Of a DNA stretch of 64,000 nt, positions 1 to 64,000 are shown in pieces. Positions within the stretch are counted from its first letter, which is position 1, and every line of letters starts with the position of its first letter. The notes beneath the pieces were generated by a model. The model ran no database searches. It was given only the letters and a program-made list of their open reading frames with translations, and was not told the origin of the DNA. Position numbers and translations under genes: made by a program. The stretch comes from a bacterium. GTDB taxonomy: Bacteria > UBA8248 > JACPRG01 > G963555815. Location of the stretch: contig OZ244653.1 of assembly GCA_965218795.1 (NCBI GenBank), positions 352,001-416,000 of the forward strand, given 5' to 3'.

Positions 1-315
1 GCAATCTTCATAGCCAACAGTCTGCTTTCCGGACGGGAGGAAGGTCAATTCTGGCTGAAGTCAGTTCCCCTGAACAGGGCTCTCCTGTTTTTGCCGCTTG
101 GTTTTTTCTCGTCGATTGGATTTATCGTGTACTATTCCGCGCTGCAGGTCGGACAAGTAGCGGTTGTGATCCCATTGGTGCAAACGGCGCCCTTCTTCGC
201 GATTATCCTGTCCCGACTGCTCATACAAAAACACGAGGGTGTGAACCTTCGTCTGGTCGTGTCGGCTGTCGCCGTCGTCCTTGGAGCCTTTTTCATTACG
301 GTGGGCCGAGGCTGA
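1..315 (+). CDS. EamA/DMT family transporter, 5'-truncated by window edge
   Basis: Frame 1 is open from base 1 to TGA 315. Hydrophobic; C-terminus (PLVQTAPFFAIILSRLLIQKHEGVNLRLV) closely matches the two downstream EamA paralogs. Confidence 0.85.
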   Translation, partial: AIFIANSLLSGREEGQFWLKSVPLNRALLFLPLGFFSSIGFIVYYSALQVGQVAVVIPLVQTAPFFAIILSRLLIQKHEGVNLRLVVSAVAVVLGAFFITVGRG

Positions 316-448
316 GCCAGGCGCCCCTCACTCTGTTGCGTTCAGCTCCCCGGCCGGATTCTGTTGAGAGCGGCCGCGGGATTTTTTCTTCTTCCTTCGG
401 CAATCGCCGACAGGCGGTCAAGAACCTCTTTTCCAATGGCCCGACTTC

Positions 449-1327
449 ATGGAAGCGACCCTCTTTGCTCTTTTGACCGCCGTGTGCATTGGAGCGGGAG
501 ATTTTTCCGGACATTTCGGCCTCCGACACCTCAAGGCGCTTCCCGGCGCCTTCTTCGCCCTGTGCTTCCAACTCATCACGATTTCAATCGCGATCGTTCT
601 GCTGATCTCTTGGGAGATTGCAGACTGGCGGGGGCCGGTCTTTATGCTGTTTTCCGGGATTCTCCACCCCGGGGTATTTTTCTTTGTGCTTCTTACGGCC
701 ATCGATCGGCTGGGTCCGGCGCGCGCCGTGACCCTGAAGGCGACCTCCCCCTTTTTCGGGGTGGCCGTCGCAATCTTCCTCCTGGGAGAGCGGCCCGATT
801 TTCAAGTATTCGCGGGCCTTTTTCTCGCCGGGGGAGGCGTCATGTACCTGTCCTCGGAGAAGAGAGAGAAGGTCTCGGGCAAGTGGGGCTTCATTTTCCC
901 GCTCACCGCGGCTTTCCTGAGCGGACTCGCTCCCAACGTGGCCAAGATCGGTCTGCGATATCTGCCGAACCCCATGCTGGGACCTTTCTTCGCCGTCAGT
1001 GGCGGCATTGTAACGCTGTTCATCGTCAATACGTTTCTCTCGCGTGGCGAAGAAGGGGCTTTCTGGCTGTGGAACTCACCGGCCAAGGGCATTGTCATGT
1101 TCATCCCGATGGGCATACTTGCGGCCTCGGGATGGATTTTCTACTTTACGGCGCTCCTGTACGGTCCCGTCTCTCAAGTCATGCCGCTCGTTCACACGGC
1201 GCCATTCGTAGCGATGTTGCTCTCGAGAATCCTGATCCAGGAGCACGAGCGCGTGAATTTGCGACTGGTCTTATCGGCGCTCAGCATTTTTGCAGGCGTG
1301 TTCTTGATCACCATGGGGAAGGCGTGA
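449..1327 (+). CDS. EamA/DMT family transporter
   Basis: 292 aa, about 10 TM segments in two repeats; 'SPFFGVAVAIFLLGERP' EamA-type motif. Confidence 0.9.
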   Translation: MEATLFALLTAVCIGAGDFSGHFGLRHLKALPGAFFALCFQLITISIAIVLLISWEIADWRGPVFMLFSGILHPGVFFFVLLTAIDRLGPARAVTLKATSPFFGVAVAIFLLGERPDFQVFAGLFLAGGGVMYLSSEKREKVSGKWGFIFPLTAAFLSGLAPNVAKIGLRYLPNPMLGPFFAVSGGIVTLFIVNTFLSRGEEGAFWLWNSPAKGIVMFIPMGILAASGWIFYFTALLYGPVSQVMPLVHTAPFVAMLLSRILIQEHERVNLRLVLSALSIFAGVFLITMGKA

Positions 1328-1439
1328 ATACAGCCTTGGATTTTCGTTGTTTGCGGATTATCATGGAGACTCTTCCAGTCGGCTATCCCATCTGAAGACG
1401 GGACATTGGAACGATCCTCCAGAAGAAAGGGGGGAAGCG

Positions 1440-2282
1440 ATGACCTTTACACTGGCCCTGATTCAACCCATGGGCTACCCGCCGCCCGATGACGAGAACA
1501 ACGTGGCGGACGCGGTGGAATACGTCGAAAAGGCGGCCGCCGCGGGAGCCGAATTCGTTGTGTTTCCGGAATCCTATCCTGGCCCGTGGCGTATGCCCGC
1601 GACGTTCGATCCCACAGAGGCCATGACCGATGTGGCCAAGCGGTGCGGCGTCTACGTGCAGTACGGAAGCCTGGAGCCCATCGACGAGGAGGAACGAACC
1701 GCCTACAGCGTGGTGGTGCTGGCTCGACCGGGCGGAGGAACCCCGGGTCTTTACCGCAGGACGCACCCGCCGGGCCCGTGGATTTATACCGGGGGGCGGT
1801 ACTGGGATTACAACTACGTCGCGGGCGATGAGTTTCCCGTTTTCGAGACCGAGCACGGTGAGGCGGGTTTGGCGCTTTGCAGTGAGGTGTACATGCCCGA
1901 GGTGACCCGTGCGCTCGCCTTGCGCGGGGCGGAGATCCTTTTCCTTCCGGCGGGGGTCGACAAGCAGGCGCTTTGGGGGACGTGGCGGAACCTCATTTGG
2001 TCACGGGCCATCGAGAATCTCGCAGTGGTCGTGACGACCCAGAACCTTTTTACGCCGCGGGAAAAGGGACTCGCCATGGTCGCGACCCCCGAGGAAATCG
2101 TGTTCGAGACGACCCAGAGCGGTATGTTCCTGGTGGATGTCGATCTGGACCGGGTTCGGGAGTTGCGGGTGCTGAGGGATGAGGTCGATTCCATCAGCAT
2201 GAATGCGGCCAAGGCCGGCGTCCTGTCTCAATGGCAGCGGCCCGACATGTACGAGAAAATTTTTCCCAGCCCGACGGGCTAG
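1440..2282 (+). CDS. Carbon-nitrogen hydrolase (nitrilase superfamily)
   Basis: Motifs LALIQ, VFPES (catalytic Glu), YRRTH (Lys position is Arg), LCSEVYMPE (catalytic Cys), SRAIEN. ATG 1440 follows a purine-rich RBS. Confidence 0.88.
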   Translation: MTFTLALIQPMGYPPPDDENNVADAVEYVEKAAAAGAEFVVFPESYPGPWRMPATFDPTEAMTDVAKRCGVYVQYGSLEPIDEEERTAYSVVVLARPGGGTPGLYRRTHPPGPWIYTGGRYWDYNYVAGDEFPVFETEHGEAGLALCSEVYMPEVTRALALRGAEILFLPAGVDKQALWGTWRNLIWSRAIENLAVVVTTQNLFTPREKGLAMVATPEEIVFETTQSGMFLVDVDLDRVRELRVLRDEVDSISMNAAKAGVLSQWQRPDMYEKIFPSPTG

Positions 2283-2343
2283 ACCATCCGCATAGCTGGC
2301 GAGGCACGCCGGAGGGCGCGCCGATTCAACCCGGGAAGGTGTC

Positions 2344-3222
2344 ATGTCCGCATCGGCGTTTGCCCTCCTGGCCGCGGTCATCATCGGGGTCGCAGAATTC
2401 CTTGCGCACTTTGGCCTCCGGCGAGTGAAGCCTCTCGCGGGCGTCTGGCTGGCCACGGGGTATGCAATCCCCACCCTGCTCGTTATTTTGGCTCTTCGCG
2501 GGCGATGGGGAGTCGGGGCCTGGGAGGGAGTCGCGCTGTTCGTCCTCGTCGGGATCCTCCATCCGGGCGGCTACTTTTTCGCGCTATTCAATGCCATTCA
2601 ACGGATCGGACCATCGCGGGCCATCACGATTCGGGCTACCTCCCCCCTGTTTGCCGTCGTCTTCGCAGTCGGATTTTTGGGCGAGAGGCCAACCCTCCCC
2701 GTGTATCTGGGTATTGTCCTGATCATCTTCGGCGTGATGTTCCTGACTTGGGGTGGAGAAAAAGTGAAGGCCCAGCGCACGGGGTGGTGGTTCGGAATTT
2801 TGGCCTCTTTCTTCTCTGGATTGGCCCCGGCCTTCACCAAAGGCGCGTTGCGATACTGGGACGACCCCATTTTGGGCGTATTGTTCGCGCTCATCAGCGG
2901 ATTGATCTGCATCACTGCGGTCAATTCCTTTGTCGAGCGAACGTCCGAGGAGGGCCTGTGGGTACGGACCATTCCCTCCAGGGCCTATCTCCTGTTCCTC
3001 CCCACCGGAATCTTGACGGGCGCGGCGTATAGCTCCTGGTTCTTCGCCCTCTCATTGGGTCCCGTCTCCACAGTCATCCCGATCATGCAGATGTCGCCGC
3101 TGTTCGCCATCCTGATGTCCCGATTCTTTCTTCAAAAGGAAGAACGCGTCAACACGCGGCTTGTGACGTCCGCGCTCGTGATCATTTGCGGGGCCGTACT
3201 CATCACGCTGGGGCGCGCATGA
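2344..3222 (+). CDS. EamA/DMT family transporter
   Basis: 292 aa paralog of 449..1327 (GILHPG, SPLFAVVFAVGFLGERP, EERVNTRLV). Confidence 0.9.
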   Translation: MSASAFALLAAVIIGVAEFLAHFGLRRVKPLAGVWLATGYAIPTLLVILALRGRWGVGAWEGVALFVLVGILHPGGYFFALFNAIQRIGPSRAITIRATSPLFAVVFAVGFLGERPTLPVYLGIVLIIFGVMFLTWGGEKVKAQRTGWWFGILASFFSGLAPAFTKGALRYWDDPILGVLFALISGLICITAVNSFVERTSEEGLWVRTIPSRAYLLFLPTGILTGAAYSSWFFALSLGPVSTVIPIMQMSPLFAILMSRFFLQKEERVNTRLVTSALVIICGAVLITLGRA

Positions 3223-4820
3223 CATCCTCCGAACCTCGTCAAAAATTGCCTTACTTTGTCCGGGGGGATCTGGACGGGTTCTTCGGTCTGCTGCTCGATA
3301 ACCTCGTCAATATGATGCTCATCGTCAGCCTGTGCACTGGCCTGCTGGGCATGCCCCCGTCGCTGGTGTTCGGTCGGATCCTGCCCGGCGCGGCGGTATC
3401 CATCCTTCTGGGCAACCTCTTTTACGCCTGGCAGGCACGGCGTGTGGCCCTCCGCCACGGGCGGGATGATGTGACCGCCTTGCCGTACGGCATCAACACG
3501 GTGTCCTTCTTTGCCTTTATCTTTTTCATCATGCTCCCGGTGTATCGGGCGACGGGGGACGGGGTGCTGGCGTGGAGGGTCGGGCTGCTGGCCTGCTTCG
3601 TGAGCGGCTTGATCGAGTTCTTGGGGGCTTTCATCGGAGAATGGATTCGCAGGATGACGCCGCGGGCAGCGCTGCTCTCGACACTCGCGGGAATTGCCGT
3701 GACGTTCATCGCGGTCGAGTTCGCATTCAAGATATTTGAGTCGCCCCTCGTCGCCTTGGTACCTCTGGCCATTCTGCTCCTGCAATACCTCTCCCGGGTG
3801 ACCCTTCCGTGGAAGCTGCCGGCGGGTCTCTGGGCCGTCGCGGTCGGAACGGCTTTGGCCTGGGCGCTGGGCGAAGTCAGGGGGGGAGAAGGGGAGATGG
3901 GCGCAGGGATTTTCCCGCCCGTATCCTCCGTCGGGGACCTTTTCTCCACCATGACGGGGGGCAACCTGTTGCCCTATCTGGCGGTCATCATCCCGATGGG
4001 CGTGATGAACGTCGTGGGTTCCTTGATGAATATCGAAAGCGCGGAGGCCGGCGGCGATCCGTTTGACACCCGCTCCTCTCTGGCCGTCAACGGGATCGGA
4101 AGCGTCCTGGGCTCGCTGCTGGGGAGCTGTTTTCCCACGACGATTTACATCGGCCACCCCGGATGGAAGGCCTTGGGGGCGCGGACGGGGTATTCGACGT
4201 TGAACGGTGTGGTCATCACGGTTCTGTGTCTGACGGGTACCGTTCATTGGGTCTTCGCCGGCGTGCCGCAGGCGGCCGCGATCGGCATTCTGGTCTGGAT
4301 TGGCATCGTGATGGTCGCCCAGGCGTTTCAGAGCGTGCCCGGCCGTCACGCGCCCGCGGTGGCTGTGGGTCTGTTCCCGGCGCTGGCCGCTTGGGGGCTG
4401 CTGTTGGTTCAGGGCGCCCTGGAGTTGGCGGGAACGTCCCTGTCCGCGCTCGGCCGGAAGGCTTTCGAGGGGTCGCTGGCGATTCGCGGTATGATTGTTC
4501 TGGAGCGCGGGTTCCTGTTCAGCTCGATGATCCTCGCGGCCATCTCGGTGTTTCTGACTGACCGCCGGTTTCGGACGGCGTCCGGGTGGGCGCTCTGTGC
4601 CGCAGTCTTATCGTTCTTCGGCGTGATTCACGCCTACGAGATTGCCCCCGGGGGAGTCGTCAGCCGGTTCGGCTTCGCCGTCGCGCCGCGCATTGCGCTG
4701 GGCTATCTTTTGATGTCCGCGCTTTTTTTCGGCGTTGGGCTCTGGTGGGGGAAGAAAGAACCGGGGAGCTGGCCGGAAGACTCAATCAACTCGAAGCTCG
4801 ATAGAAGGCCCGAGGGATAA
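3219..4820 (+). CDS. NCS2/AzgA-like nucleobase permease
   Basis: GDLDGFFGL, TALPYGIN, NIESAEAGGD and FPTTIYIGHPGWKALGAR motifs; many TM segments; ATGA overlap with upstream stop. Confidence 0.85.
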   Translation: MTSSEPRQKLPYFVRGDLDGFFGLLLDNLVNMMLIVSLCTGLLGMPPSLVFGRILPGAAVSILLGNLFYAWQARRVALRHGRDDVTALPYGINTVSFFAFIFFIMLPVYRATGDGVLAWRVGLLACFVSGLIEFLGAFIGEWIRRMTPRAALLSTLAGIAVTFIAVEFAFKIFESPLVALVPLAILLLQYLSRVTLPWKLPAGLWAVAVGTALAWALGEVRGGEGEMGAGIFPPVSSVGDLFSTMTGGNLLPYLAVIIPMGVMNVVGSLMNIESAEAGGDPFDTRSSLAVNGIGSVLGSLLGSCFPTTIYIGHPGWKALGARTGYSTLNGVVITVLCLTGTVHWVFAGVPQAAAIGILVWIGIVMVAQAFQSVPGRHAPAVAVGLFPALAAWGLLLVQGALELAGTSLSALGRKAFEGSLAIRGMIVLERGFLFSSMILAAISVFLTDRRFRTASGWALCAAVLSFFGVIHAYEIAPGGVVSRFGFAVAPRIALGYLLMSALFFGVGLWWGKKEPGSWPEDSINSKLDRRPEG

Positions 4821-4841
4821 TCCCTTTTGAGGGGTCAGCGC

Positions 4842-5456
4842 ATGCCCGATGAGATGAACCGGAAGGATTTCCTGAAGAAAGGATGGATGGGCCTGTTCGC
4901 GCCCTTCTTCCAGGAGGTGGACAAGGACGCATGGCTCCCCCCGGAGGATTTTACGGAACCCAGCCGCCCCATGCGGCCTCCGGGGGCGATCCGGGAGCCC
5001 GAATTCCTCGAGACCTGCCACCGCTGTGGAAAGTGCGTCGAAGCCTGTCCCGCCGACGCCATCCGTCTCGCCTACGATGGTGAGGCCCTGCCCGCGCAGA
5101 CCCCCATTGTCGTCGCCGCTGAGTCCCCCTGCGTGGTTTGCGATTCGCTGGCCTGTATGGACACGTGTCCTTCGGGGGCGCTTCTGCCTGTGCCCCGTGA
5201 ATCCATCAAAATGGGCGTGGCCCGCGTCAACAGGGAAACCTGTTTTGCGTGGAACGGGGAAGATCCGGAATGCCAGGTCTGCGTCGATATGTGCCCGTTC
5301 AAGGGCTCCGCAATCACGATAGACGATTCGAGCCCGGACGGCACGACGGGTCCCGTGGTTCACGATGAAGCATGCACGGGGTGCGGCGCTTGCGAGTACT
5401 ACTGCCCTGATGGGCGATCGGCCATCATCGTCGACCCGCTCATCAGGCGCACCTGA
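4842..5456 (+). CDS. NapG/MauM-like poly-4Fe-4S ferredoxin
   Basis: RPPGA, CHRCGKCVEACP, CVVC..CMDTCP, CQVCVDMCP and CTGCGACEYYCP motifs. Confidence 0.85.
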   Translation: MPDEMNRKDFLKKGWMGLFAPFFQEVDKDAWLPPEDFTEPSRPMRPPGAIREPEFLETCHRCGKCVEACPADAIRLAYDGEALPAQTPIVVAAESPCVVCDSLACMDTCPSGALLPVPRESIKMGVARVNRETCFAWNGEDPECQVCVDMCPFKGSAITIDDSSPDGTTGPVVHDEACTGCGACEYYCPDGRSAIIVDPLIRRT

Positions 5457-5486
5457 TCCTCACCATTTTATTGTATTCGGAAATAA

Positions 5487-7208
5487 TCAGGCGGATTCAG
5501 ACGAGGTGGAGAGGCCCTTGATCGTCATTTCCAACTCTTCGTAGATCTCCCTCATCTCGTCCTTGATTGTAGCCGGCAGGTGACTCAGACGCTCCCTGGC
5601 GTCGGCGAGGACTTGGGCCGCATGCGCCAACCCTTCCTGCCGTTCCTGCTGATACGCCTCGCGCACTCGCTGGATGGCCGTTCGGACAAAACCGCTGAAT
5701 TCGGCCGCGGCCAGCCTTTCCTGCGTCAGCTCGTAGAAATGCAGGCCGACGATCCCCTGCCGGACGCCGTCGACGAACCGGGAGGGATACTTGCAGAGTA
5801 TGCGGAAGAGAAACTTTCCATACGACCAGCCGTATTTCGAGGTTGGAATCATCAGGAGGGACCTCAGGAAGGCCCAGAACCTGCGGAAGGTGAAGGGCGC
5901 GTTGGCGATGAGGTTGCCTTCCAGGTTCTCGTACATGGTTTCGACCCTGCGGAAGTAGTTCTCCGGCTTCCCGTAGATTTCATGCAGGACGTTCTTGTAC
6001 GCTTTCACCAGGGCGTCCGGATCCTGGATCGTCCGGAAATTGAATGCGAATTCAAAGGTGTTGTTGCCTTCGCGTGTGGCGTCGGTCTCCAGGAGGCGAT
6101 CTTCATCTTTGAGCCGGTCGTACAGGGGGCTGCTCGGTATGGCCGTCAGCAGGCCGGCCATGGCGACGGGAACCCCCGAGTCCTGAATGAAGTCAATCAG
6201 GTGACGGTCGATATCGAGGGGGTCGTTGTCGAACCCGATGATGAAGCCGGCCATGACTTCCATTCCGGCCTTCTGGATCTTATGGACGGATTCCAGGAGA
6301 TCGTATTTGACGTTCTGAAGCTTCTTGGTTTCCTTCAGGCTGTCGTCGATGGGCGTCTCAATGCCCAGGAATACGCTGTCGAACCCGGCCTCATTCATGA
6401 GTTCCATCAGTTCCTCGTCCCCCGCCAGATTGACGCTGGCCTGGGTGTAGAACTGAAAGGCCATGTCGTGCTTTTTCTGCCACTCGATCACGTGAGGCAG
6501 GATCTGCCGGCAGGATTTCTTGTTCCCGATGAAGTTGTCATCCACCCAGAACACACTGCCGCGCCAATTCCGCGCGTAGATGAGATCAAGCTCCTCCAGC
6601 GTGCGCTCGATCGATTTGTAGCGGGTCGTCTTGCCGAAAAGGGTCGGAATGTCGCAGAACTCACACTTGAAGGGGCACCCGCGCGACATTTGCAGGGCCA
6701 TTGATACATAGTTCTTCATGTTCAGGATGTCGTAGCGGGGGAGCGGGGCCTCGCTGATACCCGGCGAATCGTCTCGAAGATCCAACACGATGCGCTCGTC
6801 CGCCTTGAGAATTTCGTTCAGGCCATTGAGAAAAGTCGGGCTTTCCGCCTCACCCAGAACCAGATGGGCCTCGGGGGGAAGCTCCTGGCTGGAGGACGTG
6901 GCGTCCGGTCCGCCGATGACGACGGGCACGCCGGCCTTCCCGCACCGGCGGACGATCTCCTGGACATAGGGGCGTTGGATCATCATCCCGCCGGTCAGGA
7001 CGATATCCGCCCAGCCGAGGTCGCGGTCGGACAGATTCTGAACGTTCTGATCGACCAGCCGAACCTCGTAATCCTCGGGCAGCATCCCCGCCACGGTCAA
7101 AAGACCCAGGGGGGGGTGCGTCGCGCGGATTCCCAGAAATCGGAGCGCCCTCTGATAGCCCCAGAAAGTCTCCGGGAAGTTCGGGTAGATCATCAAGACT
7201 CGCGGCAT
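5487..7208 (-). CDS. B12-binding radical SAM protein (DUF4070/HpnP-like family)
   Basis: N-terminal YPNFPETFW..PPLGLLTVA cobalamin-binding domain; SRGCPFKCEFC (CxxxCxxC); VDDNFIG; GIET. Confidence 0.9.
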   Translation of the reverse strand: MPRVLMIYPNFPETFWGYQRALRFLGIRATHPPLGLLTVAGMLPEDYEVRLVDQNVQNLSDRDLGWADIVLTGGMMIQRPYVQEIVRRCGKAGVPVVIGGPDATSSSQELPPEAHLVLGEAESPTFLNGLNEILKADERIVLDLRDDSPGISEAPLPRYDILNMKNYVSMALQMSRGCPFKCEFCDIPTLFGKTTRYKSIERTLEELDLIYARNWRGSVFWVDDNFIGNKKSCRQILPHVIEWQKKHDMAFQFYTQASVNLAGDEELMELMNEAGFDSVFLGIETPIDDSLKETKKLQNVKYDLLESVHKIQKAGMEVMAGFIIGFDNDPLDIDRHLIDFIQDSGVPVAMAGLLTAIPSSPLYDRLKDEDRLLETDATREGNNTFEFAFNFRTIQDPDALVKAYKNVLHEIYGKPENYFRRVETMYENLEGNLIANAPFTFRRFWAFLRSLLMIPTSKYGWSYGKFLFRILCKYPSRFVDGVRQGIVGLHFYELTQERLAAAEFSGFVRTAIQRVREAYQQERQEGLAHAAQVLADARERLSHLPATIKDEMREIYEELEMTIKGLSTSSESA

Positions 7209-7325
7209 GATTTCTCCTGTTCGCAGACTTTATACACGGGTTTCTCGCTTCCCCCCAGTATCTCAATGGTTCCACGGTTGTACGGCCAGCGCAGAGACAA
7301 AGGCGGGCTGACAGTTGCGACGGGG

Positions 7326-9620
7326 CTACGCCGTCGCTGACCCTTTCTCTTCTAATCCCATCATCACCTTTTCCGGCGTGATTGGCAAGGATGCAATTCG
7401 CACGCCAACGGCGTGATAGATGGCGTTCGAGACGGCCGCGGCCGTAGGCACGATCGCGGGCTCGCCTACGCCTTTGGCGCCGTAGGGGCCTGTCGGCTCG
7501 GACGATTCGACGAAAAAGCTCTCGATATCCGGAACGTCCTGCATGGTGGGAATTCGATAATCGTAAAAATTGGGGTTGACCACGCTGCCGTCCCCCATGG
7601 TGATGTCTTCCATGAGGGCGTACCCCAGCCCTTGGGCCACGCCGCCCTCGACTTGGCCCTCGATCGCCAGCTCATTGATCACCCTGCCCACGTCGTGGCC
7701 CGCGATAAACCGCAGGATCTTCACGAATCCGGTCTCCGTATCCACTTCCACCTCCGCGACGTGGGCGGCAAAGGAATACCCGGTGGAAACGTTGCCGTAC
7801 TTGTTCGGCGCAGGAATCACGACGTCGGGGGGAGAAAAGGATCCGATGCCCATGATGGGATTGCCCGCCGCGGAAAAGGTCGCCGTGCGGGCCACCTCTC
7901 CGACGGTGATCTTCCGATCTGGATGCGCCTTGACGTAAACCTCTCCGGACGCGAGGTCCAGGTCGTCCGGGCTGCACTCGAGCAGGTTCGCCGCATGGTC
8001 CACAATCTGACGCTTCGCATCCCGGGCGGCGTTCAGGACCGCGTTGCCTCCCAGCGTCGTCGTCCGGCTGGCGAAGGCCCCCAGGCAGGCGGGCGTGATG
8101 TCGGTGTCCACATTGGAAACCCGCACCGACTCCATCGGCAGGGACAACTCCTGGGCCGCGATTTGGGCCATGACGGTCCGGGAGCCCTGCCCGTAATCCA
8201 CTTCTCCGGTCAGGACATAGACGTTCCCGTCCTCATTGACCTGGACCTGTGCGGAGGAGCCGTCGAATTCCTTGAAGAACCCCCGAAATCCGGAAACGTG
8301 AATGCAGCTGGCCAAACCGACGCCCCGGCGATACCTGCCATTGACGCCCGAGGCATCCCTTCTTCGCTCGGGCCATTCAATCGACCTCATTGCGTTTTCA
8401 ATGCATTCCCTGAGTCCGGTGCTGCCAATATAGAACCCGTGGGTCGTCGTGTCGTCCTTTTGGACGATATTTTTGAGGCGCAGATCGGCCGGGTCCATCC
8501 CAAGCTCTTCGGCGAGCATGTCCATGGTGGACTCCAGGGCGAAGGCCCCTTGTGCGTTGCCGAACCCGCGGAATCCTCCGGAAGGCGCTTTGTTCGTATA
8601 GACCAGCCGATACCGGCTCCGGATGTTGGGAATCCGGTACATGTTGTCGATGCGGTAGGCCGCGATGCCGGTGATGGCCGGGGCGTAATCCGTATAGGCG
8701 CCGTTGTCGGCGAGAACGTCCGCATCCTTGGCCAATAGGTAACCCTGCTCGTCCGCCGCCAGCTTGTTGTAGATCGTCATGGCCACGCGGGGCCGGGTGG
8801 CCATGAACTCATCTCCCCGCGTGTGGTCGATGCGGACCGGTTTTTTTGCGTCCTTGGCCAGCAGCGCGGTGATGAGGTGCATGCGGTGCTCCATCTTGGC
8901 GCCGAACCCCCCGCCGATGAACGAGTGAATGATCCGGACGTCCTGCGAGGACATTCCGAGGATCTCAGCGTAGCGCATCTTGCACATCCAAGGGTTTTGG
9001 ACGCCCAGGTGAAGCGTCAGCCGGCCCGTGGGGTCGTACTCGGCCACGGCCGCCATGGGTTCCATGTAGCACTGGTGGACGCTCGATGTCCGGTAGGTGT
9101 TTTCGGCGACGGCCGCGGCCCGGGCGAAGGCGTCGTTCGGGTCCCCGTGGAGGATGTCACCCTGATTGGCGATGTTGTTCTCCACGTCATGGAGGGCGGG
9201 CGCGCCGTGCCGGACCGCCTCGGCGGGCTCAGTCACGAAGGGAAGCTCCTCATACTCGATTTCGATCAGCTCCAACGCCTCTTCCGCAGTATCCGGGTCG
9301 ATAGCGGCGACGGCGGCGATTTCTTCACCCGCGAAACGGACCTTGTCTTTGGAGAGGATGTATTCGTCGGCGATGATGGGTCCGTGCATGATGTTGCGTG
9401 GATCGTCCCCGGTCACGACGGCCTTCACCCCCCGAAGGGCGCGAGCCTTGGAAGCGTTGACGTTCAGGATGCGGGCGTGCGGATAAGGGCTCCGGAGGAT
9501 TTTTCCCCAGAGCATGCCGGGAAGATTCAGATCCGTGACGTACCGGCCGGCCCCCTGGGCCTTTTGCGGCGCTTCCACGGAAGGAACCCGTTTTCCGATA
9601 TAGGTGGTTGAGTCCGGCAT
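7326..9620 (-). CDS. Xanthine dehydrogenase/4-hydroxybenzoyl-CoA reductase family molybdopterin-binding large subunit
   Basis: LRSPYPHA, HQCYMEP, GGGFGAK, FRGFG, GQGSRT, ASRTT, GQVEGG and AKGVGEP motifs; 764 aa. Confidence 0.92.
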   Translation of the reverse strand: MPDSTTYIGKRVPSVEAPQKAQGAGRYVTDLNLPGMLWGKILRSPYPHARILNVNASKARALRGVKAVVTGDDPRNIMHGPIIADEYILSKDKVRFAGEEIAAVAAIDPDTAEEALELIEIEYEELPFVTEPAEAVRHGAPALHDVENNIANQGDILHGDPNDAFARAAAVAENTYRTSSVHQCYMEPMAAVAEYDPTGRLTLHLGVQNPWMCKMRYAEILGMSSQDVRIIHSFIGGGFGAKMEHRMHLITALLAKDAKKPVRIDHTRGDEFMATRPRVAMTIYNKLAADEQGYLLAKDADVLADNGAYTDYAPAITGIAAYRIDNMYRIPNIRSRYRLVYTNKAPSGGFRGFGNAQGAFALESTMDMLAEELGMDPADLRLKNIVQKDDTTTHGFYIGSTGLRECIENAMRSIEWPERRRDASGVNGRYRRGVGLASCIHVSGFRGFFKEFDGSSAQVQVNEDGNVYVLTGEVDYGQGSRTVMAQIAAQELSLPMESVRVSNVDTDITPACLGAFASRTTTLGGNAVLNAARDAKRQIVDHAANLLECSPDDLDLASGEVYVKAHPDRKITVGEVARTATFSAAGNPIMGIGSFSPPDVVIPAPNKYGNVSTGYSFAAHVAEVEVDTETGFVKILRFIAGHDVGRVINELAIEGQVEGGVAQGLGYALMEDITMGDGSVVNPNFYDYRIPTMQDVPDIESFFVESSEPTGPYGAKGVGEPAIVPTAAAVSNAIYHAVGVRIASLPITPEKVMMGLEEKGSATA

Positions 9621-10003
9621 CGGCTATCCTCCTCTTGGATTGATTGTATGAGGCAATCTGGATGAGCGCAACCGGGAAAATGACGTTCAACCTCATCTTG
9701 CCGGAATTTAACGCTTTTTGGGGGTCACTCATGGAAGATTCCGGAAAGAGCCGATGGCTCGGCGTTCTGCCCGGACATCGAGCATTACGCGTCTGGTCAG
9801 ATAGAGGAAGGCCCCCATGTCGAACGCAGTCCCCTCTATCGATTCCCCAGGGGAGCGCGGAAGCTTCGGCCCCTGCATGGAGCCTGGCGCCGGGCAATAC
9901 AACCAACGGAGCAGGCCAAAGCCTGCGCGCTGCCTCCGAAGCCGGGCGGATAGGGATCGCTCGAATCGTGGAAGGGGGAGCACCCATTGCGCTGACGCCG
10001 GCT

Positions 10004-11056
10004 TCAAGAGCTCAGGCAGGATTCAATCACGGCCAACGCCCGGTCGATTTCCTCTTCGGTGACGTCCAGGTGGGTGAGGGCTCGGAAACGGGTTCCGCCG
10101 AGCATGCTCACCAGAACGCCGCGATCTTTCAGGGCCGCCGCCAGGTCCTTGGCCTTCTTTCCCGATCTGGCGATGTCGAAGACGACGATGTTCGTCGGCG
10201 TCGTCCCGAACGGCAGATCGACGTTCGGCATTGAGGCCATGCCTTCGGCCAGCTTCTTCGCCTTGGCGTGATCTTCCGCCAGCCGTTCGACGTGGTTCTT
10301 CAGCGCGTAGAGACCGGCCGCCGCCAGGATTCCCGCCTGCCGCATCCCGCCGCCGAGCATCTGCCGGACCCTTCGGGCTTCCTCGATCAGGTCCTTGGGA
10401 CCGGCGACCAGCGACCCGAAGGGCGCGCCGAGTCCCTTCGACAAGCAAAAGGAAAGGGTATCGGCGTTCCGCGCGATCTCCGCGACGGGCACGTCGGACG
10501 CAACGCTGGCATTGAACACCCGCGCGCCGTCCATGTGAAGCGGTATGCCCTGGTTATCGGACACCTTCTTGATCGCGCGCAGGGTGTCCATGGAATAAAC
10601 GGTCCCGCCGCCCCGGTTGTGGGTGTTCTCCACGCAGATGAGGCCCGTGCGGGCGCGGGGGAGGATTGGAGGCTGAACCGCCTCTTCCACCCGCTCTGCG
10701 GAAAGAAGGCCTCCATCCGTCTGGACGGGCCGGCATTGAACGCCGGAGACGGCCGCGGTGCCCCCGGATTCGAAGTTGTAGATGTGAGACGCTGCGTCGG
10801 CGATCAACTCATCCCCCTGTCGTGCGTGCAGACGGACCGCAATCTGGTTGGCCATGGTTCCCGACGTGACGAACAATGCGGCTTCTTTTCCTGCGACCTG
10901 GGCGGCAGCCTCCTCCAGCGCGTTGATGGTGGGATCTTCCCGGTAGGCATCGTCCCCGACGTCGGCCTCCGCCATGGCGCGCAGCATCCCTGAGGTCGGA
11001 CGGGTGACGGTGTCGCTCCGGATATCGATCGGTTTCGAATGGTTCACGCTAGTCAT
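10004..11056 (-). CDS. ltaE: Low-specificity L-threonine aldolase
   Basis: DIRSDTVT, VGDD, SGTMAN, ENTHN, HMDGAR and CLSKGLGAP (PLP lysine) motifs. Confidence 0.93.
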   Translation of the reverse strand: MTSVNHSKPIDIRSDTVTRPTSGMLRAMAEADVGDDAYREDPTINALEEAAAQVAGKEAALFVTSGTMANQIAVRLHARQGDELIADAASHIYNFESGGTAAVSGVQCRPVQTDGGLLSAERVEEAVQPPILPRARTGLICVENTHNRGGGTVYSMDTLRAIKKVSDNQGIPLHMDGARVFNASVASDVPVAEIARNADTLSFCLSKGLGAPFGSLVAGPKDLIEEARRVRQMLGGGMRQAGILAAAGLYALKNHVERLAEDHAKAKKLAEGMASMPNVDLPFGTTPTNIVVFDIARSGKKAKDLAAALKDRGVLVSMLGGTRFRALTHLDVTEEEIDRALAVIESCLSS

Positions 11057-12038
11057 CCTTGAAGAGAGGGAGAAAATGCTTGGCCATCAGATCGATCTGA
11101 TCGGGTTCGGTCGAGGTGGGGTGAATGATGATGTACTGGAGCCCGAAGTCCTTGAGGTCCTGGAGGGTCGCGCACATGTCGTCGATCGTCCCGGTCAGGT
11201 AGCAGTCCTGAAGATGGTCCCAGCTTCTATGGGTCCCCATGGCGAACTCGAAGTGGGGGCGCTGGATGTCGAGGCATTGATCGCGGTCATTGGACTCTAC
11301 CATGTGGGTGAACTGAACATGGGCGAGCTGAAGGGTCTGGGGGTCCCGGCCGACGGAGGCCACGTAATCCCGGGCCGCCGTCAGGTCGCGCTTCACCCAA
11401 TCCTTATAGCCGGTGTTTCGGACGACGAACGTGTCCGCCTTGGCGATGCGTCGGAGAACGCTCTTTGCGATCGTCGTCTTGTCGGGGGAGAGGTCCGTCG
11501 AGATGCGTGATCCCCCCGCCACCCAGACCTCCGGCACCTTGGGCGGAAGCGGATCGATTCGCACATCCTTGAACCGGTAGAACTGCCCCTCGAACGATGC
11601 GTTCTCCTGCGTCAGCAGAATGTTCACCGCGTCGAGTATCTCATCGGTGCGGGCCCCGCGCTCGGAGATGTCCGTTCCCGTCACCTCGAATTCCCGGTCG
11701 TACCACCCCGGCCCGATACCGAAGACATACCGCCCGCCGGACAGGAAGTCGAGGGTGGCAATCTCTTTGGCCAACAGGACGGGGTTCCGCAGGGGCAGGA
11801 CGAGTATGGAGGTGCCGATCCGAATGCGCTTCGTCACCGCGGCCACGTGAGACAGAAGCGACATGGGCTCCAGCCAGGAGACCCCATAGAGGCCGGCGGC
11901 GTGGAGGAGGTGGTCGATGACCCACACGCCGTCAAAGCCCAGGTCCTCGGCCTTGCGGGCGTACTCGCGTATCCCTTCGGCTTCGGTGTAATCCATCTTG
12001 TGGCGGGAGAAGGAAGGGATCCATGCGCCGAATTTCAT
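11049..12038 (-). CDS. LLM-class flavin-dependent oxidoreductase
   Basis: MKFG, AEDLGFDGVWVIDH, PLRNPVLLAKEIATLDFLSGGR, GIGPGW..EF motifs; start taken at ATG 12038. Confidence 0.9.
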   Translation of the reverse strand: MKFGAWIPSFSRHKMDYTEAEGIREYARKAEDLGFDGVWVIDHLLHAAGLYGVSWLEPMSLLSHVAAVTKRIRIGTSILVLPLRNPVLLAKEIATLDFLSGGRYVFGIGPGWYDREFEVTGTDISERGARTDEILDAVNILLTQENASFEGQFYRFKDVRIDPLPPKVPEVWVAGGSRISTDLSPDKTTIAKSVLRRIAKADTFVVRNTGYKDWVKRDLTAARDYVASVGRDPQTLQLAHVQFTHMVESNDRDQCLDIQRPHFEFAMGTHRSWDHLQDCYLTGTIDDMCATLQDLKDFGLQYIIIHPTSTEPDQIDLMAKHFLPLFKDD

Positions 12039-12194
12039 GGGGCCTTGTCCTTTCTTCAGCGTAGGGGCCGGGCTCCGTACCGGCCAACGCAGAGGAATCC
12101 GCGGCCTGAGCGGTCGCCCCGGTCCCCGCTTCGGGCACAGCCCTCCACCCGGACCGGGGCTGCCATATGACGAGAATTCTTGCAACCAATGTAC

Positions 12195-13169
12195 TCACTC
12201 ACCCCGGGATTCTCTTTCCACGAACATGGACAGGCGGTAACGGTCGCGCTCCTTGAGCCACAGCAGCAATTTCTCGTCCCGTTCCCGCAATAATTCCTCC
12301 CTGGATTGGCCGGCGTAATGATAGAATCCCGCGCCCGATTTCAGCCCCAGGTCTCCCCCGTCCACCATTTCCCGGACAACGGCCGGAACCTCCTTGGTAT
12401 CCGATATCTCCGGGAACATGCTCTCCCAGACCAGGCGGAAGGTGTCCAGTCCGCCGAAGTCCGGCACCTGCATCGGGTCCAGAATGGGAAAGCGGAGGGA
12501 TATGCCCTCGCGCATGACGGCGTCGATACCCTCCGCGTCCGTGACGCCGTCCTGAATCAGCGAAACGCACTCGCGGTAAAGGGCGGAGGCCAGGCGCACG
12601 CCGATGAAGCCCGGGATGCACTTGCGGATCAGGACCGGGGCGCTGCCGAGCGATTTCAGGATGTCCATCATCTCCTCAGCCGTTTCGTCTCCCGTTTCGG
12701 GCCCGAGGACGACCTCGACGAGGGGAACGAGATAGGCCGGATTCCAGAAGTGGGCGATGATGAGGCGTTGGGGGCGCGGGAAACCCGGAGCCAGCTCATA
12801 GATGTTCAGCCCCGAGGTCGTGCTCGCCACAAGGGCTTGCGGCGGAGCCTCTTGGCCGATGTCTTTGTATATCTCCCGTTTGGCGTCGGGAGACTCGGGG
12901 ATGGCTTCGAAGATCAGGTCTTGGCCCGCAAGGCCCGCGGCGAGGTCCGTGGTGACCGATACCCTCGCCAGGACGGTCTCCACGCAGCCCTCGGGCCCCG
13001 CTCCGTGACGGGTCAGGAGCTCGAGGTTCTTGGCGATTTGGCCCCGGGCTCTTTCCAGAGACCCCTGCCGGCGGGCGATCAGCGTGGTGTCCCACCCGTG
13101 GTGGGCGAACAACTGGCCGATCCCGTGCCCCATCGTGCCCGCACCGACGACGGCCATCCGCTGGGTCAA
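12195..13169 (-). CDS. 3-hydroxyacyl-CoA dehydrogenase family protein
   Basis: VVGAGTMGHGI Rossmann motif; EAIPE, ASTTS, HFWNP..VPLVEVV, PGFIG. Confidence 0.9.
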   Translation of the reverse strand: MTQRMAVVGAGTMGHGIGQLFAHHGWDTTLIARRQGSLERARGQIAKNLELLTRHGAGPEGCVETVLARVSVTTDLAAGLAGQDLIFEAIPESPDAKREIYKDIGQEAPPQALVASTTSGLNIYELAPGFPRPQRLIIAHFWNPAYLVPLVEVVLGPETGDETAEEMMDILKSLGSAPVLIRKCIPGFIGVRLASALYRECVSLIQDGVTDAEGIDAVMREGISLRFPILDPMQVPDFGGLDTFRLVWESMFPEISDTKEVPAVVREMVDGGDLGLKSGAGFYHYAGQSREELLRERDEKLLLWLKERDRYRLSMFVERESRGE

Positions 13170-13599
13170 TCGTCTGTCTCCGTCCGACTTGTCGGGTGGT
13201 GCTCGATTGAACGTCCTGCCCTTATCGTATGCGGACTTGAAACAGGGCGCAACATGGCTTTGTGAATTTCCATCGGCAATGCGCTCTGCCTGTTGACTCG
13301 GGTTTTGAGCGATGGGCTTGTTTCTCTGGGAAGGATGGAATCGCCCCGAGTCCTTACTTTTTGTAGGGTCAATACATGATGAAGCCCTGTCTCTTTAGAG
13401 AAACGGACCGAGCATGACGGAGATTCATCCCCCCTTCAGTTTTGAAGAACCCAGCTTGCTTGCGTGGATCAAGATGTTTTACGAGCGCTATCGCGGCGAC
13501 GCAAAATTCCGGAAACGGTTTCGCGAAGACCCCCCGGGGACCATCGACAAACGGAAGCGTGTCGCGACTTGCATCCCGCAATTCGCGTCCTGCGGGAGA

Positions 13600-14373
13600 T
13601 TATTCCCGAGGCCCCAGGTGTCGGCTGAACCAGTCGACGATCAGCGAGGCGCACTCGTCCACATGCCGGTCCTCTGAAAACCGGTGGTCCGCACCGCCGA
13701 TGATATGGATGGATTTCCCGCCCCCGGCGGCGTGGAAAAGATCCATGGCCTCCTTCGGCGGAATCAGCTCGTCCTCCTGGCCGTGGATGAGGAGAACCGC
13801 TGCCCTGGTCTTGGCGACGGCTCCCAGGACGTCCTGTTTCTTCGCATCGTCGATGAGCTGTAGTCCGATGTTCCCGAGCGGCGTGTCGATGAAGCCCTGC
13901 TCGCGGTAGATAGTCTCGCTGTTCGGGTTGTATTCTCCCGGTCGAGCCAGGGAGGCCATTAAAACCATGACCTCGACCTGGGGGTCCTGGGCGGCATAGA
14001 GCGCCGCGACGGCGCTGCCCATGCTGGACCCGATCAGCCCCAGCGGGCCGTTGGTTCTCGTACGCACGTAATCGACTGCGGACCGAAGGTCCTCCACCTC
14101 TCCCGTGAACGTCATCTCCTCCAGACTGCCTTCGGATTCGCCCACGAAGGAAAAATCGAACCGCAGGACTACGAAACCCCTCTCGGCAAGTCCATCGGCG
14201 AACCGCTTATGCTTGCTGCTGTCTTTGTTGGACAGCATCCCGTGACAGACCAGAACGGCCGGAGGATCCTTCTGCTCCGAAGAGGGGTCGGTATCCAGAT
14301 ATCCGCGAATTCTCTGGTTCCTGGCGTTGGGGAAGATGACGCGCTCTGTCTTTGGCGTGAACGGCCTCGGCAT
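13600..14373 (-). CDS. Alpha/beta hydrolase
   Basis: CHG, LRFDFSFVGESEG, GSSMG nucleophile elbow, HGQEDELIP, GADHRFS (Ser-Asp-His triad). Confidence 0.88.
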   Translation of the reverse strand: MPRPFTPKTERVIFPNARNQRIRGYLDTDPSSEQKDPPAVLVCHGMLSNKDSSKHKRFADGLAERGFVVLRFDFSFVGESEGSLEEMTFTGEVEDLRSAVDYVRTRTNGPLGLIGSSMGSAVAALYAAQDPQVEVMVLMASLARPGEYNPNSETIYREQGFIDTPLGNIGLQLIDDAKKQDVLGAVAKTRAAVLLIHGQEDELIPPKEAMDLFHAAGGGKSIHIIGGADHRFSEDRHVDECASLIVDWFSRHLGPRE

Positions 14374-14596
14374 GATGTGTCTCCCGGATTGATTCAGCCG
14401 GCATCTTAACATGCTCGAATTCCACCCTTCTTCCGTGCGGGAACGTTTCGCTCTGCATCCCGCACTCATTCGGAGAGGTTGATCACTGCGGCGGCCCGCT
14501 TGTGAAAGAATTGATTCCGTGGCAGAATTGCCCAATGAGTAAGGAGTTCAACCTGGGAATCAGACTTTCACGGATTCCGTCTTCTGAAGGTTCCTC

Positions 14597-15889
14597 ATGG
14601 CGCGAAAAAGTACGTTCACGACGCGCGGCTGGATGATCATCGCCGCGGGCTTTACGCTGATGGGCCTGGGCACGGGCGTCAGCTTCACGATTGGTGTCTT
14701 TCTGAAGCCCCTGGCTCAGGAGTTCTCGTGGACCCGGTCCGAGATCGCCCTGGCCTATTCGATCAATATGCTGGTCCTCGGGGCTTTCTCCTTCGTCATG
14801 GGCGCGATGTCCGACCGGTGGGGTGCGACGCGCGTTCTTCTGGCCGGATCATTGATCATGGCCCTGGGGATGTACCTCAACCGGCATCTCTCATCCATCT
14901 GGCAGCTCTATGTCTTCTACGGCCTGCTCATGGGAATGGGGAAGGCGGCGTTCCATTCCCCCCTCATGTCCTACATCGCACGGATCTTCGACAAGCGGCG
15001 GGGCCTGGCCGTCGGCCTCATTTTTTCGGGGACGGGCATCGGCCTGTTCGTCCTGGCCCCGCTGACCCGCTACCTCATCTCCACCGTCGGCTGGCGGATG
15101 ACCTTTGCCAGTCTGTCCCTGTCACTCGTCGTGATCGGCCTGCCCGCCCTTTGGTATTTCCGGGAAAAACAGGGGCAGGTGGTCGAGCGCTGGGACGAAG
15201 AACCCGTTGCCATTGCGTCGGGTGAGATGGTTCAAGCCGAGGTGAGCCCGGAGCCCGAACCGCCTGAGAAGTTCCATTGGAGGAACCGCTCCTATTGGGT
15301 CATGTGCGGCCTGCATTACTTTGACTGCGTTTGCCACTCCGTTCCTCTGGTTCACGTGGTGGCGTACGCGACGGACAGGAGCATCTCGCCGGAACAGGGG
15401 GCGGGCGTACTGGGAATCGTCGGGCTGGCGGCCATCGCAGGACGGGTCATTATTCCATCCCTGACCGACCGAATCGGCTCGAGAAACGGGCTTCTTCTGA
15501 CGCTGATCCTCCAAACGGGGATGATCCCATTCCTCATGGTCTCCGACACCCTGATCATGTTTTATGTTTTCGCCGTGATCTTCGGAATCGGATGGGGCGG
15601 CAACAGCCCGATGTACCCGCTCCTGACCCGGGAATACTTCGGGTCGAGACGCCTGGGCGCCATTTACGGGGGAACCATTGTGGCGGCCAGCCTGGGAATG
15701 GCGGCTGGCGGCTACATGGGCGGCCTGTTGTTCGATATTTCGGGAAGCTATCAGGCTTCCCTCTGGTTCAGCCTCACCGCGGGGGTCATTTCGATTGCGA
15801 TCATCCCATTCCTGAAGCCTTTGAGGCGGAGGAAGGAGAAGGAGCCGGTTCTGGTTCCGGTGTCCGCGCCCGCGGCGCTGAAGGCGTAG
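14597..15889 (+). CDS. MFS transporter
   Basis: 12 TM segments; motif A GAMSDRWGATR and TDRIGSR; FDKRRGLAVG. Confidence 0.92.
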   Translation: MARKSTFTTRGWMIIAAGFTLMGLGTGVSFTIGVFLKPLAQEFSWTRSEIALAYSINMLVLGAFSFVMGAMSDRWGATRVLLAGSLIMALGMYLNRHLSSIWQLYVFYGLLMGMGKAAFHSPLMSYIARIFDKRRGLAVGLIFSGTGIGLFVLAPLTRYLISTVGWRMTFASLSLSLVVIGLPALWYFREKQGQVVERWDEEPVAIASGEMVQAEVSPEPEPPEKFHWRNRSYWVMCGLHYFDCVCHSVPLVHVVAYATDRSISPEQGAGVLGIVGLAAIAGRVIIPSLTDRIGSRNGLLLTLILQTGMIPFLMVSDTLIMFYVFAVIFGIGWGGNSPMYPLLTREYFGSRRLGAIYGGTIVAASLGMAAGGYMGGLLFDISGSYQASLWFSLTAGVISIAIIPFLKPLRRRKEKEPVLVPVSAPAALKA

Positions 15890-15939
15890 CCTCTTCGATT
15901 GCGGGCGGGCGTTTTCGAACCCGGATTATCCATCGACTC

Positions 15940-15980
15940 CAATAAAAAAAGCGGAGCTTTATGCCCCGCTTTTTTTATTG
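15940..15980. terminator. Bidirectional intrinsic terminator
   Basis: CAATAAAAAAAGCGGAGC-TTTAT-GCCCCGCTTTTTTTATTG: hairpin with A- and T-tracts between convergent genes. Confidence 0.85.
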
Positions 15981-16009
15981 GTAAGCCGGAATCTTTCCGA
16001 CATTTCACA

Positions 16010-17392
16010 TCAATACTTCAGCTTGGCTTTTTCCCCGTCCGCGAGAATCAGCAGGATTCCATCTTCGGGGTGGAGGTACTTTTTCGCCACCCGGAGGATG
16101 TCTTGCCGGGTCACGGCGCGGATCAGACTCGGGAAGCGATCGATATAATCCAACCCCAGGTTGTACAGCTCAACGTTGGTGTAGAAGGACGCCAGATTCC
16201 GGTTGCCCGCCAGGCCCAGAGGGAAGCTTCCCGTGATGAAGGCCTTGGCGTCGGCCAATTCCTTCTCGGAAACCGGTTCTTTCCGCATTCGGCGAATCTG
16301 CTCGAAGAGCGCGTCCAGCGCGCGGTTGGCCGTTTCATTCCGGGTCCCCAGACCGGCCCGAAAAGTCCCCGCCTGAAGCCCGTAGGAGAAATAGCTCCAG
16401 GCGCTGTAGGCCAGACCCTGCTCCTCGCGGATGGTCTTGAGGATTCGTGACTCGAATCCGCCGCCGCCCAGAATGTAGTTCATGACCCGGACCGCGTAAT
16501 AGTCCGGATTGTTCCGGAGCGGCCCCGGATGGCCAAAAAGCACACGTGCCTGCGCGACGGGCCGCTGAATTTTTTCGACCTTCCGGCTGCCCGGAAATTT
16601 CGGCCGCGCAAAAGATTTTGTCGGGGGCCGAGAACCCACCCAGCCGGCCAGGGATTTCAGGAGGAGTTCTTCGGCCGCCTTCCGGCCGATGTCACCGACA
16701 ACAATGGCGATCGCCCCCTTGGGCCGGTAGTGGTCCCGGTGGAATCGCACAAGGTCATCCCGCCGGATGCGGCGGAGCGAATCCACTTCGCCGACCAGCC
16801 GGCGTCCATACGGATGGGAACCGTAGAGCGCGCGCCGGAAGGCCACCCTCGCCTGGGAGCCGGGATCTTGCTTGCTTCGCTCGATCCTCCCGATGGTCTC
16901 CTTGACCTCCCGCTGGAGTTCCTTTTCCGGAAACGAGGGGTGCAGAAGCATCTCTGCAAAGAGCTGCATGCCCCGCTCCAGGTCGGTGGTGGCGACGGTC
17001 ATTCCGCCGCTTGACGTATCCCTTCCCCCGCTGAAGCCGATCCGCCCCCCCAGCTCTTCGATCGCTTCCTGAAGCCCGACCGCCGTGCGGTCAGCCGTTC
17101 CCTCGGACATGAGATTCGCGGTCAGTGCGGCCAGTCCGGCCTTCTCTGCCGGTTCGTCGACGGCGCCGGCGCGGAAGGTGATGCGCAGGGTCACAAGCGG
17201 GAGCGAGCGCTGCTCGACGTGCAGGAGGATCATCCCGTTGGGGAGGACCGAGCGCGTGGCCCGGTACGAGGCCAAGGCGGGGGTATGGAGCCAAGCGGCG
17301 AATAGGAACCCTGCCGAGATGAGAGGAATCAATCGTCTCCCGCGGGGAAGCCGTGAGAGTTTGGATGCGGGTCGAACGTTGATCGTCTTCAT
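16010..17392 (-). CDS. M16 peptidase family protein, non-catalytic-type subunit
   Basis: LPNG, GLAALTANLMSEGT (no HxxEH), LGGGGFESR..IREEQGLAYS; ATGA overlap with upstream gene. Confidence 0.88.
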   Translation of the reverse strand: MKTINVRPASKLSRLPRGRRLIPLISAGFLFAAWLHTPALASYRATRSVLPNGMILLHVEQRSLPLVTLRITFRAGAVDEPAEKAGLAALTANLMSEGTADRTAVGLQEAIEELGGRIGFSGGRDTSSGGMTVATTDLERGMQLFAEMLLHPSFPEKELQREVKETIGRIERSKQDPGSQARVAFRRALYGSHPYGRRLVGEVDSLRRIRRDDLVRFHRDHYRPKGAIAIVVGDIGRKAAEELLLKSLAGWVGSRPPTKSFARPKFPGSRKVEKIQRPVAQARVLFGHPGPLRNNPDYYAVRVMNYILGGGGFESRILKTIREEQGLAYSAWSYFSYGLQAGTFRAGLGTRNETANRALDALFEQIRRMRKEPVSEKELADAKAFITGSFPLGLAGNRNLASFYTNVELYNLGLDYIDRFPSLIRAVTRQDILRVAKKYLHPEDGILLILADGEKAKLKY

Positions 17393-18792
17393 CGGGTGTG
17401 TTCCTGTCCGCGAGTCCCGCCCGGCATGCGCCTGCGCCGCTGGCCTTCCATCGGGAGCGGATGCAGGATGCCGACCGTACGGTTCTCGACAACGAGATAT
17501 TTTTTGGCCACTCGCTGGACGTCTTCGGCCGTGACTGTTGCAATCTTGGGGAGGTACTCGTCCAGCCAGCGCCATGACCCCGCAATCTCCGAACGGCCCA
17601 GGGACATGGCCCGGTAAAATTGCGAGTCCAGGCGAATCACGTATTCCGCAGCGAGGCGGCGCTTGATCCGGTTCATCTCGGCCGCGGTGGGCGGCTCGTG
17701 CTTGAGCTTTTCGACCTGTTCCCAGATATCGACTTCAACCTCCTGGACTTGGACGCCCGGCGCGGGCTGGGCATACACCGTAAACAGGTCCGGGTCGATT
17801 GAAATTCCCGGATGTCCCGCACCAATGGATATGACCTTCTGCTTCTCCCGCTGGATGACCCGATCGAGTCGGGCGGCCCGGCTGCCTCCCAGGATCTCTC
17901 CAAGGACGTCGAGCGCATACGAATCGTCGTTCTTGTAGGAAGGCACATGAAAGGCCGCCGCGAAGTAGGGGAGCCGGGCGGGACGCTTTACCTGGATGCG
18001 CCGCTCTCCCTTTTGCGCGGGCTCCCTTGACGTCACCGGCGGGGGAGCCGGTCCGCGGGGGACGGGGCCGAAATGTTTCCGGATTTGTCCGAGGATCTTC
18101 TCCTCCTGGAAATCCCCGACCGCAACGATGAATGCGTTGTTGGGAGCGTAATAAGTGCGGTAAAAATCCTTGGCCTCCTTCACGGTCAATCGCTGGATGT
18201 CCGTTTCCCATCCGATGACCGGATAACCATATGGGTGGGCCTGGAAAGCGGCTCCCCGGAGGTTTTCCCAAAGGAGGGAGTTCGGCTGGTCGTCAACGCG
18301 CCGCCGGCGTTCCTCCTGCACGACGTTCCGTTCAAGCAGGAACTCCTTCGGGTCCAGGAGGAGGTTCTTCATCCGGTCCGCCTCCAACTCGATGGCGACC
18401 TCCACCCGAGCGGCAGCGATTCGTTCGAAGTAGGCGGTGTAATCCTGGCTCGTGAAGGCGTTGTGCCGCCCGCCGTTTCGCTGGACGATGTTGGAAAATG
18501 CCTTGGCCCCGTATTTCGGTGTCCCCTTGAACATCATGTGCTCGAGGAGGTGGGCGAGACCGGTCCTGCCGGGCAGCTCGTTCCGCGCGCCCACTCGATA
18601 CCAGATCATGAACGTCACGACGGGCGCTCGGGAATCCCTAAGTAGAAGAACCTTTAATCCGTTGGAGAGCGTTTCCTCCTTCACTTTCCAGGGGACTTTT
18701 GGGATGGCCCCTACTGAGAACGCCTGAGCCGTGCTCAGAAAAAATCCGGTGGCCACCAACAGAAGGGCGGTGAACAAAAGCTTTCTTTTCAT
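17389..18792 (-). CDS. M16 zinc peptidase (pitrilysin family), catalytic subunit with signal peptide
   Basis: GLAHLLEHMMFKGT (HxxEH), NAFTSQDYTAY, ERNVVQEERR; N-terminal signal peptide ending AQA. Confidence 0.93.
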   Translation of the reverse strand: MKRKLLFTALLLVATGFFLSTAQAFSVGAIPKVPWKVKEETLSNGLKVLLLRDSRAPVVTFMIWYRVGARNELPGRTGLAHLLEHMMFKGTPKYGAKAFSNIVQRNGGRHNAFTSQDYTAYFERIAAARVEVAIELEADRMKNLLLDPKEFLLERNVVQEERRRRVDDQPNSLLWENLRGAAFQAHPYGYPVIGWETDIQRLTVKEAKDFYRTYYAPNNAFIVAVGDFQEEKILGQIRKHFGPVPRGPAPPPVTSREPAQKGERRIQVKRPARLPYFAAAFHVPSYKNDDSYALDVLGEILGGSRAARLDRVIQREKQKVISIGAGHPGISIDPDLFTVYAQPAPGVQVQEVEVDIWEQVEKLKHEPPTAAEMNRIKRRLAAEYVIRLDSQFYRAMSLGRSEIAGSWRWLDEYLPKIATVTAEDVQRVAKKYLVVENRTVGILHPLPMEGQRRRRMPGGTRGQEHTR

Positions 18793-18963
18793 CCTGGACG
18801 CCTCAATTCCGCAAGCTGACAGGAAGCAGGGCCTGATCCCCGATTTTTGACTCTGCTTGGAAGATATAGACTATGAAGTGAGGAGTCGCAAGGGTGGAAT
18901 GACCGCATGCAGGCGATGGCACAGTGCGGGAGTTGGCGCGCGAACTGTGCCAACGTATCGGAG

Positions 18964-19103
18964 ACCTGCCCCCGAGTGTTTTAGTCGGGAAATGGATTTC
19001 CGCTTGCGCAGGAATGACAGAAGCAGGACCATGCAGACCCCCCCCGTCTTATCATTCCCACCCCCGACGAAAGCCTTCGGGGACAGGCTGCGGCGGGAAT
19101 CCA
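18964..19103. repeat. Composite REP-like palindromic element
   Basis: TGGATTTCCGCTTGCGCAGGAATGAC (18993-19018) and an inverted copy TCATTCCC...GGCGGGAATCCA (19052-19103). A second module at 18964-18990 is inverted at about 19062-19088. Confidence 0.6.
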
Positions 19104-19486
19104 CACCGAACGACCCCATCCGGGATATCGAAACCAGGGCCGAAGGCCCATCGAAACCATCAGCCTGCTCGTTAGCCAAGATGGTTAAGAAGACAGTTTT
19201 TTTAGGTTTTTAAACAGACGAAGACCTGGCCACTCCTTCCACCTTCTTCATTACACTGATCGGCCATGCCTTTGGAAAACAGAACAGTCATCTTTACAGA
19301 GTCTTGGCCGTTTTTCGAAAGGAGATTGAATGAATGCGATTTTCTTGCAAGATCAGCGAAAGAACATTGGCTTGGCAATATCCCTTCCCGTGATACGATT
19401 TTCCGAGAAGGGGATGTGAGTACCACGAAAAAACGAAAGTATGGGTTCCACCGGATAAGAACGAGAAACGGAAGGGAGAGCCGGAA

Positions 19487-20158
19487 ATGAGCATTTTCCT
19501 CTTATTGCTCATCATCGCTGTGTTGATGGTAGTCGTACGATCCGGGGCGATCGCCCTGGAACTCACAGGGGTTCCCAAGACCATTGCCCGGTTTCAAGCT
19601 CTTTCCGCACTGACCGGCACGGGATTCACGACCCGTGAGGCGGAGACGGTCGTCCAACATCCGTTACGCCGGCGGATCATTTCCGTCCTGATGATTGTGG
19701 GCAACATCGGGGTTGTCACCATAGTCTCCACTTTCGTGATTGCGCTTCAGGGCGGAGGCCCGATTCGGCCATCCATCAACCTCATCATCCTGGGAATCGG
19801 AGTCTATGTGTTTTATCGTCTCGCAACACACAGGCGGTTTCTTTCGATCATCTCGATTTGGATCCGACGAAAGCTGAAAGAGGCGTTGCCGCTGGAAACG
19901 GATGTTCTCGTCGATGAAGTAATGCATCAAGGATTGGGATTCGGGATATCCAGATTAACTATCAGCGGGAATTCAGGGATCGCAGGGAAGACCGTGGAAG
20001 AGTCGGGAATCCGGGAACAGGAGGCGATCATTCTGTCCATCGAGCGGGACGGGGCTTTCATTCCGGTCCCCAAGGCTGCCCGGCAAATCGAAGAAGGAGA
20101 CCGTCTGCTTTGCTACGGAAGGACAGAGTCTTTGCGGCGATTGGTCGAGACGGCCTGA
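19487..20158 (+). CDS. Membrane protein with K+-channel-like pore segment and TrkA_C (RCK-C) domain
   Basis: ARFQALSALTGTGFTTREAE pore-like motif between TM helices; C-terminal GKTVEESGIR..ILSIER..IEEGDRLLCYG. Confidence 0.82.
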   Translation: MSIFLLLLIIAVLMVVVRSGAIALELTGVPKTIARFQALSALTGTGFTTREAETVVQHPLRRRIISVLMIVGNIGVVTIVSTFVIALQGGGPIRPSINLIILGIGVYVFYRLATHRRFLSIISIWIRRKLKEALPLETDVLVDEVMHQGLGFGISRLTISGNSGIAGKTVEESGIREQEAIILSIERDGAFIPVPKAARQIEEGDRLLCYGRTESLRRLVETA

Positions 20159-20391
20159 CTTCCTCCGCCCCGCCCACCGTTCAATTCTAGACCTCATGCA
20201 GAACCCGATGGCATTGCATACCGAACCCCTGGTCCAGCTGCATCACTGCGAGTCTCTGGACAAAGAGCCGTCTTCTTCGGTCGGGCCATTCGGCGATGTC
20301 AGACTGAGCGGCTGAGACGAAGACAAAGGGCGGTAAACTGAAAATCCAGTAAAGCGTATTATCCATTGAATGCCTGACACGTCCTGCCTCA

Positions 20392-23037
20392 TCAACCCGT
20401 GTTCCGCATGCCTGCCGCTATGCCGTTGATGGTGACCAGCAGGGCGTTCTGGAGCTGCAGGTCGTCTTGGGAGGTACGGAGGCGGTGAAGCACCTCCACT
20501 TGAACGATGTTGATGGGGTCGACGTAAGGGTTTCTCACATCAATCGAACGCCGGAGGACCGGGTTGGTTTCCAGAAGGTGTTGATGGTCGGTCACTTCCA
20601 GGACGGCCTGAACCGTGTCGTGGAAACGTGCCCGAAGAGCCTCCCCAGAGGCCCTGAGCCCCCTGGGGACCAGACGCTCGTCGTAGCGGGCCGCGATCTG
20701 CACGTCCGCCTTGGCGAGTGCCATCTCAATGAGGTCGATCGTGGACCGAAAGAACGGCCAGTCTCGGTACATCTCCCGTAATCCTTCCCTGTTTCCATTC
20801 GCGATCGCGTCCTGGAGCACCTCGCCCACGCCGAGCCAGGAGGGGAGCATCAGCCGGTTCTGGGTCCACGCAAAATTCCAGGGGATAGCGCGCAACGAAA
20901 GAATCCCCTTGTCGGCCTTCCGGCGGCCCGGCCGACTCCCGATGTTCAGATGTTCAAACTCGCCCTCGGGCGTGGCGGCATGGAAATAGGCCGGAAAATC
21001 GGGGTCTTCGTAGACGACGTTCCGGTATTGTTTCATGGCCTTTGTCGAAAGCCTCTCCATCCTCTTTCTCCAGACTTCCGAAGGGGGCTTGGGAGGCACT
21101 AAGGTCGCCTCCGTTACGGCCGAGGTGTATATCTCGAGGGTGCGCAGGGCGATTCCCAGCAGGCCGAACTTGCTCTGAATGACCTCGCCTTGTTCCGTCA
21201 CGCGAAGCCGGGCGTTCACGGAACCGGGCGCCTGGGAGAGGATGGCCCCGTGGGCCGGCCCGCCACCCCGTCCAATGGTCCCTCCCCGACCGTGGAAGAG
21301 CGTGAACTCGACACGGTGTTTCCGGCAGGTCGCCACGACCTGTTCCTGCGCCTTGTACAACTCCCACCCGGCCGTGAGAAGGCCAGCTTCTTTGGCCGAA
21401 TCGGAATACCCGATCATGACCTGGACGTCGTCTTGGACCAGGGCCCGGTAGACCGGGATCGACAGCAGGCGATCCAGAGTTTTCTCTGCGGCACGCAGGG
21501 CATTCATGGATTCAAACAGGGGGACGACCTGCATCGGATGACGGATTCCGGTGTAGCGTATCAGGTACTCGACGGCAAGGATGTCCGAGGGCCGATGGGC
21601 CATGGAGATGATGTAAGAGCCCAGCGATTCCTGGTTGAGATTAGCGGCCACGAAGAAGGTCTCGAAAACATCGCGGACGTGATCCTCCATGTCAACGGTG
21701 AGCCGAGAGGGGGCAGGTCCCTGTTCGAGCTGTTGCACCAGAAACTCGGTTCGCTTCTCCTCATCCCAGGACGCGTAGGAGCCCAGACCCAGGGATTGCG
21801 TGACGGCGTCCATGGCTTCGGTGTGCCTTCCCGCTTCCTGGCGCAGTTCAAGTCGCACCAAGGATAGGCCGAAGCAGTTCAGCCTCCGGATCAGATCCAG
21901 CAGGCGCCCGTCGGCTATGATGCCTGCGCCCGTCTCCTGAAGCGAGCGATAGCAAAGTAGGAGGGGCTCCGCCAATTCGTCTGAAATTTCATAACCCTCC
22001 GAATCCAAACCCGTTTTATCCGCGATCTGCTTTTCCGCGTTCTCCAGGGTGACCTGCAGACGCCTCCTGACCTCGCGGAGCAGTGTCCGGTAGGGCTCCC
22101 GCGAGGCGCCGACGCGCTTTCGTAACTCGTCGCTGCATTTCACGAGGGAGAGTTCACCCAGTAGGGCCTGCACCTCCCGGGAGTACAGATCCGCTGCGAT
22201 CCATCGGGCCAGGCCGCAGACCTGCCGGGTCACCTCCGGCGTGACGTTCGGGTTCCCGTCCCGGTCCCCGCCTATCCACGAACCGAAGCGGATGGGCGCG
22301 GCGTGGAGGGGGAGGGGACTCCCTGTGTGCTTTCGCAGGCAGGTCTCCAGGGTACGAAGGAAGGCGGGAATTGCGTCCCAGAGGGTTTGCTCGAAATAAT
22401 ACAGTCCGCCCCGGGCCTCATCCAGGGGCGTGGGTCTCTCCCCTCGAATCTCCTCGGTCAGCCAGATGGAGAGAATGGTTCTCCGGATCCCCTCCAGCAG
22501 GCCCTCCCTCCGTGGTTCGGTCAAGTCTTGCCGGTCGAGCTCGCCGAGGGCGGTCGCGATCTGGTTGTGTTTTTGCAGGAGGGTTCTCCGCGTGATCTCG
22601 GTGGGATGACCCGTGAGGACCAGCTCGATGTTCAGCTTGCAGATGATGGAGTGCAGCCTCTCAGGGGGGATTCCAGAGGCAATCAGCCGGCCGAAGGACT
22701 CCTCACACGAGCCCGACTGGGGTCTTTCAGTGGAATCCCGCCGGTAATCCCGACGTCTTCGGACCCGGTGGTGCTGCTCCGCGATGTTGGCCAAATTCAG
22801 AAAATGGGAAAACGCCCGGGCCACGGAAAGCGCCTTTCCGACCGGAAGGGAGGAAAGAATCCCGATCAACCGGGCATTGTCTTCGTCATGTCCTTCCCGG
22901 GCCCCCTTGGACAGAGCCCGAACGGATTCAACGGTTTGAAACAGGTCATCGCCCTCTTGTCCGCGAAGGATATCACCCAACAAGGCCCCCAGGAGGCGAA
23001 CGTCACTGCGGAGCCGGGCATCGGTGGTCTGGTTCAT
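20392..23037 (-). CDS. ppc: Phosphoenolpyruvate carboxylase
   Basis: VLTGHPTE, SWIGGDRDGNP, VMIGYSDSAKEAG, FHGRGGTIGRGGGP, LRAIPW and C-terminal GMRNTG. Confidence 0.97.
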   Translation of the reverse strand: MNQTTDARLRSDVRLLGALLGDILRGQEGDDLFQTVESVRALSKGAREGHDEDNARLIGILSSLPVGKALSVARAFSHFLNLANIAEQHHRVRRRRDYRRDSTERPQSGSCEESFGRLIASGIPPERLHSIICKLNIELVLTGHPTEITRRTLLQKHNQIATALGELDRQDLTEPRREGLLEGIRRTILSIWLTEEIRGERPTPLDEARGGLYYFEQTLWDAIPAFLRTLETCLRKHTGSPLPLHAAPIRFGSWIGGDRDGNPNVTPEVTRQVCGLARWIAADLYSREVQALLGELSLVKCSDELRKRVGASREPYRTLLREVRRRLQVTLENAEKQIADKTGLDSEGYEISDELAEPLLLCYRSLQETGAGIIADGRLLDLIRRLNCFGLSLVRLELRQEAGRHTEAMDAVTQSLGLGSYASWDEEKRTEFLVQQLEQGPAPSRLTVDMEDHVRDVFETFFVAANLNQESLGSYIISMAHRPSDILAVEYLIRYTGIRHPMQVVPLFESMNALRAAEKTLDRLLSIPVYRALVQDDVQVMIGYSDSAKEAGLLTAGWELYKAQEQVVATCRKHRVEFTLFHGRGGTIGRGGGPAHGAILSQAPGSVNARLRVTEQGEVIQSKFGLLGIALRTLEIYTSAVTEATLVPPKPPSEVWRKRMERLSTKAMKQYRNVVYEDPDFPAYFHAATPEGEFEHLNIGSRPGRRKADKGILSLRAIPWNFAWTQNRLMLPSWLGVGEVLQDAIANGNREGLREMYRDWPFFRSTIDLIEMALAKADVQIAARYDERLVPRGLRASGEALRARFHDTVQAVLEVTDHQHLLETNPVLRRSIDVRNPYVDPINIVQVEVLHRLRTSQDDLQLQNALLVTINGIAAGMRNTG

Positions 23038-23331
23038 CGCGATCTAGGGCAATCGAGTTCGGTCTATGCCTGGACAGGCGGGAACAATCTCAATGACAGG
23101 CTATCGGAGGTTCGATCGGGAGGCAACTGACCTTTTATCTTGTTTCCGAGTCAGACTGGAAGGGGTAGGCTGTCTGAGGAAGAAAGGGGGTCGGCATGAG
23201 CAGGAAGAAATCGAAAACAATCGTCTCTGCCCGGCGTGTGTCGAGGTTCTGGCGGCGGCAGAGACGTCGCCGTCCTCGTTTCCTGAAAACGGACGGACCC
23301 GGGGCCCTGCCATCGGCGGCCTCGGAATCTG

Positions 23332-24138
23332 TCACCAGGCCAGCCAGCCTCCGTCCACTGGGAGGATGTGCCCGGTGACCAGTCCGGATGCCGCAGAGAC
23401 GAGAAAGATCGCCGCCCCCTTGAGCTCATCAGGCATTCCGATCCGCTGCATGGGCATCCGCTCGTTGACGTGCTCTCGAAAGGCGTCGCCCCAAAGAGGA
23501 GATTCCTCGCCCCCCAGGTCGGTCTTGAAGACGCCCGGGGCGATTGCGTTGACGCGAATCCCATCCTTCGCCCATTCCACCGCGAGCTGGCGGGTCAGAT
23601 TGGCGACGGCTCCCTTGGAGGCGGCATAGGCCGCCACGGGAAAGCTGGGGCCTGCCGCCAGTCCCCAAATCGAGCTGATGTTGACGATGCTGCCGCCTCC
23701 TCGCGCCTTCAGGTGGGGATAGACCGCTTGGCTGCACCAGAAAACACCGTCCAGGTTGATGGACATGAGGGTTCGCCAGTGATCGACCGGCATGTCCTGG
23801 GCGGGGTAGGGGCCGTTGTGTGTCCGGCTTCCAACGCCCGCATTGTTGATGAGGATGTCGATCCCCCCCAGCGAGTCGGCGATCTCGTTCATCGTGGAGA
23901 ACACGTCATCCCGATCCGAGACGTCCACGAGATGGAGGTGGGCGGCGTATCCTTCATCTTGAAGTGTCTGGACGCTCGTCCGGCCTTCTTCCTCCAGGCG
24001 GTCGGCCAGGACGACCTCCGCGCCCGCTTCAGCCAGCCCCGTGGCCATTCCCAGGCCCAGCCCCCTGGCGCCGCCCGTGACGATTGCGACCTTGCCCTTC
24101 AAACTGAAGATTTCAGGAAACGAATGCGGTGAGGACAT
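23332..24138 (-). CDS. SDR family oxidoreductase
   Basis: TGGARGLG, NNAG, YAASK (YxxxK), RVNAIAPG, VDGG. Confidence 0.93.
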   Translation of the reverse strand: MSSPHSFPEIFSLKGKVAIVTGGARGLGLGMATGLAEAGAEVVLADRLEEEGRTSVQTLQDEGYAAHLHLVDVSDRDDVFSTMNEIADSLGGIDILINNAGVGSRTHNGPYPAQDMPVDHWRTLMSINLDGVFWCSQAVYPHLKARGGGSIVNISSIWGLAAGPSFPVAAYAASKGAVANLTRQLAVEWAKDGIRVNAIAPGVFKTDLGGEESPLWGDAFREHVNERMPMQRIGMPDELKGAAIFLVSAASGLVTGHILPVDGGWLAW

Positions 24139-24433
24139 GGATGTTCATCCTTCCAGCCGTGGCTTGATGAATCGAGCGAGCTCGATTCGGGTGAATTGGG
24201 TCCACAATGTCTCTTTCCTCGAAGTATAGCGCATCGGACATCAGGACGGGCGCTTCATGTCTTTCTACGAATTCGCCATTCCCGATATGGCGCGGGGATG
24301 CCTGGTGCCGGTTGCGGGACACTGCGTTCGGTCAAGCGGATTTTCCACTTGGTCCATGAATGCGCCGGTCGATTGGACAATCAATTCTGCTACGCGTTAC
24401 ACTGCGTCATCACGTCACAGAGGAGGACATTGG

Positions 24434-25102
24434 ATGGTCATGGACAGTGCCGATTTCGCCAAGAAGATGATCAAGCGGGCGGAAGAATTCGCGGCGATCA
24501 TGCAGGACAACGTGTATCAGGACCGGACCCCTTTGTCCGAGGAGCGCACGATCGGCTTGCTGAAATCCCAAATGTACCGAGAGTATTATCTTGGCGTCCT
24601 CCCTCCCTCCAAACAACTGATCATGATCCCTGACTCGGAGGTGGAGTTGAAGGTTCTGATCACCCGTCAGTTGTGCGAGGAGTTTCTCCATTACCGGGTG
24701 CTCTCCGAACGGCTGGAGGAGATGGGAGCCAACGGGAGTTTGAGCGCGTATGACCCCCTCCCGCAGGACTTGGGCATGTACCGCCTCACCTTCGAGTATC
24801 AGACGCCCTGGGAAATTGCGGCCTCCCTCCAGGTCTTCGGCGAGACCATCCTGATCACGAGCCAGAAGTGGATGATCGATGTCGTCGATGAGCGGAGCGC
24901 AAAAATCATGCGGGACGAGATCCTGGTTCATGAGGGGACGCACGTCCGGAACGGGAGGCTGGTCCTGGAGAGGTACGCGACGACGGAAGACATCCAGCGG
25001 CGCGTGGAGGAGATTGGCGATATCAAATATCAGCAGATCTGCAAATCGTACGGTCTGTCCATGCTCAAGTCGTTCGACATGGCGGCCGGCCAGGGGGCCT
25101 GA
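24434..25102 (+). CDS. Ferritin-like diiron four-helix-bundle protein
   Basis: Ligand pattern E(YRE)...EFLH...E(FGE)...EGTH; AGGAGG RBS at 24421-24426, 7 nt before ATG. Confidence 0.75.
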   Translation: MVMDSADFAKKMIKRAEEFAAIMQDNVYQDRTPLSEERTIGLLKSQMYREYYLGVLPPSKQLIMIPDSEVELKVLITRQLCEEFLHYRVLSERLEEMGANGSLSAYDPLPQDLGMYRLTFEYQTPWEIAASLQVFGETILITSQKWMIDVVDERSAKIMRDEILVHEGTHVRNGRLVLERYATTEDIQRRVEEIGDIKYQQICKSYGLSMLKSFDMAAGQGA

Positions 25103-25117
25103 TAGCCATCCCGGAGG

Positions 25118-25783
25118 ATGAAGGTCATCGATGGAGGAGGCCGATTCATGTACAAAGCCCCGGACGATCTGGAAGATTACCTGAGAAAACTCTTTCGGGG
25201 GGTGCTGACAAACGCGCAGCGGCTGTCCAGGGACGCCGTGTCCCTGTTTGAGCAGGGGGGCTACCCGTCGGCTCAGTTCCTCGCGCTCAGCGCTATGGAA
25301 GAGATGGCGAAGCTCCAGGTGCTCCGGCAGCCTTTCATCTACGTCCGTTCGGAAGAAGATATGGAGAAAGCCCTCGGCGACCTGGCGTCCAGGCTCGCCG
25401 AGCATCGGGAGAAGACGACCACCTGGTTTCAGGCGGCTCCTTATATGGACGTCGAAGACCCCAAGGAGTGGGCTCACGTGGTGGATATGGTCTCCCGCAT
25501 GGTCCGAACCTGGGGCCGCGACGAGTTGATTCATAAGCGGCTGTCCAGCCTCAGCGTGGATTCAGACGTATCCGCCAGGGAGGTTTCCAGTCCGCCCGCT
25601 GCCGTGACGAGAGTCGATGCGTACTACTTCATTTGCGCCGCGCAGGAGATGATCGTCGATTACGGGGACAAAGCGGTGGACCCCTTCCCCCTTGAGGGCG
25701 CAGACCCGTTTGAGAGCTTTGAGCTATGGAAGTCGGCGGACGAGGCATTGAAGGACTTCATGCGCAGGCATGCTGTCCGCTGA
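25118..25783 (+). CDS. AbiV-family (HEPN) protein
   Basis: NAQRLSRDAVSLFEQGGYPSAQFLALSAMEEMAK, then H..K (EHREK), R..SLSVD and SSP, matching the recalled AbiV-family pattern; GGAGG RBS. Confidence 0.72.
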   Translation: MKVIDGGGRFMYKAPDDLEDYLRKLFRGVLTNAQRLSRDAVSLFEQGGYPSAQFLALSAMEEMAKLQVLRQPFIYVRSEEDMEKALGDLASRLAEHREKTTTWFQAAPYMDVEDPKEWAHVVDMVSRMVRTWGRDELIHKRLSSLSVDSDVSAREVSSPPAAVTRVDAYYFICAAQEMIVDYGDKAVDPFPLEGADPFESFELWKSADEALKDFMRRHAVR

Positions 25784-25958
25784 GCGAAGGCGGCCCGTCT
25801 GCGTTTCGTGCCGTCCCGATCGACAATCCATGACCCTTCCAGCCGGCCGGGTGCTCCGGCTTGGCCTTCCAACGACCGTCCGCTCTTGAACCGGCAGGTG
25901 AGAGCTTCCATTTCTTCTCGCACTTGGCGGCTCAGATGACCGGCAAGGATTTCTCTCG

Positions 25959-27521
25959 ATGAGCCCCATGCGGCCGATGATCGTTTGCAGGCGTGGCGCG
26001 GTGTCCGCGGGCGACCCACAGGCGGCTGCCGCCGGGTTGCGCGTCCTCATGGAGGGGGGCAACGCAGTGGACGCGGCCGTGGCCGCGGCTGCCGTGTTGA
26101 CGGTTGTCCATCCCCAAGCGTGCGGGATCGGCGGGGACGGCTTCATGCTCATCGGCGGGGAAGGGGGGGTGACCGGGATCAACGCCTGCGGACCCGCTCC
26201 TATGGCCACCGAGAAATCGTTGTATGCGGAAGAAATCCCTGAACACGGACCGCGATGCTCCACGGTCCCGGGTGTCGTGGACGGTTGGGCGAGGGCCCTT
26301 GCGGACTATGGAACCATGTCCCTCGCCGATGTTCTTGCGCCCGCAATCGACTTTGCCGAGGCGGGATTCCCCGTCCACCCGCGTTTCACTGAGTGGCTCA
26401 ATCGGAGCGGCGGGACTCTGATGGAGGGAGGCGCGCATGATTCTCCTTTCATGCCCGGGGGCGGGATTCCGAAACTGGGCACATTAGTCCGTCAACCGGA
26501 ACTGGGAGATTGCCTTCGCGCCATCTCAGAGGGAGGACGGGACGCCTATTACAAAGGGGAGGTGGCCCGACGGCTTGTCTCCGGGATTTGCGAAGCGGGT
26601 GGATATTTCTCCGAGGAGGATCTCGCATCCTACGCCTGCCGGGTCGTAGAGCCCCTAAGCGTCCCGTATCGGGACGTGACGCTCTGCCAGGTACCGCCCA
26701 ACTCCTGGGGCCTTCTGATGCTCATGCAGCTCCGCGTCCTCAACGGACTGGACGTGCCCGCTATGGGCCACAACTCGGCCCAACTGCTCCACTGGCTGAT
26801 CGAGACCCAGAGGGTCTGTTTCGCCTCGGGCCGGCCGCACATCGCCGACCCCGACTTTTCGGATATCCCTGTGGATCGATTGTTGTCAGAAGAACACGCC
26901 AAGGAACTTCGCGATTCGATTGATCCGCAAAGTGCGGGCGGAACGGCCCCGGGCGAGCCCAAGGGGGGAACGTCCTACGTCACGGCCATGGACGACCGGG
27001 GTCATGCCGTCTCACACATATTGAGCGTGTTTCATCCGTTCGGGTCGGGTTTTATCCCAAAGGGAACCGGAATTCTGATGAACAACCGTCTCTCCGGGTT
27101 CACGCTGGAGGCGGGACATCCCAACGAACTGGCCCCGGGCAAGCGGCCTGCTCACACGCTGAGCCCGGCGATGGCGGTGAAAGACGGAAGGCCCTTCCTC
27201 TCCTTTGGGACTCCCGGGGCGGCCGCACAAACCGTCACCCTGACTCAGCTTGTCATCAATATGGTGGATTTCGGGATGGACGTTCAGACGGCCATCGAGG
27301 CGCCCCGGTGGGCAGTCGACCGGGCGGGAAACCGGTTGGTCGAAGACAGGATGGACCCTTCCGTCCGGAATGAGCTGGAAGCCATGGGCCATGATTTCAT
27401 TCCCTCGGACAGCAGCCCCTTGATGTTCGGATCGGCCAAGATTGTGATGCGTGATCCCGAGACGGGGACGCTTTTCGCCGGCGCGGACTTCCGACGGTAC
27501 GGTTACGCGGTGGGGTATTAG
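25959..27521 (+). CDS. Gamma-glutamyltransferase family Ntn-hydrolase (YwrD/HpxW-like)
   Basis: GGNAVDAAVA, GIGGDGF, TVPG, GTSYVT (nucleophile Thr), PGKRPAHTLSP, GTPG, AIEAPRW. Confidence 0.9.
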   Translation: MSPMRPMIVCRRGAVSAGDPQAAAAGLRVLMEGGNAVDAAVAAAAVLTVVHPQACGIGGDGFMLIGGEGGVTGINACGPAPMATEKSLYAEEIPEHGPRCSTVPGVVDGWARALADYGTMSLADVLAPAIDFAEAGFPVHPRFTEWLNRSGGTLMEGGAHDSPFMPGGGIPKLGTLVRQPELGDCLRAISEGGRDAYYKGEVARRLVSGICEAGGYFSEEDLASYACRVVEPLSVPYRDVTLCQVPPNSWGLLMLMQLRVLNGLDVPAMGHNSAQLLHWLIETQRVCFASGRPHIADPDFSDIPVDRLLSEEHAKELRDSIDPQSAGGTAPGEPKGGTSYVTAMDDRGHAVSHILSVFHPFGSGFIPKGTGILMNNRLSGFTLEAGHPNELAPGKRPAHTLSPAMAVKDGRPFLSFGTPGAAAQTVTLTQLVINMVDFGMDVQTAIEAPRWAVDRAGNRLVEDRMDPSVRNELEAMGHDFIPSDSSPLMFGSAKIVMRDPETGTLFAGADFRRYGYAVGY

Positions 27522-27557
27522 GGCAGATACGGGGGCAGATACGGGAGGATCAGCTTC

Positions 27558-28721
27558 TTGTCCGCTTCATTGGACCCGGCGCGTCTTCTTGAAACGCTCA
27601 AGCGGCTCATCGCGTACCCCAGCCCCCAGCCTGACATCGAGAAGGTACGGGCTTTTATCCAGGAGTCGGTTCGTCCCGAGCTTCCCGTAGATGGCTTCGA
27701 TAGCGTGTTCCAGGATGCAGGCGGGAGCGTCGGCTGGTGGATGCAGGGCAGGTCCGGTGACGATCCGCCGCTCGTCCTCTGCGCCTATGCGGGGAACTTC
27801 CCGGCTGAATCCATGCCCGACCCTTATGGGCCGAAGGAAGTCGTCGGAGACTCCTATGGTCAGGACGGCCCGTGTATGTGGGGCAGGGGGACATGTGAGC
27901 AGATTGGGGCGCTGGCTTCGGCTATCGAAGCGGTCAGGACTTTTGTCGCCGGCCGGCCGGATTCCATGAGGCGGTCCCTTCTGTTCCTGGTCAACACGGC
28001 CGGAGAGACCGGGAGCCACGAGGCCGTATCGAGCTTTTTCGACGAGGCCGCCTTCGCCGGGATTGGCCCCGGCGACGCCGTCATCCTCATGGGGACGAAC
28101 AACGAAGTCTGCCTTGGGAACAAAGGGCGGGTTGATGTGCCCATCGAGATCACCGGCAAGGTCTGCCACAGCAGCACGCCCGATCTGGGAGTGAACGCCC
28201 TTGAGGCCTTGGCCGTCTGCATCGATCGATTGAAGGACGTGAAGCTGCCCCCGGCCGACCCGGACCTCGGCCCTGTCACGCTTGTGGCCACGGGCGCGGA
28301 GACATTTCCCAAGGCGAGCCACACGATTCCGGAGCGGGCGCTCGGAATGCTGGACCGCAGGCTGTTGCCCGGTGAAGAGCCGGAGCCCGCCGTCGAGGCG
28401 ATTCGGGAGGCCCTGGGCGGCCACTCTCCGGCCGGGCTCGATGTGCGGTTCGGGAAGTTCCAGTACGCCAACAAGGTTTCCGCGAGCGCGTCGCTTCCAT
28501 CGGCGGCGGATGCGGCGGTTCATTTCAGGCGGGGCGCTTCTCATCCTTACTACATGAATGCGGCCCTGGATGCCGGGTATTTCTACGTCCGAGGGCATCA
28601 GGCCCTCTGCCTCGGTCCGGGCGACATGGCCCTTGCACATACAGACGCCGAGATGGTGAGGATTCGGGACGTAATCGACGGCGCGGGGATCTATCTGGAT
28701 ATCCTGAAAGGGTTGCTTTAA
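27558..28721 (+). CDS. M20/ArgE-DapE-like hydrolase with divergent metal ligands
   Basis: WGRGT, GNKGR, GKVCHSSTPDLGVNA, LDRRLLPGE, GPGDMALAHTDAE; TTG start after GGAGG. Confidence 0.8.
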   Translation: MSASLDPARLLETLKRLIAYPSPQPDIEKVRAFIQESVRPELPVDGFDSVFQDAGGSVGWWMQGRSGDDPPLVLCAYAGNFPAESMPDPYGPKEVVGDSYGQDGPCMWGRGTCEQIGALASAIEAVRTFVAGRPDSMRRSLLFLVNTAGETGSHEAVSSFFDEAAFAGIGPGDAVILMGTNNEVCLGNKGRVDVPIEITGKVCHSSTPDLGVNALEALAVCIDRLKDVKLPPADPDLGPVTLVATGAETFPKASHTIPERALGMLDRRLLPGEEPEPAVEAIREALGGHSPAGLDVRFGKFQYANKVSASASLPSAADAAVHFRRGASHPYYMNAALDAGYFYVRGHQALCLGPGDMALAHTDAEMVRIRDVIDGAGIYLDILKGLL

Positions 28722-28770
28722 GGGGTGCAATCCGGCGGATAGGGTGGTTCAGGGTGGCTTTTTCCAATCG

Positions 28771-30021
28771 TTATTTCCTGACTCCCGATAAATTGAGCAG
28801 CGCGTGTAGCATGACGTTGGTTCCGGTCTCGATGTCCTTCCAACGGGAGAGCTCGTCCGGGCAGTGGCTCCGGCCGTTGACGCTGGGGATGAAGAAAAGT
28901 CCCGATGGCGCAAAGCCGGCCAGAACCTGTGCGTCATGACCCGCGCCGCTGTGCATGTCCCGCCACTTGGCGCCGACGGTGTCGGATCCCTTTTGCAACG
29001 CGCCGCGGACTTTTGACGACATCTTGACCGATTTCGCGGCCAGGGTCTGTTCCATCGTCATCTTGAGGCCGTGCTTCCCGGCGAGATCACGCAGATTCTC
29101 CCGGATGGCCTTGCGCATCCGCACCAGAACCGGCATGGAAAGGTCCCGCAGGTCCACTGTGAAGCGGGCGTGCCCGGGAACGATGTTGGACGCTCCAGGG
29201 CCTAACTCGATGTAGCCGACGGTGGCGACAGTGATGGGGGACCCGTGTTTCTCGACGAGTTTACGGAGCCCGGCGGCGAACTCTGCGGCGCCAAGGTAGG
29301 CATCGTGGCGCAGCCGGAAGGGCGTTGTTCCCGCATGGTCCGGCCGGCCCCGGAGGGTAACCTCGAACTTCCAAAGCCCGACGATCCCCGTGACGACTCC
29401 AATCTCATAACCGGTATCTTCCAAGACCAGTCCCTGTTCGACGTGAAGCTCGACGTAGGCGCGATAATCTTTCCGATGGGCGGCGGTCCTCAGGGATGCG
29501 GCGGGGGGAAAGCCGGCCTTCTTCATGGCCTCCGTGAGCTGGGCCCCTTTCGGATCGCGAGAGGCGTCGAGTTCGTCCTTCGTCAACACCCCGGTCATCG
29601 CCTTGCTGCCGAAAAATCCCCCAAACCTGCCTTCCTCATCGGTGAAGGCGACGACTTCAATGGGATGGCGGATGGCGATATCGGCCTCCTGAATCGTCCG
29701 GACGGCCTCGAGGACTGACAGGACGCCCAGAGATCCGTCAAACCGGCCTCCGTTGGGAACCGAGTCGATGTGCGAGCCGGCCAGGACGGCTGGTGCCGAT
29801 CGGTTCGAGACAACCAATCGGCCGAATATGTTCCCCGCCCCGTCGACCCGCGTTTTCAGGCCGGCGGCCTTCAGCCTGCTCAACAACCACTTTCTCGCCC
29901 GGAGCTCGTTCGGAGAGAAGGCCGGCCGGTGGACGCCGCCCTCAGCCGTCCGGCCGATTCGGGCCAGGTCTTCCAGATCCTTCCTGATCCGTTTGGCGTT
30001 GATGCGGAGGTTTGCCGTCAT
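28771..30021 (-). CDS. Allantoate amidohydrolase/N-carbamoyl-L-amino acid hydrolase family (M20)
   Basis: GSHIDSVPNGGRFDG, DEEGRF, ELHVEQG, HAGTTP, SGAGHDA, SHCPDE. Confidence 0.92.
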   Translation of the reverse strand: MTANLRINAKRIRKDLEDLARIGRTAEGGVHRPAFSPNELRARKWLLSRLKAAGLKTRVDGAGNIFGRLVVSNRSAPAVLAGSHIDSVPNGGRFDGSLGVLSVLEAVRTIQEADIAIRHPIEVVAFTDEEGRFGGFFGSKAMTGVLTKDELDASRDPKGAQLTEAMKKAGFPPAASLRTAAHRKDYRAYVELHVEQGLVLEDTGYEIGVVTGIVGLWKFEVTLRGRPDHAGTTPFRLRHDAYLGAAEFAAGLRKLVEKHGSPITVATVGYIELGPGASNIVPGHARFTVDLRDLSMPVLVRMRKAIRENLRDLAGKHGLKMTMEQTLAAKSVKMSSKVRGALQKGSDTVGAKWRDMHSGAGHDAQVLAGFAPSGLFFIPSVNGRSHCPDELSRWKDIETGTNVMLHALLNLSGVRK

Positions 30022-30075
30022 GAGGAAATTTCCTCCAGGGGCCGATGCGCGGGAGAGCCGCGGAGGGGCGCCCCG

Positions 30076-30786
30076 TTATAGGGAGCCCTTGAGGGCGCCG
30101 TTGCCGGCCGAGTCGAGTATCGATAGGAATGCGGCCGAATCGCTCAGGTCATCGAAGAGGAAATCCGGTTCCGTCGCGCGCAGGGTCTCGGCATCGGCCC
30201 CTCCGGTGGCCACCGCTATGGTTTTTAGGCCGGCGGTCTTGCCGGCCTCGACGTCCCGGGGCGTATCTCCGATGAGCCAAATGGACGGCCTGGCTCCGTC
30301 GGGCAACAGGGCCATGCCGCGCCCCACCGCGGCTTGAACGATGTCCGAGCGTTCGACGGCGTCCGAGCCGAAACCGCCGAATGGGAATCGGTGATTCAGC
30401 TTGGCGCGCCCGAGTTTGGCCCGGGCGCCCTTTTCAATGTTGCCGGTGGCCAGCCCGACGAACGTATTCTTCCGAACCGAGAGCCGAGCAAGCAGACGGC
30501 CGACCCCCGGCAGCACCCGGAACCGGTCGGCTTCCTGCAGGGTGCCGCGAAGCTCCAGGAGGTAGAGACCATAAAACCTGGCCAGCTCAGCGGGCGTCGG
30601 AGGGATCTCCCTCTGCTTCCGGTACACCGTCTCCACGATGTCGGGGTCCGTCTTTCCGTGCAGAGAGACCCCGTTGAGGGAGTCTTCCCATGAATACGCC
30701 TTGGCGAAAGCGCGGTTCAGGGCCTCCCGGCCCGCACCGCCCGAATCGATCAGTGTGCCGTCGATGTCGAACAGGACGATTTGCAT
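30076..30786 (-). CDS. HAD family hydrolase
   Basis: LFDIDGTL, TGN and IGDTPRD motifs; alternative ATG at 30798. Confidence 0.88.
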   Translation of the reverse strand: MQIVLFDIDGTLIDSGGAGREALNRAFAKAYSWEDSLNGVSLHGKTDPDIVETVYRKQREIPPTPAELARFYGLYLLELRGTLQEADRFRVLPGVGRLLARLSVRKNTFVGLATGNIEKGARAKLGRAKLNHRFPFGGFGSDAVERSDIVQAAVGRGMALLPDGARPSIWLIGDTPRDVEAGKTAGLKTIAVATGGADAETLRATEPDFLFDDLSDSAAFLSILDSAGNGALKGSL

Positions 30787-30817
30787 GGAATGGGGCATCT
30801 CGGCGGGGACTCTTCTG

Positions 30818-31783
30818 TCAGGGATCGAAAGGCGCGCCTTTTCCGAGGGAAACCGCAGATTCGTAAATGCAACGGCCGACAGCGACATCTTCCAAGGCCA
30901 TCCCCTGGGAACAGAAAAGGGTGATCTCATCATCGGATTCCCGGCCGGGCCTCTTGCCCGCGACGATTTCGCCCAAGTCCTCGACCTCTTCCCAGGAGAG
31001 CGCACCTTCCTCTACGGGGATGATGAGATCGCCGGCCTCGAGCCGGGCCACCTGCAGGGTGTCCACCGTCTTGCGGCTGCACCTCAGAACCGAGGCCGTG
31101 TCCATCTCGCGGCGGTTGTTCCAGTTGGACCCGACCGCATTGATGTGGGTTCCCGGCCGGATCCAGTCCGCCAGCACGACGGGATCCTTCGCCCGGGTCG
31201 CCGTGACGATGATGTCGGCGTCCCGTACACAGGCCTCCGCCGACGGTGCGGGCTCGACGGGAATCCCAAGGCTCGCTTCCATTTCCCGGCAGAAGGTCCG
31301 GCAGCGTCCTTCGTCACGCCCGAAGGCCAGGACCCGCTCAATCGGACGGACCTCTTTCAAGGCCGAGAGTTGGCCCCGCGCCTGCCACCCCGTGCCAATC
31401 ATACCGACATGACGGGAGTCTTTCCGCGCCAGGTAGCGGCTGGCCACGCCGCTGGCTGCACCGGTCCGCAACTGTCCCAGCTTGTTAGCCTGCATCACGG
31501 CCAGGGGAGAGCCGTCGTCATCGTAAAGGAGCACCGTGAAACGGACGCCTCCTTTCGAAGAGGTATACACCTTGACTCCCGTTGCTCCTCCCCCGAGTTT
31601 TCCCAGGTCAGCGGAGCCCGCGGCCATGAAGTGCAGGACGGATTCTCCTCCCATCACTCGTCTTCTGGGCTGGTTTTGGGCCATCCCCTCGCCAAACAGG
31701 CGGAAGCATTCCTCGACCGCCTCGACGGCCGTCTTCATATCGAGCAACTCAGTCACATCGGCTTCGGACAGGTATATAGCCAT
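30818..31783 (-). CDS. Ornithine cyclodeaminase/mu-crystallin family protein
   Basis: LRTGAASGVA, IGTGWQA, GTHINAVG, SQGMALEDVA. Confidence 0.92.
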   Translation of the reverse strand: MAIYLSEADVTELLDMKTAVEAVEECFRLFGEGMAQNQPRRRVMGGESVLHFMAAGSADLGKLGGGATGVKVYTSSKGGVRFTVLLYDDDGSPLAVMQANKLGQLRTGAASGVASRYLARKDSRHVGMIGTGWQARGQLSALKEVRPIERVLAFGRDEGRCRTFCREMEASLGIPVEPAPSAEACVRDADIIVTATRAKDPVVLADWIRPGTHINAVGSNWNNRREMDTASVLRCSRKTVDTLQVARLEAGDLIIPVEEGALSWEEVEDLGEIVAGKRPGRESDDEITLFCSQGMALEDVAVGRCIYESAVSLGKGAPFDP

Positions 31784-31811
31784 GAGAGAGCTCGGCTGAT
31801 CTTATCGAGGC

Positions 31812-31846
31812 AAAAAAGAAGCCGGGAACCCACTGCCTTCCCCGGC
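31812..31846 (-). terminator. Intrinsic terminator after tRNA-Gly/tRNA-Cys
   Basis: Minus strand GCCGGGGAA...TTCCCGGC followed by TTCTTTTTT. Confidence 0.75.
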
Positions 31847-31859
31847 CATTTCGGAACAC

Positions 31860-31933
31860 TGGAGGCGGCACCCGGATTCGAACCGGGGATCAAGGCTTTG
31901 CAGGCCTCTGCCTTACCACTTGGCTATGCCGCC
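31860..31933 (-). tRNA. tRNA-Cys(GCA)
   Basis: GGCGGCATAGCCAAGTGGTAAGGCAGAGGCCT-GCA-AAGCCTTGATCCCCGGTTCGAATCCGGGTGCCGCCTCCA: full cloverleaf, U73, encoded CCA. Confidence 0.97.
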
Positions 31934-31986
31934 CCTACGAATTTTTGACTTCCCAGGGCATCTGCTCCACGGGAAGCGTATTTCAA

Positions 31987-32061
31987 TGGAGCGGGAAACG
32001 GGATTTGAACCCGCGACCCTCGCCTTGGCAAGGCGATGCTCTACCTCTGAGCTATTCCCGC
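31987..32061 (-). tRNA. tRNA-Gly(GCC)
   Basis: GCGGGAATAGCTCAGAGGTAGAGCATCGCCTT-GCC-AAGGCGAGGGTCGCGGGTTCAAATCCCGTTTCCCGCTCCA. Confidence 0.97.
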
Positions 32062-32107
32062 CCGGTTCAATCAGAGAAACGATCGGCCTCCTGCCGACTG
32101 TTTTCAC

Positions 32108-32136
32108 AAGGTAGTGTAACCACTTCACTCTGTCAA
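32108..32136 (-). promoter_or_regulatory. Sigma70 promoter for tRNA-Gly-Cys operon
   Basis: Minus strand TTGACA-N17-TACCTT about 45 nt upstream of tRNA-Gly. Confidence 0.6.
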
Positions 32137-32442
32137 TAGCCGAGAGGATTTCAAAAAATATCTTCATGAATCCCCAACAGAAAGATAGAGCGGGACACCT
32201 CCTAGCGTCCACGGTGAAACTCGGAAAAATCTGGATTTCAGAGAAGAAAGCCAAATAATGCGGAATTATACACTTGATCCAGCCGGCCACTACATGTGGG
32301 AAACCGGCCCTCGAATCCCCCGACCACAAGATGTAGCGGTTGACAAGCCAGCCCTCCCCGGCCGAAACTGAAGCCTCCTTTTTCACAATCGAATGGGTCA
32401 TGAAGAGCCTTCAGGGAAAGCTCTCTTTCGGGGCAGGAGTGC

Positions 32443-32643
32443 ATGGCACTGGATGAGCTTCTCCATTACCTGGATTCGGAAGTATGGGGTAATGAAGTAT
32501 GGGCCATTGGGGTTATCATCGTCTCAATCTGGTTGTTCAAAGTGGCCGTGAAAGGAGAATGCGAGAAAGGGGACAGGATCCTGTTATTCTTCGGCGCTCT
32601 CACGATACTGGTTGGAGCCCTTTGGATATTTTCTTGGGATTGA
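32443..32643 (+). CDS. Small hypothetical membrane protein (66 aa, 2 TM)
   Basis: AGGAG RBS; two hydrophobic stretches (VWAIGVIIVSIWLFKVAV; ILLFFGALTILVGALWIFSW). Confidence 0.55.
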   Translation: MALDELLHYLDSEVWGNEVWAIGVIIVSIWLFKVAVKGECEKGDRILLFFGALTILVGALWIFSWD

Positions 32644-32651
32644 AAGTTTGA

Positions 32652-32730
32652 TGGAGCCGGGGGCGGGATTTGAACCCGCGACTCACCGGTTAGCAGTCGG
32701 CGCCCTTAAGCTAGGCTTGGGTACCCCGGC
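32652..32730 (-). tRNA. Non-canonical tRNA or pseudo-tRNA: anticodon GCT (Ser), short variable loop, U73
   Basis: GCCGGGG TA CCC AAGCCTAGCTTAA GGG C GCCGA CT-GCT-AA CCGGT GAGTC GCGGG TTCAAAT CCCGC CCCCGGC T CCA. Acceptor stem 7/7, T-stem 5/5, encoded CCA; D-loop lacks GG; A31-C39 mismatch. Confidence 0.75.
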
Positions 32731-32765
32731 TCCGTCAATTATTTTGGACAAAACCTCAGAAAATC

Positions 32766-32794
32766 TTGACATTGGAACTGATTCAGATTAAGGT
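32766..32794 (+). promoter_or_regulatory. Sigma70 promoter driving candidate sRNA
   Basis: TTGACA(32766-32771)-N17-TAAGGT(32789-32794). Confidence 0.55.
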
Positions 32795-32800
32795 GGGATT

Positions 32801-32882
32801 GGTTTTGACGATCTCACCCTGCCTAAATCATTTTGAGTATGACACCCGCCTGGAGTTCCTGCTCCGGGCGTTGGTGTTTTTG
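32801..32882 (+). ncRNA. Candidate ~80-nt small RNA
   Basis: Bounded by the upstream promoter and a terminator-like hairpin ACACC-CGCCTGGAG-ttcctg-CTCCGGGCG-tt-GGTGT-TTTT; no convincing ORF inside. Confidence 0.4.
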
Positions 32883-32911
32883 AGAAAGAACACCATATCC
32901 AAGTGAAAATC

Positions 32912-32941
32912 ATTATAATTCAACGACATGTTGTGGGTCAA
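32912..32941 (-). promoter_or_regulatory. Sigma70 promoter pointing toward the non-canonical tRNA
   Basis: Minus strand TTGACC(32941-32936)-N18-TATAAT(32917-32912). Confidence 0.55.
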
Positions 32942-33135
32942 GGGATCTTGAGATTGGCTACTCGAGATGCGGAGGCAGGGATTGATATTCAGATTTTGGA
33001 TCTTTGATTTTGGATCTGGCAGGAAGCCCTCTACATCTTGTGGTCAGCCGGTCGGAGCTCGGGGTCTACATATAGTGGCTTACTGCGTCAAGGGTATAAT
33101 AGCCGTTCTTTGACTGTATCGACGGCTGTCCCTGT

Positions 33136-33295
33136 GGTATCGACAATCCAGGAAGTAGAGAAGGTTCACATCCAGCGGGTCCTCAGCCATACCGAGTGGC
33201 AGATTTCCAAGGCCGCCAGGATACTGGGCATCGATCGAAGGACGCTCTATCGAAAAATGGATAGCTACGAGATTCCCAATCTCAAGTCACGCTAG
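33136..33295 (+). pseudogene. Remnant C-terminal Fis-type HTH of an NtrC-family sigma54 activator
   Basis: TIQEVEKVHIQRVLSHTEWQISKAARILGIDRRTLYRKM is HTH_8-like; no AAA+ (GAFTGA) or receiver domain upstream. Confidence 0.75.
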
Positions 33296-33614
33296 AGAGA
33301 TCGTTCAGATTCCGAGCCATTACAGGACATCATCGCTCTTCATTTCCATCCAACAACCTCTGCAAAAATGTCACATATTTACAAAATCGCCACAGTTTTC
33401 CTGCATAGATTGGCTAACCCACCACATCGTTTACGAGCCTGAATTAGAAGACCATAAAAGATACATCAAATTAACTGATTGAATTTAAAATGGTTATTTA
33501 ATTTTCGTCTGAGGTCTTTCCAACCTTTTCCCGAATTTTCGGCCCGAACCGAACAGGCACCTTTCTTACAATTCCATTTGGGTGAGTCGCCCAAGAGGTT
33601 TGCGTTCAGAGGGG

Positions 33615-34371
33615 GTGAGAAGAATAATTGACTGCGAAAACTGTGCATACCTATCCGGAAGCCCGCTCAGCATCTTATCGCGCTCACAATTGGAACAAGC
33701 CACCAGGAGCTTCCGCACGCGACAGGCTGAGGGGGGGAAGTCGTCTTCCTGCAAGATGAGTCGGTGGAGGATTTCTACTTTCTGTGTTCCGGCACGGTCA
33801 AGCTTCTTCGGGAGTCTTCCGAGGGTAAACAGACCATCGTCGACATCCTCGGGCCTTGCGATTGGTTCGGGGAGTTTTCGTTTGCCGAGGGCGCCACCCA
33901 CTCGGTGACCGCCGAGGTCGTCGCCTCCGCCAAAATCAATGCCGTCAGTCAGAGGGAATTAGCGGCGGTCCTGCGGGATGAGCCCAATCTTCTCTTCGAA
34001 ATGGTCGGGCGCCTCAACATCTCCTTGCGTGAGTCCCGCGCTCGGAATGCCGAATTCGCGCACCTCCCCGTACGGCTCAGGGCGTTGCATCTGCTGACCT
34101 CCCTGTTCGACCGGCACGGGAAGCATGTCAACGGACATTGGGAGCTTGGCGTTCCGCTGGCAAGGACGGAATCGCCGACATGCTCGGAACGACGCCAGAG
34201 ACCGCCATCCGTACCCTTGGAAGACTTCAGCGCGAGGGCCTCATCCAGTTGGGACGGCGAAGTATCGCCGTGGTCGATATGGTAGCGCTCAAGGAGCTCT
34301 CCGAACAGGAGAGTCTCGGCATTTTCGATGGTAAGGATAGTGTCCGGAATGAGGGGGTGAACGGGGAATGA
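33615..34371 (+). pseudogene. Crp/Fnr family regulator split by two frameshifts
   Basis: Three frames join into one protein: CENC N-terminus; cNMP domain (FYFLCSGTVKL..GKQTIVDILGPCDWFGE); HTH (IADMLGTTPETAIRTLGRLQREGLI). Frame shifts at about 33737 and 34170. Confidence 0.8.
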
Positions 34372-34919
34372 CCAAGAGGGTTCTTGTAGCGGCGGACGGT
34401 TCGGAAGAAGGGAGACGGGCGCTGATTTTCGCCCGGGATTACGCCGAACAGACTTCTTCGGAAATTGTCGCCGTGACCGTGGTGGACAACAAAAAGATTC
34501 TGACGCCCACGGATTTCTCCGCATACATCGGACGAAGGCCGTCGGTATGTGGACTTTTTGGCTGAGAATTACGGCTCCCAAGTGCTGGTTCTTCACATCC
34601 TGACAAAGCAGGAGATGGAAACGAAGGGAAAACGGCCTCCCCCGTCGGGCTATGTGGATGAGATCTTCAAGGAGGCCGAAAAGGAGTCTCTGGACCACTA
34701 CCGTAAAACGGTGGGCGGAGGACGAAACGGTTCGAAGGTCAAAACGGCCGCGGCAGCGAGCGTCCCGTTCATGGAGATCATCCGCAAGGCCCGCGGGAGG
34801 AGGACTGCGCTCTGATCGTCATGAGCGCTCACGGACGGACGTGGCTGAACCATGTGATGGGCGGCGGCGTGGCGGAGAAAGTCGTGCGGATGGCCGCTTG
34901 TCCGATTTTCGTGAGCTAA
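34368..34919 (+). pseudogene. Degraded universal stress protein gene(s)
   Basis: KRVLVAADGS, then a second USP start KKILTPTDFS, then EIIRKAR and LIVMSAHGRT..GGVAEKVVRMAACPIFV, spread over three frames. Confidence 0.75.
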
Positions 34920-34930
34920 GGAGAAGCGAA

Positions 34931-35353
34931 ATGTACAAGAAAATTCTCGTAACTCTCGACGGTTCGCAGACGGCGGAACAGATTCTGCCGCACATCCAGG
35001 CATTGTCCAACGGCGGCGGCGAGGTGCACCTGCTGCGGGTTGCGATGGCGCACACGCTACCGGTCGTGGACCTGACCGAGGCCCAGGTGGAGGTCGTCAA
35101 AGAAGCCGAGGAATACCTCAAGGGGGTGGAAGACGGCCTGAAACAAAAAGGGGTCAAGGTGGAGTCCCACATCCGTTACGGTCACCCGGCCGAGGAGATT
35201 CTGGACCATACCGAGCATCGAGATTTCGGTCTCATTGCCATGACGACTCACGGACGCTCGGGTGTCGGCCGGTGGCTGATGGGTAGTATGGCGGAAAAGG
35301 TTGTGCGCAGCTGCCCGATCCCGGTCTTGGTCGTTCGGTCCAGCAAGAATTGA
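34931..35353 (+). CDS. Universal stress protein (UspA family)
   Basis: MYKKILVTLDGS...GHPAEEIL...LIAMTTHGRSG..WLMGSMAEKVVRSCPIPVLVVR; AAGGAG RBS. Confidence 0.92.
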   Translation: MYKKILVTLDGSQTAEQILPHIQALSNGGGEVHLLRVAMAHTLPVVDLTEAQVEVVKEAEEYLKGVEDGLKQKGVKVESHIRYGHPAEEILDHTEHRDFGLIAMTTHGRSGVGRWLMGSMAEKVVRSCPIPVLVVRSSKN

Positions 35354-36402
35354 CGAGTGGATTCCGGACCCCAGTCCGGGCGGGCCCCTGTTGTAGCGGA
35401 ATCATGAGGTGCAATAGACGGGGGATTGGGGCCGAAAGTTGTTGAGTCCCTCCAGGAATTCGGGCCGGCGGGCGATTCGATCAATTGGATCGCCCGTGTG
35501 GGACCGTTGTCGTTGGCTGTTGGCTGTTGGCTGGATGGGGGATCCCCTGGGAAGTCGATCCGCTGATTGGGAGACGGCGTCGAGAAGAACAGCGCCCGAC
35601 GGATGAAGAGAACCAGTATCGTGAAATGAAGCCGGGAAAGGAGATCATCTGTTCCGAATCTCCTCCCGGCTTCGGCGCGTTTGGGTTTCGAACCAAGGGA
35701 TCCTGCTCAGAAAAGGGTTTCAATGAAAATTCTGGCCGATAACCAACGTTTTCTCCGGACAGTTTCAATTTTGCAGTAAAGTTGTTACGAGTGTATGCGT
35801 TGTTCGAGGTTACGGGCGATACCATCATTCCGAGGGGACAGTTAGGGAATGACCTTTGGGAGCCGGGCACCTCAACGTCGGCCGGTACACGCAGATACAC
35901 TCCATGAATCGGTCCATATAGGACTCGATCCCAGGATGATTGCTCCCCGATCAACTCTCGTTTTCCTGATTTGCGGGGCATTTTTGATGGGACCTGTTTT
36001 GGTGTACACCCAATGGATTTCCAGGCTGTCCATCGCGGATGCTGTAAAGGACGAACTCCGTCAGGTAGCGATTGCCCTCGGGAGCGAGGTATGCCTCTTT
36101 CTGAAGAAAGAAATCGAGAAGGTTCCGATTTTGTGGGAGTCGTTAGGATTCGGGCCTTCTCCAAGGAGAAGGCCTACGGTTACGGAGCGCGGAAACCCAC
36201 AGAAATCATTGAACTCCTCAAGCGCGAAACGAACAGGACCCCCGAATGACCGATAATTCGCCTTTCGTTCTACAGATACAGACAGCCGATTCGGTTAGAA
36301 ACTCGAGTGCCGTGCCCTAAATAGCTCCGTACAGAGAGTGCGATCATATACCCGTAAACCCGGTCTCCAGAATCGGGATATTCCGACAAGGCTTTGTTCG
36401 CC

Positions 36403-37848
36403 ATGAAAATTCTCATCCTCGCCTCTGAAATGGCCCCTTTCGCCAAGACCGGTGGTTTGGGAGACGCGGTCGGGGGCCTGGCGCGGAGTCTGGCCGGGTT
36501 CGGCGAGGAGGTTCGAGTTGTCCTCCCGCTCTACACTCCGGTTCGAGAGGGGATACCCGAGCCCACCGTCTTGACGGAATCCTACCGGCTTCCCTTCTCC
36601 AAAAGACAGGATACGGTGGGGATTGGGGAATGGATTTCACCGGAGGGCCTGAGCGTCCATTTGATTCTGAACGATCGCCATTTTGGCCGAGAAGGTCTCT
36701 ATGGAACCGCCGACGGTGATTATCCCGACAACGCCGAGCGCTTTTCGGGCTTTACCGTGGCGGGACTGGAAGTCTGCAAGTTCTTGGATTGGAGCCCGGA
36801 TATTGTTCACGTGCATGACTGGCAGACCGCTTTGGCCCCCGCCTATCTGAGAAGCCGATACGCGAACGATCCAATCCTGGGCAAGGCGAAGTCGGTGTTA
36901 ACCATTCACAACCTGGCCTACCAGGGGCGGTTTCCCAAAAAGGCATACGGTCTGTTGGAGCTCCCGGAGGATGATGACTCCATCGATCAGATGGAGTTCT
37001 TCGGGGATGTGAGCTTTCTCAAAGGAGGGATCGTTTTTGCGGATCTCATAACGACCGTCAGCGAACGATACGCCGCCGAAATTCAAACGGAAGAGTACGG
37101 GTGCGGTCTCGACGGACTTCTTCGCCACATGGGCGGGAAGCTGAAAGGAATCCTGAACGGGGCCGATTACCAGGAGTGGGATCCGCGCTGGGATCCCTAT
37201 TTGCCGTATCGTTACGACAGCGACCATTTGGACAACAAGAGGAAGGCGCGGGCCTTCCTGGTGGACGAATGCGGTTTCTCCGAAACATCGGCTCCCATCA
37301 TCGGAATGGTCACTCGCCTGTCAGAGCAAAAAGGGATCGACCTGATCGCCCGATCGATCGACCGGCTCATGGCGATGAACCTTTCCCTGGTGGTCTTGGG
37401 GGCTGGTGATCGGCGATATGAAGAAATGCTTCAGGGGGTGGCGCGGCGCTTTCCGGGAAGAGTGTCCGTCTTTACCTGGTTCGACAACACCCTCGCCCAC
37501 CGGATCGAGGCAGGGGCCGATATGTTCCTCATGCCCTCGCGGTATGAACCCTGCGGCCTCAGCCAGATATACAGTCTGCGCTATGGGACCGTGCCCATCG
37601 TACGCGCAACGGGAGGGCTGGATGATACGATCCAGCCGTTTGATGCGACGACGGAACAGGGCAACGGGTTCAAGTTCAAGGAATATGCGCCCGAGTCCAT
37701 GTTGGCGGCCGTTCGTCAGGCTTTGGGCGTCTTTGCTCAGCAGCCCGTATGGGAACGCCTGATGAAGAACGGCATGTCAGCCTCTTTCAGGTGGGAGTTC
37801 TCCACCCGGAAATACCTGGACCTGTATCGCGAGCTTTGCCCCGGTTGA
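36403..37848 (+). CDS. glgA: Glycogen synthase
   Basis: KTGGLGD, HVHDWQT, TIHNLAYQG, GILNG, MPSRYEPCGLSQ, RATGGL. Confidence 0.96.
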   Translation: MKILILASEMAPFAKTGGLGDAVGGLARSLAGFGEEVRVVLPLYTPVREGIPEPTVLTESYRLPFSKRQDTVGIGEWISPEGLSVHLILNDRHFGREGLYGTADGDYPDNAERFSGFTVAGLEVCKFLDWSPDIVHVHDWQTALAPAYLRSRYANDPILGKAKSVLTIHNLAYQGRFPKKAYGLLELPEDDDSIDQMEFFGDVSFLKGGIVFADLITTVSERYAAEIQTEEYGCGLDGLLRHMGGKLKGILNGADYQEWDPRWDPYLPYRYDSDHLDNKRKARAFLVDECGFSETSAPIIGMVTRLSEQKGIDLIARSIDRLMAMNLSLVVLGAGDRRYEEMLQGVARRFPGRVSVFTWFDNTLAHRIEAGADMFLMPSRYEPCGLSQIYSLRYGTVPIVRATGGLDDTIQPFDATTEQGNGFKFKEYAPESMLAAVRQALGVFAQQPVWERLMKNGMSASFRWEFSTRKYLDLYRELCPG

Positions 37849-37875
37849 CGGGGGGATGGGAGGACAACCTGCGTC

Positions 37876-38913
37876 GTGTCGGAATTTCGACTCAATCCGG
37901 CGACGAACGAATGGGTGATCATCGCGGCCGACCGCGCCAAACGGCCCGATGCCTACCACCGGCATGATTCGGAGAAGATGGATTTTCCGGAATGGGAGGA
38001 AGACTGCCCGTTCTGTTTTTGCAATGAGCACATGACGCCCCACGAGATCTATCGGGACCCCCCCACTCCCGATACTTCCGGTGAATCCCGCCCCTGGCAA
38101 GTGCGAATCGTCCCGAACCTGTATCCTGCCTTGGATGCTTCCGGGCTTTCAGATGCCCGCGAAGGAGGCGACTGCTTTCATCGCCTGGAGGGTGTTGGGC
38201 TCCACGATGTCGTCATCGAGCATCCCGATCATAACCGTTTCACCCCCTTGATGAACGCCGATGAGATCGAGCGGGTGTTGTGCGCGTTTCGGTGGCGATT
38301 TGAACAAATTCGTGAAGACCCCCGGATCCGGCTGATCACGATATTCAAAAACCACGGCTGGTCCGCGGGGACGTCCCTGGTCCATCCCCATTCTCAAATC
38401 ATTGCCACCCCTTTGGTGCCGTTCACCGTCAGTTCCCGGCTGGATGCGGCGGTCCGTTACTTCGAACAGTGCGGACGGAGCGTCTACCGGGACATGCTGG
38501 AGGCGGAGTTGGAAGACGGTAGGCGGATTGTTTCCGAATCCGATCGCTTCGCCGCCTATTGTCCGTATGCGTCGAGATTCCCCTTCGAGGTGTGGATCCA
38601 GGCGAAAAGGGAGTGCCCGTCTTTTGGGGCCGTCACGCCGGATGATGTGAGGGATTTGTCAGCGGTCCTGGGCGACGTCCTGGGAGCACTCTATGAGGGC
38701 CTGGGAAACCCTTCGTTCAACTATGTGATCCGGACGGCGCCCATTGCCGATCAAGACAAGCCATACTCCGCGTGGCACGTCGAGGTTATCCCTCGCATCA
38801 CAACGACGGCGGGGTTTGAAATGGGCTCGGGAATCACGATTAATGTGACCGTGCCGGAGGAAAACGCCGCCTTTCTCCGCAGAGTCATGGAAGACCGGAT
38901 CTCGAGAGAGTGA
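37876..38913 (+). CDS. galT: Galactose-1-phosphate uridylyltransferase family (HIT)
   Basis: RAKRP, CPFC, VPNLYPAL, FKNHG..AGTSLVHPHSQI, AGFEMGSG. Confidence 0.88.
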   Translation: MSEFRLNPATNEWVIIAADRAKRPDAYHRHDSEKMDFPEWEEDCPFCFCNEHMTPHEIYRDPPTPDTSGESRPWQVRIVPNLYPALDASGLSDAREGGDCFHRLEGVGLHDVVIEHPDHNRFTPLMNADEIERVLCAFRWRFEQIREDPRIRLITIFKNHGWSAGTSLVHPHSQIIATPLVPFTVSSRLDAAVRYFEQCGRSVYRDMLEAELEDGRRIVSESDRFAAYCPYASRFPFEVWIQAKRECPSFGAVTPDDVRDLSAVLGDVLGALYEGLGNPSFNYVIRTAPIADQDKPYSAWHVEVIPRITTTAGFEMGSGITINVTVPEENAAFLRRVMEDRISRE

Positions 38914-38972
38914 GCGCGGAAGGCGTCCTTCCTCGCGCGGATTGAGGGCTCCCCCCGCGCTCCGCTGATCCG

Positions 38973-39407
38973 TCAGTCCTGTCGGGCCTTCTCAAGCATC
39001 CTTTGTGTTGCTTCTTCAAAAGAAGCGGGCACCATGAATTCCACGCCATTACCGTCCGGGTCCTGAAAGAACAGCTGCCGCATTCCCAGGGTGGCGTTCG
39101 GGTTTTCACAATAGGGCAGGCCCGCGTCGTCCAACCGCTGCCGAATCTCGGAAAAATCCTCGATGCCGATGGCCACGTGTCGGTTCCAGGCCATGCCCGA
39201 GAGATCCTGGTATTGATACACCGAGACGTATTCTTTGGGGAGGAGATGGATCTGCGTGGGGCCGACCTGATACCAGATCAGGGGCTTGCCGAAATCGGGC
39301 ATGTCCCGCTTTTCTTGCAGGCCGAGGATCCCGCCGTAGAATCTCCGAGAGCGCTCCAGGTCGGTGACGAGAATCGTGACGTGGTGCACGCCGAGCGGTT
39401 CGGGCAT
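38973..39407 (-). CDS. VOC/glyoxalase family protein
   Basis: HHVTILVTDLERSRRFY..LGL, HVAI, QLFFQDPDGNGVEF; AAGGAG RBS before ATG 39407. Confidence 0.88.
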   Translation of the reverse strand: MPEPLGVHHVTILVTDLERSRRFYGGILGLQEKRDMPDFGKPLIWYQVGPTQIHLLPKEYVSVYQYQDLSGMAWNRHVAIGIEDFSEIRQRLDDAGLPYCENPNATLGMRQLFFQDPDGNGVEFMVPASFEEATQRMLEKARQD

Positions 39408-39505
39408 GGCTTGGCTCCTTCTGCAATGGGCCGAATTTCGACGGCTCCAATTTTCAAAACCGATAAGGTGAGGCGCGTCCGCCGTCCGGAGCAGGCCCCG
39501 CGGCC

Positions 39506-40084
39506 TTATGATCTGAGTTTCGGCTCGGACCCTGCCAGCAGTCGCTTCAAATTGTCCCGATGACGGATGATGACAAGCGCGGCGACAATGGCCCCCGCCG
39601 TTGTCATCTGTGGACTCGCGCCCGCGCCATACAGAGAAAAAGGCATGACGGCCACGCCGAGGATCGAGCCGACCGAAATGCGCCGGCTCAGCTTCACGGC
39701 CGCGGCGAAAACGACCAGAGAGATAGCGGTCGCTAATGGAGCGGCAACGAGAAAGGCCCCCGCGGCCGTCGCGACGCCCTTGCCCCCGCGAAAGCAAAGC
39801 CACGGCGAGTACACGTGCCCCAGCACGGCGGCCAGGCACACCGTCGCCACCCACCCCTGAGGAATGCCCATCCACTTCGCCAGCGCGACGGCCAGCACGC
39901 CTTTGCCGAGGTCGCAGGCCAGCGTCAACGCGCCGGCGCGCCGGCCAACCGTCCGCCCGACGTTGGTCGCGCCGATATTGCCGCTGCCCGATCTCCGGAC
40001 ATCGACTCCGCTGGTTCGGGCGAACAGAATTCCGAAAGGGATGGAACCGATCAGGAATGCCAAAATGACGGGAACGGCGTTCAA
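39506..40084 (-). CDS. plsY: Glycerol-3-phosphate acyltransferase
   Basis: GSIPFG, GSGNIGATNVGR, GGKGVAT, RHRDNLKRL. Confidence 0.95.
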   Translation of the reverse strand: MNAVPVILAFLIGSIPFGILFARTSGVDVRRSGSGNIGATNVGRTVGRRAGALTLACDLGKGVLAVALAKWMGIPQGWVATVCLAAVLGHVYSPWLCFRGGKGVATAAGAFLVAAPLATAISLVVFAAAVKLSRRISVGSILGVAVMPFSLYGAGASPQMTTAGAIVAALVIIRHRDNLKRLLAGSEPKLRS

Positions 40085-40097
40085 GCCTCGGGTCCCC

Positions 40098-40721
40098 TCA
40101 AGGCTGGAAGACCTGTCGCCAGAACTGGCGAACGTAGCTCACGCCGGACGTGAGGCTCAAAATCAGGGCCGCCCAAAGCGCGATCATGCCGAGTCGATGG
40201 AAATCGAATATCCACCAATCGAAATCCAGGATCAAGAGGATTAAAGCGAGCATCTGGAAAGCCGTCTTGTACTTTCCCGTGCCGCTCGACTCGATAGGCA
40301 TGTCCCTGTTTTCACCGACCCAACGGAGTCCCGTGACGGCCACTTCGCGTCCAATCAGCAAGACGGCAATCCAGGCGGGCACAGAACCGTATGTGGTCAA
40401 AGGAATCAGGGCGGCGACGAGAATCAGCTTGTCGGCGATGGGATCCAGAAGGCGTCCCAAGTTGCTCTCCACCGTCCAGCGTCTCGCCAAGTATCCGTCC
40501 AGCCAGTCCGTGAGCGAGCCCAAGGCGACCACCAAGGCCGCAAGTGGGGCGTTGTAGAGCCCTTCCGTCAACAGGAGCGTAATGATGATCGGCGCCAGCA
40601 GCAGACGCAACATTGTCAGCTTGTTGGGGTGAAAAAGGGCGTGGACGGGCTTTGTATCGCTGCGAGGTCCGATGGTTCGGGATGCGGGCTCGGGTTTCTG
40701 GATTTGCGTGGACTGGGACAT
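40098..40721 (-). CDS. pgsA: CDP-diacylglycerol--glycerol-3-phosphate 3-phosphatidyltransferase
   Basis: PNKLTMLR, TDWLDGYLAR..GRLLDPIADK, GKYKTAFQM. Confidence 0.92.
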   Translation of the reverse strand: MSQSTQIQKPEPASRTIGPRSDTKPVHALFHPNKLTMLRLLLAPIIITLLLTEGLYNAPLAALVVALGSLTDWLDGYLARRWTVESNLGRLLDPIADKLILVAALIPLTTYGSVPAWIAVLLIGREVAVTGLRWVGENRDMPIESSGTGKYKTAFQMLALILLILDFDWWIFDFHRLGMIALWAALILSLTSGVSYVRQFWRQVFQP

Positions 40722-40739
40722 GGTGACTGATATCCCGGG

Positions 40740-41678
40740 TCAGTTCAGGTAATCGTGCAGTGCCTTCATTTGAGCGCGGGCCCTGAGTCTCCGCTTGGCC
40801 TTGGTCTCGATCTGCCGAATTCGTTCCCGTGAGAGACCGATCTTCTTACCGATTTCCTCGAGGGTCATCGGGTCTCCATTGAAGCCGAACCGCATCTTCA
40901 GGATTTCCTGTTCCCTCGGAGAAAGTTCCTGAAGGAGGGCGTTGACCTCACTCGCCAGTGAACTTCGGACCAAACCCTCTTCTATGGAAGGCATGTCTTT
41001 GGATTCGAGCATGTCCAGGTAGCGGGTATCGTCCCCCTCCGTGATCGGCGCGTCGAGGGACAGATGATTGCGGTACACCCTTAGGATGTTATCGATCTCC
41101 TCCACGGTCTGGTCCAGTTCCTTGGCAAGTTCGTCCGTCGTGGGCTCTCGTTCTTTTGCCTGCCTGAATTCTTGATACTTCTCGCCGATTTTGTAGAGCT
41201 TGCCGGCCTGCTTCATAGGAAGGCGGACTGTTCCCGACTGTACGGCCAGAGCGTGCATAATCGATTGGCGGATCCACCACACCGCATAGGTAATGAACTT
41301 GACCCCTTTGTCCGGATCGAACCGCTTCGCCGCCTGGATGAGACCGATGTTTCCTTCATTGATGAGGTCCAAGACGGAGAGCCCGCAACCTTTGTACTTA
41401 TTCGCCACGCTCACGACGTACTTGAGGTTGCCTTGGATCAGTTGGTCCATTGCTTCGCGGCTGCCTTTGATCATGTCGCGGGCGAGGCGCTGTTCCTCAT
41501 CGCGAGTCGGAACCGGGATGCCCCGGATTTCCTTCAGGTAGGAGGAAAGGGAATCCGCTGTAACCGGACCGATGTTGGATGCGCCGGAGGGTGGATTTTC
41601 GTCCTGATCTGGGCCAGGCTTCTCTTCCCGAGCGGGGTCGGAATCGGGGGGAGTAAACTCTTCGGGTTCTTCGGACAT
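40740..41678 (-). CDS. RNA polymerase sigma70 factor (RpoD/RpoS-like, no region 1.1)
   Basis: YLKEI, DLINEGNIGLIQAAKRFDP, TYAVWWIRQ, VRLP, TLEEIG..LSRERIRQIE. Confidence 0.93.
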   Translation of the reverse strand: MSEEPEEFTPPDSDPAREEKPGPDQDENPPSGASNIGPVTADSLSSYLKEIRGIPVPTRDEEQRLARDMIKGSREAMDQLIQGNLKYVVSVANKYKGCGLSVLDLINEGNIGLIQAAKRFDPDKGVKFITYAVWWIRQSIMHALAVQSGTVRLPMKQAGKLYKIGEKYQEFRQAKEREPTTDELAKELDQTVEEIDNILRVYRNHLSLDAPITEGDDTRYLDMLESKDMPSIEEGLVRSSLASEVNALLQELSPREQEILKMRFGFNGDPMTLEEIGKKIGLSRERIRQIETKAKRRLRARAQMKALHDYLN

Positions 41679-41773
41679 GTCTGTTGACTCAGGTGCTGGG
41701 GCCGGTCGGCATCAAGCCTCCTCGCGCCCCGTGAGGGTACATGATAGCACGGTTCTTTCAGACCTCCAAATGG

Positions 41774-42592
41774 TCAACGCAGGGAGGCGCCCTGTTGGAC
41801 GGTTTGGGGGAGGCGAGAATACAATCGTCGGGCCCATCTTTGGTATCCGCTCTTGGGGTGCTCGCGGATGAGCTTTCGCAGCGCCGCGGCCGCCTTGGCG
41901 TATTCTTCCTCTCGCCGGTAGGAATCCGCCAGGTAATAAAGCGCGGCATCCACAGAGGGAGTCTTCGGATAAATTTTCAATATCCCCAGAAACCGGGGAA
42001 TCGCGGCCTGGTAGGTGGAGTTGTTGTAGTGGAATTTCCCGATGTCGTACTCCTTGCGGGCAAGCCGCACTTCCAGCTCCAATATCTTGGGTGCGGCTTC
42101 TGACACCAACAGACTGTTGGGGAATTGGCGGACCAATCGCCTGAAACTCTTCAGCGCATCCTCGGCCTGGGTCTGGTCCCGGTCAATATGGGCAAGCCGT
42201 CGATAATCACACATCGATAAGTAATAGAGCGAACGGGGGGTTTGGGGATTCACGGGATACAGCTGGACGAACTTTTCATATTGAAATTTGGCCTCTTGGT
42301 AATCCTTTGAGGCGAAGAACGAGTCCGCCAGGCTCAAGAGCGCCTCACTGCGCAGATTGCTCTCCGGGTATTCCTGCAGAATTTTGTTGAAGGCCTCACG
42401 AGCCTGGTCAAAATTCTTATCCCGCATACTTTCCCGGCCAAGGACTATCAGGTCGCCGGGAGAAGAATCATCCTGCGGCGCCCTGCGCGCCGAGCACCCC
42501 GCTGCGACGAGAAGGACGCAAAGAAGCGGAAATAATAAAAATGAGATTCGGTCATGTAACGAACGGTGGGTCCAACGCTGACCATTGTGCAT
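41774..42592 (-). CDS. bamD: Outer membrane protein assembly factor BamD
   Basis: Lipobox VAAGC; TPR helices; DRDQT and F..L...FPNS motifs. Confidence 0.88.
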   Translation of the reverse strand: MHNGQRWTHRSLHDRISFLLFPLLCVLLVAAGCSARRAPQDDSSPGDLIVLGRESMRDKNFDQAREAFNKILQEYPESNLRSEALLSLADSFFASKDYQEAKFQYEKFVQLYPVNPQTPRSLYYLSMCDYRRLAHIDRDQTQAEDALKSFRRLVRQFPNSLLVSEAAPKILELEVRLARKEYDIGKFHYNNSTYQAAIPRFLGILKIYPKTPSVDAALYYLADSYRREEEYAKAAAALRKLIREHPKSGYQRWARRLYSRLPQTVQQGASLR

Positions 42593-42778
42593 TCTTTCGG
42601 CCGCTCCATCGAGATTGTTCCGCCACGTCTGAAGCCCAACCCTTTAGGGACGAAAAAACTTTATTTCATCATTTGCATGGTATTCTCCCGAACCGATACC
42701 GTCAAGGGATTTACCAATGATCGGTCATCGGATTGGCCCCTTGACCGGGGAGAGGCTTTATGACAACGTACGCCTGCC

Positions 42779-43045
42779 ATGGAAATCGAGGATTTCAGAA
42801 GAGAAATTGACGCCCTGGACAGCGAAATCGTTGAATTGATTAACCGGCGGGCGGAGATTGGGCTGAAAATAGGAGAGGTCAAACGGCTCCAGGGACAACC
42901 CATCCGAGTCCCCGGGCGTGAAGCCGAAGTCCTGGAGAGAATTTCCTCAATGGCCGGTGGACCCCTGTCTGCTGATGCGGTCAAGCGAATTTTCTCCCGG
43001 ATCATTGAAGAAATCCGTGCGCTCGAAGAGACAAATTCCGACTGA
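42779..43045 (+). CDS. Monofunctional chorismate mutase (AroQ)
   Basis: RREIDALDSEIVELINRR..IGEVK..PGREAEV motif. Confidence 0.9.
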   Translation: MEIEDFRREIDALDSEIVELINRRAEIGLKIGEVKRLQGQPIRVPGREAEVLERISSMAGGPLSADAVKRIFSRIIEEIRALEETNSD

Positions 43046-43121
43046 TGGGGAACCGGTTTTGCCCAGGAGCGCCATTCCTTCCAAACCACTCCCCGATATC
43101 CTTGACTGGGTCAAATGAAAC

Positions 43122-43175
43122 TTGACATTGGATTTCGCTGCCTGTAACTTCCTTGGCTTGTGAAAAATTGAACAT
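43122..43175 (+). promoter_or_regulatory. atp operon promoter with candidate Rex operator
   Basis: TTGACA-N17-TAACTT (43122-43150) followed by TTGTGAA-AAAT-TGAACAT (43158-43175), resembling the Rex site TTGTGAA-W4-TTCACAA. Confidence 0.6.
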
Positions 43176-43196
43176 GATCATTGGGGGTCTTGGGTT

Positions 43197-43535
43197 GTGA
43201 GCCCCGGTCAGAGGCTGGATTCGTCTTCTGCGCGAAGCCCGAAAGACCGGGCGAAACCGGGCGAAACGGCAACGGAGCGGGAACCCGTCCGGGATCGCAG
43301 CTTCAGCCAGTGGGGTGACCTGCTGTCGATGGGATGGAATTTCGCCTGCTCCATCGGCGTCGGGTTGGCGCTGGGAATCCTGTTCGATAAATATCTAGAG
43401 ACAAGGCCCTGGGGGACGATGTCTTTCCTTCTCCTGGGCATCGCTTCAGGTTTTGTCAACCTCTTTCGAGTCGCTCGCCGATTGGATCAGGAACGTGACT
43501 CAAAAGATGAGAAAAGAGAAACATCGACCCAGTGA
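43197..43535 (+). CDS. AtpZ/AtpI family protein
   Basis: G..LG..FDKYLET.PW...FLLLGIASGF pattern; first gene of the Fo operon. Confidence 0.85.
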   Translation: MSPGQRLDSSSARSPKDRAKPGETATEREPVRDRSFSQWGDLLSMGWNFACSIGVGLALGILFDKYLETRPWGTMSFLLLGIASGFVNLFRVARRLDQERDSKDEKRETSTQ

Positions 43536-43917
43536 CGGGATTCTGGTCGGTGTGGAATGGCGTGGATGGCTGCTGTCGCTCTTCGCCTCGGTGATCGCCC
43601 TCCTCTTCGGGAATTTCAGCGCGGCGCTCGGTCTGTTGTTGGGCGGGGCCCTGGCGATGTTGAATTTCCGGGGGATAAGGATTTATTTTGGGCGCGTTTT
43701 ACGAAAGGGTCGCCGACCGCCTTGGTGGATGCACGGGTTCTATTGGGCGAAGTTCGGGTTGATGGCGCTCATCCTGGCGGGAGCCTTCCGGCTCTGGGAA
43801 CCCCATCCGATCGGCGTCATCGGCGGGTTCTCTGTCTTGGTGATTGCGCTCATCTGGTCGGGCCTGAGGGCGCCCCGGAACGTGCAGGACGAATTGGTTC
43901 CTTCAACGGAGGTTTGA
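43507..43917 (+). CDS. atpI: ATP synthase protein I
   Basis: Four TM helices (GLLLGGALAMLNF, KFGL); located between atpZ and atpB. Confidence 0.75.
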   Translation: MRKEKHRPSDGILVGVEWRGWLLSLFASVIALLFGNFSAALGLLLGGALAMLNFRGIRIYFGRVLRKGRRPPWWMHGFYWAKFGLMALILAGAFRLWEPHPIGVIGGFSVLVIALIWSGLRAPRNVQDELVPSTEV

Positions 43918-43927
43918 GGACTCGGGC

Positions 43928-44608
43928 ATGAAAGAGCCCTTCATGTATTTTCATATTCCGGCTTTGCCGCTCCACGTGACCTATACTTGGATTCTCATGG
44001 TCATCCTCGTCGGGGCCGCGCTGCTCATACGTCGCTCTCTGAAGACGGTGCCCTCGGGCGGCCAAAATGTATGCGAAGCCATGTTCGGCGGGATCCTCAA
44101 CTTCATCGAGAGCGTCATGGGGCATGAGGGGCGGAAGTACTTTCCGCTGTTGGCGACCCTGGGCATCTTCATTTTTGCGGCCAATCTCTTTGGCCTGGTT
44201 CCGGGAATGTTCTCGCCGACGACCAGTATCAATACAACGGCTTCTTGCGCCCTCACGGTCTTCTTCATGACCCATTACCTGGGCTTCAAAACGCACGGCT
44301 TTGGGTATGTCAAGCAGTTCACGGGGCCCATTTGGTGGCTGGCGCCTTTGATGTTCGTCATCGAGCTGATTGGCCATCTGGCCAGACCCCTGTCCCTTTC
44401 GGTTCGCTTATTCGGCAATCTGTTTGCCAAGGAGCAGGTGCTCGTGAACATCATCGTGCTCGGGATTGTCTTCAAGTTTTTCCTCCTGCCCATGCTTTTC
44501 CCCTCATTAATGATTGTGTTCGCTATCTTTTTGGGGTTCATTCAGGCCTTCGTGTTCGTATTGTTGTCCATGATCTATCTGGGTGGTGCTTTGCAAGAGC
44601 ATCATTGA
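43928..44608 (+). CDS. atpB: F0F1 ATP synthase subunit a
   Basis: VPSGGQN, NLFGLVPG..PT, RPLSLSVRLFGN, IQAFVF..L..IY. Confidence 0.96.
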   Translation: MKEPFMYFHIPALPLHVTYTWILMVILVGAALLIRRSLKTVPSGGQNVCEAMFGGILNFIESVMGHEGRKYFPLLATLGIFIFAANLFGLVPGMFSPTTSINTTASCALTVFFMTHYLGFKTHGFGYVKQFTGPIWWLAPLMFVIELIGHLARPLSLSVRLFGNLFAKEQVLVNIIVLGIVFKFFLLPMLFPSLMIVFAIFLGFIQAFVFVLLSMIYLGGALQEHH

Positions 44609-44630
44609 TCTTGACGGAAAGGAGAGTTTG

Positions 44631-44987
44631 ATGAATCGACAGCTGTTGGCCGTCATTCTTTTGGTGGGCGCCGCCCTCCTGTTCGGAAGCGAGCTCGCTT
44701 GGGCCGCTGAGAAAGGGGGAGCGAGCGCGGATAAGATGACCTACTTCCTGGTGGCTGCATTCAGTTGCATGTTTGGACTGGGAATCGCGGCGATCGGGGG
44801 CGCTGCGGCTCAGGGCAAGGGAATCGCAAGCGCCCTGGATGGAATGGCGAGAAATCCAGGTGCGGCCGGCGATATCCGGACCTCCCTGATCATCGGTCTG
44901 GCCCTGATCGAGTCTCTCGTGATCTATGTCCTCCTGGTCGCCATCATCTTGTTGTTAGTCGACCCGTTCGCTCTATTGGTCAAGTAA
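44631..44987 (+). CDS. atpE: F0F1 ATP synthase subunit c with N-terminal extension
   Basis: GLGIAAIG, ARNP loop, GLALIESLVIY; AAGGAG RBS. Confidence 0.94.
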   Translation: MNRQLLAVILLVGAALLFGSELAWAAEKGGASADKMTYFLVAAFSCMFGLGIAAIGGAAAQGKGIASALDGMARNPGAAGDIRTSLIIGLALIESLVIYVLLVAIILLLVDPFALLVK

Positions 44988-44996
44988 ATCGTTGGC

Positions 44997-45034
44997 GGGA
45001 CGGGAGACTTCAGCCGGGTCTCCCGTCCCCATTT
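44997..45034 (+). terminator. Strong hairpin after atpE
   Basis: GGGACGGGAGAC-N9-GTCTCCCGTCCC perfect 12-bp stem; weak U-tract. Confidence 0.55.
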
Positions 45035-45132
45035 CGATGAGCCGGCCCATTGGGTGAAGGCCACTGACGGACCGCGGGGTCAATCTCGGCCGGTCGTCCC
45101 GGGCCTCCTTGTCCATAGTCCCTTGTGGCGCC

Positions 45133-45924
45133 ATGAAGTCTTCTTCCGCTCAAGCATCGAAACGGTCCGCCGAAAAGGGGAAGTTGAAGAGCGGAACCTC
45201 TCCCCGCCTTTTCGGAGCCCCGAATAGTCCGAAGAATCGGGACCGTAGCTCTCAGACTATCAAGACAGAACATATCCCGGAGGCGACGATTCATCGCCTG
45301 TCGGTTTACGGGCGGGTTCTCCATTTGATGGATGATGAAGGGCTGAGCATTGTTTCTTCCGCCGCTCTGGCGGGTCGATGCGGGTTCAATCCCGCCCAGA
45401 TTCGCAAGGACCTGGCCTATTTCGGAGAATTTGGTATCCGGGGGGTGGGGTACCGGGTACGGGAATTGCGGGACGCGCTGCGTCAGATCATGGGCGTCGC
45501 CAGAAGCTGGAAGGTGGCGCTGATCGGCGCCGGAAACCTCGGCTCGGCCCTAATGGCCTATCAGGGATTCTCCCGACACGGTTTTGAGTTTGCGGCTGTA
45601 CTTGACAAGTACCCATCGCGAACCCGGAGAGGACGAATGAAAAATCAGGAGGTCCTGCCGATGGACTTCCTGGTGGATGTCGTCCGCGATCGGGGGATCC
45701 AGATCGGAATCATCGCTGTTCCGGCGGAGAACGCGCAGGAAGTGGCCGACCGACTGGTCGCAGCGAAGGTCAGCGCCATCCTCAATTTCGCTCCGAGTCG
45801 AATTTCCGTTCCTCCGAACGTCAAACTTCGAAACGTCGACCTCGGCCTCGAATTGGAAGGACTGGCTTATTATCTGACCCAAGATGAGCGAAATCCCCCC
45901 AATAAGACCCAAGAGGGCCGATGA
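45133..45924 (+). CDS. rex: Redox-sensing transcriptional repressor Rex
   Basis: IPEATIHRLSVY, QIRKDLAYFGEFGIRGVGY, GAGNLGSAL, ILNFAP; start codon uncertain. Confidence 0.93.
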   Translation: MKSSSAQASKRSAEKGKLKSGTSPRLFGAPNSPKNRDRSSQTIKTEHIPEATIHRLSVYGRVLHLMDDEGLSIVSSAALAGRCGFNPAQIRKDLAYFGEFGIRGVGYRVRELRDALRQIMGVARSWKVALIGAGNLGSALMAYQGFSRHGFEFAAVLDKYPSRTRRGRMKNQEVLPMDFLVDVVRDRGIQIGIIAVPAENAQEVADRLVAAKVSAILNFAPSRISVPPNVKLRNVDLGLELEGLAYYLTQDERNPPNKTQEGR

Positions 45925-45937
45925 AGGGTACGCTCGT

Positions 45938-46654
45938 TTGTCTCTGATCTTGGGAATCGATACTGCGGATGTCGTCGGTTCGGTTGCTCTGGTCGCCGAT
46001 GGCGACAAGGTTGGACTCTCAACCTTTCATATCCCCCCGACGTACGCTGAGAACCTCGCCCGAAAGATCGCTCGCCTCCTGAAAAAGGCTGATGTGGCAG
46101 CTTCCGATCTGGCTGGGGTTGCCGTTTCCTCGGGTCCTGGTTCCTTTACCGGTCTTAGAATCGGGATTAGCACGGCTTTGGGAATGACGGCCGCGCTGGG
46201 AATTCCCATTGTCGGCGTGGAAACGCTTCCAGCCTGGGCAACCGCAATGGGCCGACGAAGCGAGCTCCTTTGCCCTGTCTTGACCGCCGGAAACGGTTTG
46301 ATATTTTTTGCGTTGTTCCAATGGGAGGATGCGGGACCCGTTCGGCTCACAGAGGACTCGGTCCTGGAACCGGAGGAATTGTGCCAAAGGATTGACCGTC
46401 CGACCCTTGTCTGGGGAGGCGGAGCCGAGCGCTCTCACGACATGTTTGACTCGGAAGCCGGACGAGGTCTGCGTTTGATCCCTCGGGGACAGTGGCCTTT
46501 GGCGGCGGCAGAGGTGGCCATTGCCGCAGAGTATCGGATACGAACCGGGGCGGGCGACCCGCCCGCCGGGTTTCAACCCCGATACGTCCGTGAAGCTGAG
46601 GCTCGGGTACAATGGCGACGGCGGTATGCCGGGGAGCATTCGGAGGGTCTTTGA
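45938..46654 (+). CDS. tsaB: tRNA threonylcarbamoyladenosine biosynthesis protein TsaB
   Basis: ILGIDT, GPGSFTGLRIG, PRYVR; start is TTG 45938 or ATG 45884. Confidence 0.9.
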   Translation: MSLILGIDTADVVGSVALVADGDKVGLSTFHIPPTYAENLARKIARLLKKADVAASDLAGVAVSSGPGSFTGLRIGISTALGMTAALGIPIVGVETLPAWATAMGRRSELLCPVLTAGNGLIFFALFQWEDAGPVRLTEDSVLEPEELCQRIDRPTLVWGGGAERSHDMFDSEAGRGLRLIPRGQWPLAAAEVAIAAEYRIRTGAGDPPAGFQPRYVREAEARVQWRRRYAGEHSEGL

Positions 46655-46737
46655 AGGGTGATAAAATAAGAACTTTCATTCTTCTTGTGAACTCCATATA
46701 TTGGTTCTTTAACCTCGACGAAGATGAGGAGAGCAGC

Positions 46738-46986
46738 ATGAGTGATAGTGAAGGAGAGCAGGAGCTGATCGATGCGATTCGTCAGACCGATCCGGAATTT
46801 GCACGGTTGGCTGATCAGCATACGGAATTGGACCAAAAAATTCTGCAGATGGAGACTCGCGCCCACTTGACGGCCGGGGAAGCAATGGAAATCAAGCAGC
46901 TGAAGAAGTTGAAGCTGAAGGCCAAAGACGAGATTGCGCAGATTTTGAAAAAACATCAAACACAATCATCCAATCCGGCCGGCTGA
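46738..46986 (+). CDS. DUF465/YdcH family small coiled-coil protein
   Basis: PEFARLADQHTELDQKI..LKKLKLKAKDEI; GAGGAG RBS. Confidence 0.85.
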   Translation: MSDSEGEQELIDAIRQTDPEFARLADQHTELDQKILQMETRAHLTAGEAMEIKQLKKLKLKAKDEIAQILKKHQTQSSNPAG

Positions 46987-47036
46987 GTCGGTCGGAATCA
47001 GGCAAGGCCAAAGGCTGAATTTTCGGAGCCGCAGGG

Positions 47037-48767
47037 ATGAGCGAGCGGTTGATCGGGGCGGAAATTTTCGTGAAGTGTCTGGACGCTGAGGGCGTGAAGC
47101 ACGTCTTCGGATATCCGGGAGCGACACTGTTGCCCGTTTACCGAATGATGGAGAGGTACTCGATTCGGCACATCCTGACGAGACACGAGGCCGGCGCGGT
47201 CCATGCCGCAGAAGGCTATGCGCGGGCGTCGGGCCAAGTGGGGGTCTGCCTCACCACGTCCGGTCCCGGGGCCACCAATCTTGTGACCGGCATTACAGAC
47301 GCGTTTATGGACTCGGTCCCTCTGGTGGCTTTTACCGGTCAGGTCCCATCCGACATGATCGGCAATGACGCTTTCCAGGAGGCGGACATCGTCGGAATCA
47401 CCCGGACAATCACCAAGCACAATTACATGGTGAACAACGTGGGGGATTTGGCTCGTGTCCTCAAGGAGGCATTCCACATTGCGAGTTCCGGCCGCCCGGG
47501 GCCTGTTTTGGTGGATCTTCCCAAGGACATCCTCGTAGCCAAGGCGGAATTCCAATATCCCGAACGGGTGGAGTTGCGTTCCTACAAGCCCATCGTGACG
47601 GGTCACGGGCGCCAGGTCCGCCGCGTGGCCGAAGCCATCAAAGAGGCTGAGCGGCCTGTGATATACGCGGGAGGGGGCGTCATCATCTCCGGGGCCTCCG
47701 ATGAACTTCGAAAGGTGGCAGAGAAGACCCAGACCCCGGTGACTCTTACGCTGATGGGTCTCGGGGGGTTCCCGGGCGACAATCCTCTGTTCATCGGAAT
47801 GCTCGGTATGCACGGGACGGCCTATGCGAATTATGCCGTTGCGAATTGCGACCTGTTGATTGCCGTCGGAGCGCGCTTTGATGATCGTGTGACAGGGAAG
47901 CTCAATGGTTTCGCCCCCCATGCGCGGATCGTTCATATCGATATCGACCCGACATCCATCAGCAAGAACGTCAAGGTGGATATTCCGGTTGTCGGGGATG
48001 CGCGAAATATTCTCAGGGAGTTGAACAAGATCGCTCCTCGCAGGCGGAGCAAGACTTGGCTGAAGCAGATTCTCGATTGGAAGGCGCAGCACCCTCTCGA
48101 CATGGAGGAGCGGCCGAAAGAGATCAAGCCGCAGCATGCCATCCGTGCTCTATGGGAGGTCTGCGACGAGGAGACTATCATCACGACCGATGTGGGACAG
48201 CATCAGATGTGGGCGGCCCAATATTATGCTGTCAAAAAGCCGCGTACATTCATCTCATCCGGCGGTCTTGGGACGATGGGCTTCGGGTTTCCGGCCGCTT
48301 TGGGGGCCCAGGTGGCAAAACCGGACCGGCAGGTGGTGGCCATCCTGGGGGATGGGGGATTCCAGATGGCCGTCTATGAGATGGCGACGGCCATTCAATA
48401 CGGCTTGCCCGTCAAAGTATTCGTCCTCAACAATTTCTTTCTCGGCATGGTCCGTCAGTGGCAGGACCTGTTCTGGGAAAAGGAATACCTGAATACGGAT
48501 CTAGCGGTGAACCCGGATTTCGTCAAACTGGCCGAGGCTTACGGAGCCACGGGTCTGGTCATCGACAAACCCGCTCATTTGAAGGCGGAACTGGAGCAAG
48601 CCTTGAAAATGCCGGGACCGGTCGTCATCGATTGTCGCGTCAGCAAAGAGGAAAACGTATTTCCCATGGTGCCGGCCGGAGGCGGCATGGGGGACATGAT
48701 CCTGTCCCGAACGGAACTGAAAAAAACCGGGGGGAAGCGAAGCCGCAAAAAGGCGGCGGCGAGCTGA
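47037..48767 (+). CDS. ilvB: Acetolactate synthase large subunit
   Basis: FGYPGA, RHE, TSGPGATN, DAFQE, GMHG, RFDDRVTG, GDGGF..NN ThDP motif. Confidence 0.95.
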   Translation: MSERLIGAEIFVKCLDAEGVKHVFGYPGATLLPVYRMMERYSIRHILTRHEAGAVHAAEGYARASGQVGVCLTTSGPGATNLVTGITDAFMDSVPLVAFTGQVPSDMIGNDAFQEADIVGITRTITKHNYMVNNVGDLARVLKEAFHIASSGRPGPVLVDLPKDILVAKAEFQYPERVELRSYKPIVTGHGRQVRRVAEAIKEAERPVIYAGGGVIISGASDELRKVAEKTQTPVTLTLMGLGGFPGDNPLFIGMLGMHGTAYANYAVANCDLLIAVGARFDDRVTGKLNGFAPHARIVHIDIDPTSISKNVKVDIPVVGDARNILRELNKIAPRRRSKTWLKQILDWKAQHPLDMEERPKEIKPQHAIRALWEVCDEETIITTDVGQHQMWAAQYYAVKKPRTFISSGGLGTMGFGFPAALGAQVAKPDRQVVAILGDGGFQMAVYEMATAIQYGLPVKVFVLNNFFLGMVRQWQDLFWEKEYLNTDLAVNPDFVKLAEAYGATGLVIDKPAHLKAELEQALKMPGPVVIDCRVSKEENVFPMVPAGGGMGDMILSRTELKKTGGKRSRKKAAAS

Positions 48768-48809
48768 ATCTTTCGGCCGACCCCGAACACATCCAGGAGG
48801 ACTCCGACC

Positions 48810-50489
48810 GTGCAGAAACTCGGCTCGGAAATCGTTATTGAGGAATTGAAAAAGCAGGGAGTGGAAGTCAGCTTTGGTATGCCCGGAGGCACCATCATGC
48901 CTCTCTACGATTCTCTCTACCAAAGCGAGATCAAACACATCCTGATCCGCCACGAGCAGGGGGCCGCCATGGCCGCCGACGGCTACGCGCAGGCGACCGG
49001 GAAGGTGGGCGTCTGCATGGCCACCTCCGGGCCGGGGGCCATCAATCTGCTGACAGGTCTGATGCATTCCCTGATGGACTCAGTCCCGATTGTCGCCCTG
49101 ACCGGACAGGTTCCGACTACGATGATCGGCAGCGACGCCTTTCAGGAAGCCGACGTTTACGGCATGAGCATCCCCTGTACGAAGTACAACTACCTGGTGA
49201 AGGACATCACCGAGCTGCCCAAGGTCATTCGAGAGGCTTTTCACATCGCCCGATCCGGCCGGCCGGGCCCCGTGCTCATTGATATACCGAAAGACATCCA
49301 GGTCGGGACGGGCGAGTATGAACCCGATGCGACTTATGAACACTCTTTGATGGACTACCAGCCGCCCCTGGAAGTCGATCCGGAAGGAATCGCCCGGATG
49401 TGCGAGGTGATCCGCAATGCCAGGCGGCCGGTCATCTATGCAGGGCATGGGATTGTGCTATCCGGTTGTTCCGACCTGCTGCGTCAGTTCGTCCGGAAAA
49501 CTCGAATCCCCATCACGACGACACTGCTCGGACTCGGGATCTTTCCGCTCTCGGATCCCCTGTGTTTGGGAATGCCAGGAATGCATGGCAGCCACACGGT
49601 CAATTACGCCCTGTCCGAGACAGACTGCTGTATCGCGCTCGGTGTCCGGTTTGACGACCGCGTCACGGGCGATGTCCGCAAGTTTGCCTCGAAGGCGACC
49701 ATCTGTCACGTTGATATCGACGCCGCAGAAATCGGCAAACGGGTCAGGCCCCAGGTTTCCCTCCACGCGGACGTGGGGGCGGCCTTGGAAGCCCTCCTGC
49801 GGGAAGTGGACCCCGGCGACTACTCTGCTTGGCGGGAGGATCTCTCCGAAACAGATCGCCGCTACCCGCTCAAGTACAACTGGGACGGGACCGTCAAACC
49901 CCAGTATTTCCTGGAGCAGTTGTTCGAGATTGCGGGGACCGACCTCATCATGTCGACCGGCGTGGGACAGCATCAAATGTGGGCGGCCCAGTTCTATCCC
50001 TTTGACAGCCCTCGGCGCTGGCTGACCTCGGGCGGACTGGGTGCAATGGGGTATGGACTACCGGCGGCCATCGGAGCGCAGGTGGCTTTTCCGGATAGTT
50101 TGGTGATCAACCTGGACGGGGATGGAAGCTTCCAGATTAACATCCAGGAGCTGGCCACCATCGACCAGTATGACCTGCCCGTGAAGACGATTATCCTGAA
50201 CAACCAGTATCTGGGCATGGTCCGTCAATGGCAGGAATTCTTTTTTGAGAGGCGATATTCCGAGAGCTACTACACGCGCAATCCGGATTTTGCCAAGGTG
50301 GCGGAGGGGTTCGGAATCCGCGGTATGCGCATCAAGGAAGTGGACCAGGTCCGCCCTGTCCTGGAAGAAGCGCTCTCCCATGATGGACCGGTGGTCCTGG
50401 ATGTCTTTATCAATCAGGAAGAAAACGTCCTGCCCATGGTTCCCTCGGGAGCGGGCCTCATGGAGATGATCGAGGAGAATTACGGCTGA
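48810..50489 (+). CDS. ilvB: Acetolactate synthase large subunit (second paralog)
   Basis: RHEQGA, TSGPGA, DAFQE, GVGQHQMW, GDGSF..NNQYLGMVRQWQ. Confidence 0.95.
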   Translation: MQKLGSEIVIEELKKQGVEVSFGMPGGTIMPLYDSLYQSEIKHILIRHEQGAAMAADGYAQATGKVGVCMATSGPGAINLLTGLMHSLMDSVPIVALTGQVPTTMIGSDAFQEADVYGMSIPCTKYNYLVKDITELPKVIREAFHIARSGRPGPVLIDIPKDIQVGTGEYEPDATYEHSLMDYQPPLEVDPEGIARMCEVIRNARRPVIYAGHGIVLSGCSDLLRQFVRKTRIPITTTLLGLGIFPLSDPLCLGMPGMHGSHTVNYALSETDCCIALGVRFDDRVTGDVRKFASKATICHVDIDAAEIGKRVRPQVSLHADVGAALEALLREVDPGDYSAWREDLSETDRRYPLKYNWDGTVKPQYFLEQLFEIAGTDLIMSTGVGQHQMWAAQFYPFDSPRRWLTSGGLGAMGYGLPAAIGAQVAFPDSLVINLDGDGSFQINIQELATIDQYDLPVKTIILNNQYLGMVRQWQEFFFERRYSESYYTRNPDFAKVAEGFGIRGMRIKEVDQVRPVLEEALSHDGPVVLDVFINQEENVLPMVPSGAGLMEMIEENYG

Positions 50490-50490
50490 C

Positions 50491-50997
50491 ATGAGGCAAA
50501 TGCTATCCATCCGGGTGCGGAACCATCCCGGCGTCCTCTCCCATGTTGCCGGACTTTTCACGCGGCGTGCCTTTAATATCGAGAGCATTGCGGCCGGACC
50601 GACCGAAGACCCGGATATCACGCGGATTCATCTGGTGGCACAGGGTGACGAGAGCCAACTGGCCCAGGTGACCAAGCAGATCCGAAAGCTTATCGACGTT
50701 CTGGAGGTGGAACCGCTCTCCTATGCGGGTGCCGTGACGCGGGAACTCGCCCTGATTACGGTTTACTCCACCCACGAAACCCGCCGGGACATTCTGTTGG
50801 TGTGCCAGGCCCTGGACGCCCGGGTGGTGGATATCTCCTCCAAGGTCATCACCCTAGAGCTGACCGGGAACGAGCGCCAGATCAGCAATGCTATCCGAAT
50901 GATGGAGCGGTTCGGCATCAAGCATATCGCCCGGACCGGCATGATCGCCCTTCCTTTCGAGAGTATTACGGAGGAGGGACGGGAAATCATGAGTTGA
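50491..50997 (+). CDS. ilvN: Acetolactate synthase small regulatory subunit
   Basis: [26 protein letters not shown] domain; KLIDV; ARTG. Confidence 0.92.
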
Positions 50998-51001
50998 GGG
51001 G

Positions 51002-51508
51002 ATGAGCGGATCCCCCACACGGCATACCATCGCCGTACTGGTCGAAAACCGGTTCGGCGTCCTGGCGCGCGTGGCAGGTCTGTTCAGCGCCAGGGGATAC
51101 AACATCGAGAGCCTCTCCGTCGGGGAGACCCAGGAATCCGGGGTTTCCCGGATGACCATCGTCACCTCGGGTGACGATTTCATCATCGAGCAGATCATCA
51201 AACAGCTTCATCGACTGATCGACGTCATCAAGATTGTCGATCTGACCGATGAGTCTCACGTCGATCGTGAGATGGTCCTCATCAAAGTGAACGCCGGCGC
51301 CGCGGTTCGTGCTGAGGTTCTCCGAATCGCTGATATCTTCCGCGCCAAAGTGGTCGACGTATCGGCCAAGACGTACACCATCGAGGTGACTGGAGACGAG
51401 GGGAAGATCAGCGCCATTCTCGAACTCCTCCGACCGATCGGCGTCAAGGAAATCGCCCGGACGGGAAAAGTGGCCCTCTCCCGGGGAAACAAGACGCTCA
51501 AAGCATGA
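51002..51508 (+). CDS. ilvN: Acetolactate synthase small regulatory subunit (second paralog)
   Basis: [24 protein letters not shown]; [13 protein letters not shown]; EIARTG. Confidence 0.94.
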
Positions 51509-51558
51509 GGCTCGCGGGATCCCCTCCGTCCGCCTGAATCCGGAAAGGAATATCGTTC

Positions 51559-52206
51559 ATGCGTTTCCCCCTGGCCAGGGATGGTTTTCCCTATGTGGGG
51601 ATTGGGGTGGTGCTGGTGGTGGGAGCCGGCTTCCTGGGCTGGTCGGCCGCGGCGGGATTGATAGGGCTGCTGACCCTTTTCATTGGGTATTTTTTTCGCG
51701 ATCCGGAGCGGCTCGTACCGGCGGACCCGCGTGCGGTCGTCGCGCCCGCGGACGGAAAGGTCGACTTGGTGCGATCGGACGATTCCGGCACGACGCACAT
51801 CAGCATTTTCCTTTCCGTATTTGATGTCCACATCAATCGATCGCCTGTTACGGGGAAGGTTGTGGGGTCCGAGTACCGGCAGGGGAAGTTCCATATGGCG
51901 AACTGGCCGGAGAAATCGGCGGATAACGAGCGGAATACCCTGCGCATTCTTTCAGAGGTGGAACCCGGGGTCGAAGGCCCGGAGGTTGTCGTAAGTCAGA
52001 TTGCGGGCGCGATCGCCCGTCGGATTATTTGTTGGACAAAGCCCGGCGAAGTCCTCCGCGCGGGGGAGCGTTTTGGCCTGATCAAGTTCGGCTCCCGGGT
52101 GGATCTCATACTTCCGCCGCCCGCCCGCGCGGTGGTCTCGAAAGGGGACCGGGTCCGGGGGGGGCTGGACATTGTCGCGCATTGGGAGGATGCCGATGAG
52201 TCGTAG
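51559..52206 (+). CDS. psd: Phosphatidylserine decarboxylase proenzyme
   Basis: FFRDPER, APADG, DVHINRSP, QIAG, FGSRVD cleavage motif. Confidence 0.93.
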   Translation: MRFPLARDGFPYVGIGVVLVVGAGFLGWSAAAGLIGLLTLFIGYFFRDPERLVPADPRAVVAPADGKVDLVRSDDSGTTHISIFLSVFDVHINRSPVTGKVVGSEYRQGKFHMANWPEKSADNERNTLRILSEVEPGVEGPEVVVSQIAGAIARRIICWTKPGEVLRAGERFGLIKFGSRVDLILPPPARAVVSKGDRVRGGLDIVAHWEDADES

Positions 52207-52984
52207 ACGACATCGAATGCGCCGAGGTCGAAACCGGATGCGCCGGGGGATTCTTCTGGTCCCGAGCCTGTTCACCACAGGTGGGATGGTTGCCGGGATT
52301 TATGCTCTTCTGGCGGCCGTGAACGGGTTCCATTACAAGGCGGGAGCGGCCATCATCATTGCAATGATACTGGACGGTCTTGACGGAAGGATCGCCCGGA
52401 TGACGAGCAGCAGTACCGCATTCGGCAAGGAATATGATTCGCTGTCTGACCTCATGGCGTTCGGAGTGGCGCCGGCCGCTTTGCTGTATACGTGGGTGCT
52501 CCGTCCCTATGGCCGAATCGGATGGGTCGGAGTGTTCTTGTTCGTGGTCTGCGGCGCATTGCGGCTGGCGCGGTTCAATACGCAGTCGGATTCGGACAGC
52601 CGAGACCGATTTACGGGGCTTCCCATCCCCGCGGCGGCCGGACTGGTTGCTTCCTCGGTGATGTTGGTCGAGGAGTTCTCGCTGTTCACCTCACCTCCCG
52701 CCTTGGGGACGGCCGTTCTGGCATACGTCCTGGCGTTTTTGATGGTCAGTAACGTGCCGTACCGCGATTTCAAGCAGGCCGTATGGAAGGGCCGTAAGCC
52801 GTTCAATCTGTTGGTGGGGTCTGTCTTGATCCTCGTGGTCGTGGCCACTTTTCCCCATATCACTCTTTTTCTAGGCCTTTCGGTCTATGTTCTTCTCGGC
52901 CCCATCGAAAGCTTTTTCCATTTATTTGTGAAAAAGCAGGAAGAAGAAGTGCCAGAACACGCCGGAAACCCCATGAAACCATAA
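52196..52984 (+). CDS. pssA: CDP-diacylglycerol--serine O-phosphatidyltransferase
   Basis: PSLFT, DGLDGRIAR..FGKEYDSLSD..FGVAP, LRLARFN, FTGLPIP. Confidence 0.93.
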   Translation: MSRRRHRMRRGRNRMRRGILLVPSLFTTGGMVAGIYALLAAVNGFHYKAGAAIIIAMILDGLDGRIARMTSSSTAFGKEYDSLSDLMAFGVAPAALLYTWVLRPYGRIGWVGVFLFVVCGALRLARFNTQSDSDSRDRFTGLPIPAAAGLVASSVMLVEEFSLFTSPPALGTAVLAYVLAFLMVSNVPYRDFKQAVWKGRKPFNLLVGSVLILVVVATFPHITLFLGLSVYVLLGPIESFFHLFVKKQEEEVPEHAGNPMKP

Positions 52985-53063
52985 GTTGCATGTCAAATAC
53001 TTGTCATTTCCTTCACTATTCAGTACTATGTTATTGAAAGCTCTAACCTTACAGATTTAGCAT

Positions 53064-55403
53064 TTGATCGCAGGTGAAGGTCTTCGGAATCTCCGGGCAG
53101 TTCGGTTTCTGTCCGGGAAAGGCCGTGCACTGGTGAAAACGCTCGTTAGGGCGGTTGCAACGATTTGCACTTTCGCAATCTGCAGCCTCCCGACGTTGGG
53201 TCTGGGCCAATCAGGGCCTGAGCCCGTCTCTCCTCCTGCGCCCGAGTCGCCGGGCGGGAAAAACCCTGTCCCCGTCGATACACCCCTCATCCCTCTGTCT
53301 CCCTCGACGCCTCAAACCCCTTTGGGAGGGAAAGCGCCGAGAGGGATTCCCCCTCAAATTCGCCTTCCCGGTGAGGAAACGCGAATTCGCGCCGACTCTC
53401 TGACCGAAGACACTGCCAGGAAATTGGTGGTCGGGGAAGGCTTCGTCGACGTTCAGTATCTCGGAAACCGCCTGCAGGCCGACCGGGTTCAGATCAACTT
53501 TGAGTCGGGGCAGGGCGTCGCTGAGGGCAATGTGATTTTTCAGGACAAAGGTAACCGGATCGTTTGCGATCGGATCGAATTCAATGTGCGGCGGCAGCAG
53601 GCCATCCTCTATGGAGCCCGGGGAGAGCTGGGTCGTGAGTACAAGATTTCCGGTGAGCGTCTGGAGCGTCAGGATGTCAACCGCTACCGGGTTCAGGGAG
53701 GCTCTATCAGCACGTGTCAGGGGCCGGTTCCGGAATGGCAGTTCCGGTCCGGTTCGATGGATGTCACGTTGGAGGAGTTTGCGTTTATCCGTCATCCGAC
53801 ATTCTGGGTGTTGGGCTTTCCCATCGGCTACCTACCGTTTCTGATTGCGCCACTCAAGGCTAAACGCTCGACCGGGTTCCTGGTTCCTTCCATCGGGAAC
53901 AGCGAGCGGGACGGGTTCAGGTACAACCAGCAATTTTTCTGGGCCTTCTCGGATTACGCCGATGCTACGTTCGGAATAGAAATTCGGACCGAGCGTGGGT
54001 TGGTACCCAGCGCGGAGGTGCGATATCGACTGAGTTCGACGACATCCGGGCGGGCCGATTTTAAGTTTCTGGATGACAAGCTGACGAGGGAGACGTTTTG
54101 GAGAGTCCGGGCCGAACACCGGCAGGAGTTTGGTGAGAAATTTGAGGGCTTCTATACGGTTGAACGAGTGAACAACGGGAATTTCGATTCGGACTTTGAA
54201 GATGATCTGGGCATCCGGACCCGGCGGGACGTCGAATCCAAAGTCAACCTCCAGAAAAATTGGGATTCGGCATCTTTCCAGGTTTTTGCGCAATTCGTGG
54301 ATTCGGCAGAAGAGGTGAGGAAGGATTTTCTTCATCGTGCGCCCGATGTGAACTTCAAGTTGAGTCCCTCCGTGAGGAAGGTGGGGCCTGTGACAATCAG
54401 CCCGTCAATTCAGAGTTCCCTCGTCCGGTTCGACCGGCGGGACGGCACACAAGAGGATAATCAGTGGCGAATTGATATGGCTCCCAAGCTCTCCGTTCCA
54501 TTGTCAGATATTCAGTGGCTGACCTTCAGCCCATTCATGCAGGCGCGAGCCACATGGTATACGGATGGCCGGGAGCCTGCGGATAGAAGCATCAAGACGG
54601 ATTCATTCTTTCGAATGCTATGGTCAGGAGGCTTGGACGTGGAGGGCCCCAAACTCTTTCGCACATACCCCCTGAAATTCGAAAAATTCCCTGCCGCCAA
54701 GCATCTGACCCAGTTGAATATCAACCACTTCTATCGTCCTGATATCGATGCGGATGACCGGGCCAAGATCGTTCAGTTCGATGACACGGACCGCCTCGAA
54801 CCGCGGCACACGCTGTCCTACAATTGGGAGAATCGTCTTCTGGCCAAGGTTCCCATCGGCAGGGAGGGTTTCGAATCGCGTGAAGTGGTTTTGACGACCC
54901 TTTCACACTCGCTGGACATTCGGAAACTCGACGAAGGGGAGGAGCGGCCCCTAGGCGATGTGGCCCTGCGCATCGAATCGAAACCGTTTCGATTGTGGAA
55001 GATCGGCTTCAATACCGCGTACAACATTTACGATGAAGAGTTCTCCTCCTACTCCGTCAGCCTGGACATCCGGGAGGGCCGGGAATGGTTCGTGCAGCAC
55101 GAAACCCGTTTTGCCGACCGCAAGGAGGGAGAATTCGATAAGTTCACCAATGTATTCTCCGCCGGTTTGCGGATTTTGAAGGTATTCTTCATCGAGGGCG
55201 GGGCCCGATGGACAGGCGAGGACATGGGGCCTTCCGAGAAGAACATTATCTTCCGGTATCGGGGCTGCTGTTGGGGATTGACTCTCGAATACCTGGACCG
55301 GGAGGACGATACTTCCTTCCAGATCGGGTTCTCTCTGGTCGGATTGCTGGGAGGCGAGGGGGCCCCGACATTCAAATTCGGTCGCTCAGGCTCGGATGGA
55401 TAA
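53064..55403 (+). CDS. lptD: LPS-assembly protein LptD
   Basis: IRADSL/LQADRV OstA-like domain, STC, RSTGFLVP, beta-barrel region, C-terminal CCWG; start uncertain. Confidence 0.85.
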   Translation: MIAGEGLRNLRAVRFLSGKGRALVKTLVRAVATICTFAICSLPTLGLGQSGPEPVSPPAPESPGGKNPVPVDTPLIPLSPSTPQTPLGGKAPRGIPPQIRLPGEETRIRADSLTEDTARKLVVGEGFVDVQYLGNRLQADRVQINFESGQGVAEGNVIFQDKGNRIVCDRIEFNVRRQQAILYGARGELGREYKISGERLERQDVNRYRVQGGSISTCQGPVPEWQFRSGSMDVTLEEFAFIRHPTFWVLGFPIGYLPFLIAPLKAKRSTGFLVPSIGNSERDGFRYNQQFFWAFSDYADATFGIEIRTERGLVPSAEVRYRLSSTTSGRADFKFLDDKLTRETFWRVRAEHRQEFGEKFEGFYTVERVNNGNFDSDFEDDLGIRTRRDVESKVNLQKNWDSASFQVFAQFVDSAEEVRKDFLHRAPDVNFKLSPSVRKVGPVTISPSIQSSLVRFDRRDGTQEDNQWRIDMAPKLSVPLSDIQWLTFSPFMQARATWYTDGREPADRSIKTDSFFRMLWSGGLDVEGPKLFRTYPLKFEKFPAAKHLTQLNINHFYRPDIDADDRAKIVQFDDTDRLEPRHTLSYNWENRLLAKVPIGREGFESREVVLTTLSHSLDIRKLDEGEERPLGDVALRIESKPFRLWKIGFNTAYNIYDEEFSSYSVSLDIREGREWFVQHETRFADRKEGEFDKFTNVFSAGLRILKVFFIEGGARWTGEDMGPSEKNIIFRYRGCCWGLTLEYLDREDDTSFQIGFSLVGLLGGEGAPTFKFGRSGSDG

Positions 55404-55618
55404 ATCCAATCCCTCCCCTCCCTTTGCCTTTCTTGACTTTTCAGGGAGGGCCGCCGTATCGTGGCGGCACTTGGGGAGAGCGGGGCGCCCGATCCGGTGA
55501 TCGGCCTTGTGATCCGGAGATGCAAATCCGTTCAGCCTGAGCCGGAAGTGAAAGTGAACGAAGGAATTCGATTCCCTGCCTTGACGTATCCGGTTTCCAC
55601 CCGCCTGGAATTGGCTCA

Positions 55619-56683
55619 GTGAAGGGACTCATACTCAGCGGCGGCCGAGGCACCCGGCTTCGACCCATTACCTACACGAACGCCAAACAACTCATCCCCG
55701 TTGCAAATCAGCCTGTTCTATTTTACGGGATTGAAGCCATCCGGGATGCGGGAATCCGGGAAATCGGGATCATCGTCGGAGACACTCATGCGGATATCGA
55801 AGCCGCGGTGGGCGACGGTTCCCGTTGGGATGTGGAGGTGACCTACATCCATCAGGAGGAACCGCTGGGTCTCGCCCATGCCATCCTGACGGCCGAGCCG
55901 TATCTCGGGGGTTCGCCTTTCGTCATGTACCTCGGGGACAATCTCATCATGGGCGGTATTCGCGAGCTGGTCGACGAGTTCAGAGGAAATTCGCCCAACG
56001 CGATGGTTTTGCTCTGTCCCGTGCCGAATCCCAGTCAGTTCGGAGTGGCCGAATTAGAAAAGGATCGGGTCGTCCGCTTGGAGGAAAAGCCTGCGGAGCC
56101 GAAGAGCAATCTGGCGTTGGTGGGTGTGTACATGTTCGACCAGCAAGTGTTCGGTGCGGCGCGGTCCATCGAATACTCGGACCGAGGGGAGCTTGAAATC
56201 ACCGATGCCATTCAACGTCTGATCGACAACGGGTGTGTCGTCCATTCACACGTCGTCCGCGGCTGGTGGAAGGACACGGGGAAGTTGGAGGATTTGCTCC
56301 AGGCCAATCGTCTGATCCTGGATGGATTGGAAGACCGGCGCGATGGCGTTCTGGATGAATCCTCACGGATTGAATTTCGCGTGGTCCTGGAAGAGGGAAG
56401 CCACATCGTGAACAGCACGATCCGCGGTCCGGCGGTGATCGGCAGGGGAGCGGAAATCCGGGATGCCTTCGTGGGGCCCTTCACGGCCGTGGGGGACAGG
56501 GTGTGCATCGTCGGCAGCGAAATCGAGAACAGCATCGTGCTCGAAGACAGCTCGGTCCTCAACATCCACCGGCGGATCAGCGACAGCCTCATTGGCCGGA
56601 ATACCGTGATTGAGAGCACCGATGCAAAGCCCGCAGCCTGCAGGTTCATGGTCGGCGATAACAGTCAGGTGAATATCCAATGA
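55619..56683 (+). CDS. rmlA: Glucose-1-phosphate thymidylyltransferase (long form)
   Basis: GGRGTRLRPIT..KQLIPVAN, LGLAHA, YLGDN, EEKP, RGELEITD, WKDTG. Confidence 0.93.
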   Translation: MKGLILSGGRGTRLRPITYTNAKQLIPVANQPVLFYGIEAIRDAGIREIGIIVGDTHADIEAAVGDGSRWDVEVTYIHQEEPLGLAHAILTAEPYLGGSPFVMYLGDNLIMGGIRELVDEFRGNSPNAMVLLCPVPNPSQFGVAELEKDRVVRLEEKPAEPKSNLALVGVYMFDQQVFGAARSIEYSDRGELEITDAIQRLIDNGCVVHSHVVRGWWKDTGKLEDLLQANRLILDGLEDRRDGVLDESSRIEFRVVLEEGSHIVNSTIRGPAVIGRGAEIRDAFVGPFTAVGDRVCIVGSEIENSIVLEDSSVLNIHRRISDSLIGRNTVIESTDAKPAACRFMVGDNSQVNIQ

Positions 56684-57177
56684 GCCGGCCGGCGAGTCAG
56701 AACGGCCGGATTACGAAAGATCTGATTTCCGGCGTCCATACCAAGATACTCAAGCGCATCCCGGATGAGCGGGGTTGGCTCATGGAGATGCTTCGCGCAG
56801 ATGACCGGATATTCATGAAATTCGGCCAAGTCTATCTCACAGCAGTTTTCCCGGGTGTCGTCAAGGCTTGGCATCACCATAAGAGCCAAACGGATCATTT
56901 TGTCTGCGTTCAGGGAATGGCGAAGGTCGTTCTCTACGATGATCGCGCGGATTCAACGACGCATGGAGCGATCAACGAGTTTTTCATCGGGGAGATGAAC
57001 CCGATGCTTGTGCAGATCCCCCCCTTGGTCTATCACGGGTTCAAGGGGATTGGTCCCGAAACGGCGGTGGTCCTGAACGTGCCCACCGAAGTCTATCGGT
57101 ACGAGGAACCAGACGAGTACCGTCTGGAGCCCCACGGCGGGTCGATCCCTTACGATTGGAGCCGGAAGGACGGTTAG
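56680..57177 (+). CDS. rmlC: dTDP-4-dehydrorhamnose 3,5-epimerase family
   Basis: DERGWLME, GVVKAWHHH, YHGF cupin motifs. Confidence 0.88.
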   Translation: MSRPASQNGRITKDLISGVHTKILKRIPDERGWLMEMLRADDRIFMKFGQVYLTAVFPGVVKAWHHHKSQTDHFVCVQGMAKVVLYDDRADSTTHGAINEFFIGEMNPMLVQIPPLVYHGFKGIGPETAVVLNVPTEVYRYEEPDEYRLEPHGGSIPYDWSRKDG

Positions 57178-57184
57178 TCGGGGG

Positions 57185-58111
57185 ATGGATTCAGCGATCC
57201 AGGAAGAGGGTGCGCACCACCGAATGGTGCAGTCCAAGGCGTTACGAATTGTCGTCACGGGCGCGGAGGGGATCGTCGGATCGGCCCTTCGGGAGCGTCT
57301 GCCCCAGGAACCCGCGACGATCGAAGTCGTAGGCCTGACCCATGCTGACCTGGATGTCACGGACGCCCGGCGCGTCGAGGAGCGGCTGGTAGAGATTGCG
57401 CCGGACGCGGTCATTCACGCAGCCGCCTACACTAATGTGGACCAGTGCGAGGAGGAGCCCGACCGCGCCCGGGAGGTGAACGCCGAGGGAACCGCCCATA
57501 TCGCAAGGGTCTGTAAAGCGCTCGGGTGCAGCCTGATCTACCTGAGTACGGATTATGTGTTCGACGGCAAATCGGACCGGCCCTACCAGGAGGAGGACCC
57601 CGTTTCCCCCCTCGGCGTATACGGCGCGACGAAATGGGAGGGGGAAGTCGCCGTCCGGGAGCAAGGCCCGGAAGATTCTCTGATCGTTCGCACGGCGTGG
57701 ATCTATGGGCGGGGGGGCCGTCATTTCGTGGACGCGATTCTCGAAAAGGGAAACCTGGGCGAGCCCCTTCGGGTGGTGACGGATCAGCGGGGATCACCGA
57801 CGTACGCCGGGGATCTGGCCGACGCCCTGAAAGACTTGCTTGCGGCCCGGGTCCGGGGCACGGTTCACGTGGCGGGACAGGGGGATTGTACTTGGTATGA
57901 GTTCGCGAGGGAGATCCTGAAGGCTGCGGGGTTCGATCCGGGGCTTGTGGAGGAAACGACATCGACCACCCTCGGCCGAAGGGCGCCCCGGCCGTCCTAT
58001 TCGGTCCTGGACGACGCGGCCTTCCGCGCCCGGACCGGGCGGGCGATGCGCCCTTGGCCTGAAGCCCTGAGGGATTACCTTGCGCAGCGGGGGGTGTTGT
58101 TGGAAGCCTGA
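57185..58111 (+). CDS. rmlD: dTDP-4-dehydrorhamnose reductase
   Basis: TGAEG, AAYTNVD, STDYVFDG, YGATK, DQRGSPT, APRP. Confidence 0.93.
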   Translation: MDSAIQEEGAHHRMVQSKALRIVVTGAEGIVGSALRERLPQEPATIEVVGLTHADLDVTDARRVEERLVEIAPDAVIHAAAYTNVDQCEEEPDRAREVNAEGTAHIARVCKALGCSLIYLSTDYVFDGKSDRPYQEEDPVSPLGVYGATKWEGEVAVREQGPEDSLIVRTAWIYGRGGRHFVDAILEKGNLGEPLRVVTDQRGSPTYAGDLADALKDLLAARVRGTVHVAGQGDCTWYEFAREILKAAGFDPGLVEETTSTTLGRRAPRPSYSVLDDAAFRARTGRAMRPWPEALRDYLAQRGVLLEA

Positions 58112-58149
58112 TTTACATTCGCCTTTTTGCTGCTTTCGGAGATTTCATT

Positions 58150-59442
58150 ATGGAAATAGGGGTGATTGGTCTCGGTTACGTTGGGCTCGTGACAAGCGCC
58201 GTGTTTGCGGACCTGGGGAACGACCTGATCTGCGCCGACATCGATAAGGAGAGGGTGGACTGCCTGAATCGGGGTGAGGTCCCCATCTATGAGGTGGGAT
58301 TGGAAGAGATGATCCACCGTAATGTGGAAGGCGGCCGACTCTCCTTCACAACAGACACCCACGAACTCGTGCGAAATTCGGAGCTCATCTTCATTTGCGT
58401 AGGCACACCGCCGAATGATGACGGGGAAACGGATCTCTCTTGCGTGGAAAGCGCGGCCAGGGCCATTGCGCATGCCATTGATGATTACCGGGTCATCATT
58501 ACCAAGAGCACGGTTCCGGTTGGCACGGGGGCTTTCGTGTCGGACATCATCGAGCGATACAAGCGGAAGTCCGTGCTGTTTGACGTTGTATCCAATCCGG
58601 AATTTTTACGGGAAGGTTCCGCGATCCAGGACACCCTCGCTCCCGACCGAATTGTCATCGGCGCGCCCAATAAGACGGTGGCCATGCGGCTGCTGGAGCT
58701 CTATTCGCCCCTGGAGCGCCCTATGCTCATCACGGACGTGCCGAGCGCGGAGATCATCAAATACGCCAGCAACGCGTTTCTCGCGATGAAGATATCGTTC
58801 ATCAACGGGGTGGCAAATGTTTGTGAGCGAGCAGGGGCCAACGTGGACGATGTCGCCAAGGGCATGGGGTATGACGCCCGCATCGGCCGGTCGTTTCTGT
58901 ACCCCGGGCTTGGGTTCGGCGGGTCCTGTTTCCCCAAGGATGTCGAATCGTTTGTCCACAAGGCGGATGACCTGGGGTACGATTTCCGTCTGCTGAAGGA
59001 GGTCCTCGATATCAATCGCGAGCGGGCTCCCCATTTATTGAAAATCATCCGCAAGAGCATGGGCGGCCTGAAGGACAGGGTGTTCGGCGTGCTGGGTCTC
59101 GCGTTCAAGGACAATACGGATGACATGCGGGAGGCGAAATCGCTGGAAGTCATTCGGGTCCTCCAGAAGGAGGGGGCACGGGTCAAAGCGTATGATCCGG
59201 TCGCGATCGAAAACGCAAAGAAAATCCTCAATGGAGTCGAATTCTCTCCAACGGCCTACGCGGCGGCGGAAGGGGCGGATGCCTTGGTCGTGGTGACCGA
59301 ATGGCGGGAGTTTCGTCAACTGAATCTGGTTCGGATCAAGGAGATGATGTCGAAACCGATCATCTTCGACGGACGCAACATCTACGATGCGGACCGCATG
59401 AGAAGATTGGGATTCCAATATCACTGCATGGGAAAGCCCTGA
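58150..59442 (+). CDS. ugd: UDP-glucose 6-dehydrogenase
   Basis: [46 protein letters not shown]. Confidence 0.95.
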
Positions 59443-60383
59443 TGACGACGCCGAGAAGTCTTGTGACGGGAGGGGCGGGATTCCTTGGGTCGCACCTGTG
59501 CGAGCGTCTCCTGACTGAAGGCCACGAAGTGGTTTGCATGGATAATCTTCTAACCGGCGATGCGGAGAATGTTTCACACCTCTTGAGCGATCAATTTCAG
59601 TTGATCGAGTACAACGTGACCCGTTTTCTGACTGTGCCGGGACAGCTGGATTTCATTTTCCATTTCGCCTCTCCAGCGAGTCCGATTGACTATTTGGAGT
59701 ATCCGATTCAAACGCTCAAAGTCGGGGCGTTGGGAACGCTGAGCGCCCTGGGGCTGGCCAAGGCCAAAGACGCCACCCTCTTGTTGGCTTCCACCTCGGA
59801 GGTGTATGGCGACCCGCTGGTACATCCTCAAAATGAGGACTACTGGGGGAATGTGAATCCCATCGGTCCCCGCGGGGTATACGACGAAGCCAAGCGTTAC
59901 GCCGAGGCACTCGTCATGGCCTACCACCGGTTTCATTCGCTGAAAACACGAATTGTACGGATCTTCAATACCTACGGCCCGCGCATGCGCATTCGAGACG
60001 GCCGGGCCGTCCCGACCTTCCTCGCCCAGGCTCTCCGAGATGAACCCTTAACGGTCTTCGGTGACGGTTTACAGACACGGAGTTTCTGCCATGTCTCCGA
60101 TCTGATTGAAGGTATCATCCGTCTTTCGAGATCAGATTTTACTGGACCCGTCAACATCGGAAATCCAAACGAAATTACCGTTCTCGAATTGGCGCAGACC
60201 ATCATCGAGCAGACCGGAAGCCGAAGCGTCATTGATTTCAGACCGCTTCCGGTCGACGACCCGAAGGTGCGGCAGCCGGACATCTCCCTGGCCAAAGAAA
60301 TTCTTGATTGGGAGCCCTCGGTCGCCCTCCGGGAGGGGTTGAAAGACACGTTGAAATACTTCCGGCAGAAATTGGCCGCCTGA
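59442..60383 (+). CDS. UDP-glucuronate decarboxylase (UDP-xylose synthase)
   Basis: [50 protein letters not shown]. Confidence 0.92.
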
Positions 60384-60416
60384 CGCCGAGGCGTCGCGTT
60401 CAAGGGAAGGGTACCG

Positions 60417-61142
60417 GTGACCCCCTCCGATTCTTCCAAGTCCTATCCCGCTTCCATTCGGGAGTGGCCCGAAGCCGAACGTCCCAGAGAGCGGCTCTTG
60501 GCCGGAGGACCCGGCCGACTCGGCGACGCTGAGTTGTTGGCCATCATTCTCAGAACCGGCGGCGGTCCCGACCCATCGGGGACCTTCGGAGGAAGCGCCC
60601 TGGATCTGGCCCGTTCCCTACTCTCCAGGTTCGGAAGCCTGAGGGGGATTGAGAGTGCGGGGGTCAACGATTTGAGCTCCGTCCGGGGGATGGGTCCGGC
60701 CAAGGTGGCCCAATTGAAAGCCGCCCTGGAACTGGGTCGCAGGTTTTTCGCCGAGCGGGATGAAGGGTTTGCGTTTGGTTCCTCCGAAGAGGTCGCGGCG
60801 TATTTCTCCCCCCGTTTGCAGGCACGGCAGCAAGAGTTCTTTCAGGTAGCGCTATTGAACACCAAAAATCTGCTCTTGAAGGTCGAGACGATCTCCCGGG
60901 GATCTCTGAATGAAAGCGTCGTCCATCCCCGCGAGGCCTTCTCCCCAGCCGTCAAGGAATCGGCGGCGTCGGTCATCTTCGCTCACAATCATCCGAGTGG
61001 AGACCCCTCCCCGAGTGAGGCGGACCGGCGTTTGACCCGGCGGCTCCGGGAGACCGGAGATATTTTAGGGATTCGCGTATTGGACCACGTCATTATCGGA
61101 GAGAAGGCTTACTATAGCTTTGCTGACGAAGGTGTCCTCTGA
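60417..61142 (+). CDS. radC: RadC family JAB-domain protein
   Basis: ERPRERL, AELLAIILRTG, VHPRE, HNHPSGDPSPS..D, LDHVIIG. Confidence 0.95.
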   Translation: MTPSDSSKSYPASIREWPEAERPRERLLAGGPGRLGDAELLAIILRTGGGPDPSGTFGGSALDLARSLLSRFGSLRGIESAGVNDLSSVRGMGPAKVAQLKAALELGRRFFAERDEGFAFGSSEEVAAYFSPRLQARQQEFFQVALLNTKNLLLKVETISRGSLNESVVHPREAFSPAVKESAASVIFAHNHPSGDPSPSEADRRLTRRLRETGDILGIRVLDHVIIGEKAYYSFADEGVL

Positions 61143-61219
61143 CTTTCCCGCGGCTTTTTGGGGAACGGATGCCTGCCGCAGGCTGTCGGGGCGAAAGCGG
61201 CACGGAGGATTGGGATTCA

Positions 61220-61831
61220 ATGACGAACGAAGCGTTCCCGGGGGCTCCGGACGTGTGGATGAAGGCGTTGGCGCACCGCCTTGAACTGTATGAGGCCCTG
61301 AAGGCGGACGAGGTCGGAAAACGCTTCAGCGAATTGGCGGACCGGGTCGTGCAAGCGTTCGAGAACGGCGGCAAGATTCTCTTGTTCGGAAACGGAGGGA
61401 GCGCCACCGATGCCCAGCATGCGGCGGCCGAATGGGTGGGCCGTTTCATGATGGAACGCCGGCCCCTGCCGGCAGTAGCGCTGACGGCCGACTCTTCGAT
61501 TCTGACGGCAATCGGAAATGATTATGGGTTCGATCAGGTCTTCGAGCGTCAGGTCGAGGCCTTGGGCGTGGCAGGTGACGTCGCGGTCGCGATCAGCACG
61601 ACGGGCCGATCGGAAAATGTCCTCCGCGCCCTTCGAGCCGCGAAAGGCCTCGGCATCGCAACGATTGCATTGCTTGGCGGCGATGGAGGGAAGGCGAAAG
61701 ATGAAGCGGACCTTTGTCTGGTCGTTTCCCGCGTTGAGATTCCGCTGATTCAGGAGGCTCACAGATTCATCCTCCACCTGTTGTGCGAGGATGTGGACCG
61801 CCGCCTCGACAGAAAGGAAAGCAGTCTCTGA
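61220..61831 (+). CDS. gmhA: Phosphoheptose isomerase
   Basis: GNGGSATDAQH, TAIGNDYGF, ISTTGRSENV, IQEAH. Confidence 0.93.
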   Translation: MTNEAFPGAPDVWMKALAHRLELYEALKADEVGKRFSELADRVVQAFENGGKILLFGNGGSATDAQHAAAEWVGRFMMERRPLPAVALTADSSILTAIGNDYGFDQVFERQVEALGVAGDVAVAISTTGRSENVLRALRAAKGLGIATIALLGGDGGKAKDEADLCLVVSRVEIPLIQEAHRFILHLLCEDVDRRLDRKESSL

Positions 61832-61832
61832 T

Positions 61833-63407
61833 ATGCCTCGATCCAAGGGGCCGAAGGTTCCAACATCTGATTCGGCTTTCCTCGCAGCAGGGAACCCTCC
61901 CGGGCCGGGATGGCCGTTGTCTTTCAGCGCGGATCGCCTTCCGCCGGTGCTTGTCGTCGGAGACCTGATTCACGATCGAATGGTTTGGGGGGATGTCGAG
62001 CGGGTGTCCCCGGAGGCTCCGGTTCAAGTGTTGAAATGGGAGCGGGAGGCGGACGCGGCCGGCGGCGCGGCGAATGTGGCCATGAACCTGGCTTCCCTGG
62101 GCTGCCGGGTGCGTCTGGTTGGAGCTGTCGGTCAGGACTTCGCGGGCGAGCGACTGATCGAAACCCTCGAACGAAAAAGCGTGGATGTCTCGGGCGTCAT
62201 CACTGTCCCGGCCCGGCCCACCAGTCAAAAAATGAGGATCGTGGCGCGCGGTCAGCACATCCTGCGTATCGACCGCGAGGAGGCAGTCCCCTTTCGACCG
62301 GGCGATGAGCGCCGATTGGCGGGTTGTGTCAAGAGGCACGCGAGGGGCGCTTCCGGGATCATCTGTTCCGACTACGGGAAAGGAGTCTGTTTCGGTCCGG
62401 TTCTGGCCGCCGTCGCTGAATTATCGAAACGGCATCGGAGTCGTAAGGGAGCGGGAAACCGTCCGTACGTACTGGTAGACCCAAAAGGGCAGGACTTCAG
62501 CCGCTACCAGAAGGTCGATGTTCTCACGCCCAACGCGGAGGAGGTCGTGGAAGCGACGCGGGAGATGAAGAACGTGTCGCCGGGCGAGGTGGGAATGGAT
62601 TCGCGCGCGCGTCATCTGATCAAACGGACAGGCGTTCAAGCCCTCCTCGTGACAAAGGGGGCGGACGGAATGGATCTGTACGAAACAGAAAAAGGCGCCG
62701 TCCGGAAGACCCCAATCCCGGTTTTACAGACCCATGAGGTTTACGACGTAACCGGAGCGGACGATACCGTGACGGGGACCATGGGAATGGCGGCGTTCGG
62801 CGGTGTGCCGTTGGCGAAAGCCGCTGTGCTGGCCAATGCCGCGGCCGGGATCGTCGTGGGCATGGTCGGGACCGCAGTGATCGAGCCCGAGGCCCTGCTG
62901 CGCGCCACGGATGGCGGGTTTTCCCTCTCCGGACTGAAGATTCTCTCTCGTTCGACCTTGAAAGCGCGGGTGGAGGAGGCCAGGGCGCGGCGTGAGAAGG
63001 TCGTGTTCACCAATGGCTGCTTCGACCTGCTGCATATGGGTCATCTTCATCTGCTTCAGCGGGCGAGGGCCTTCGGAGATCTGCTGGTCGTGGGCATCAA
63101 CGACGACGCATCGGTCCGGAAACTCAAGGGACCGGGACGGCCCTTGATCGGACAAGACCAGCGGGCGGAGCTGCTCGCATCCCTCCGGTTTGCGGACTAC
63201 GTCACGACCTTCCCGGAGCCGACCCCTTTGCGGTTGCTCCGGGCCGTTCGGCCGGATGTCCTCGTCAAAGGAGGGGATTATTCGCTGGACCAGGTGGTTG
63301 GGAGGGATTGGGTCGAAAGCTACGGCGGTCGGGTCGAACGTGTGCCCCTGCTTCCCGGATTTTCTACGTCATCCCTGGTCGAAGCCATTCACGAAAGGGG
63401 GCGTTAA
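61833..63407 (+). CDS. hldE: Bifunctional heptose-7-phosphate kinase/heptose-1-phosphate adenylyltransferase
   Basis: RVSPEAPV, GGAANVA, SDYGKG, DVTGADDTV; C-terminal FTNGCFDLLHMGH and KGGDY. Confidence 0.92.
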   Translation: MPRSKGPKVPTSDSAFLAAGNPPGPGWPLSFSADRLPPVLVVGDLIHDRMVWGDVERVSPEAPVQVLKWEREADAAGGAANVAMNLASLGCRVRLVGAVGQDFAGERLIETLERKSVDVSGVITVPARPTSQKMRIVARGQHILRIDREEAVPFRPGDERRLAGCVKRHARGASGIICSDYGKGVCFGPVLAAVAELSKRHRSRKGAGNRPYVLVDPKGQDFSRYQKVDVLTPNAEEVVEATREMKNVSPGEVGMDSRARHLIKRTGVQALLVTKGADGMDLYETEKGAVRKTPIPVLQTHEVYDVTGADDTVTGTMGMAAFGGVPLAKAAVLANAAAGIVVGMVGTAVIEPEALLRATDGGFSLSGLKILSRSTLKARVEEARARREKVVFTNGCFDLLHMGHLHLLQRARAFGDLLVVGINDDASVRKLKGPGRPLIGQDQRAELLASLRFADYVTTFPEPTPLRLLRAVRPDVLVKGGDYSLDQVVGRDWVESYGGRVERVPLLPGFSTSSLVEAIHERGR

Positions 63408-63414
63408 TTCATTC

Positions 63415-64000
63415 ATGGCGCACCGCCCACCCCACAAGGGACTCGATTTTTCCGCGGCCAAGACCTATCCGCTGAAGGCCCGGAAGAGCAAGGTCGATGC
63501 GGAGGCATTGGCCGACCCGGCCCTCTACCGGCCGGGAGAAGGAAATGTCGAACCGCTGATCCCCCCCATCCTGAAGGGAAAGGACATCAAGTCATTGGCG
63601 GACGCCTGGGCCTCCGCCGTAGAGCGCGGCCGGGCTGTCATCCTGGGCATGGGGGCGCACCCCATCAAAGTGGGTCTGAGCCGTCTGTTCATCGATCTCA
63701 TGGAGCGGAAAGCGATTCATGCGGTTGCGGCCGGTGGCGCCGTGGCGATTCACGACATGGAAATGGCCATGTACGGGAGCACGTCTGAAGAGGTGGCCGA
63801 AGGGTTGCCGAAAGGGGCTTTCGGAATGGCCGAAGAAACCGGGCGGGTTTACTGGGAAGCCGTAGCGCTCGCTGAAAAAGAAGGGTATGGGCTGGGACAG
63901 GCGGTGGGCTGTGTTGTTGCGGAAAGCGAGTTTCCCCAGCGCTCGTTGAGCGTCCTCTCCGCCGCGTATGCGATGGAGATACCGGCTACGCTTCATGTCG
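63415..64000 (+). CDS. Conserved hypothetical deoxyhypusine-synthase-like protein, 3'-truncated by window edge
   Basis: Manual translation: MAHRPP..KTYPLKARKSKV..GMGAHPIKVGLS..IHDMEMA..GSTSEEVAEGL..GAFGMAEETG..IPATLHV; open to window end. Confidence 0.75.
   Translation, partial: MAHRPPHKGLDFSAAKTYPLKARKSKVDAEALADPALYRPGEGNVEPLIPPILKGKDIKSLADAWASAVERGRAVILGMGAHPIKVGLSRLFIDLMERKAIHAVAAGGAVAIHDMEMAMYGSTSEEVAEGLPKGAFGMAEETGRVYWEAVALAEKEGYGLGQAVGCVVAESEFPQRSLSVLSAAYAMEIPATLHV

Follow-up and report, generated by a model that had tools for sequence, protein, structure and literature searches.

The gene pair at positions 24434..25783 of the window (the whole 64,000-nt stretch of bacterial DNA analysed here) raises the question of whether an AbiV-family gene lying directly behind a gene for a putative diiron protein is half of a defence system or a resident of a metabolic operon. 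The preliminary description had proposed an undescribed two-gene defence or toxin-antitoxin (TA) system with a metal- or redox-sensing partner or, alternatively, a domesticated HEPN protein. Our analysis favoured the latter: the downstream gene (gene 2) has the appearance of a long-established copy, passed on by vertical descent and in part disarmed, rather than of one partner in a novel two-gene defence system.

The gene pair and its surroundings

Gene 1, encoding the putative soluble diiron protein (222 aa), occupies 24434..25102 on the forward strand (ATG 24434, TGA 25100-25102). Its ribosome-binding site (RBS), GAGGAGGA, was read from the sequence at 24420..24427 of the same strand, with the core GGAGG (24422-24426) 7 nt before the ATG, and the homologs of the protein likewise start with MVMDS or MAMDS. 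Gene 2, for the AbiV-family HEPN-fold protein (211 aa), extends in the same direction over 25148..25783 and ends with TGA 25781-25783. We have placed its start at ATG 25148 and not at 25118, as 5/5 syntenic loci and 10/10 database orthologs begin M-Y-[K/E/Q]-x-P. Hence, the intergenic spacer (25103..25147, forward strand) measures 45 nt and not 15 nt; of the pair originally described as co-directional and 15 bp apart, the orientation stood and the distance was corrected. The spacer contains the RBS of gene 2 (GGAGGAGG, 25133-25140), and spacers in the five syntenic loci span ~28-58 nt.

Divergent from gene 1, a short-chain dehydrogenase (SDR) gene lies on the reverse strand (23332..24138; adh_short_C2, E 3.9e-62), within the conserved block described below and syntenic in loci L022-L025 (73-85% identity). 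The 295-bp divergent spacer contains a forward-strand promoter-like site (24374..24403) that is only a weak consensus match (9/12 positions), with two such sites observed in the region vs. 1.1 expected from shuffles. On the forward strand, gene 2 is followed after 175 nt by a gamma-glutamyltranspeptidase (GGT) gene (25959..27521; G_glu_transpept, E 8e-133) and then by an M20-family peptidase/amidohydrolase gene (27558..28721; M20_dimer and Peptidase_M20 matches), both syntenic in L022-L025. A second M20-family amidohydrolase gene (28771..30021, reverse strand; Peptidase_M20, E 5.7e-24) is convergent with the cluster and syntenic in L022 and L024. The Pfam scan of 28 neighbouring ORFs (window 7.3-42.6 kb) revealed no integrase, transposase or defence gene, all being metabolic, housekeeping or without Pfam match; these gene lists are approximate, since the simple codon-usage gene caller used mis-called some ORFs (e.g., PEPC). 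Mobile and defence genes were absent within 15 kb of the pair, and the catabolic, non-mobile setting initially perceived was thus borne out. Sequencing runs labelled "sponge metagenome" carry a related version of the locus (~90-95% identical), a weak hint at habitat.

Co-transcription of the two genes is suggested by the 45-nt spacer, the separate RBS of gene 2 and the lack of a terminator-like site between the genes in a terminator scan; the two would then share one transcript, with gene 2 in second place. In the RNA-seq run X20, a contig of 154 nt was identical to positions 24811-24964, which lie within gene 1; in run X19, whose RNA nature is a guess, a contig of 260 nt covered 25097-25356. 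The junction is covered with 31 nt on each side by neither of them, both could stem from DNA carry-over, and the uncovered parts of the locus carry no meaning.

AbiV is an RNase known from phage defence. Since 2024, it has been described as the toxin of a type III-like TA pair composed of the HEPN RNase abiV1 and the RNA abiV2, the lactococcal protein being chromosomal, constitutively expressed and in need of the upstream RNA only (Zhu et al. 2024 preprint; 2026 review). At the junction studied here, a structured RNA was considered and found unsupported. At E <= 1, Rfam matched nothing on the 45-nt spacer and only once within 23900-26100, by chance and inside gene 1 (E 0.5), and the fold of the junction was no better than that of shuffles (z-score 0.07). 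An element like abiV2, of 180-296 nt, would therefore not fit between the two genes, but it could lie embedded in the coding sequence of gene 1.

Family membership of the two proteins

As judged from profiles and a structural model, gene 2 encodes a genuine AbiV-family HEPN-fold protein. It scored above the cut-offs of PF18728 HEPN_AbiV (E 5.3e-18, 66.1 bits; cut-off 27.1) and TIGR04498 AbiV_defense (E 1.1e-20, 74.4 bits; cut-off 27) and matched PADLOC AbiV (E 1.4e-8), which sustained the original AbiV/HEPN family call. The model (pLDDT 88.3) had its best Foldseek match in lactococcal AbiV (E 5.1e-5, TM 0.5-0.7), the top 22 matches at E <= 1e-3 being all chains of 9bj5, 9bj6 or 9bj7; the next ones, 2hsb, 1ufb and 1wol, were weak (E 0.2-0.9). 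In sequence searches of the PDB, single-sequence phmmer returned nothing at E <= 10, and the profile reached lactococcal AbiV at E 0.02-0.03 only.

All the AbiV motifs noticed at the outset (N-A-x-x-L, the helix pair, H-x-x-K and R...SVD) were present, reading N22-A-x-R-L, FLALSAMEEMAK, H86-x-x-K89 and R131-LSSL-S136-V-D138. The E-E-x-x-K helix is represented by E51, E52 and K55, with E51 and E52 invariant in the 32-sequence alignment. E67 and K70 of lactococcal AbiV are named as the dimer-interface residues best conserved in the family as a whole (Zhu et al.). With its interface helix (E51-E52-x-x-K55) and R131 retained, the gene 2 product most likely still forms a HEPN dimer. The subfamily is uniformly acidic (13/13 at pI 4.6-6.2), a trait that is non-discriminating since 31/53 other AbiVs are also below pI 7.

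The AbiV active site has been predicted to consist of the motif Arg and an upstream "alternative" His (Anantharaman et al. 2013), and neither the R nor the H catalytic residue is strictly conserved among members, according to Zhu et al. (2024). We have compared 21 sequences of the gene 2 subfamily with 25 other AbiVs, using an R-N-x3-Y-x-D motif defined from our own alignment and not from the literature. The Arg at the HEPN Rx4-6H position (R131) was found in 21/21 and 25/25 sequences, respectively. The equivalent of Y136 was retained in 0/21 subfamily sequences vs. 25/25 other AbiVs, and the equivalent of N132 in 0/21 vs. 19/25; the Ser initially noted in place of the usual Tyr was confirmed in the window protein. 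H86 and K89, both present in the window protein, were kept in 9/21 and 10/21 subfamily members, respectively, vs. 25/25 other AbiVs in each case. The catalytic pair of lactococcal AbiV, R91 and H97 (Zhu et al. 2024), aligns to A84 and T90 of gene 2 when lactococcal-type members are used as a bridge, in a flexible insert region where only 13/25 other AbiVs have the R. Judging by its retained H86, K89 and R131, the window's protein may have kept RNase activity, whether or not its relatives have.

Gene 1, from its alignment and predicted structure, encodes a soluble diiron protein of ferritin-like/heme-oxygenase-like fold. The ligands E83-x-x-H86, E137 and E167-x-x-H170 were invariant in 27/27 aligned family members and E49 was kept in 23/27, the other four being distant paralogs with an uncertain alignment at that site; this agreed with the full diiron ligand set first reported. 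The model (pLDDT 92) and the alignment place six carboxylate/His ligands on a four-helix set (helices 36-52, 70-96, 125-150 and 153-181). The best structural matches had VIA Z values of 18.5 (TenA, 2rd3), 18.4 (CADD, 8va9), 17.8 (HrmI), 17.3 (ADO-like, 5ux2) and 16.7 (UndA), and values of 15-18.5 over 176-215 aligned residues were obtained across CADD, HrmI, UndA, ADO-like, R2lox and MMOH; the margin is moderate because helical bundles reach Z ~13-14 by arrangement alone. With invariant ligands and a matching fold, the diiron helical bundle initially proposed held up. No Pfam or NCBIfam model reached its cut-off for gene 1: DUF455 (PF04305) scored 19.3 bits vs. a cut-off of 34.3, DUF6471 was negligible (E 0.17), and the MiaE_2, DUF455 and PaaA_PaaC matches of distant paralogs were all sub-threshold. 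Against the PDB, single-sequence phmmer gave nothing at E <= 10 and the profile search weak hits only.

In the genome that contains the window (G000), gene 1 is one of at least 10 paralogs, the others mostly within catabolic clusters; besides fragments, tblastn detected eight more full-length copies with identities of 35-60% and three with identities of 27-31%. Their neighbours include genes for NMT1-like binding proteins, amidohydrolases, Rieske proteins, SDR, CN-hydrolase, XDH and creatinase. An AbiV gene was found beside 0/10 full-length paralog loci in this genome, and the search for AbiV remnants beside diiron paralogs (hmmsearch --max on six-frame translations of 15 loci) reached E = 1 at best. 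The paralog nearest to gene 1, with 60% identity, is interrupted by a TGA stop and by a frameshift and adjoins a split type I HsdR gene; in the 1.1 kb that follow it, neither a convincing ORF nor a match to HEPN was seen. For this reason, the idea of a defence system of the modular type "diiron + variable effector" was dropped. The gene 1 product would be a soluble oxidase- or oxygenase-type diiron enzyme, with paralogs in clusters that probably degrade nitrogen-rich compounds, and its context suggests that it most likely works with the flanking SDR, GGT and M20 amidohydrolases. As a group of oxidases yet to be characterised, the expanded diiron family is interesting in its own right.

Distribution, linkage and competing explanations

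When 1.84 billion representatives were searched with HMMER, 83 hits had E <= 1e-3, and only four of these E <= 1e-30. The fifth, P0043 (a partial match), had 2.8e-29, and the next full-length family members started at 6e-17. In the AbiV tree, the gene 2 subfamily formed a clade with 100/99 support and a stem of 1.21. PF18728 was detected in 7/7 genomes of the bacterial family f1 (6/6 without G000), with one intact copy each and an additional broken match in G006; in a neighbouring bacterial family it was patchy (4/42 genomes). The block composed of the SDR gene and the divergent series diiron-AbiV-GGT-M20 is syntenic in five of the seven f1 genomes (G000, G001, G003, G004 and G006), which span three genera. 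In G002 and G005, the AbiV-like gene is located behind a DctPQM TRAP operon, far from any diiron gene; the diiron homolog is on another contig and is monocistronic in G002, the sole one of the two examined in this respect. RtcA is convergent with the AbiV-like gene in both of these genomes. A link to RNA repair was considered and is unsupported, the window's genome having merely a marginal RTC match 3.1 Mb away.

The selection data pointed in the same direction for gene 2 and for its surroundings: dN/dS was 0.04-0.16 in gene 2 vs. 0.03-0.18 in four neighbouring genes, with dS saturated. The frames (210-217 aa) were intact in 9/9 translated genome- or contig-derived AbiV-like copies, and 28 columns were invariant across 13 aligned subfamily sequences. 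Among the distant AbiV loci, 3/10 lay beside RES/ParE/IS110, Schlafen helicases, or an integrase with a relaxase. The gene 2 subfamily behaves as a lineage-restricted, resident chromosomal gene and not as a mobile defence gene. All seven genomes are kin within one family, and the "core gene" pattern therefore rests on few independent observations.

We have then considered the linkage between the two genes. Neighbourhood co-occurrence, the check suggested earlier, gave a split answer: the genes are adjacent in the syntenic block of 5/7 genomes and in the metagenomic contig L037, and separate in G002 and G005. L037 (1,544 bp) carries a diiron gene and an AbiV-like gene 38% and 37% identical to those of the window, in the same order and with a 55-nt spacer; the pairing thus survived very deep divergence or arose twice. 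Outside this contig, adjacency was kept only within the syntenic block (G001, G003, G004 and G006). The AbiV-linked diiron proteins formed a well-supported clade of their own (96/98), and the L037 protein, on a long branch, lay outside the clade that unites the window protein with its sister paralogs, which have no AbiV. Among the AbiV sequences, those linked to a diiron gene were grouped together in the tree at 88/90, which is not strong support. In the MAG contig L036, the diiron gene has three frameshifts, the AbiV gene one and GGT an in-frame stop, the SDR and M20 genes being intact. The disruption of both genes would fit the joint loss of a functional unit; GGT being hit as well, it is the operon that decays and not the pair alone. 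No diiron-AbiV fusion was found among the 83 HMMER hits, and no diiron neighbour at the 10 distant AbiV loci examined. The three prediction runs for a complex of the two proteins scored 0.00, 0.37 and 0.00 vs. a mark of 0.32 and were counted neither way. Among the papers searched, none combined "AbiV" with "ferritin-like" or "HEPN" with "diiron".

The reading that we favour, to which we give about an even chance, is that gene 2 encodes a fixed, degenerate HEPN protein that is co-transcribed with a catabolic diiron oxidase without being dedicated to it. The protein most likely keeps the HEPN dimer, and with the Asn and Tyr of R-N-x3-Y lost and the alternative His often missing in the subfamily, it would no longer be a classical AbiV suicide RNase. 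We take it instead to bind RNA or nucleotides, or to be an RNase of weak activity, and to serve in housekeeping or under stress independently of gene 1, the coupling being operonic rather than of the toxin-antitoxin or sensor-effector type. The domesticated HEPN alternative fits better because the gene is single copy in 7/7 genomes, purifying selection acts on it as on the adjoining genes, and residues that are invariant in other AbiVs are missing. That gene 2 might be a canonical AbiV toxin, i.e., an active HEPN RNase that acts in abortive infection with an unrecognised antitoxin such as an RNA, gene 1 being irrelevant, seems unlikely to us but deserves serious attention. Profiles and fold make it a clear family member, the window protein retains H86, K89 and R131, the patchiness in the neighbouring family is defence-gene-like, and lactococcal AbiV is chromosomal too and requires just the upstream RNA. 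Yet the gene has a fixed position in five genomes of three genera, its dN/dS (at saturated dS) is that of metabolic genes and its surroundings lack mobile and defence genes. Moreover, the family-invariant Tyr and the Asn were lost in 21/21 subfamily sequences and the His in 12/21, the 45-nt upstream spacer had neither an Rfam match nor a fold beyond shuffles, and, as weak evidence, the subfamily is uniformly acidic vs. the Lys-rich lactococcal protein.

A true functional pair, in which the diiron protein would be an antitoxin, sensor or regulator (metal- or redox-gated) of the HEPN protein or the latter an accessory subunit, is in our view rather improbable. It draws on the fixed order, on the short spacer (28-58 nt; 55 nt in L037), on the RBS of gene 2, on the adjacency retained in a ~38%-identical pair, on the clades of linked AbiV (88/90) and linked diiron proteins (96/98), and on the disruption of both genes in L036. 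The last is weakened by the decay of GGT in the same contig, and the L037 adjacency by the placement of its diiron protein, on a long branch, outside the clade of the window protein. More than 10 diiron paralogs without AbiV have all their metal ligands, as enzymes would, selection maintains the AbiV subfamily in G002 and G005, where no diiron gene is linked to it, and neither fusions (0 among 83 hits) nor diiron neighbours (0/10 distant loci) were seen. The particular version in which an undescribed two-protein module is built on an old pairing (~38% identity between the window clade and L037/P0041) with joint loss in L036, the metal- or oxygen-dependent partner gating, neutralising or being assisted by the HEPN dimer, is a doubtful proposition. 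As first put forward, the two-gene system for defence or TA, its partner sensing metal or redox state, is not supported by the diiron paralogs that lack an AbiV, by the unlinked AbiV genes in 2/7 genomes and by an adjacency that the related genomes keep only within the syntenic block. It is very hard to believe that gene 2 is a functionless, decaying relic retained by chance: the active site is eroded across the subfamily and the gene is disrupted in one MAG, but the frames are intact in 9/9 copies, dN/dS is 0.04-0.16 and 28 columns are invariant among 13 sequences.

The AbiV branch studied here is single copy in every genome of one family, locked into metabolic operons and devoid of residues kept by every other sampled AbiV, and it experiences purifying selection as the adjoining enzyme genes do. 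Should this be confirmed, a defence-type HEPN protein would clearly have been repurposed, and the annotation "AbiV family abortive infection protein" as well as defence-finder hits would overcall immunity genes in such lineages.

Comparison with known systems

The closest known system is lactococcal AbiV (9bj5, 9bj6 and 9bj7), which belongs to the same Pfam/NCBIfam family as gene 2 and is its best structural match. The two have in common the E-E-x-x-K helix and the invariant Arg (lactococcal R136, by alignment), both are chromosomal, and in both the functionally relevant element would be expected immediately upstream. Their sequence similarity is nevertheless very low; gene 2 has A84 and T90 aligned to the mutated R91 and H97 of the lactococcal protein, has lost the Tyr after the Arg and is acidic instead of Lys-rich. 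Upstream of gene 2 lies a gene for a 222-aa enzyme, as opposed to a small non-coding RNA locus, and, unlike lactococcal AbiV, gene 2 has a vertically inherited, fixed place among metabolic genes.

AF0298-type HEPN-T (2hsb) and minimal HEPN proteins (1ufb and 1wol) come after AbiV among the structural matches. These proteins and AbiV are classed together by Anantharaman et al. (2013), the motif His being absent and an alternative upstream one used in its place. For these AF0298-type and minimal HEPN proteins, the Foldseek matches to gene 2 were weak (E 0.2-0.9) and the PDB sequence search gave no match at E up to 10.

The window pair resembles HEPN-MNT and other two-gene HEPN TA modules in its layout: both genes are small and point the same way, the HEPN gene comes second and little space separates them. 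It departs from them in its upstream gene, which is of a diiron enzyme type with many stand-alone paralogs and has no nucleotidyltransferase or known antitoxin fold; in addition, the pair is not mobile and the HEPN Rx4-6H motif of gene 2 is not intact.

Gene 1 itself is closest to heme-oxygenase-like diiron oxidases and small ferritin-like oxidases (CADD, UndA, BesC, HrmI and FlcD; cyanobacterial ADO-like proteins; TenA/PqqC fold), and its model aligns over almost the full length with CADD, HrmI, the ADO-like 5ux2, UndA and TenA; TenA and PqqC themselves are not known to be diiron enzymes. Its identity to any solved chain is 7-17%, and, unlike the heme-oxygenase-like diiron oxidases, it has the classical ferritin-type ligand spacing ExxH...E...ExxH.

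Gene layout and protein families

Gene 1, which codes for the diiron protein, extends on the + strand from ATG 24434 to TGA 25102 (222 aa) and is preceded by the RBS GAGGAGGA (24420-24427, +). Directly downstream on the same strand lies the AbiV-like gene 2, from ATG 25148 to 25783, with the RBS GGAGGAGG at 25133-25140 (+). The preliminary description correctly recognized two co-directional ORFs and placed the gene 2 start at 25118. However, 10/10 database orthologs have 210-219 aa and the N-terminus M-Y-[K/E/Q]-x-P, and five syntenic loci agree on the start matching it, so that the start was set at ATG 25148. The 15-nt gap described between the genes is in fact a 45-nt spacer (28-58 nt in relatives).

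No terminator-like site was found in a scan of the junction, and the 45-nt spacer had no Rfam match and a fold z-score of 0.07. A weak promoter-like site is present at 24374-24403, within the 295-bp spacer separating gene 1 from a divergent SDR gene. RNA-library contigs fall on gene 1 and on the beginning of gene 2, none bridging the junction by 31 nt on both sides: a 154-nt contig from a metatranscriptome run labelled "sponge metagenome" is identical to window 24811-24964 (part of gene 1), and a 260-nt contig from a second run, which is RNA by guess only, corresponds to 25097-25356 (the junction and the gene 2 5' region). From DNA, one run, also labelled "sponge metagenome", covered nearly all of window 23200-28800 at about 90-95% identity.

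In the gene 1 product, E83-x-x-H86, E137, and E167-x-x-H170 are invariant among 27 aligned relatives and paralogs, with E49 present in 23 of them. Nearly the entire gene 1 model (pLDDT 92) could be aligned with proteins of heme-oxygenase-like and ferritin-like type, namely TenA 2rd3 (Z 18.5), CADD 8va9 (Z 18.4), HrmI (Z 17.8), ADO-like 5ux2 (Z 17.3), UndA (Z 16.7), R2lox (Z 15.9), and MMOH (Z 15.7); the Foldseek E-values were weak (1.6e-3 and up). A language-model look-up returned PqqC-like, R2-like, DUF455, and ferritin clusters. Based on ligands, fold matches, and look-up, the designation "ferritin-like diiron" was therefore right in substance, yet it corresponds to no curated family, as no Pfam or NCBIfam model reached its cut-off (DUF455, 19.3 bits vs 34.3).

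The assignment of gene 2 to AbiV/HEPN was confirmed. In profile searches it scored 66.1 bits on PF18728 (cut-off 27.1) and 74.4 bits on TIGR04498 (cut-off 27), and it matched PADLOC AbiV with an E-value of 1.4e-8. The AlphaFold model, built on 32 sequences (pLDDT 88), had the lactococcal AbiV structures 9bj5, 9bj6, and 9bj7 as top Foldseek matches (E 5e-5, TM 0.5-0.7), followed by the minimal HEPN domains 1ufb, 2hsb, and 1wol; the sequence link to the solved AbiV is faint (profile E 0.02-0.03). Profile, fold, and most conserved residues all place gene 2 in the AbiV family.

Distribution and genomic setting of the AbiV subfamily

A HMMER search of 1.84 billion representatives yielded 83 family members, only four of them at E ≤ 1e-30; the partial match P0043 came fifth at 2.8e-29, and full-length members resumed at 6e-17. 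The subfamily that includes the AbiV gene is narrow and vertically inherited; it forms a 100/99 clade with a long stem and is confined to one bacterial family in one-genome-per-species collections. PF18728 was found in 7/7 genomes of that family, in a single intact copy each (G006 has an additional broken match), and in 4/42 genomes of a neighbouring family. The window genome, G000, has no other PF18728 match. The whole block, with the SDR gene (-) divergent from diiron-AbiV-GGT-M20 (+; GGT, gamma-glutamyltranspeptidase), is syntenic in G001, G003, G004, and G006, which together with G000 represent three genera.

A catabolic setting devoid of mobile-element markers had been noted, and this held: among 28 neighbouring ORFs (window 7.3-42.6 kb) there was no integrase, transposase, or defence gene, all being metabolic/housekeeping (XDH, beta-eliminating lyase, luciferase-like monooxygenase, PEP carboxylase, OCD, glycogen synthase, PlsY, and sigma-70, for example) or having no Pfam match. 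In contrast, 3/10 distant AbiV loci adjoin RES/Phd-ParE/IS110, Schlafen-type helicases, or integrase plus relaxase; a diiron neighbour was seen at 0/10.

Diiron paralogs and the diiron-AbiV adjacency

In G000 (5.17 Mb), tblastn revealed 8 further full-length copies of gene 1 (35-60% identity), three more paralogs at 27-31%, and fragments. At least 10 paralogs (loci L012-L021) lie repeatedly beside genes for catabolism of N-compounds, examples being L013:10443-11267 (-), L014:4750-5406 (+), L017:4480-5145 (-), and L018:4524-5177 (+). Among 81 ORFs adjoining the paralogs at ten loci, Pfam models detected Amidohydro_1/2/3 at seven, NMT1/THI5-like binding proteins at six, and Rieske ferredoxins at two, besides SDR, CN-hydrolase, xanthine-dehydrogenase-type molybdoenzymes, M24 creatinase, cyclase, and MFS transporters. 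The paralogs look like an uncharacterised oxidase family serving many substrate-specific clusters.

Some of these loci have further features. The closest paralog (60% identical; L012:4568-8621, G000:C1:2399568-2403621) carries a TGA stop and a frameshift and adjoins a type I HsdR (restriction R subunit) gene that is likewise broken, into two ORFs; over 1.1 kb downstream of the paralog, no convincing ORF and nothing HEPN-like were found. At L021:3700-5792 (G000:C1:4756700-4758792), two tandem distant paralogs (228 aa each, weak PaaA_PaaC match) precede two small ORFs (89 and 110 aa), an arrangement that resembles a cluster for a multicomponent diiron monooxygenase. At L015:5091-8817 (G000:C1:1157091-1160817), a paralog lies near a toxin-antitoxin-like DUF4411 and Peptidase_M78 (IrrE-like) pair; a downstream 271-aa ORF scores low for coding and matches no Pfam model, and positions 1161371-1161511 encode a 47-aa piece of a further paralog. 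L013:2394-4687 (G000:C1:2459394-2461687), about 6 kb from the 47%-identical paralog, contains a PIN/MazE-type toxin-antitoxin pair and IS1595/IS4-5-type transposase fragments, with a short diiron-gene fragment among them.

The proposal of a two-gene system found mixed support in co-occurrence. In its favour is L037, a 1,544-bp metagenomic contig on which, 55 nt behind a diiron gene (38% identical), lies an AbiV-like gene (37% identical; 36 bits on PF18728). The AbiV tree puts the L037 copy with the diiron-linked clade, with support (88/90) that is not strong. In the tree of diiron proteins, its partner sits, on a long branch, outside the clade that unites the window's protein with two groups of paralogs lacking AbiV. 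Against it, G002 and G005, of the same family, have the AbiV-like gene (41-42% identical) behind a DctP-DctQ-DctM TRAP operon and their only diiron homolog on a different contig (in G002, as a monocistronic gene flanked by a CHASE2 sensor and DoxX). Moreover, a sensitive profile search found no AbiV at 15 paralog loci (best E = 1), and none of the 83 family hits is a diiron-AbiV fusion. We consider a true functional pair of diiron and HEPN proteins quite unlikely. All told, the two genes have long and stably stood side by side, and any need for this adjacency is putative.

In G002 and G005, a small-genome genus, the AbiV-like gene is convergent with RtcA (RNA 3'-terminal phosphate cyclase), the 3' ends facing each other about 30 nt apart (L031:6001-7834 and L030:6001-7981, respectively). 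Such a neighbour is suggestive for a HEPN RNase-type protein; G000 lacks it. On a MAG contig with a related pair (L036:3123-6241), the diiron gene has three frameshifts, the AbiV-like gene has one near the C-terminus, and GGT is interrupted in frame by a stop at codon 191; SDR and M20, on either flank, are intact. Damage to both genes would fit a two-gene unit, yet the pattern suggests that the operon was decaying rather than the pair by itself, unless it reflects an assembly error.

Active site and possible roles

Key residues were tallied in 21 distinct sequences of the subfamily and in 25 AbiVs from outside it (window numbering). R131 is universal in both sets (21/21 and 25/25). The upstream His, H86, is present in 9/21 (otherwise G, L, F, or R) vs 25/25, K89 in 10/21 vs 25/25, the Asn following the Arg (N132) in 0/21 vs 19/25, and the Tyr five residues on (Y136) in 0/21 vs 25/25. 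The window protein retains H86, K89, and R131; its motif reads R-L-S-S-L-S-V-D and fails one tested family-wide feature, the N and Y after the Arg. That gene 2 is still active as an AbiV toxin or in defence, held in check by an antitoxin that escaped notice, we regard as rather unlikely. "RDELIH" (R124-H129) resembles Rx4H, its His being variable even among orthologs.

In these sequences, the active site of the subfamily is eroded. Between G000 and the four syntenic orthologs, with dS saturated, dN/dS was 0.04-0.16 for AbiV, 0.03-0.08 for diiron, 0.05-0.14 for GGT, 0.11-0.17 for M20, and 0.05-0.18 for SDR. Together, residue losses and strong purifying selection point to a conserved function that would no longer depend on the family's usual polar residues; that gene 2 is a functionless relic is highly improbable.

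We favour, with even confidence in the scheme as a whole, one transcript from the SDR/gene 1 spacer that would carry both genes. Gene 1 would oxidise a small nitrogen-containing substrate in a pathway including the SDR, GGT, and two M20 amidohydrolases. The gene 2 protein would dimerise as a HEPN through the conserved E51-E52-x-x-K55 helix and bind RNA or a nucleotide, or weakly cleave RNA; its role, in housekeeping or stress, would not depend on gene 1.

In the literature searched, we found no AbiV or HEPN linked with ferritin-like or diiron proteins. Anantharaman et al. (2013) describe the AbiV family as typically without the His of Rx4-6H, with the Arg retained and a second strongly conserved His upstream, in the helix 2-3 insert. 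According to Zhu et al. (bioRxiv 2024), lactococcal AbiV cleaves rRNA and is inhibited by the upstream abiV2 RNA. This defining partner has no visible counterpart at the locus described here, with its spacer of only 45 nt. The same authors assign catalysis to R91 and H97, neither strictly conserved across the family, and by alignment these positions correspond to A84 and T90 in the window protein.

What the first reader, a model, noticed from the sequence alone, without database searches (positions are those of the whole stretch)
32652..32730. Non-canonical tRNA: serine (GCU) anticodon on a short-arm, U73 Cys/Gly-type body
Seen: the minus strand folds into a cloverleaf with a perfect 7-bp acceptor stem (GCCGGGG/CCCCGGC), perfect T-arm, encoded CCA, anticodon loop CU-GCU-AA, a 5-nt variable loop and discriminator U73. 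The D-loop lacks the conserved GG and can alternatively pair as AAGC-CTA-GCTT. Established: bacterial tRNA-Ser has a long variable arm (the main SerRS determinant) and usually G73. U73 is a determinant for CysRS (with anticodon GCA, one base away) and for bacterial GlyRS (with G1-C72 and C2-G71, both present). From memory, the acceptor stem also resembles methanogen tRNA-Cys. Inference: it may be a recoding tRNA placing Cys or Gly at AGY codons, a non-ribosomal aminoacyl donor, a decoy against anticodon nucleases, or a decaying extra tRNA. It is not a copy of the canonical tRNA-Cys 0.7 kb away.
Basis: partly seen in the sequence, partly recalled or inferred. Interest (0 to 1): 0.8.

Follow-up and report, generated by a model that had tools for sequence, protein, structure and literature searches.

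The report
Transposon-borne cysteine-type tRNA reading serine
The odd tRNA is real: it has the body of a cysteine tRNA but a serine anticodon, and it rides inside a small jumping-gene cassette, so it may slip cysteine in at serine codons or may be a decaying passenger.

Summary
Window 32652-32730(-) is a 7/5 cloverleaf tRNA with anticodon GCU, a 5-nt variable loop, U73 and encoded CCA (ARAGORN; Rfam 49 bits against a cut-off of 29).

Two points are new.
1. The body is tRNA-Cys-type. An anticodon-blind body pattern matches 43 places in the 51 genomes of the phylum. Forty are canonical tRNA-Cys(GCA). The other three are this tRNA and two relatives, with anticodons GCU, GGA and UGA, all serine.
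2. The gene is cargo of an 844-bp cassette without a transposase (32261-33104). Its roughly 80-nt inverted ends match those of an IS1595-family element in the same genome. The cassette is strain-variable. Both relatives lie beside IS1595 transposase genes.

A sister cassette carries a decayed homologue that still has GCA.

Best reading: a mobile tRNA-Cys derivative whose anticodon drifted only to serine codons. If it is charged at all, the single CysRS probably charges it weakly. The window copy is partly eroded. Charging and expression are untested.

The parts
32652..32730 (-). Non-canonical tRNA: 7/5 cloverleaf, anticodon GCU, 5-nt variable loop, U73, encoded CCA, A13.A22, A31.C39, no G18G19
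32261..33104 (.). 844-bp cassette with inverted ends and no transposase (mobile-insertion-cassette type) that carries the tRNA. It is exactly the segment replaced by 3172 other letters in contigs of other public runs.
32261..32336 (+). Left terminal inverted repeat (cggaa-TTATACACTTGAT..CCACTACATGTGG..GACCACAAGATGTAG). Similarity to sister cassette B continues to about 32390.
33031..33104 (-). Right terminal inverted repeat (ggcta-TTATACCCTTGACGCAG..CCACTATATGTAG..GACCACAAGATGTAG)
32443..32643 (+). 66-aa hydrophobic ORF inside the cassette, convergent with the tRNA. It is an orphan, so it may not be a gene.
   Evidence: no Pfam family; only itself and one 81%-identical relative among the 3 candidates scored
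32912..32941 (-). Promoter-like site TTGACC-18-TATAAT (11 of 12) about 180 nt upstream of the tRNA 5' end, inside the cassette
   Evidence: 1 site found; 1.5 expected in shuffles, so not significant by count
33105..33295 (+). C-terminal HTH_8 remnant of an NtrC-type regulator gene, cut off at the cassette's right end
31987..32061 (-). Canonical tRNA-Gly(GCC), 200 bp from the cassette. It shares 19 identical T-arm bases with the odd tRNA.
31860..31933 (-). Canonical tRNA-Cys(GCA)

Best explanation
This is a horizontally mobile tRNA gene of the tRNA-Cys type (class I, U73, A13.A22, Cys-like D arm) whose anticodon has moved from GCA to the serine anticodon GCU. It sits as cargo in an 844-bp non-autonomous cassette with IS1595-family ends. 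That cassette can be moved in trans by the IS1595-family transposases encoded elsewhere in the genome. It belongs to a small family in this phylum whose members kept the cloverleaf through compensatory changes. Their anticodons wandered only among GCA, GCU, GGA and UGA. This is the one-step network around Cys in which every non-Cys member is Ser. Inferred, not shown: the tRNAs are, or recently were, charged by the single CysRS through U73 and the Cys-type core, at reduced efficiency because the anticodon determinants are partly lost. They would therefore put a little cysteine at serine codons. Variants with any other anticodon would be more harmful and would be purged. The tRNA is selfish or neutral cargo rather than a host function. 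The window copy shows erosion (no G18G19, A31.C39) and is probably weak.
For: Real tRNA.

Cys-type body:
- The anticodon-blind pattern gives 43 matches in 40 of 51 phylum genomes. Forty are GCA and three are the odd tRNAs (GCU, GGA, UGA).
- With the anticodon masked, 9 of the 10 nearest neighbours are Cys for the window tRNA and for G036.

Fold kept: 10 of 20 Watson-Crick stem positions differ on both sides among the three tRNAs and still pair.

Mobility:
- The inverted ends are shared with cassettes B and C and with ends in G004.
- 8-bp target duplications flank C, E and a G004 copy that interrupts an IS1380-like transposase gene.
- Element E has the same type of ends and encodes PF12762+PF12760.
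- The cassette is replaced by 3172 other letters in runs X9 and X11, and both forms occur in X5.
- The whole 5.8-kb stretch is absent from the same-genus genome G001.

The G013 and G036 relatives lie within about 330 bp and 650 bp of IS1595 transposase genes.

Sister cassette B holds a homologue with the same flanks (TTGACGGA|..|TCCATCAAA) and anticodon GCA.

Each of the 5 genomes checked has one CysRS and one SerRS. G000 has no SepRS or SepCysS.

The identity sets for Cys, Ser, Gly and Thr are taken from Table 1 and the identity sections of PMC9976931 (passages read).
Against: There is no expression or charging evidence; no RNA holder was found. GCA is a major CysRS determinant (PMC9976931), so charging may be negligible. 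The window copy lacks G18G19 and has A31.C39. G036 has U49.C65. Cassette B's copy is dead. These are consistent with plain decay. The serine-only rule rests on three tRNAs that are probably related. The body pattern was written from these three sequences. G013's masked neighbours are mixed (6 Gln and 2 Cys in the top 10). The window cassette has no target duplication. IS boundaries around the G013 and G036 tRNAs could not be defined, so 'cargo' is shown only for the window copy.
Confidence: 0.5

Rival explanations
1. Dead passenger: a tRNA-Cys pseudogene carried along by the cassette. It is neither processed nor charged, and the serine anticodons are chance or shared descent.
For: D loop without GG and A31.C39 in the window copy. 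U49.C65 in G036. Sister cassette B holds a clearly broken copy. The region is decaying and has low GC: 0.43-0.54 against about 0.64, with a truncated regulator gene. The cassette is dispensable across strains.
Against: Three different serine anticodons and no other anticodon were found among the non-GCA members. 10 of 20 stem positions carry compensatory changes. G013's copy is flawless and scores 69.4 bits. An inert sequence should drift to any anticodon and lose its stems.
Confidence: 0.25
2. Adaptive ambiguous decoding: the element delivers regulated Cys (or another residue) at serine codons, and this benefits the host or the element.
For: The same facts as the best explanation. The family persists in two families of the phylum. 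There is a strong promoter-like site inside the cassette.
Against: The tRNA is present in 3 of 51 genomes only, is strain-variable, and the window copy is eroded. No dedicated synthetase or partner gene lies in the cassette.
Confidence: 0.12
3. It is charged by another synthetase. Candidates are ThrRS (the window copy has G1-C72, C2-G71, G4-C69, G5-C68, G34 and U36), GlyRS, or SerRS in an arm-independent mode.
For: The window acceptor stem meets the four bacterial ThrRS acceptor determinants listed in PMC9976931 Table 1. For GlyRS, U73, G1-C72 and C2-G71 are present.
Against: G013 and G036 have G2-C71, and their anticodons lack the Thr and Gly determinants. For ThrRS, G35 is missing. For GlyRS, G3-C70 and C36 are missing. 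Bacterial SerRS relies on the long variable arm (PMC9976931), and only one ordinary SerRS is present.
Confidence: 0.08
4. Non-translational role: an RNA processing or stability module for the cassette's transcript, or a decoy for an anticodon nuclease.
For: In cassette B the tRNA-like element follows a 103-aa zinc-ribbon ORF on the same strand. The leader and trailer are complementary around the G013 tRNA: 10 bp including CCA.
Against: Other cassettes and IS1595 elements of the family hold no tRNA-like sequence: 0 tRNA matches in 6 loci. A structural module would not need serine-restricted anticodons. No nuclease or toxin gene was seen nearby.
Confidence: 0.05

Closest known systems
Bacterial tRNA-Cys
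   Same: U73, short variable loop, A13.A22, D arm NYCA-AG..A-AGRN and encoded CCA. The body pattern picks tRNA-Cys almost exclusively.
   Different: The anticodon is GCU rather than GCA. The window copy has C2-G71 instead of G2-C71, an 11-nt D loop without GG, and A31.C39. It shares only 52 identical positions with the host tRNA-Cys and lies closer to phage-type tRNA-Cys variants such as those in L278 and L316.
Natural tRNAs whose anticodon does not match their identity: allo-tRNAs, selC* tRNA-Cys and the U73/GCU 'E-loop tRNA1' (PMC5389517, section 16 and passages read; review PMC7609411, passages)
   Same: They are irregular extra tRNAs, often in mobile or toxin-antitoxin contexts, with anticodon and acceptor identity uncoupled. 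One described species also combines U73 with GCU and was not charged by E. coli GlyRS or ThrRS.
   Different: Those tRNAs have 8/4 or 9/3 acceptor/T architecture, long variable arms or an extra loop. This one is a plain 7/5 class I cloverleaf and sits in an IS1595-type cassette.
Mobile insertion cassettes, and IS1595-family elements with passenger genes
   Same: Passenger DNA lies between IS-type inverted repeats with no transposase of its own (definition read in PMC4337579). Sibling copies have 8-bp target duplications, as is usual for IS1595 (PMC8101967, passage). Element E in the same genome has the same kind of ends plus an IS1595 transposase and passengers.
   Different: The passenger is a tRNA gene. 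I found no report of that (searches, listings only). The window copy itself has no target duplication. The fit of the ends to an 'ISNwi1-type' end consensus is recalled from memory and was not checked.
Animal mitochondrial tRNA-Ser without a long arm
   Same: A serine anticodon on a tRNA without the long variable arm (PMC9976931, mt-serine identity passage).
   Different: Those tRNAs are served by a specialised mitochondrial SerRS. Here only one ordinary bacterial SerRS is present, and the body is Cys-like.

Membership tests
tRNA (Rfam RF00005) | Cloverleaf scoring above the family's gathering score | tested here: met
   49.0 bits against 29. Relatives score 69.4 and 49.2 bits.
Bacterial tRNA-Ser | Long variable arm (main SerRS determinant) | tested here: not met
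   The variable loop is 5 nt. The canonical tRNA-Ser of this genome are 90-92 nt.
Bacterial tRNA-Ser | G73 and G2-C71 | tested here: not met
   U73 and C2-G71. Identity set from PMC9976931.
Bacterial tRNA-Ser | Serine anticodon | tested here: met
   GCU. The anticodon is not a SerRS determinant.
Bacterial tRNA-Cys | U73 discriminator | tested here: met
Bacterial tRNA-Cys | Anticodon G34 C35 A36 | tested here: not met
   GCU: G34 and C35 are kept, A36 is lost.
Bacterial tRNA-Cys | Cys-type core and D arm (A13.A22, G15), short variable loop | tested here: met
   The body pattern returns 40 tRNA-Cys plus the 3 odd tRNAs in the phylum and 110 GCA of 120 matches in viral contigs.
Bacterial tRNA-Cys | G2-C71 and C3-G70 | tested here: inconclusive
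   The window has C2-G71 (not met) and C3-G70 (met). G013 and G036 have G2-C71 but not C3-G70.
Bacterial tRNA-Cys | Charged by CysRS | not testable with these tools
   Needs an aminoacylation assay.
Bacterial tRNA-Gly | U73, G1-C72, C2-G71, G3-C70, C35, C36 | tested here: not met
   G3-C70 and C36 are absent in the window copy. The relatives also lack C2-G71 and C35/C36 (identity set).
allo-tRNA / selC* tRNA | 8/4 or 9/3 acceptor/T architecture and a long variable arm | tested here: not met
   7/5 architecture and a short loop.
IS1595-family mobile insertion cassette | Terminal inverted repeats like those of an element that encodes an IS1595 transposase | tested here: met
   A's ends begin TTATACMCTTGAYSCAG. 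Element E's ends begin TTATATACTTGA(G/C).CAG, and E encodes PF12762+PF12760.
IS1595-family mobile insertion cassette | No transposase gene inside | tested here: met
   Only a 66-aa orphan ORF and the tRNA lie inside. tblastn with IS1595 transposases finds nothing at this locus.
IS1595-family mobile insertion cassette | 8-bp target-site duplication | tested here: not met
   The window copy's flanks are AAATAATG and GTTCTTTG. Sibling elements do have duplications: C GAAGAAAC, E TTTCCTTC, G004 copy TATGAGTG. The missing duplication fits a later rearrangement at this site.
IS1595-family mobile insertion cassette | Evidence of movement | tested here: met
   Copies with different cargo sit at different loci. 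One copy lies inside an IS1380-like transposase gene. The window copy is present or absent between public runs.

The most novel reading that the evidence does not exclude
IS1595-family transposable elements in this phylum spread a working tRNA that carries cysteine identity but reads serine codons (AGY, UCC, UCA). This would be a mobile module for Ser-to-Cys ambiguous decoding. Its anticodon evolves freely among serine codons because only that substitution is tolerated.
Probability: 0.22. Interest if true: 0.85.

Novelty: new variant of a known kind. Interest (0 to 1): 0.6.

Why it matters
Natural tRNAs whose anticodon and amino-acid identity disagree are rare windows on how the genetic code can bend. 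Here three relatives share a cysteine-type body and carry three different serine anticodons, and all are tied to one transposon family. That makes for a compact and directly testable case. First, does CysRS charge them? Second, does cysteine appear at serine codons? Third, can a transposon spread such a tRNA? If the answer is yes, this would be a mobile source of mistranslation. If no, it still documents tRNA genes as insertion-sequence cargo and shows how selection filters anticodon drift.

Tried and rejected
SepRS/SepCysS route: no SepRS match, and the best SepCysS-like match is 31.3 bits against a cut-off of 365.

Extra CysRS or SerRS: each of G000, G001, G011, G013 and G036 has one of each above the cut-off. 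The short CysRS-like matches in G036 and G013 are, in G036, a 65-aa N-terminal fragment next to a GTPase gene. I judged them unrelated.

Origin from the host tRNA-Ser or tRNA-Cys: no close similarity.

Relic of an island attachment site at tRNA-Gly: rejected, because the acceptor stem is fully paired and relatives exist elsewhere.

Genome-contig scan with a D-arm plus T-arm pattern: 43 loci, mostly archaeal tRNAs. Only L039, whose tRNA is identical to G013's, belongs to the family.

Metagenome scan for short-arm GCU+U73+CCA: 32 loci.
- ARAGORN called short-arm GCU tRNAs in 7 loci (L111, L120, L121, L123 and L135 with the same sequence, L132, L139).
- 7 loci were long-arm tRNA-Ser(UGA) and 1 was a tRNA-Cys.
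- The remaining 17 loci gave no tRNA call at the match.
- None has an IS1595 transposase nearby.

Viral scans for the Cys body with GCU or NGA anticodons: 0 and 0.

BLAST of the cassette against plasmids and phages: no match.

Single-sequence covariance model R1 over the 51 phylum genomes: no further close member. The hits scoring near G013's were canonical tRNA-Gly or tRNA-Phe.

MAFFT alignments A1 and A2 misaligned the anticodon arms, so I did not use them.

IS boundaries around the G013 and G036 tRNAs: no convincing inverted repeats or second copies. The repeated 150-bp unit next to the G036 tRNA is a separate genus-wide repeat.

Other IS1595-type elements of G000 and G004: 0 tRNA matches in 6 loci.

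Expression: no RNA holder is listed. The one run guessed to be RNA (X20) laid only pieces of other tRNAs over the T arm. This says nothing about expression.

Supplements of the papers were not opened. The supplementary figures of PMC5389517 may show the U73/GCU tRNA1 structure, and I could not see them.

Full report
**1. The observation**

The minus strand of window 32652-32730 reads GCCGGGG-UA-CCCA-AGCCUAGCUUA-AGGG-C-GCCGA-CUGCUAA-CCGGU-GAGUC-GCGGG-UUCAAAU-CCCGC-CCCCGGC-U-CCA.

- ARAGORN calls it tRNA-Ser(gct).
- Rfam's tRNA model scores it 49.0 bits against a gathering score of 29, E 1.9e-07 for the window.
- The Rfam alignment marks one non-standard pair, A31.C39.
- The MFE fold keeps the acceptor and T arms and pairs AAGC/GCUU inside the D loop.

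The A31.C39 mismatch and the A13.A22 apposition are additions. The two neighbouring tRNAs are ordinary bacterial tRNA-Gly(GCC) and tRNA-Cys(GCA), scoring 73 and 69 bits.

The genome (G000, 5.17 Mb, one contig) has a full canonical set of long-arm tRNA-Ser, including a 92-nt GCU isoacceptor, and also a tRNA-Sec. The odd tRNA is therefore an extra.

**2. Relatives**

I ran BLAST with the 79 nt against 41 related genomes. Only one near-full-length match came back, in G013 (78% over positions 4-79). The other matches cover only the T arm and 3' acceptor strand.

The G013 gene is a flawless 76-nt cloverleaf with anticodon GGA, a 4-nt variable loop, U73 and CCA. It scores 69.4 bits.

Pattern scans of all 51 genomes held for the phylum gave these results:
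- For short-arm tRNAs with GCU, only G000 matched.
- For NGA, 23 places in 12 genomes matched.
- After ARAGORN, only G013 (GGA) and G036 (UGA, 77 nt, 49.2 bits) were short-arm U73 tRNAs.
- The rest were pieces of long variable arms, a repeated tRNA-like element in G029, or sequences not called as tRNA.

Those scans fixed the anticodon, so I repeated the search with an anticodon-blind pattern of the shared body (TANYCAAG, D loop, AGR, YTNNNRA, short loop, GGTTCRAWTCC, ten bases, TCCA). It matched 43 places in 40 of the 51 genomes. Forty were the canonical tRNA-Cys(GCA), one per genome. The other three were the odd tRNAs.

The same pattern, started at CAAG, was run over viral contigs. These held 120 matches: 110 GCA, 4 UUG, 3 CAU and one each of GUU, UCC and CGC. 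None had a serine anticodon. Viral scans restricted to GCU or NGA anticodons found nothing.

A single-sequence covariance model found no further close member in the phylum.

A metagenome scan for short-arm GCU + U73 + CCA returned 32 loci. ARAGORN called short-arm GCU tRNAs in 7 of them. They are heterogeneous, and several sit in phage-like tRNA clusters. One (L120) has a Cys-like body.

**3. What kind of tRNA it is**

The three odd tRNAs share these features with tRNA-Cys: U73, U8-A9, the D arm NYCA-AG..A-AGRN with A13.A22, and a short variable loop.

I masked the anticodons and compared each odd tRNA with a library of 1028 tRNAs. The library came from the fetched loci plus G000, so it is enriched in Cys and partly selected by the same pattern. 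Nine of the ten nearest neighbours are tRNA-Cys for the window tRNA and for G036. G013 is mixed: 6 Gln and 2 Cys. The closest neighbours are phage-type tRNA-Cys with the same CCCAAG...AAGGG or CUCAAGAGGUU..AAGAG D arms.

I compared the window tRNA with the identity sets in PMC9976931 (Table 1 and identity sections, passages read):
- **Ser.** It fails on the long arm, G73 and G2-C71.
- **Gly.** It fails on G3-C70 and C36.
- **Thr.** It has all four acceptor determinants plus G34 and U36, but not G35. Its relatives do not share this.
- **Cys.** It has U73 and C3-G70 and the Cys-type core, but lacks A36 and G2-C71.

No SepRS or SepCysS was found. Each of the five genomes checked has one CysRS and one SerRS.

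Among the three tRNAs, 10 of 20 Watson-Crick stem positions differ on both sides and still pair. The only broken pairs are A31.C39 (window) and U49.C65 (G036).

**4. Where it sits**

The region 31.8-33.8 kb has 0.43-0.54 GC against about 0.64 around it, and few ORFs. In the same-genus genome G001, tRNA-Gly lies about 330 bp from the homologue of the gene at 37876. G000 has 5.8 kb in between.

I laid public contigs on the region. In runs X9 and X11, from other studies, a contig joins 32260 to 33105 with 3172 other letters between. Run X5 holds both that form and contigs identical to the window across the segment.

That same segment, 32261-33104, is bounded by inverted repeats of about 80 nt. 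They read cgNGA-TTATACMCTTGAC, then ..CCACTAnATGTAG, about 25 nt, then GACCACAAGATGTAG. The repeats recur in the genome:
- **Cassette B** (780 bp).
- **Cassette C**, which is B with an IS3-family element inserted.
- **Solo ends** at two further sites.

The end pattern occurs in 2 of 51 phylum genomes: 7 ends in G000 and 2 exact ends in G004. Looser matching in G004 defines three elements. One of them interrupts an IS1380-like transposase gene, with an 8-bp duplication TATGAGTG.

Copy C is flanked by GAAGAAAC. Element E (G000 4625872-4628203) has closely similar ends, an 8-bp duplication TTTCCTTC and an ORF with PF12762 and PF12760 (IS1595 transposase). It also carries two passenger ORFs.

IS1595-family members are usually flanked by 8-bp duplications (PMC8101967, passage). 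Passenger DNA between IS-type repeats without a transposase is what is called a mobile insertion cassette (PMC4337579, passages).

The window cassette has no duplication of its own (AAATAATG against GTTCTTTG). It also abuts the last 60 or so codons of an NtrC-type regulator gene (HTH_8, E 2.8e-16). A rearrangement therefore followed insertion.

Inside the cassette are:
- the tRNA;
- a 66-aa orphan ORF;
- a promoter-like site about 180 nt upstream of the tRNA, matching 11 of 12 positions, though the count is not above shuffles.

**5. Links between the tRNA family and IS1595**

In G036 the odd tRNA lies 328 bp from the start of a 318-aa IS1595 transposase gene. In G013 it lies about 650 bp beyond a frame-split IS1595 transposase and a DUF1508 ORF. 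The two transposase genes are 72% identical in DNA. I could not define element boundaries there.

In G000, sister cassette B (and therefore C) holds a homologue of the window tRNA at the corresponding end. It has the same immediate flanks (TTGACGGA before, TCCATCAAA from U73 onward), A13.A22, a D-loop GG and anticodon GCA. Its T and anticodon stems are broken. Neither ARAGORN nor Rfam calls it a tRNA.

Other IS1595-type elements examined hold no tRNA-like sequence. The tRNA is therefore cargo and not part of the transposition machinery.

**6. Interpretation**

Shown by tool results:
- It is a genuine cloverleaf tRNA gene with a Cys-type body and a serine anticodon.
- It is carried by a strain-variable cassette with IS1595-type ends.
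- It belongs to a small family with anticodons GCU, GGA and UGA, plus a decayed copy with GCA.

Inferred, in three steps:
1. The ancestor was a tRNA-Cys(GCA) picked up by such an element.
2. GCA to GCU, GCA to GGA and GGA to UGA are single steps. Of the nine one-step neighbours of GCA, only GCU and GGA are serine.
3. The restriction to serine is most simply explained if the tRNAs are charged with cysteine, which is isosteric with serine, so that other anticodons were purged.

This requires some charging by CysRS despite the loss of an anticodon determinant. That is untested.

The window copy's missing G18G19 and its A31.C39 mismatch point the other way. So do the dispensability of the cassette and the dead copy in B. 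All suggest this particular copy may be weak or already dying.

I put 0.5 on the 'mobile Cys-type tRNA, weakly active at serine codons, selfish cargo' reading. The rivals get 0.25 for a dead passenger, 0.12 for an adaptive recoding role, 0.08 for charging by another synthetase and 0.05 for a non-translational role.

**7. Comparison with what is known, and novelty**

The closest described cases are the irregular tRNAs of Mukai et al. (PMC5389517; section 16 read). Those include a U73/GCU species that E. coli GlyRS and ThrRS did not charge. They have 8/4 or 9/3 architecture or an extra loop, and come from acidobacterial polycistrons.

tRNAs with proline identity and other anticodons in actinobacteria are a further parallel. 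I recall these only from memory and did not read about them here.

I found no report of a tRNA-Cys-type tRNA with serine anticodons. I also found no report of a tRNA gene as cargo of an IS1595-family cassette. The searches were; I read listings plus the passages named above.

I rate it a new variant of a known kind. The interest score is 0.6. The pattern of three serine anticodons on one Cys-type body tied to one transposon family would surprise a specialist and is directly testable. Function is unproven, however, and the window copy looks eroded.

Noticed in passing
G000:C1:944721-945500 (L142) and 3051294-3053403 (L143), outside the window: Sister cassettes B and C have the same inverted ends. 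They carry a 103-aa zinc-ribbon ORF followed by a broken tRNA-Cys(GCA)-like pseudo-tRNA. C is B interrupted by an IS3-family element (orfA 93 aa, orfB 310 aa).
   Followed up: yes
L156 9495-10442 and L155 5733-8343 (G004): Cassettes with the same kind of ends occur in another genus. One is inserted inside an IS1380-like transposase gene with an 8-bp duplication. One holds such a transposase gene. One (L156 6716 to about 8440) carries ORFs of 144 and 295 aa of unknown function.
   Followed up: partly
G000 genome, e.g. 324105-324265, 1749001-1749371, 2553682-2553892, 3631789-3632150, 4241603-4241921, 4884329-4884737: A family of 160-410-bp miniature elements has ends gg(g/a)aa-TGATACGCTTGAC, related to the cassette ends. 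A 7-kb element at 4233234-4240254 has similar ends around an IS1595 transposase gene.
   Followed up: partly
window 33105-33295: This is the last 60 or so codons (HTH_8) of an NtrC-type regulator gene, cut off at the cassette end. The 3172 letters seen instead of the cassette in other runs might hold the rest of the gene.
   Followed up: partly
L322 589-659(-) = G000:C1:3898388-3898458: A 71-nt element, which ARAGORN calls a short tRNA-Ser(gga), matches the Rfam tmRNA model end to end (49.1 bits, gathering 47). It looks like a tmRNA tRNA-like domain without the middle.
   Followed up: no
L323 554-637 = G000:C1:3751553-3751636: An 84-nt tRNA-like sequence with anticodon UGG and an extra arm scores 35.9 bits on the tRNA model. 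It has no encoded CCA.
   Followed up: no
L108 8395-8455 (G036): A degenerate tRNA-Cys-like fragment lies between tRNA-Val and the 3' end of the IS1595 transposase gene. Its D arm is identical to the canonical tRNA-Cys, and it contains ..UCGCAAA...
   Followed up: partly
L108 9927-10078 (G036): A repeat of about 150 bp just downstream of the G036 odd tRNA occurs in dozens of copies in both G036 and G013.
   Followed up: no
L109 7071-7080 / 7156-7165 and L108 8225-8246 / 8346-8367: The leader and trailer of the G013 odd tRNA are complementary over 10 bp, including the CCA. tRNA-Val in G036 is flanked by a 22-nt inverted repeat.
   Followed up: no
L077, L081-L091 (G029, 8 Mb): About a dozen copies of a 74-75-nt tRNA-like repeat with AGA at the anticodon position lie next to other tRNA-like repeats (CUA, AGC). 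This may be foreign DNA in that assembly.
   Followed up: no
L097 1495-1692 (G036), and a similar place in G013: A 65-aa ORF equal to the N-terminal HIGH-motif part of CysRS lies directly after a 395-aa GTPase-like gene with a His-rich stretch. It looks like a truncated second cysS.
   Followed up: partly
L120 14483-14557 and L026 465-541: L120, a metagenome contig, holds another Cys-like short-arm tRNA with GCU and A8. L026 holds a U73 tRNA with GGU and C at position 33.
   Followed up: partly
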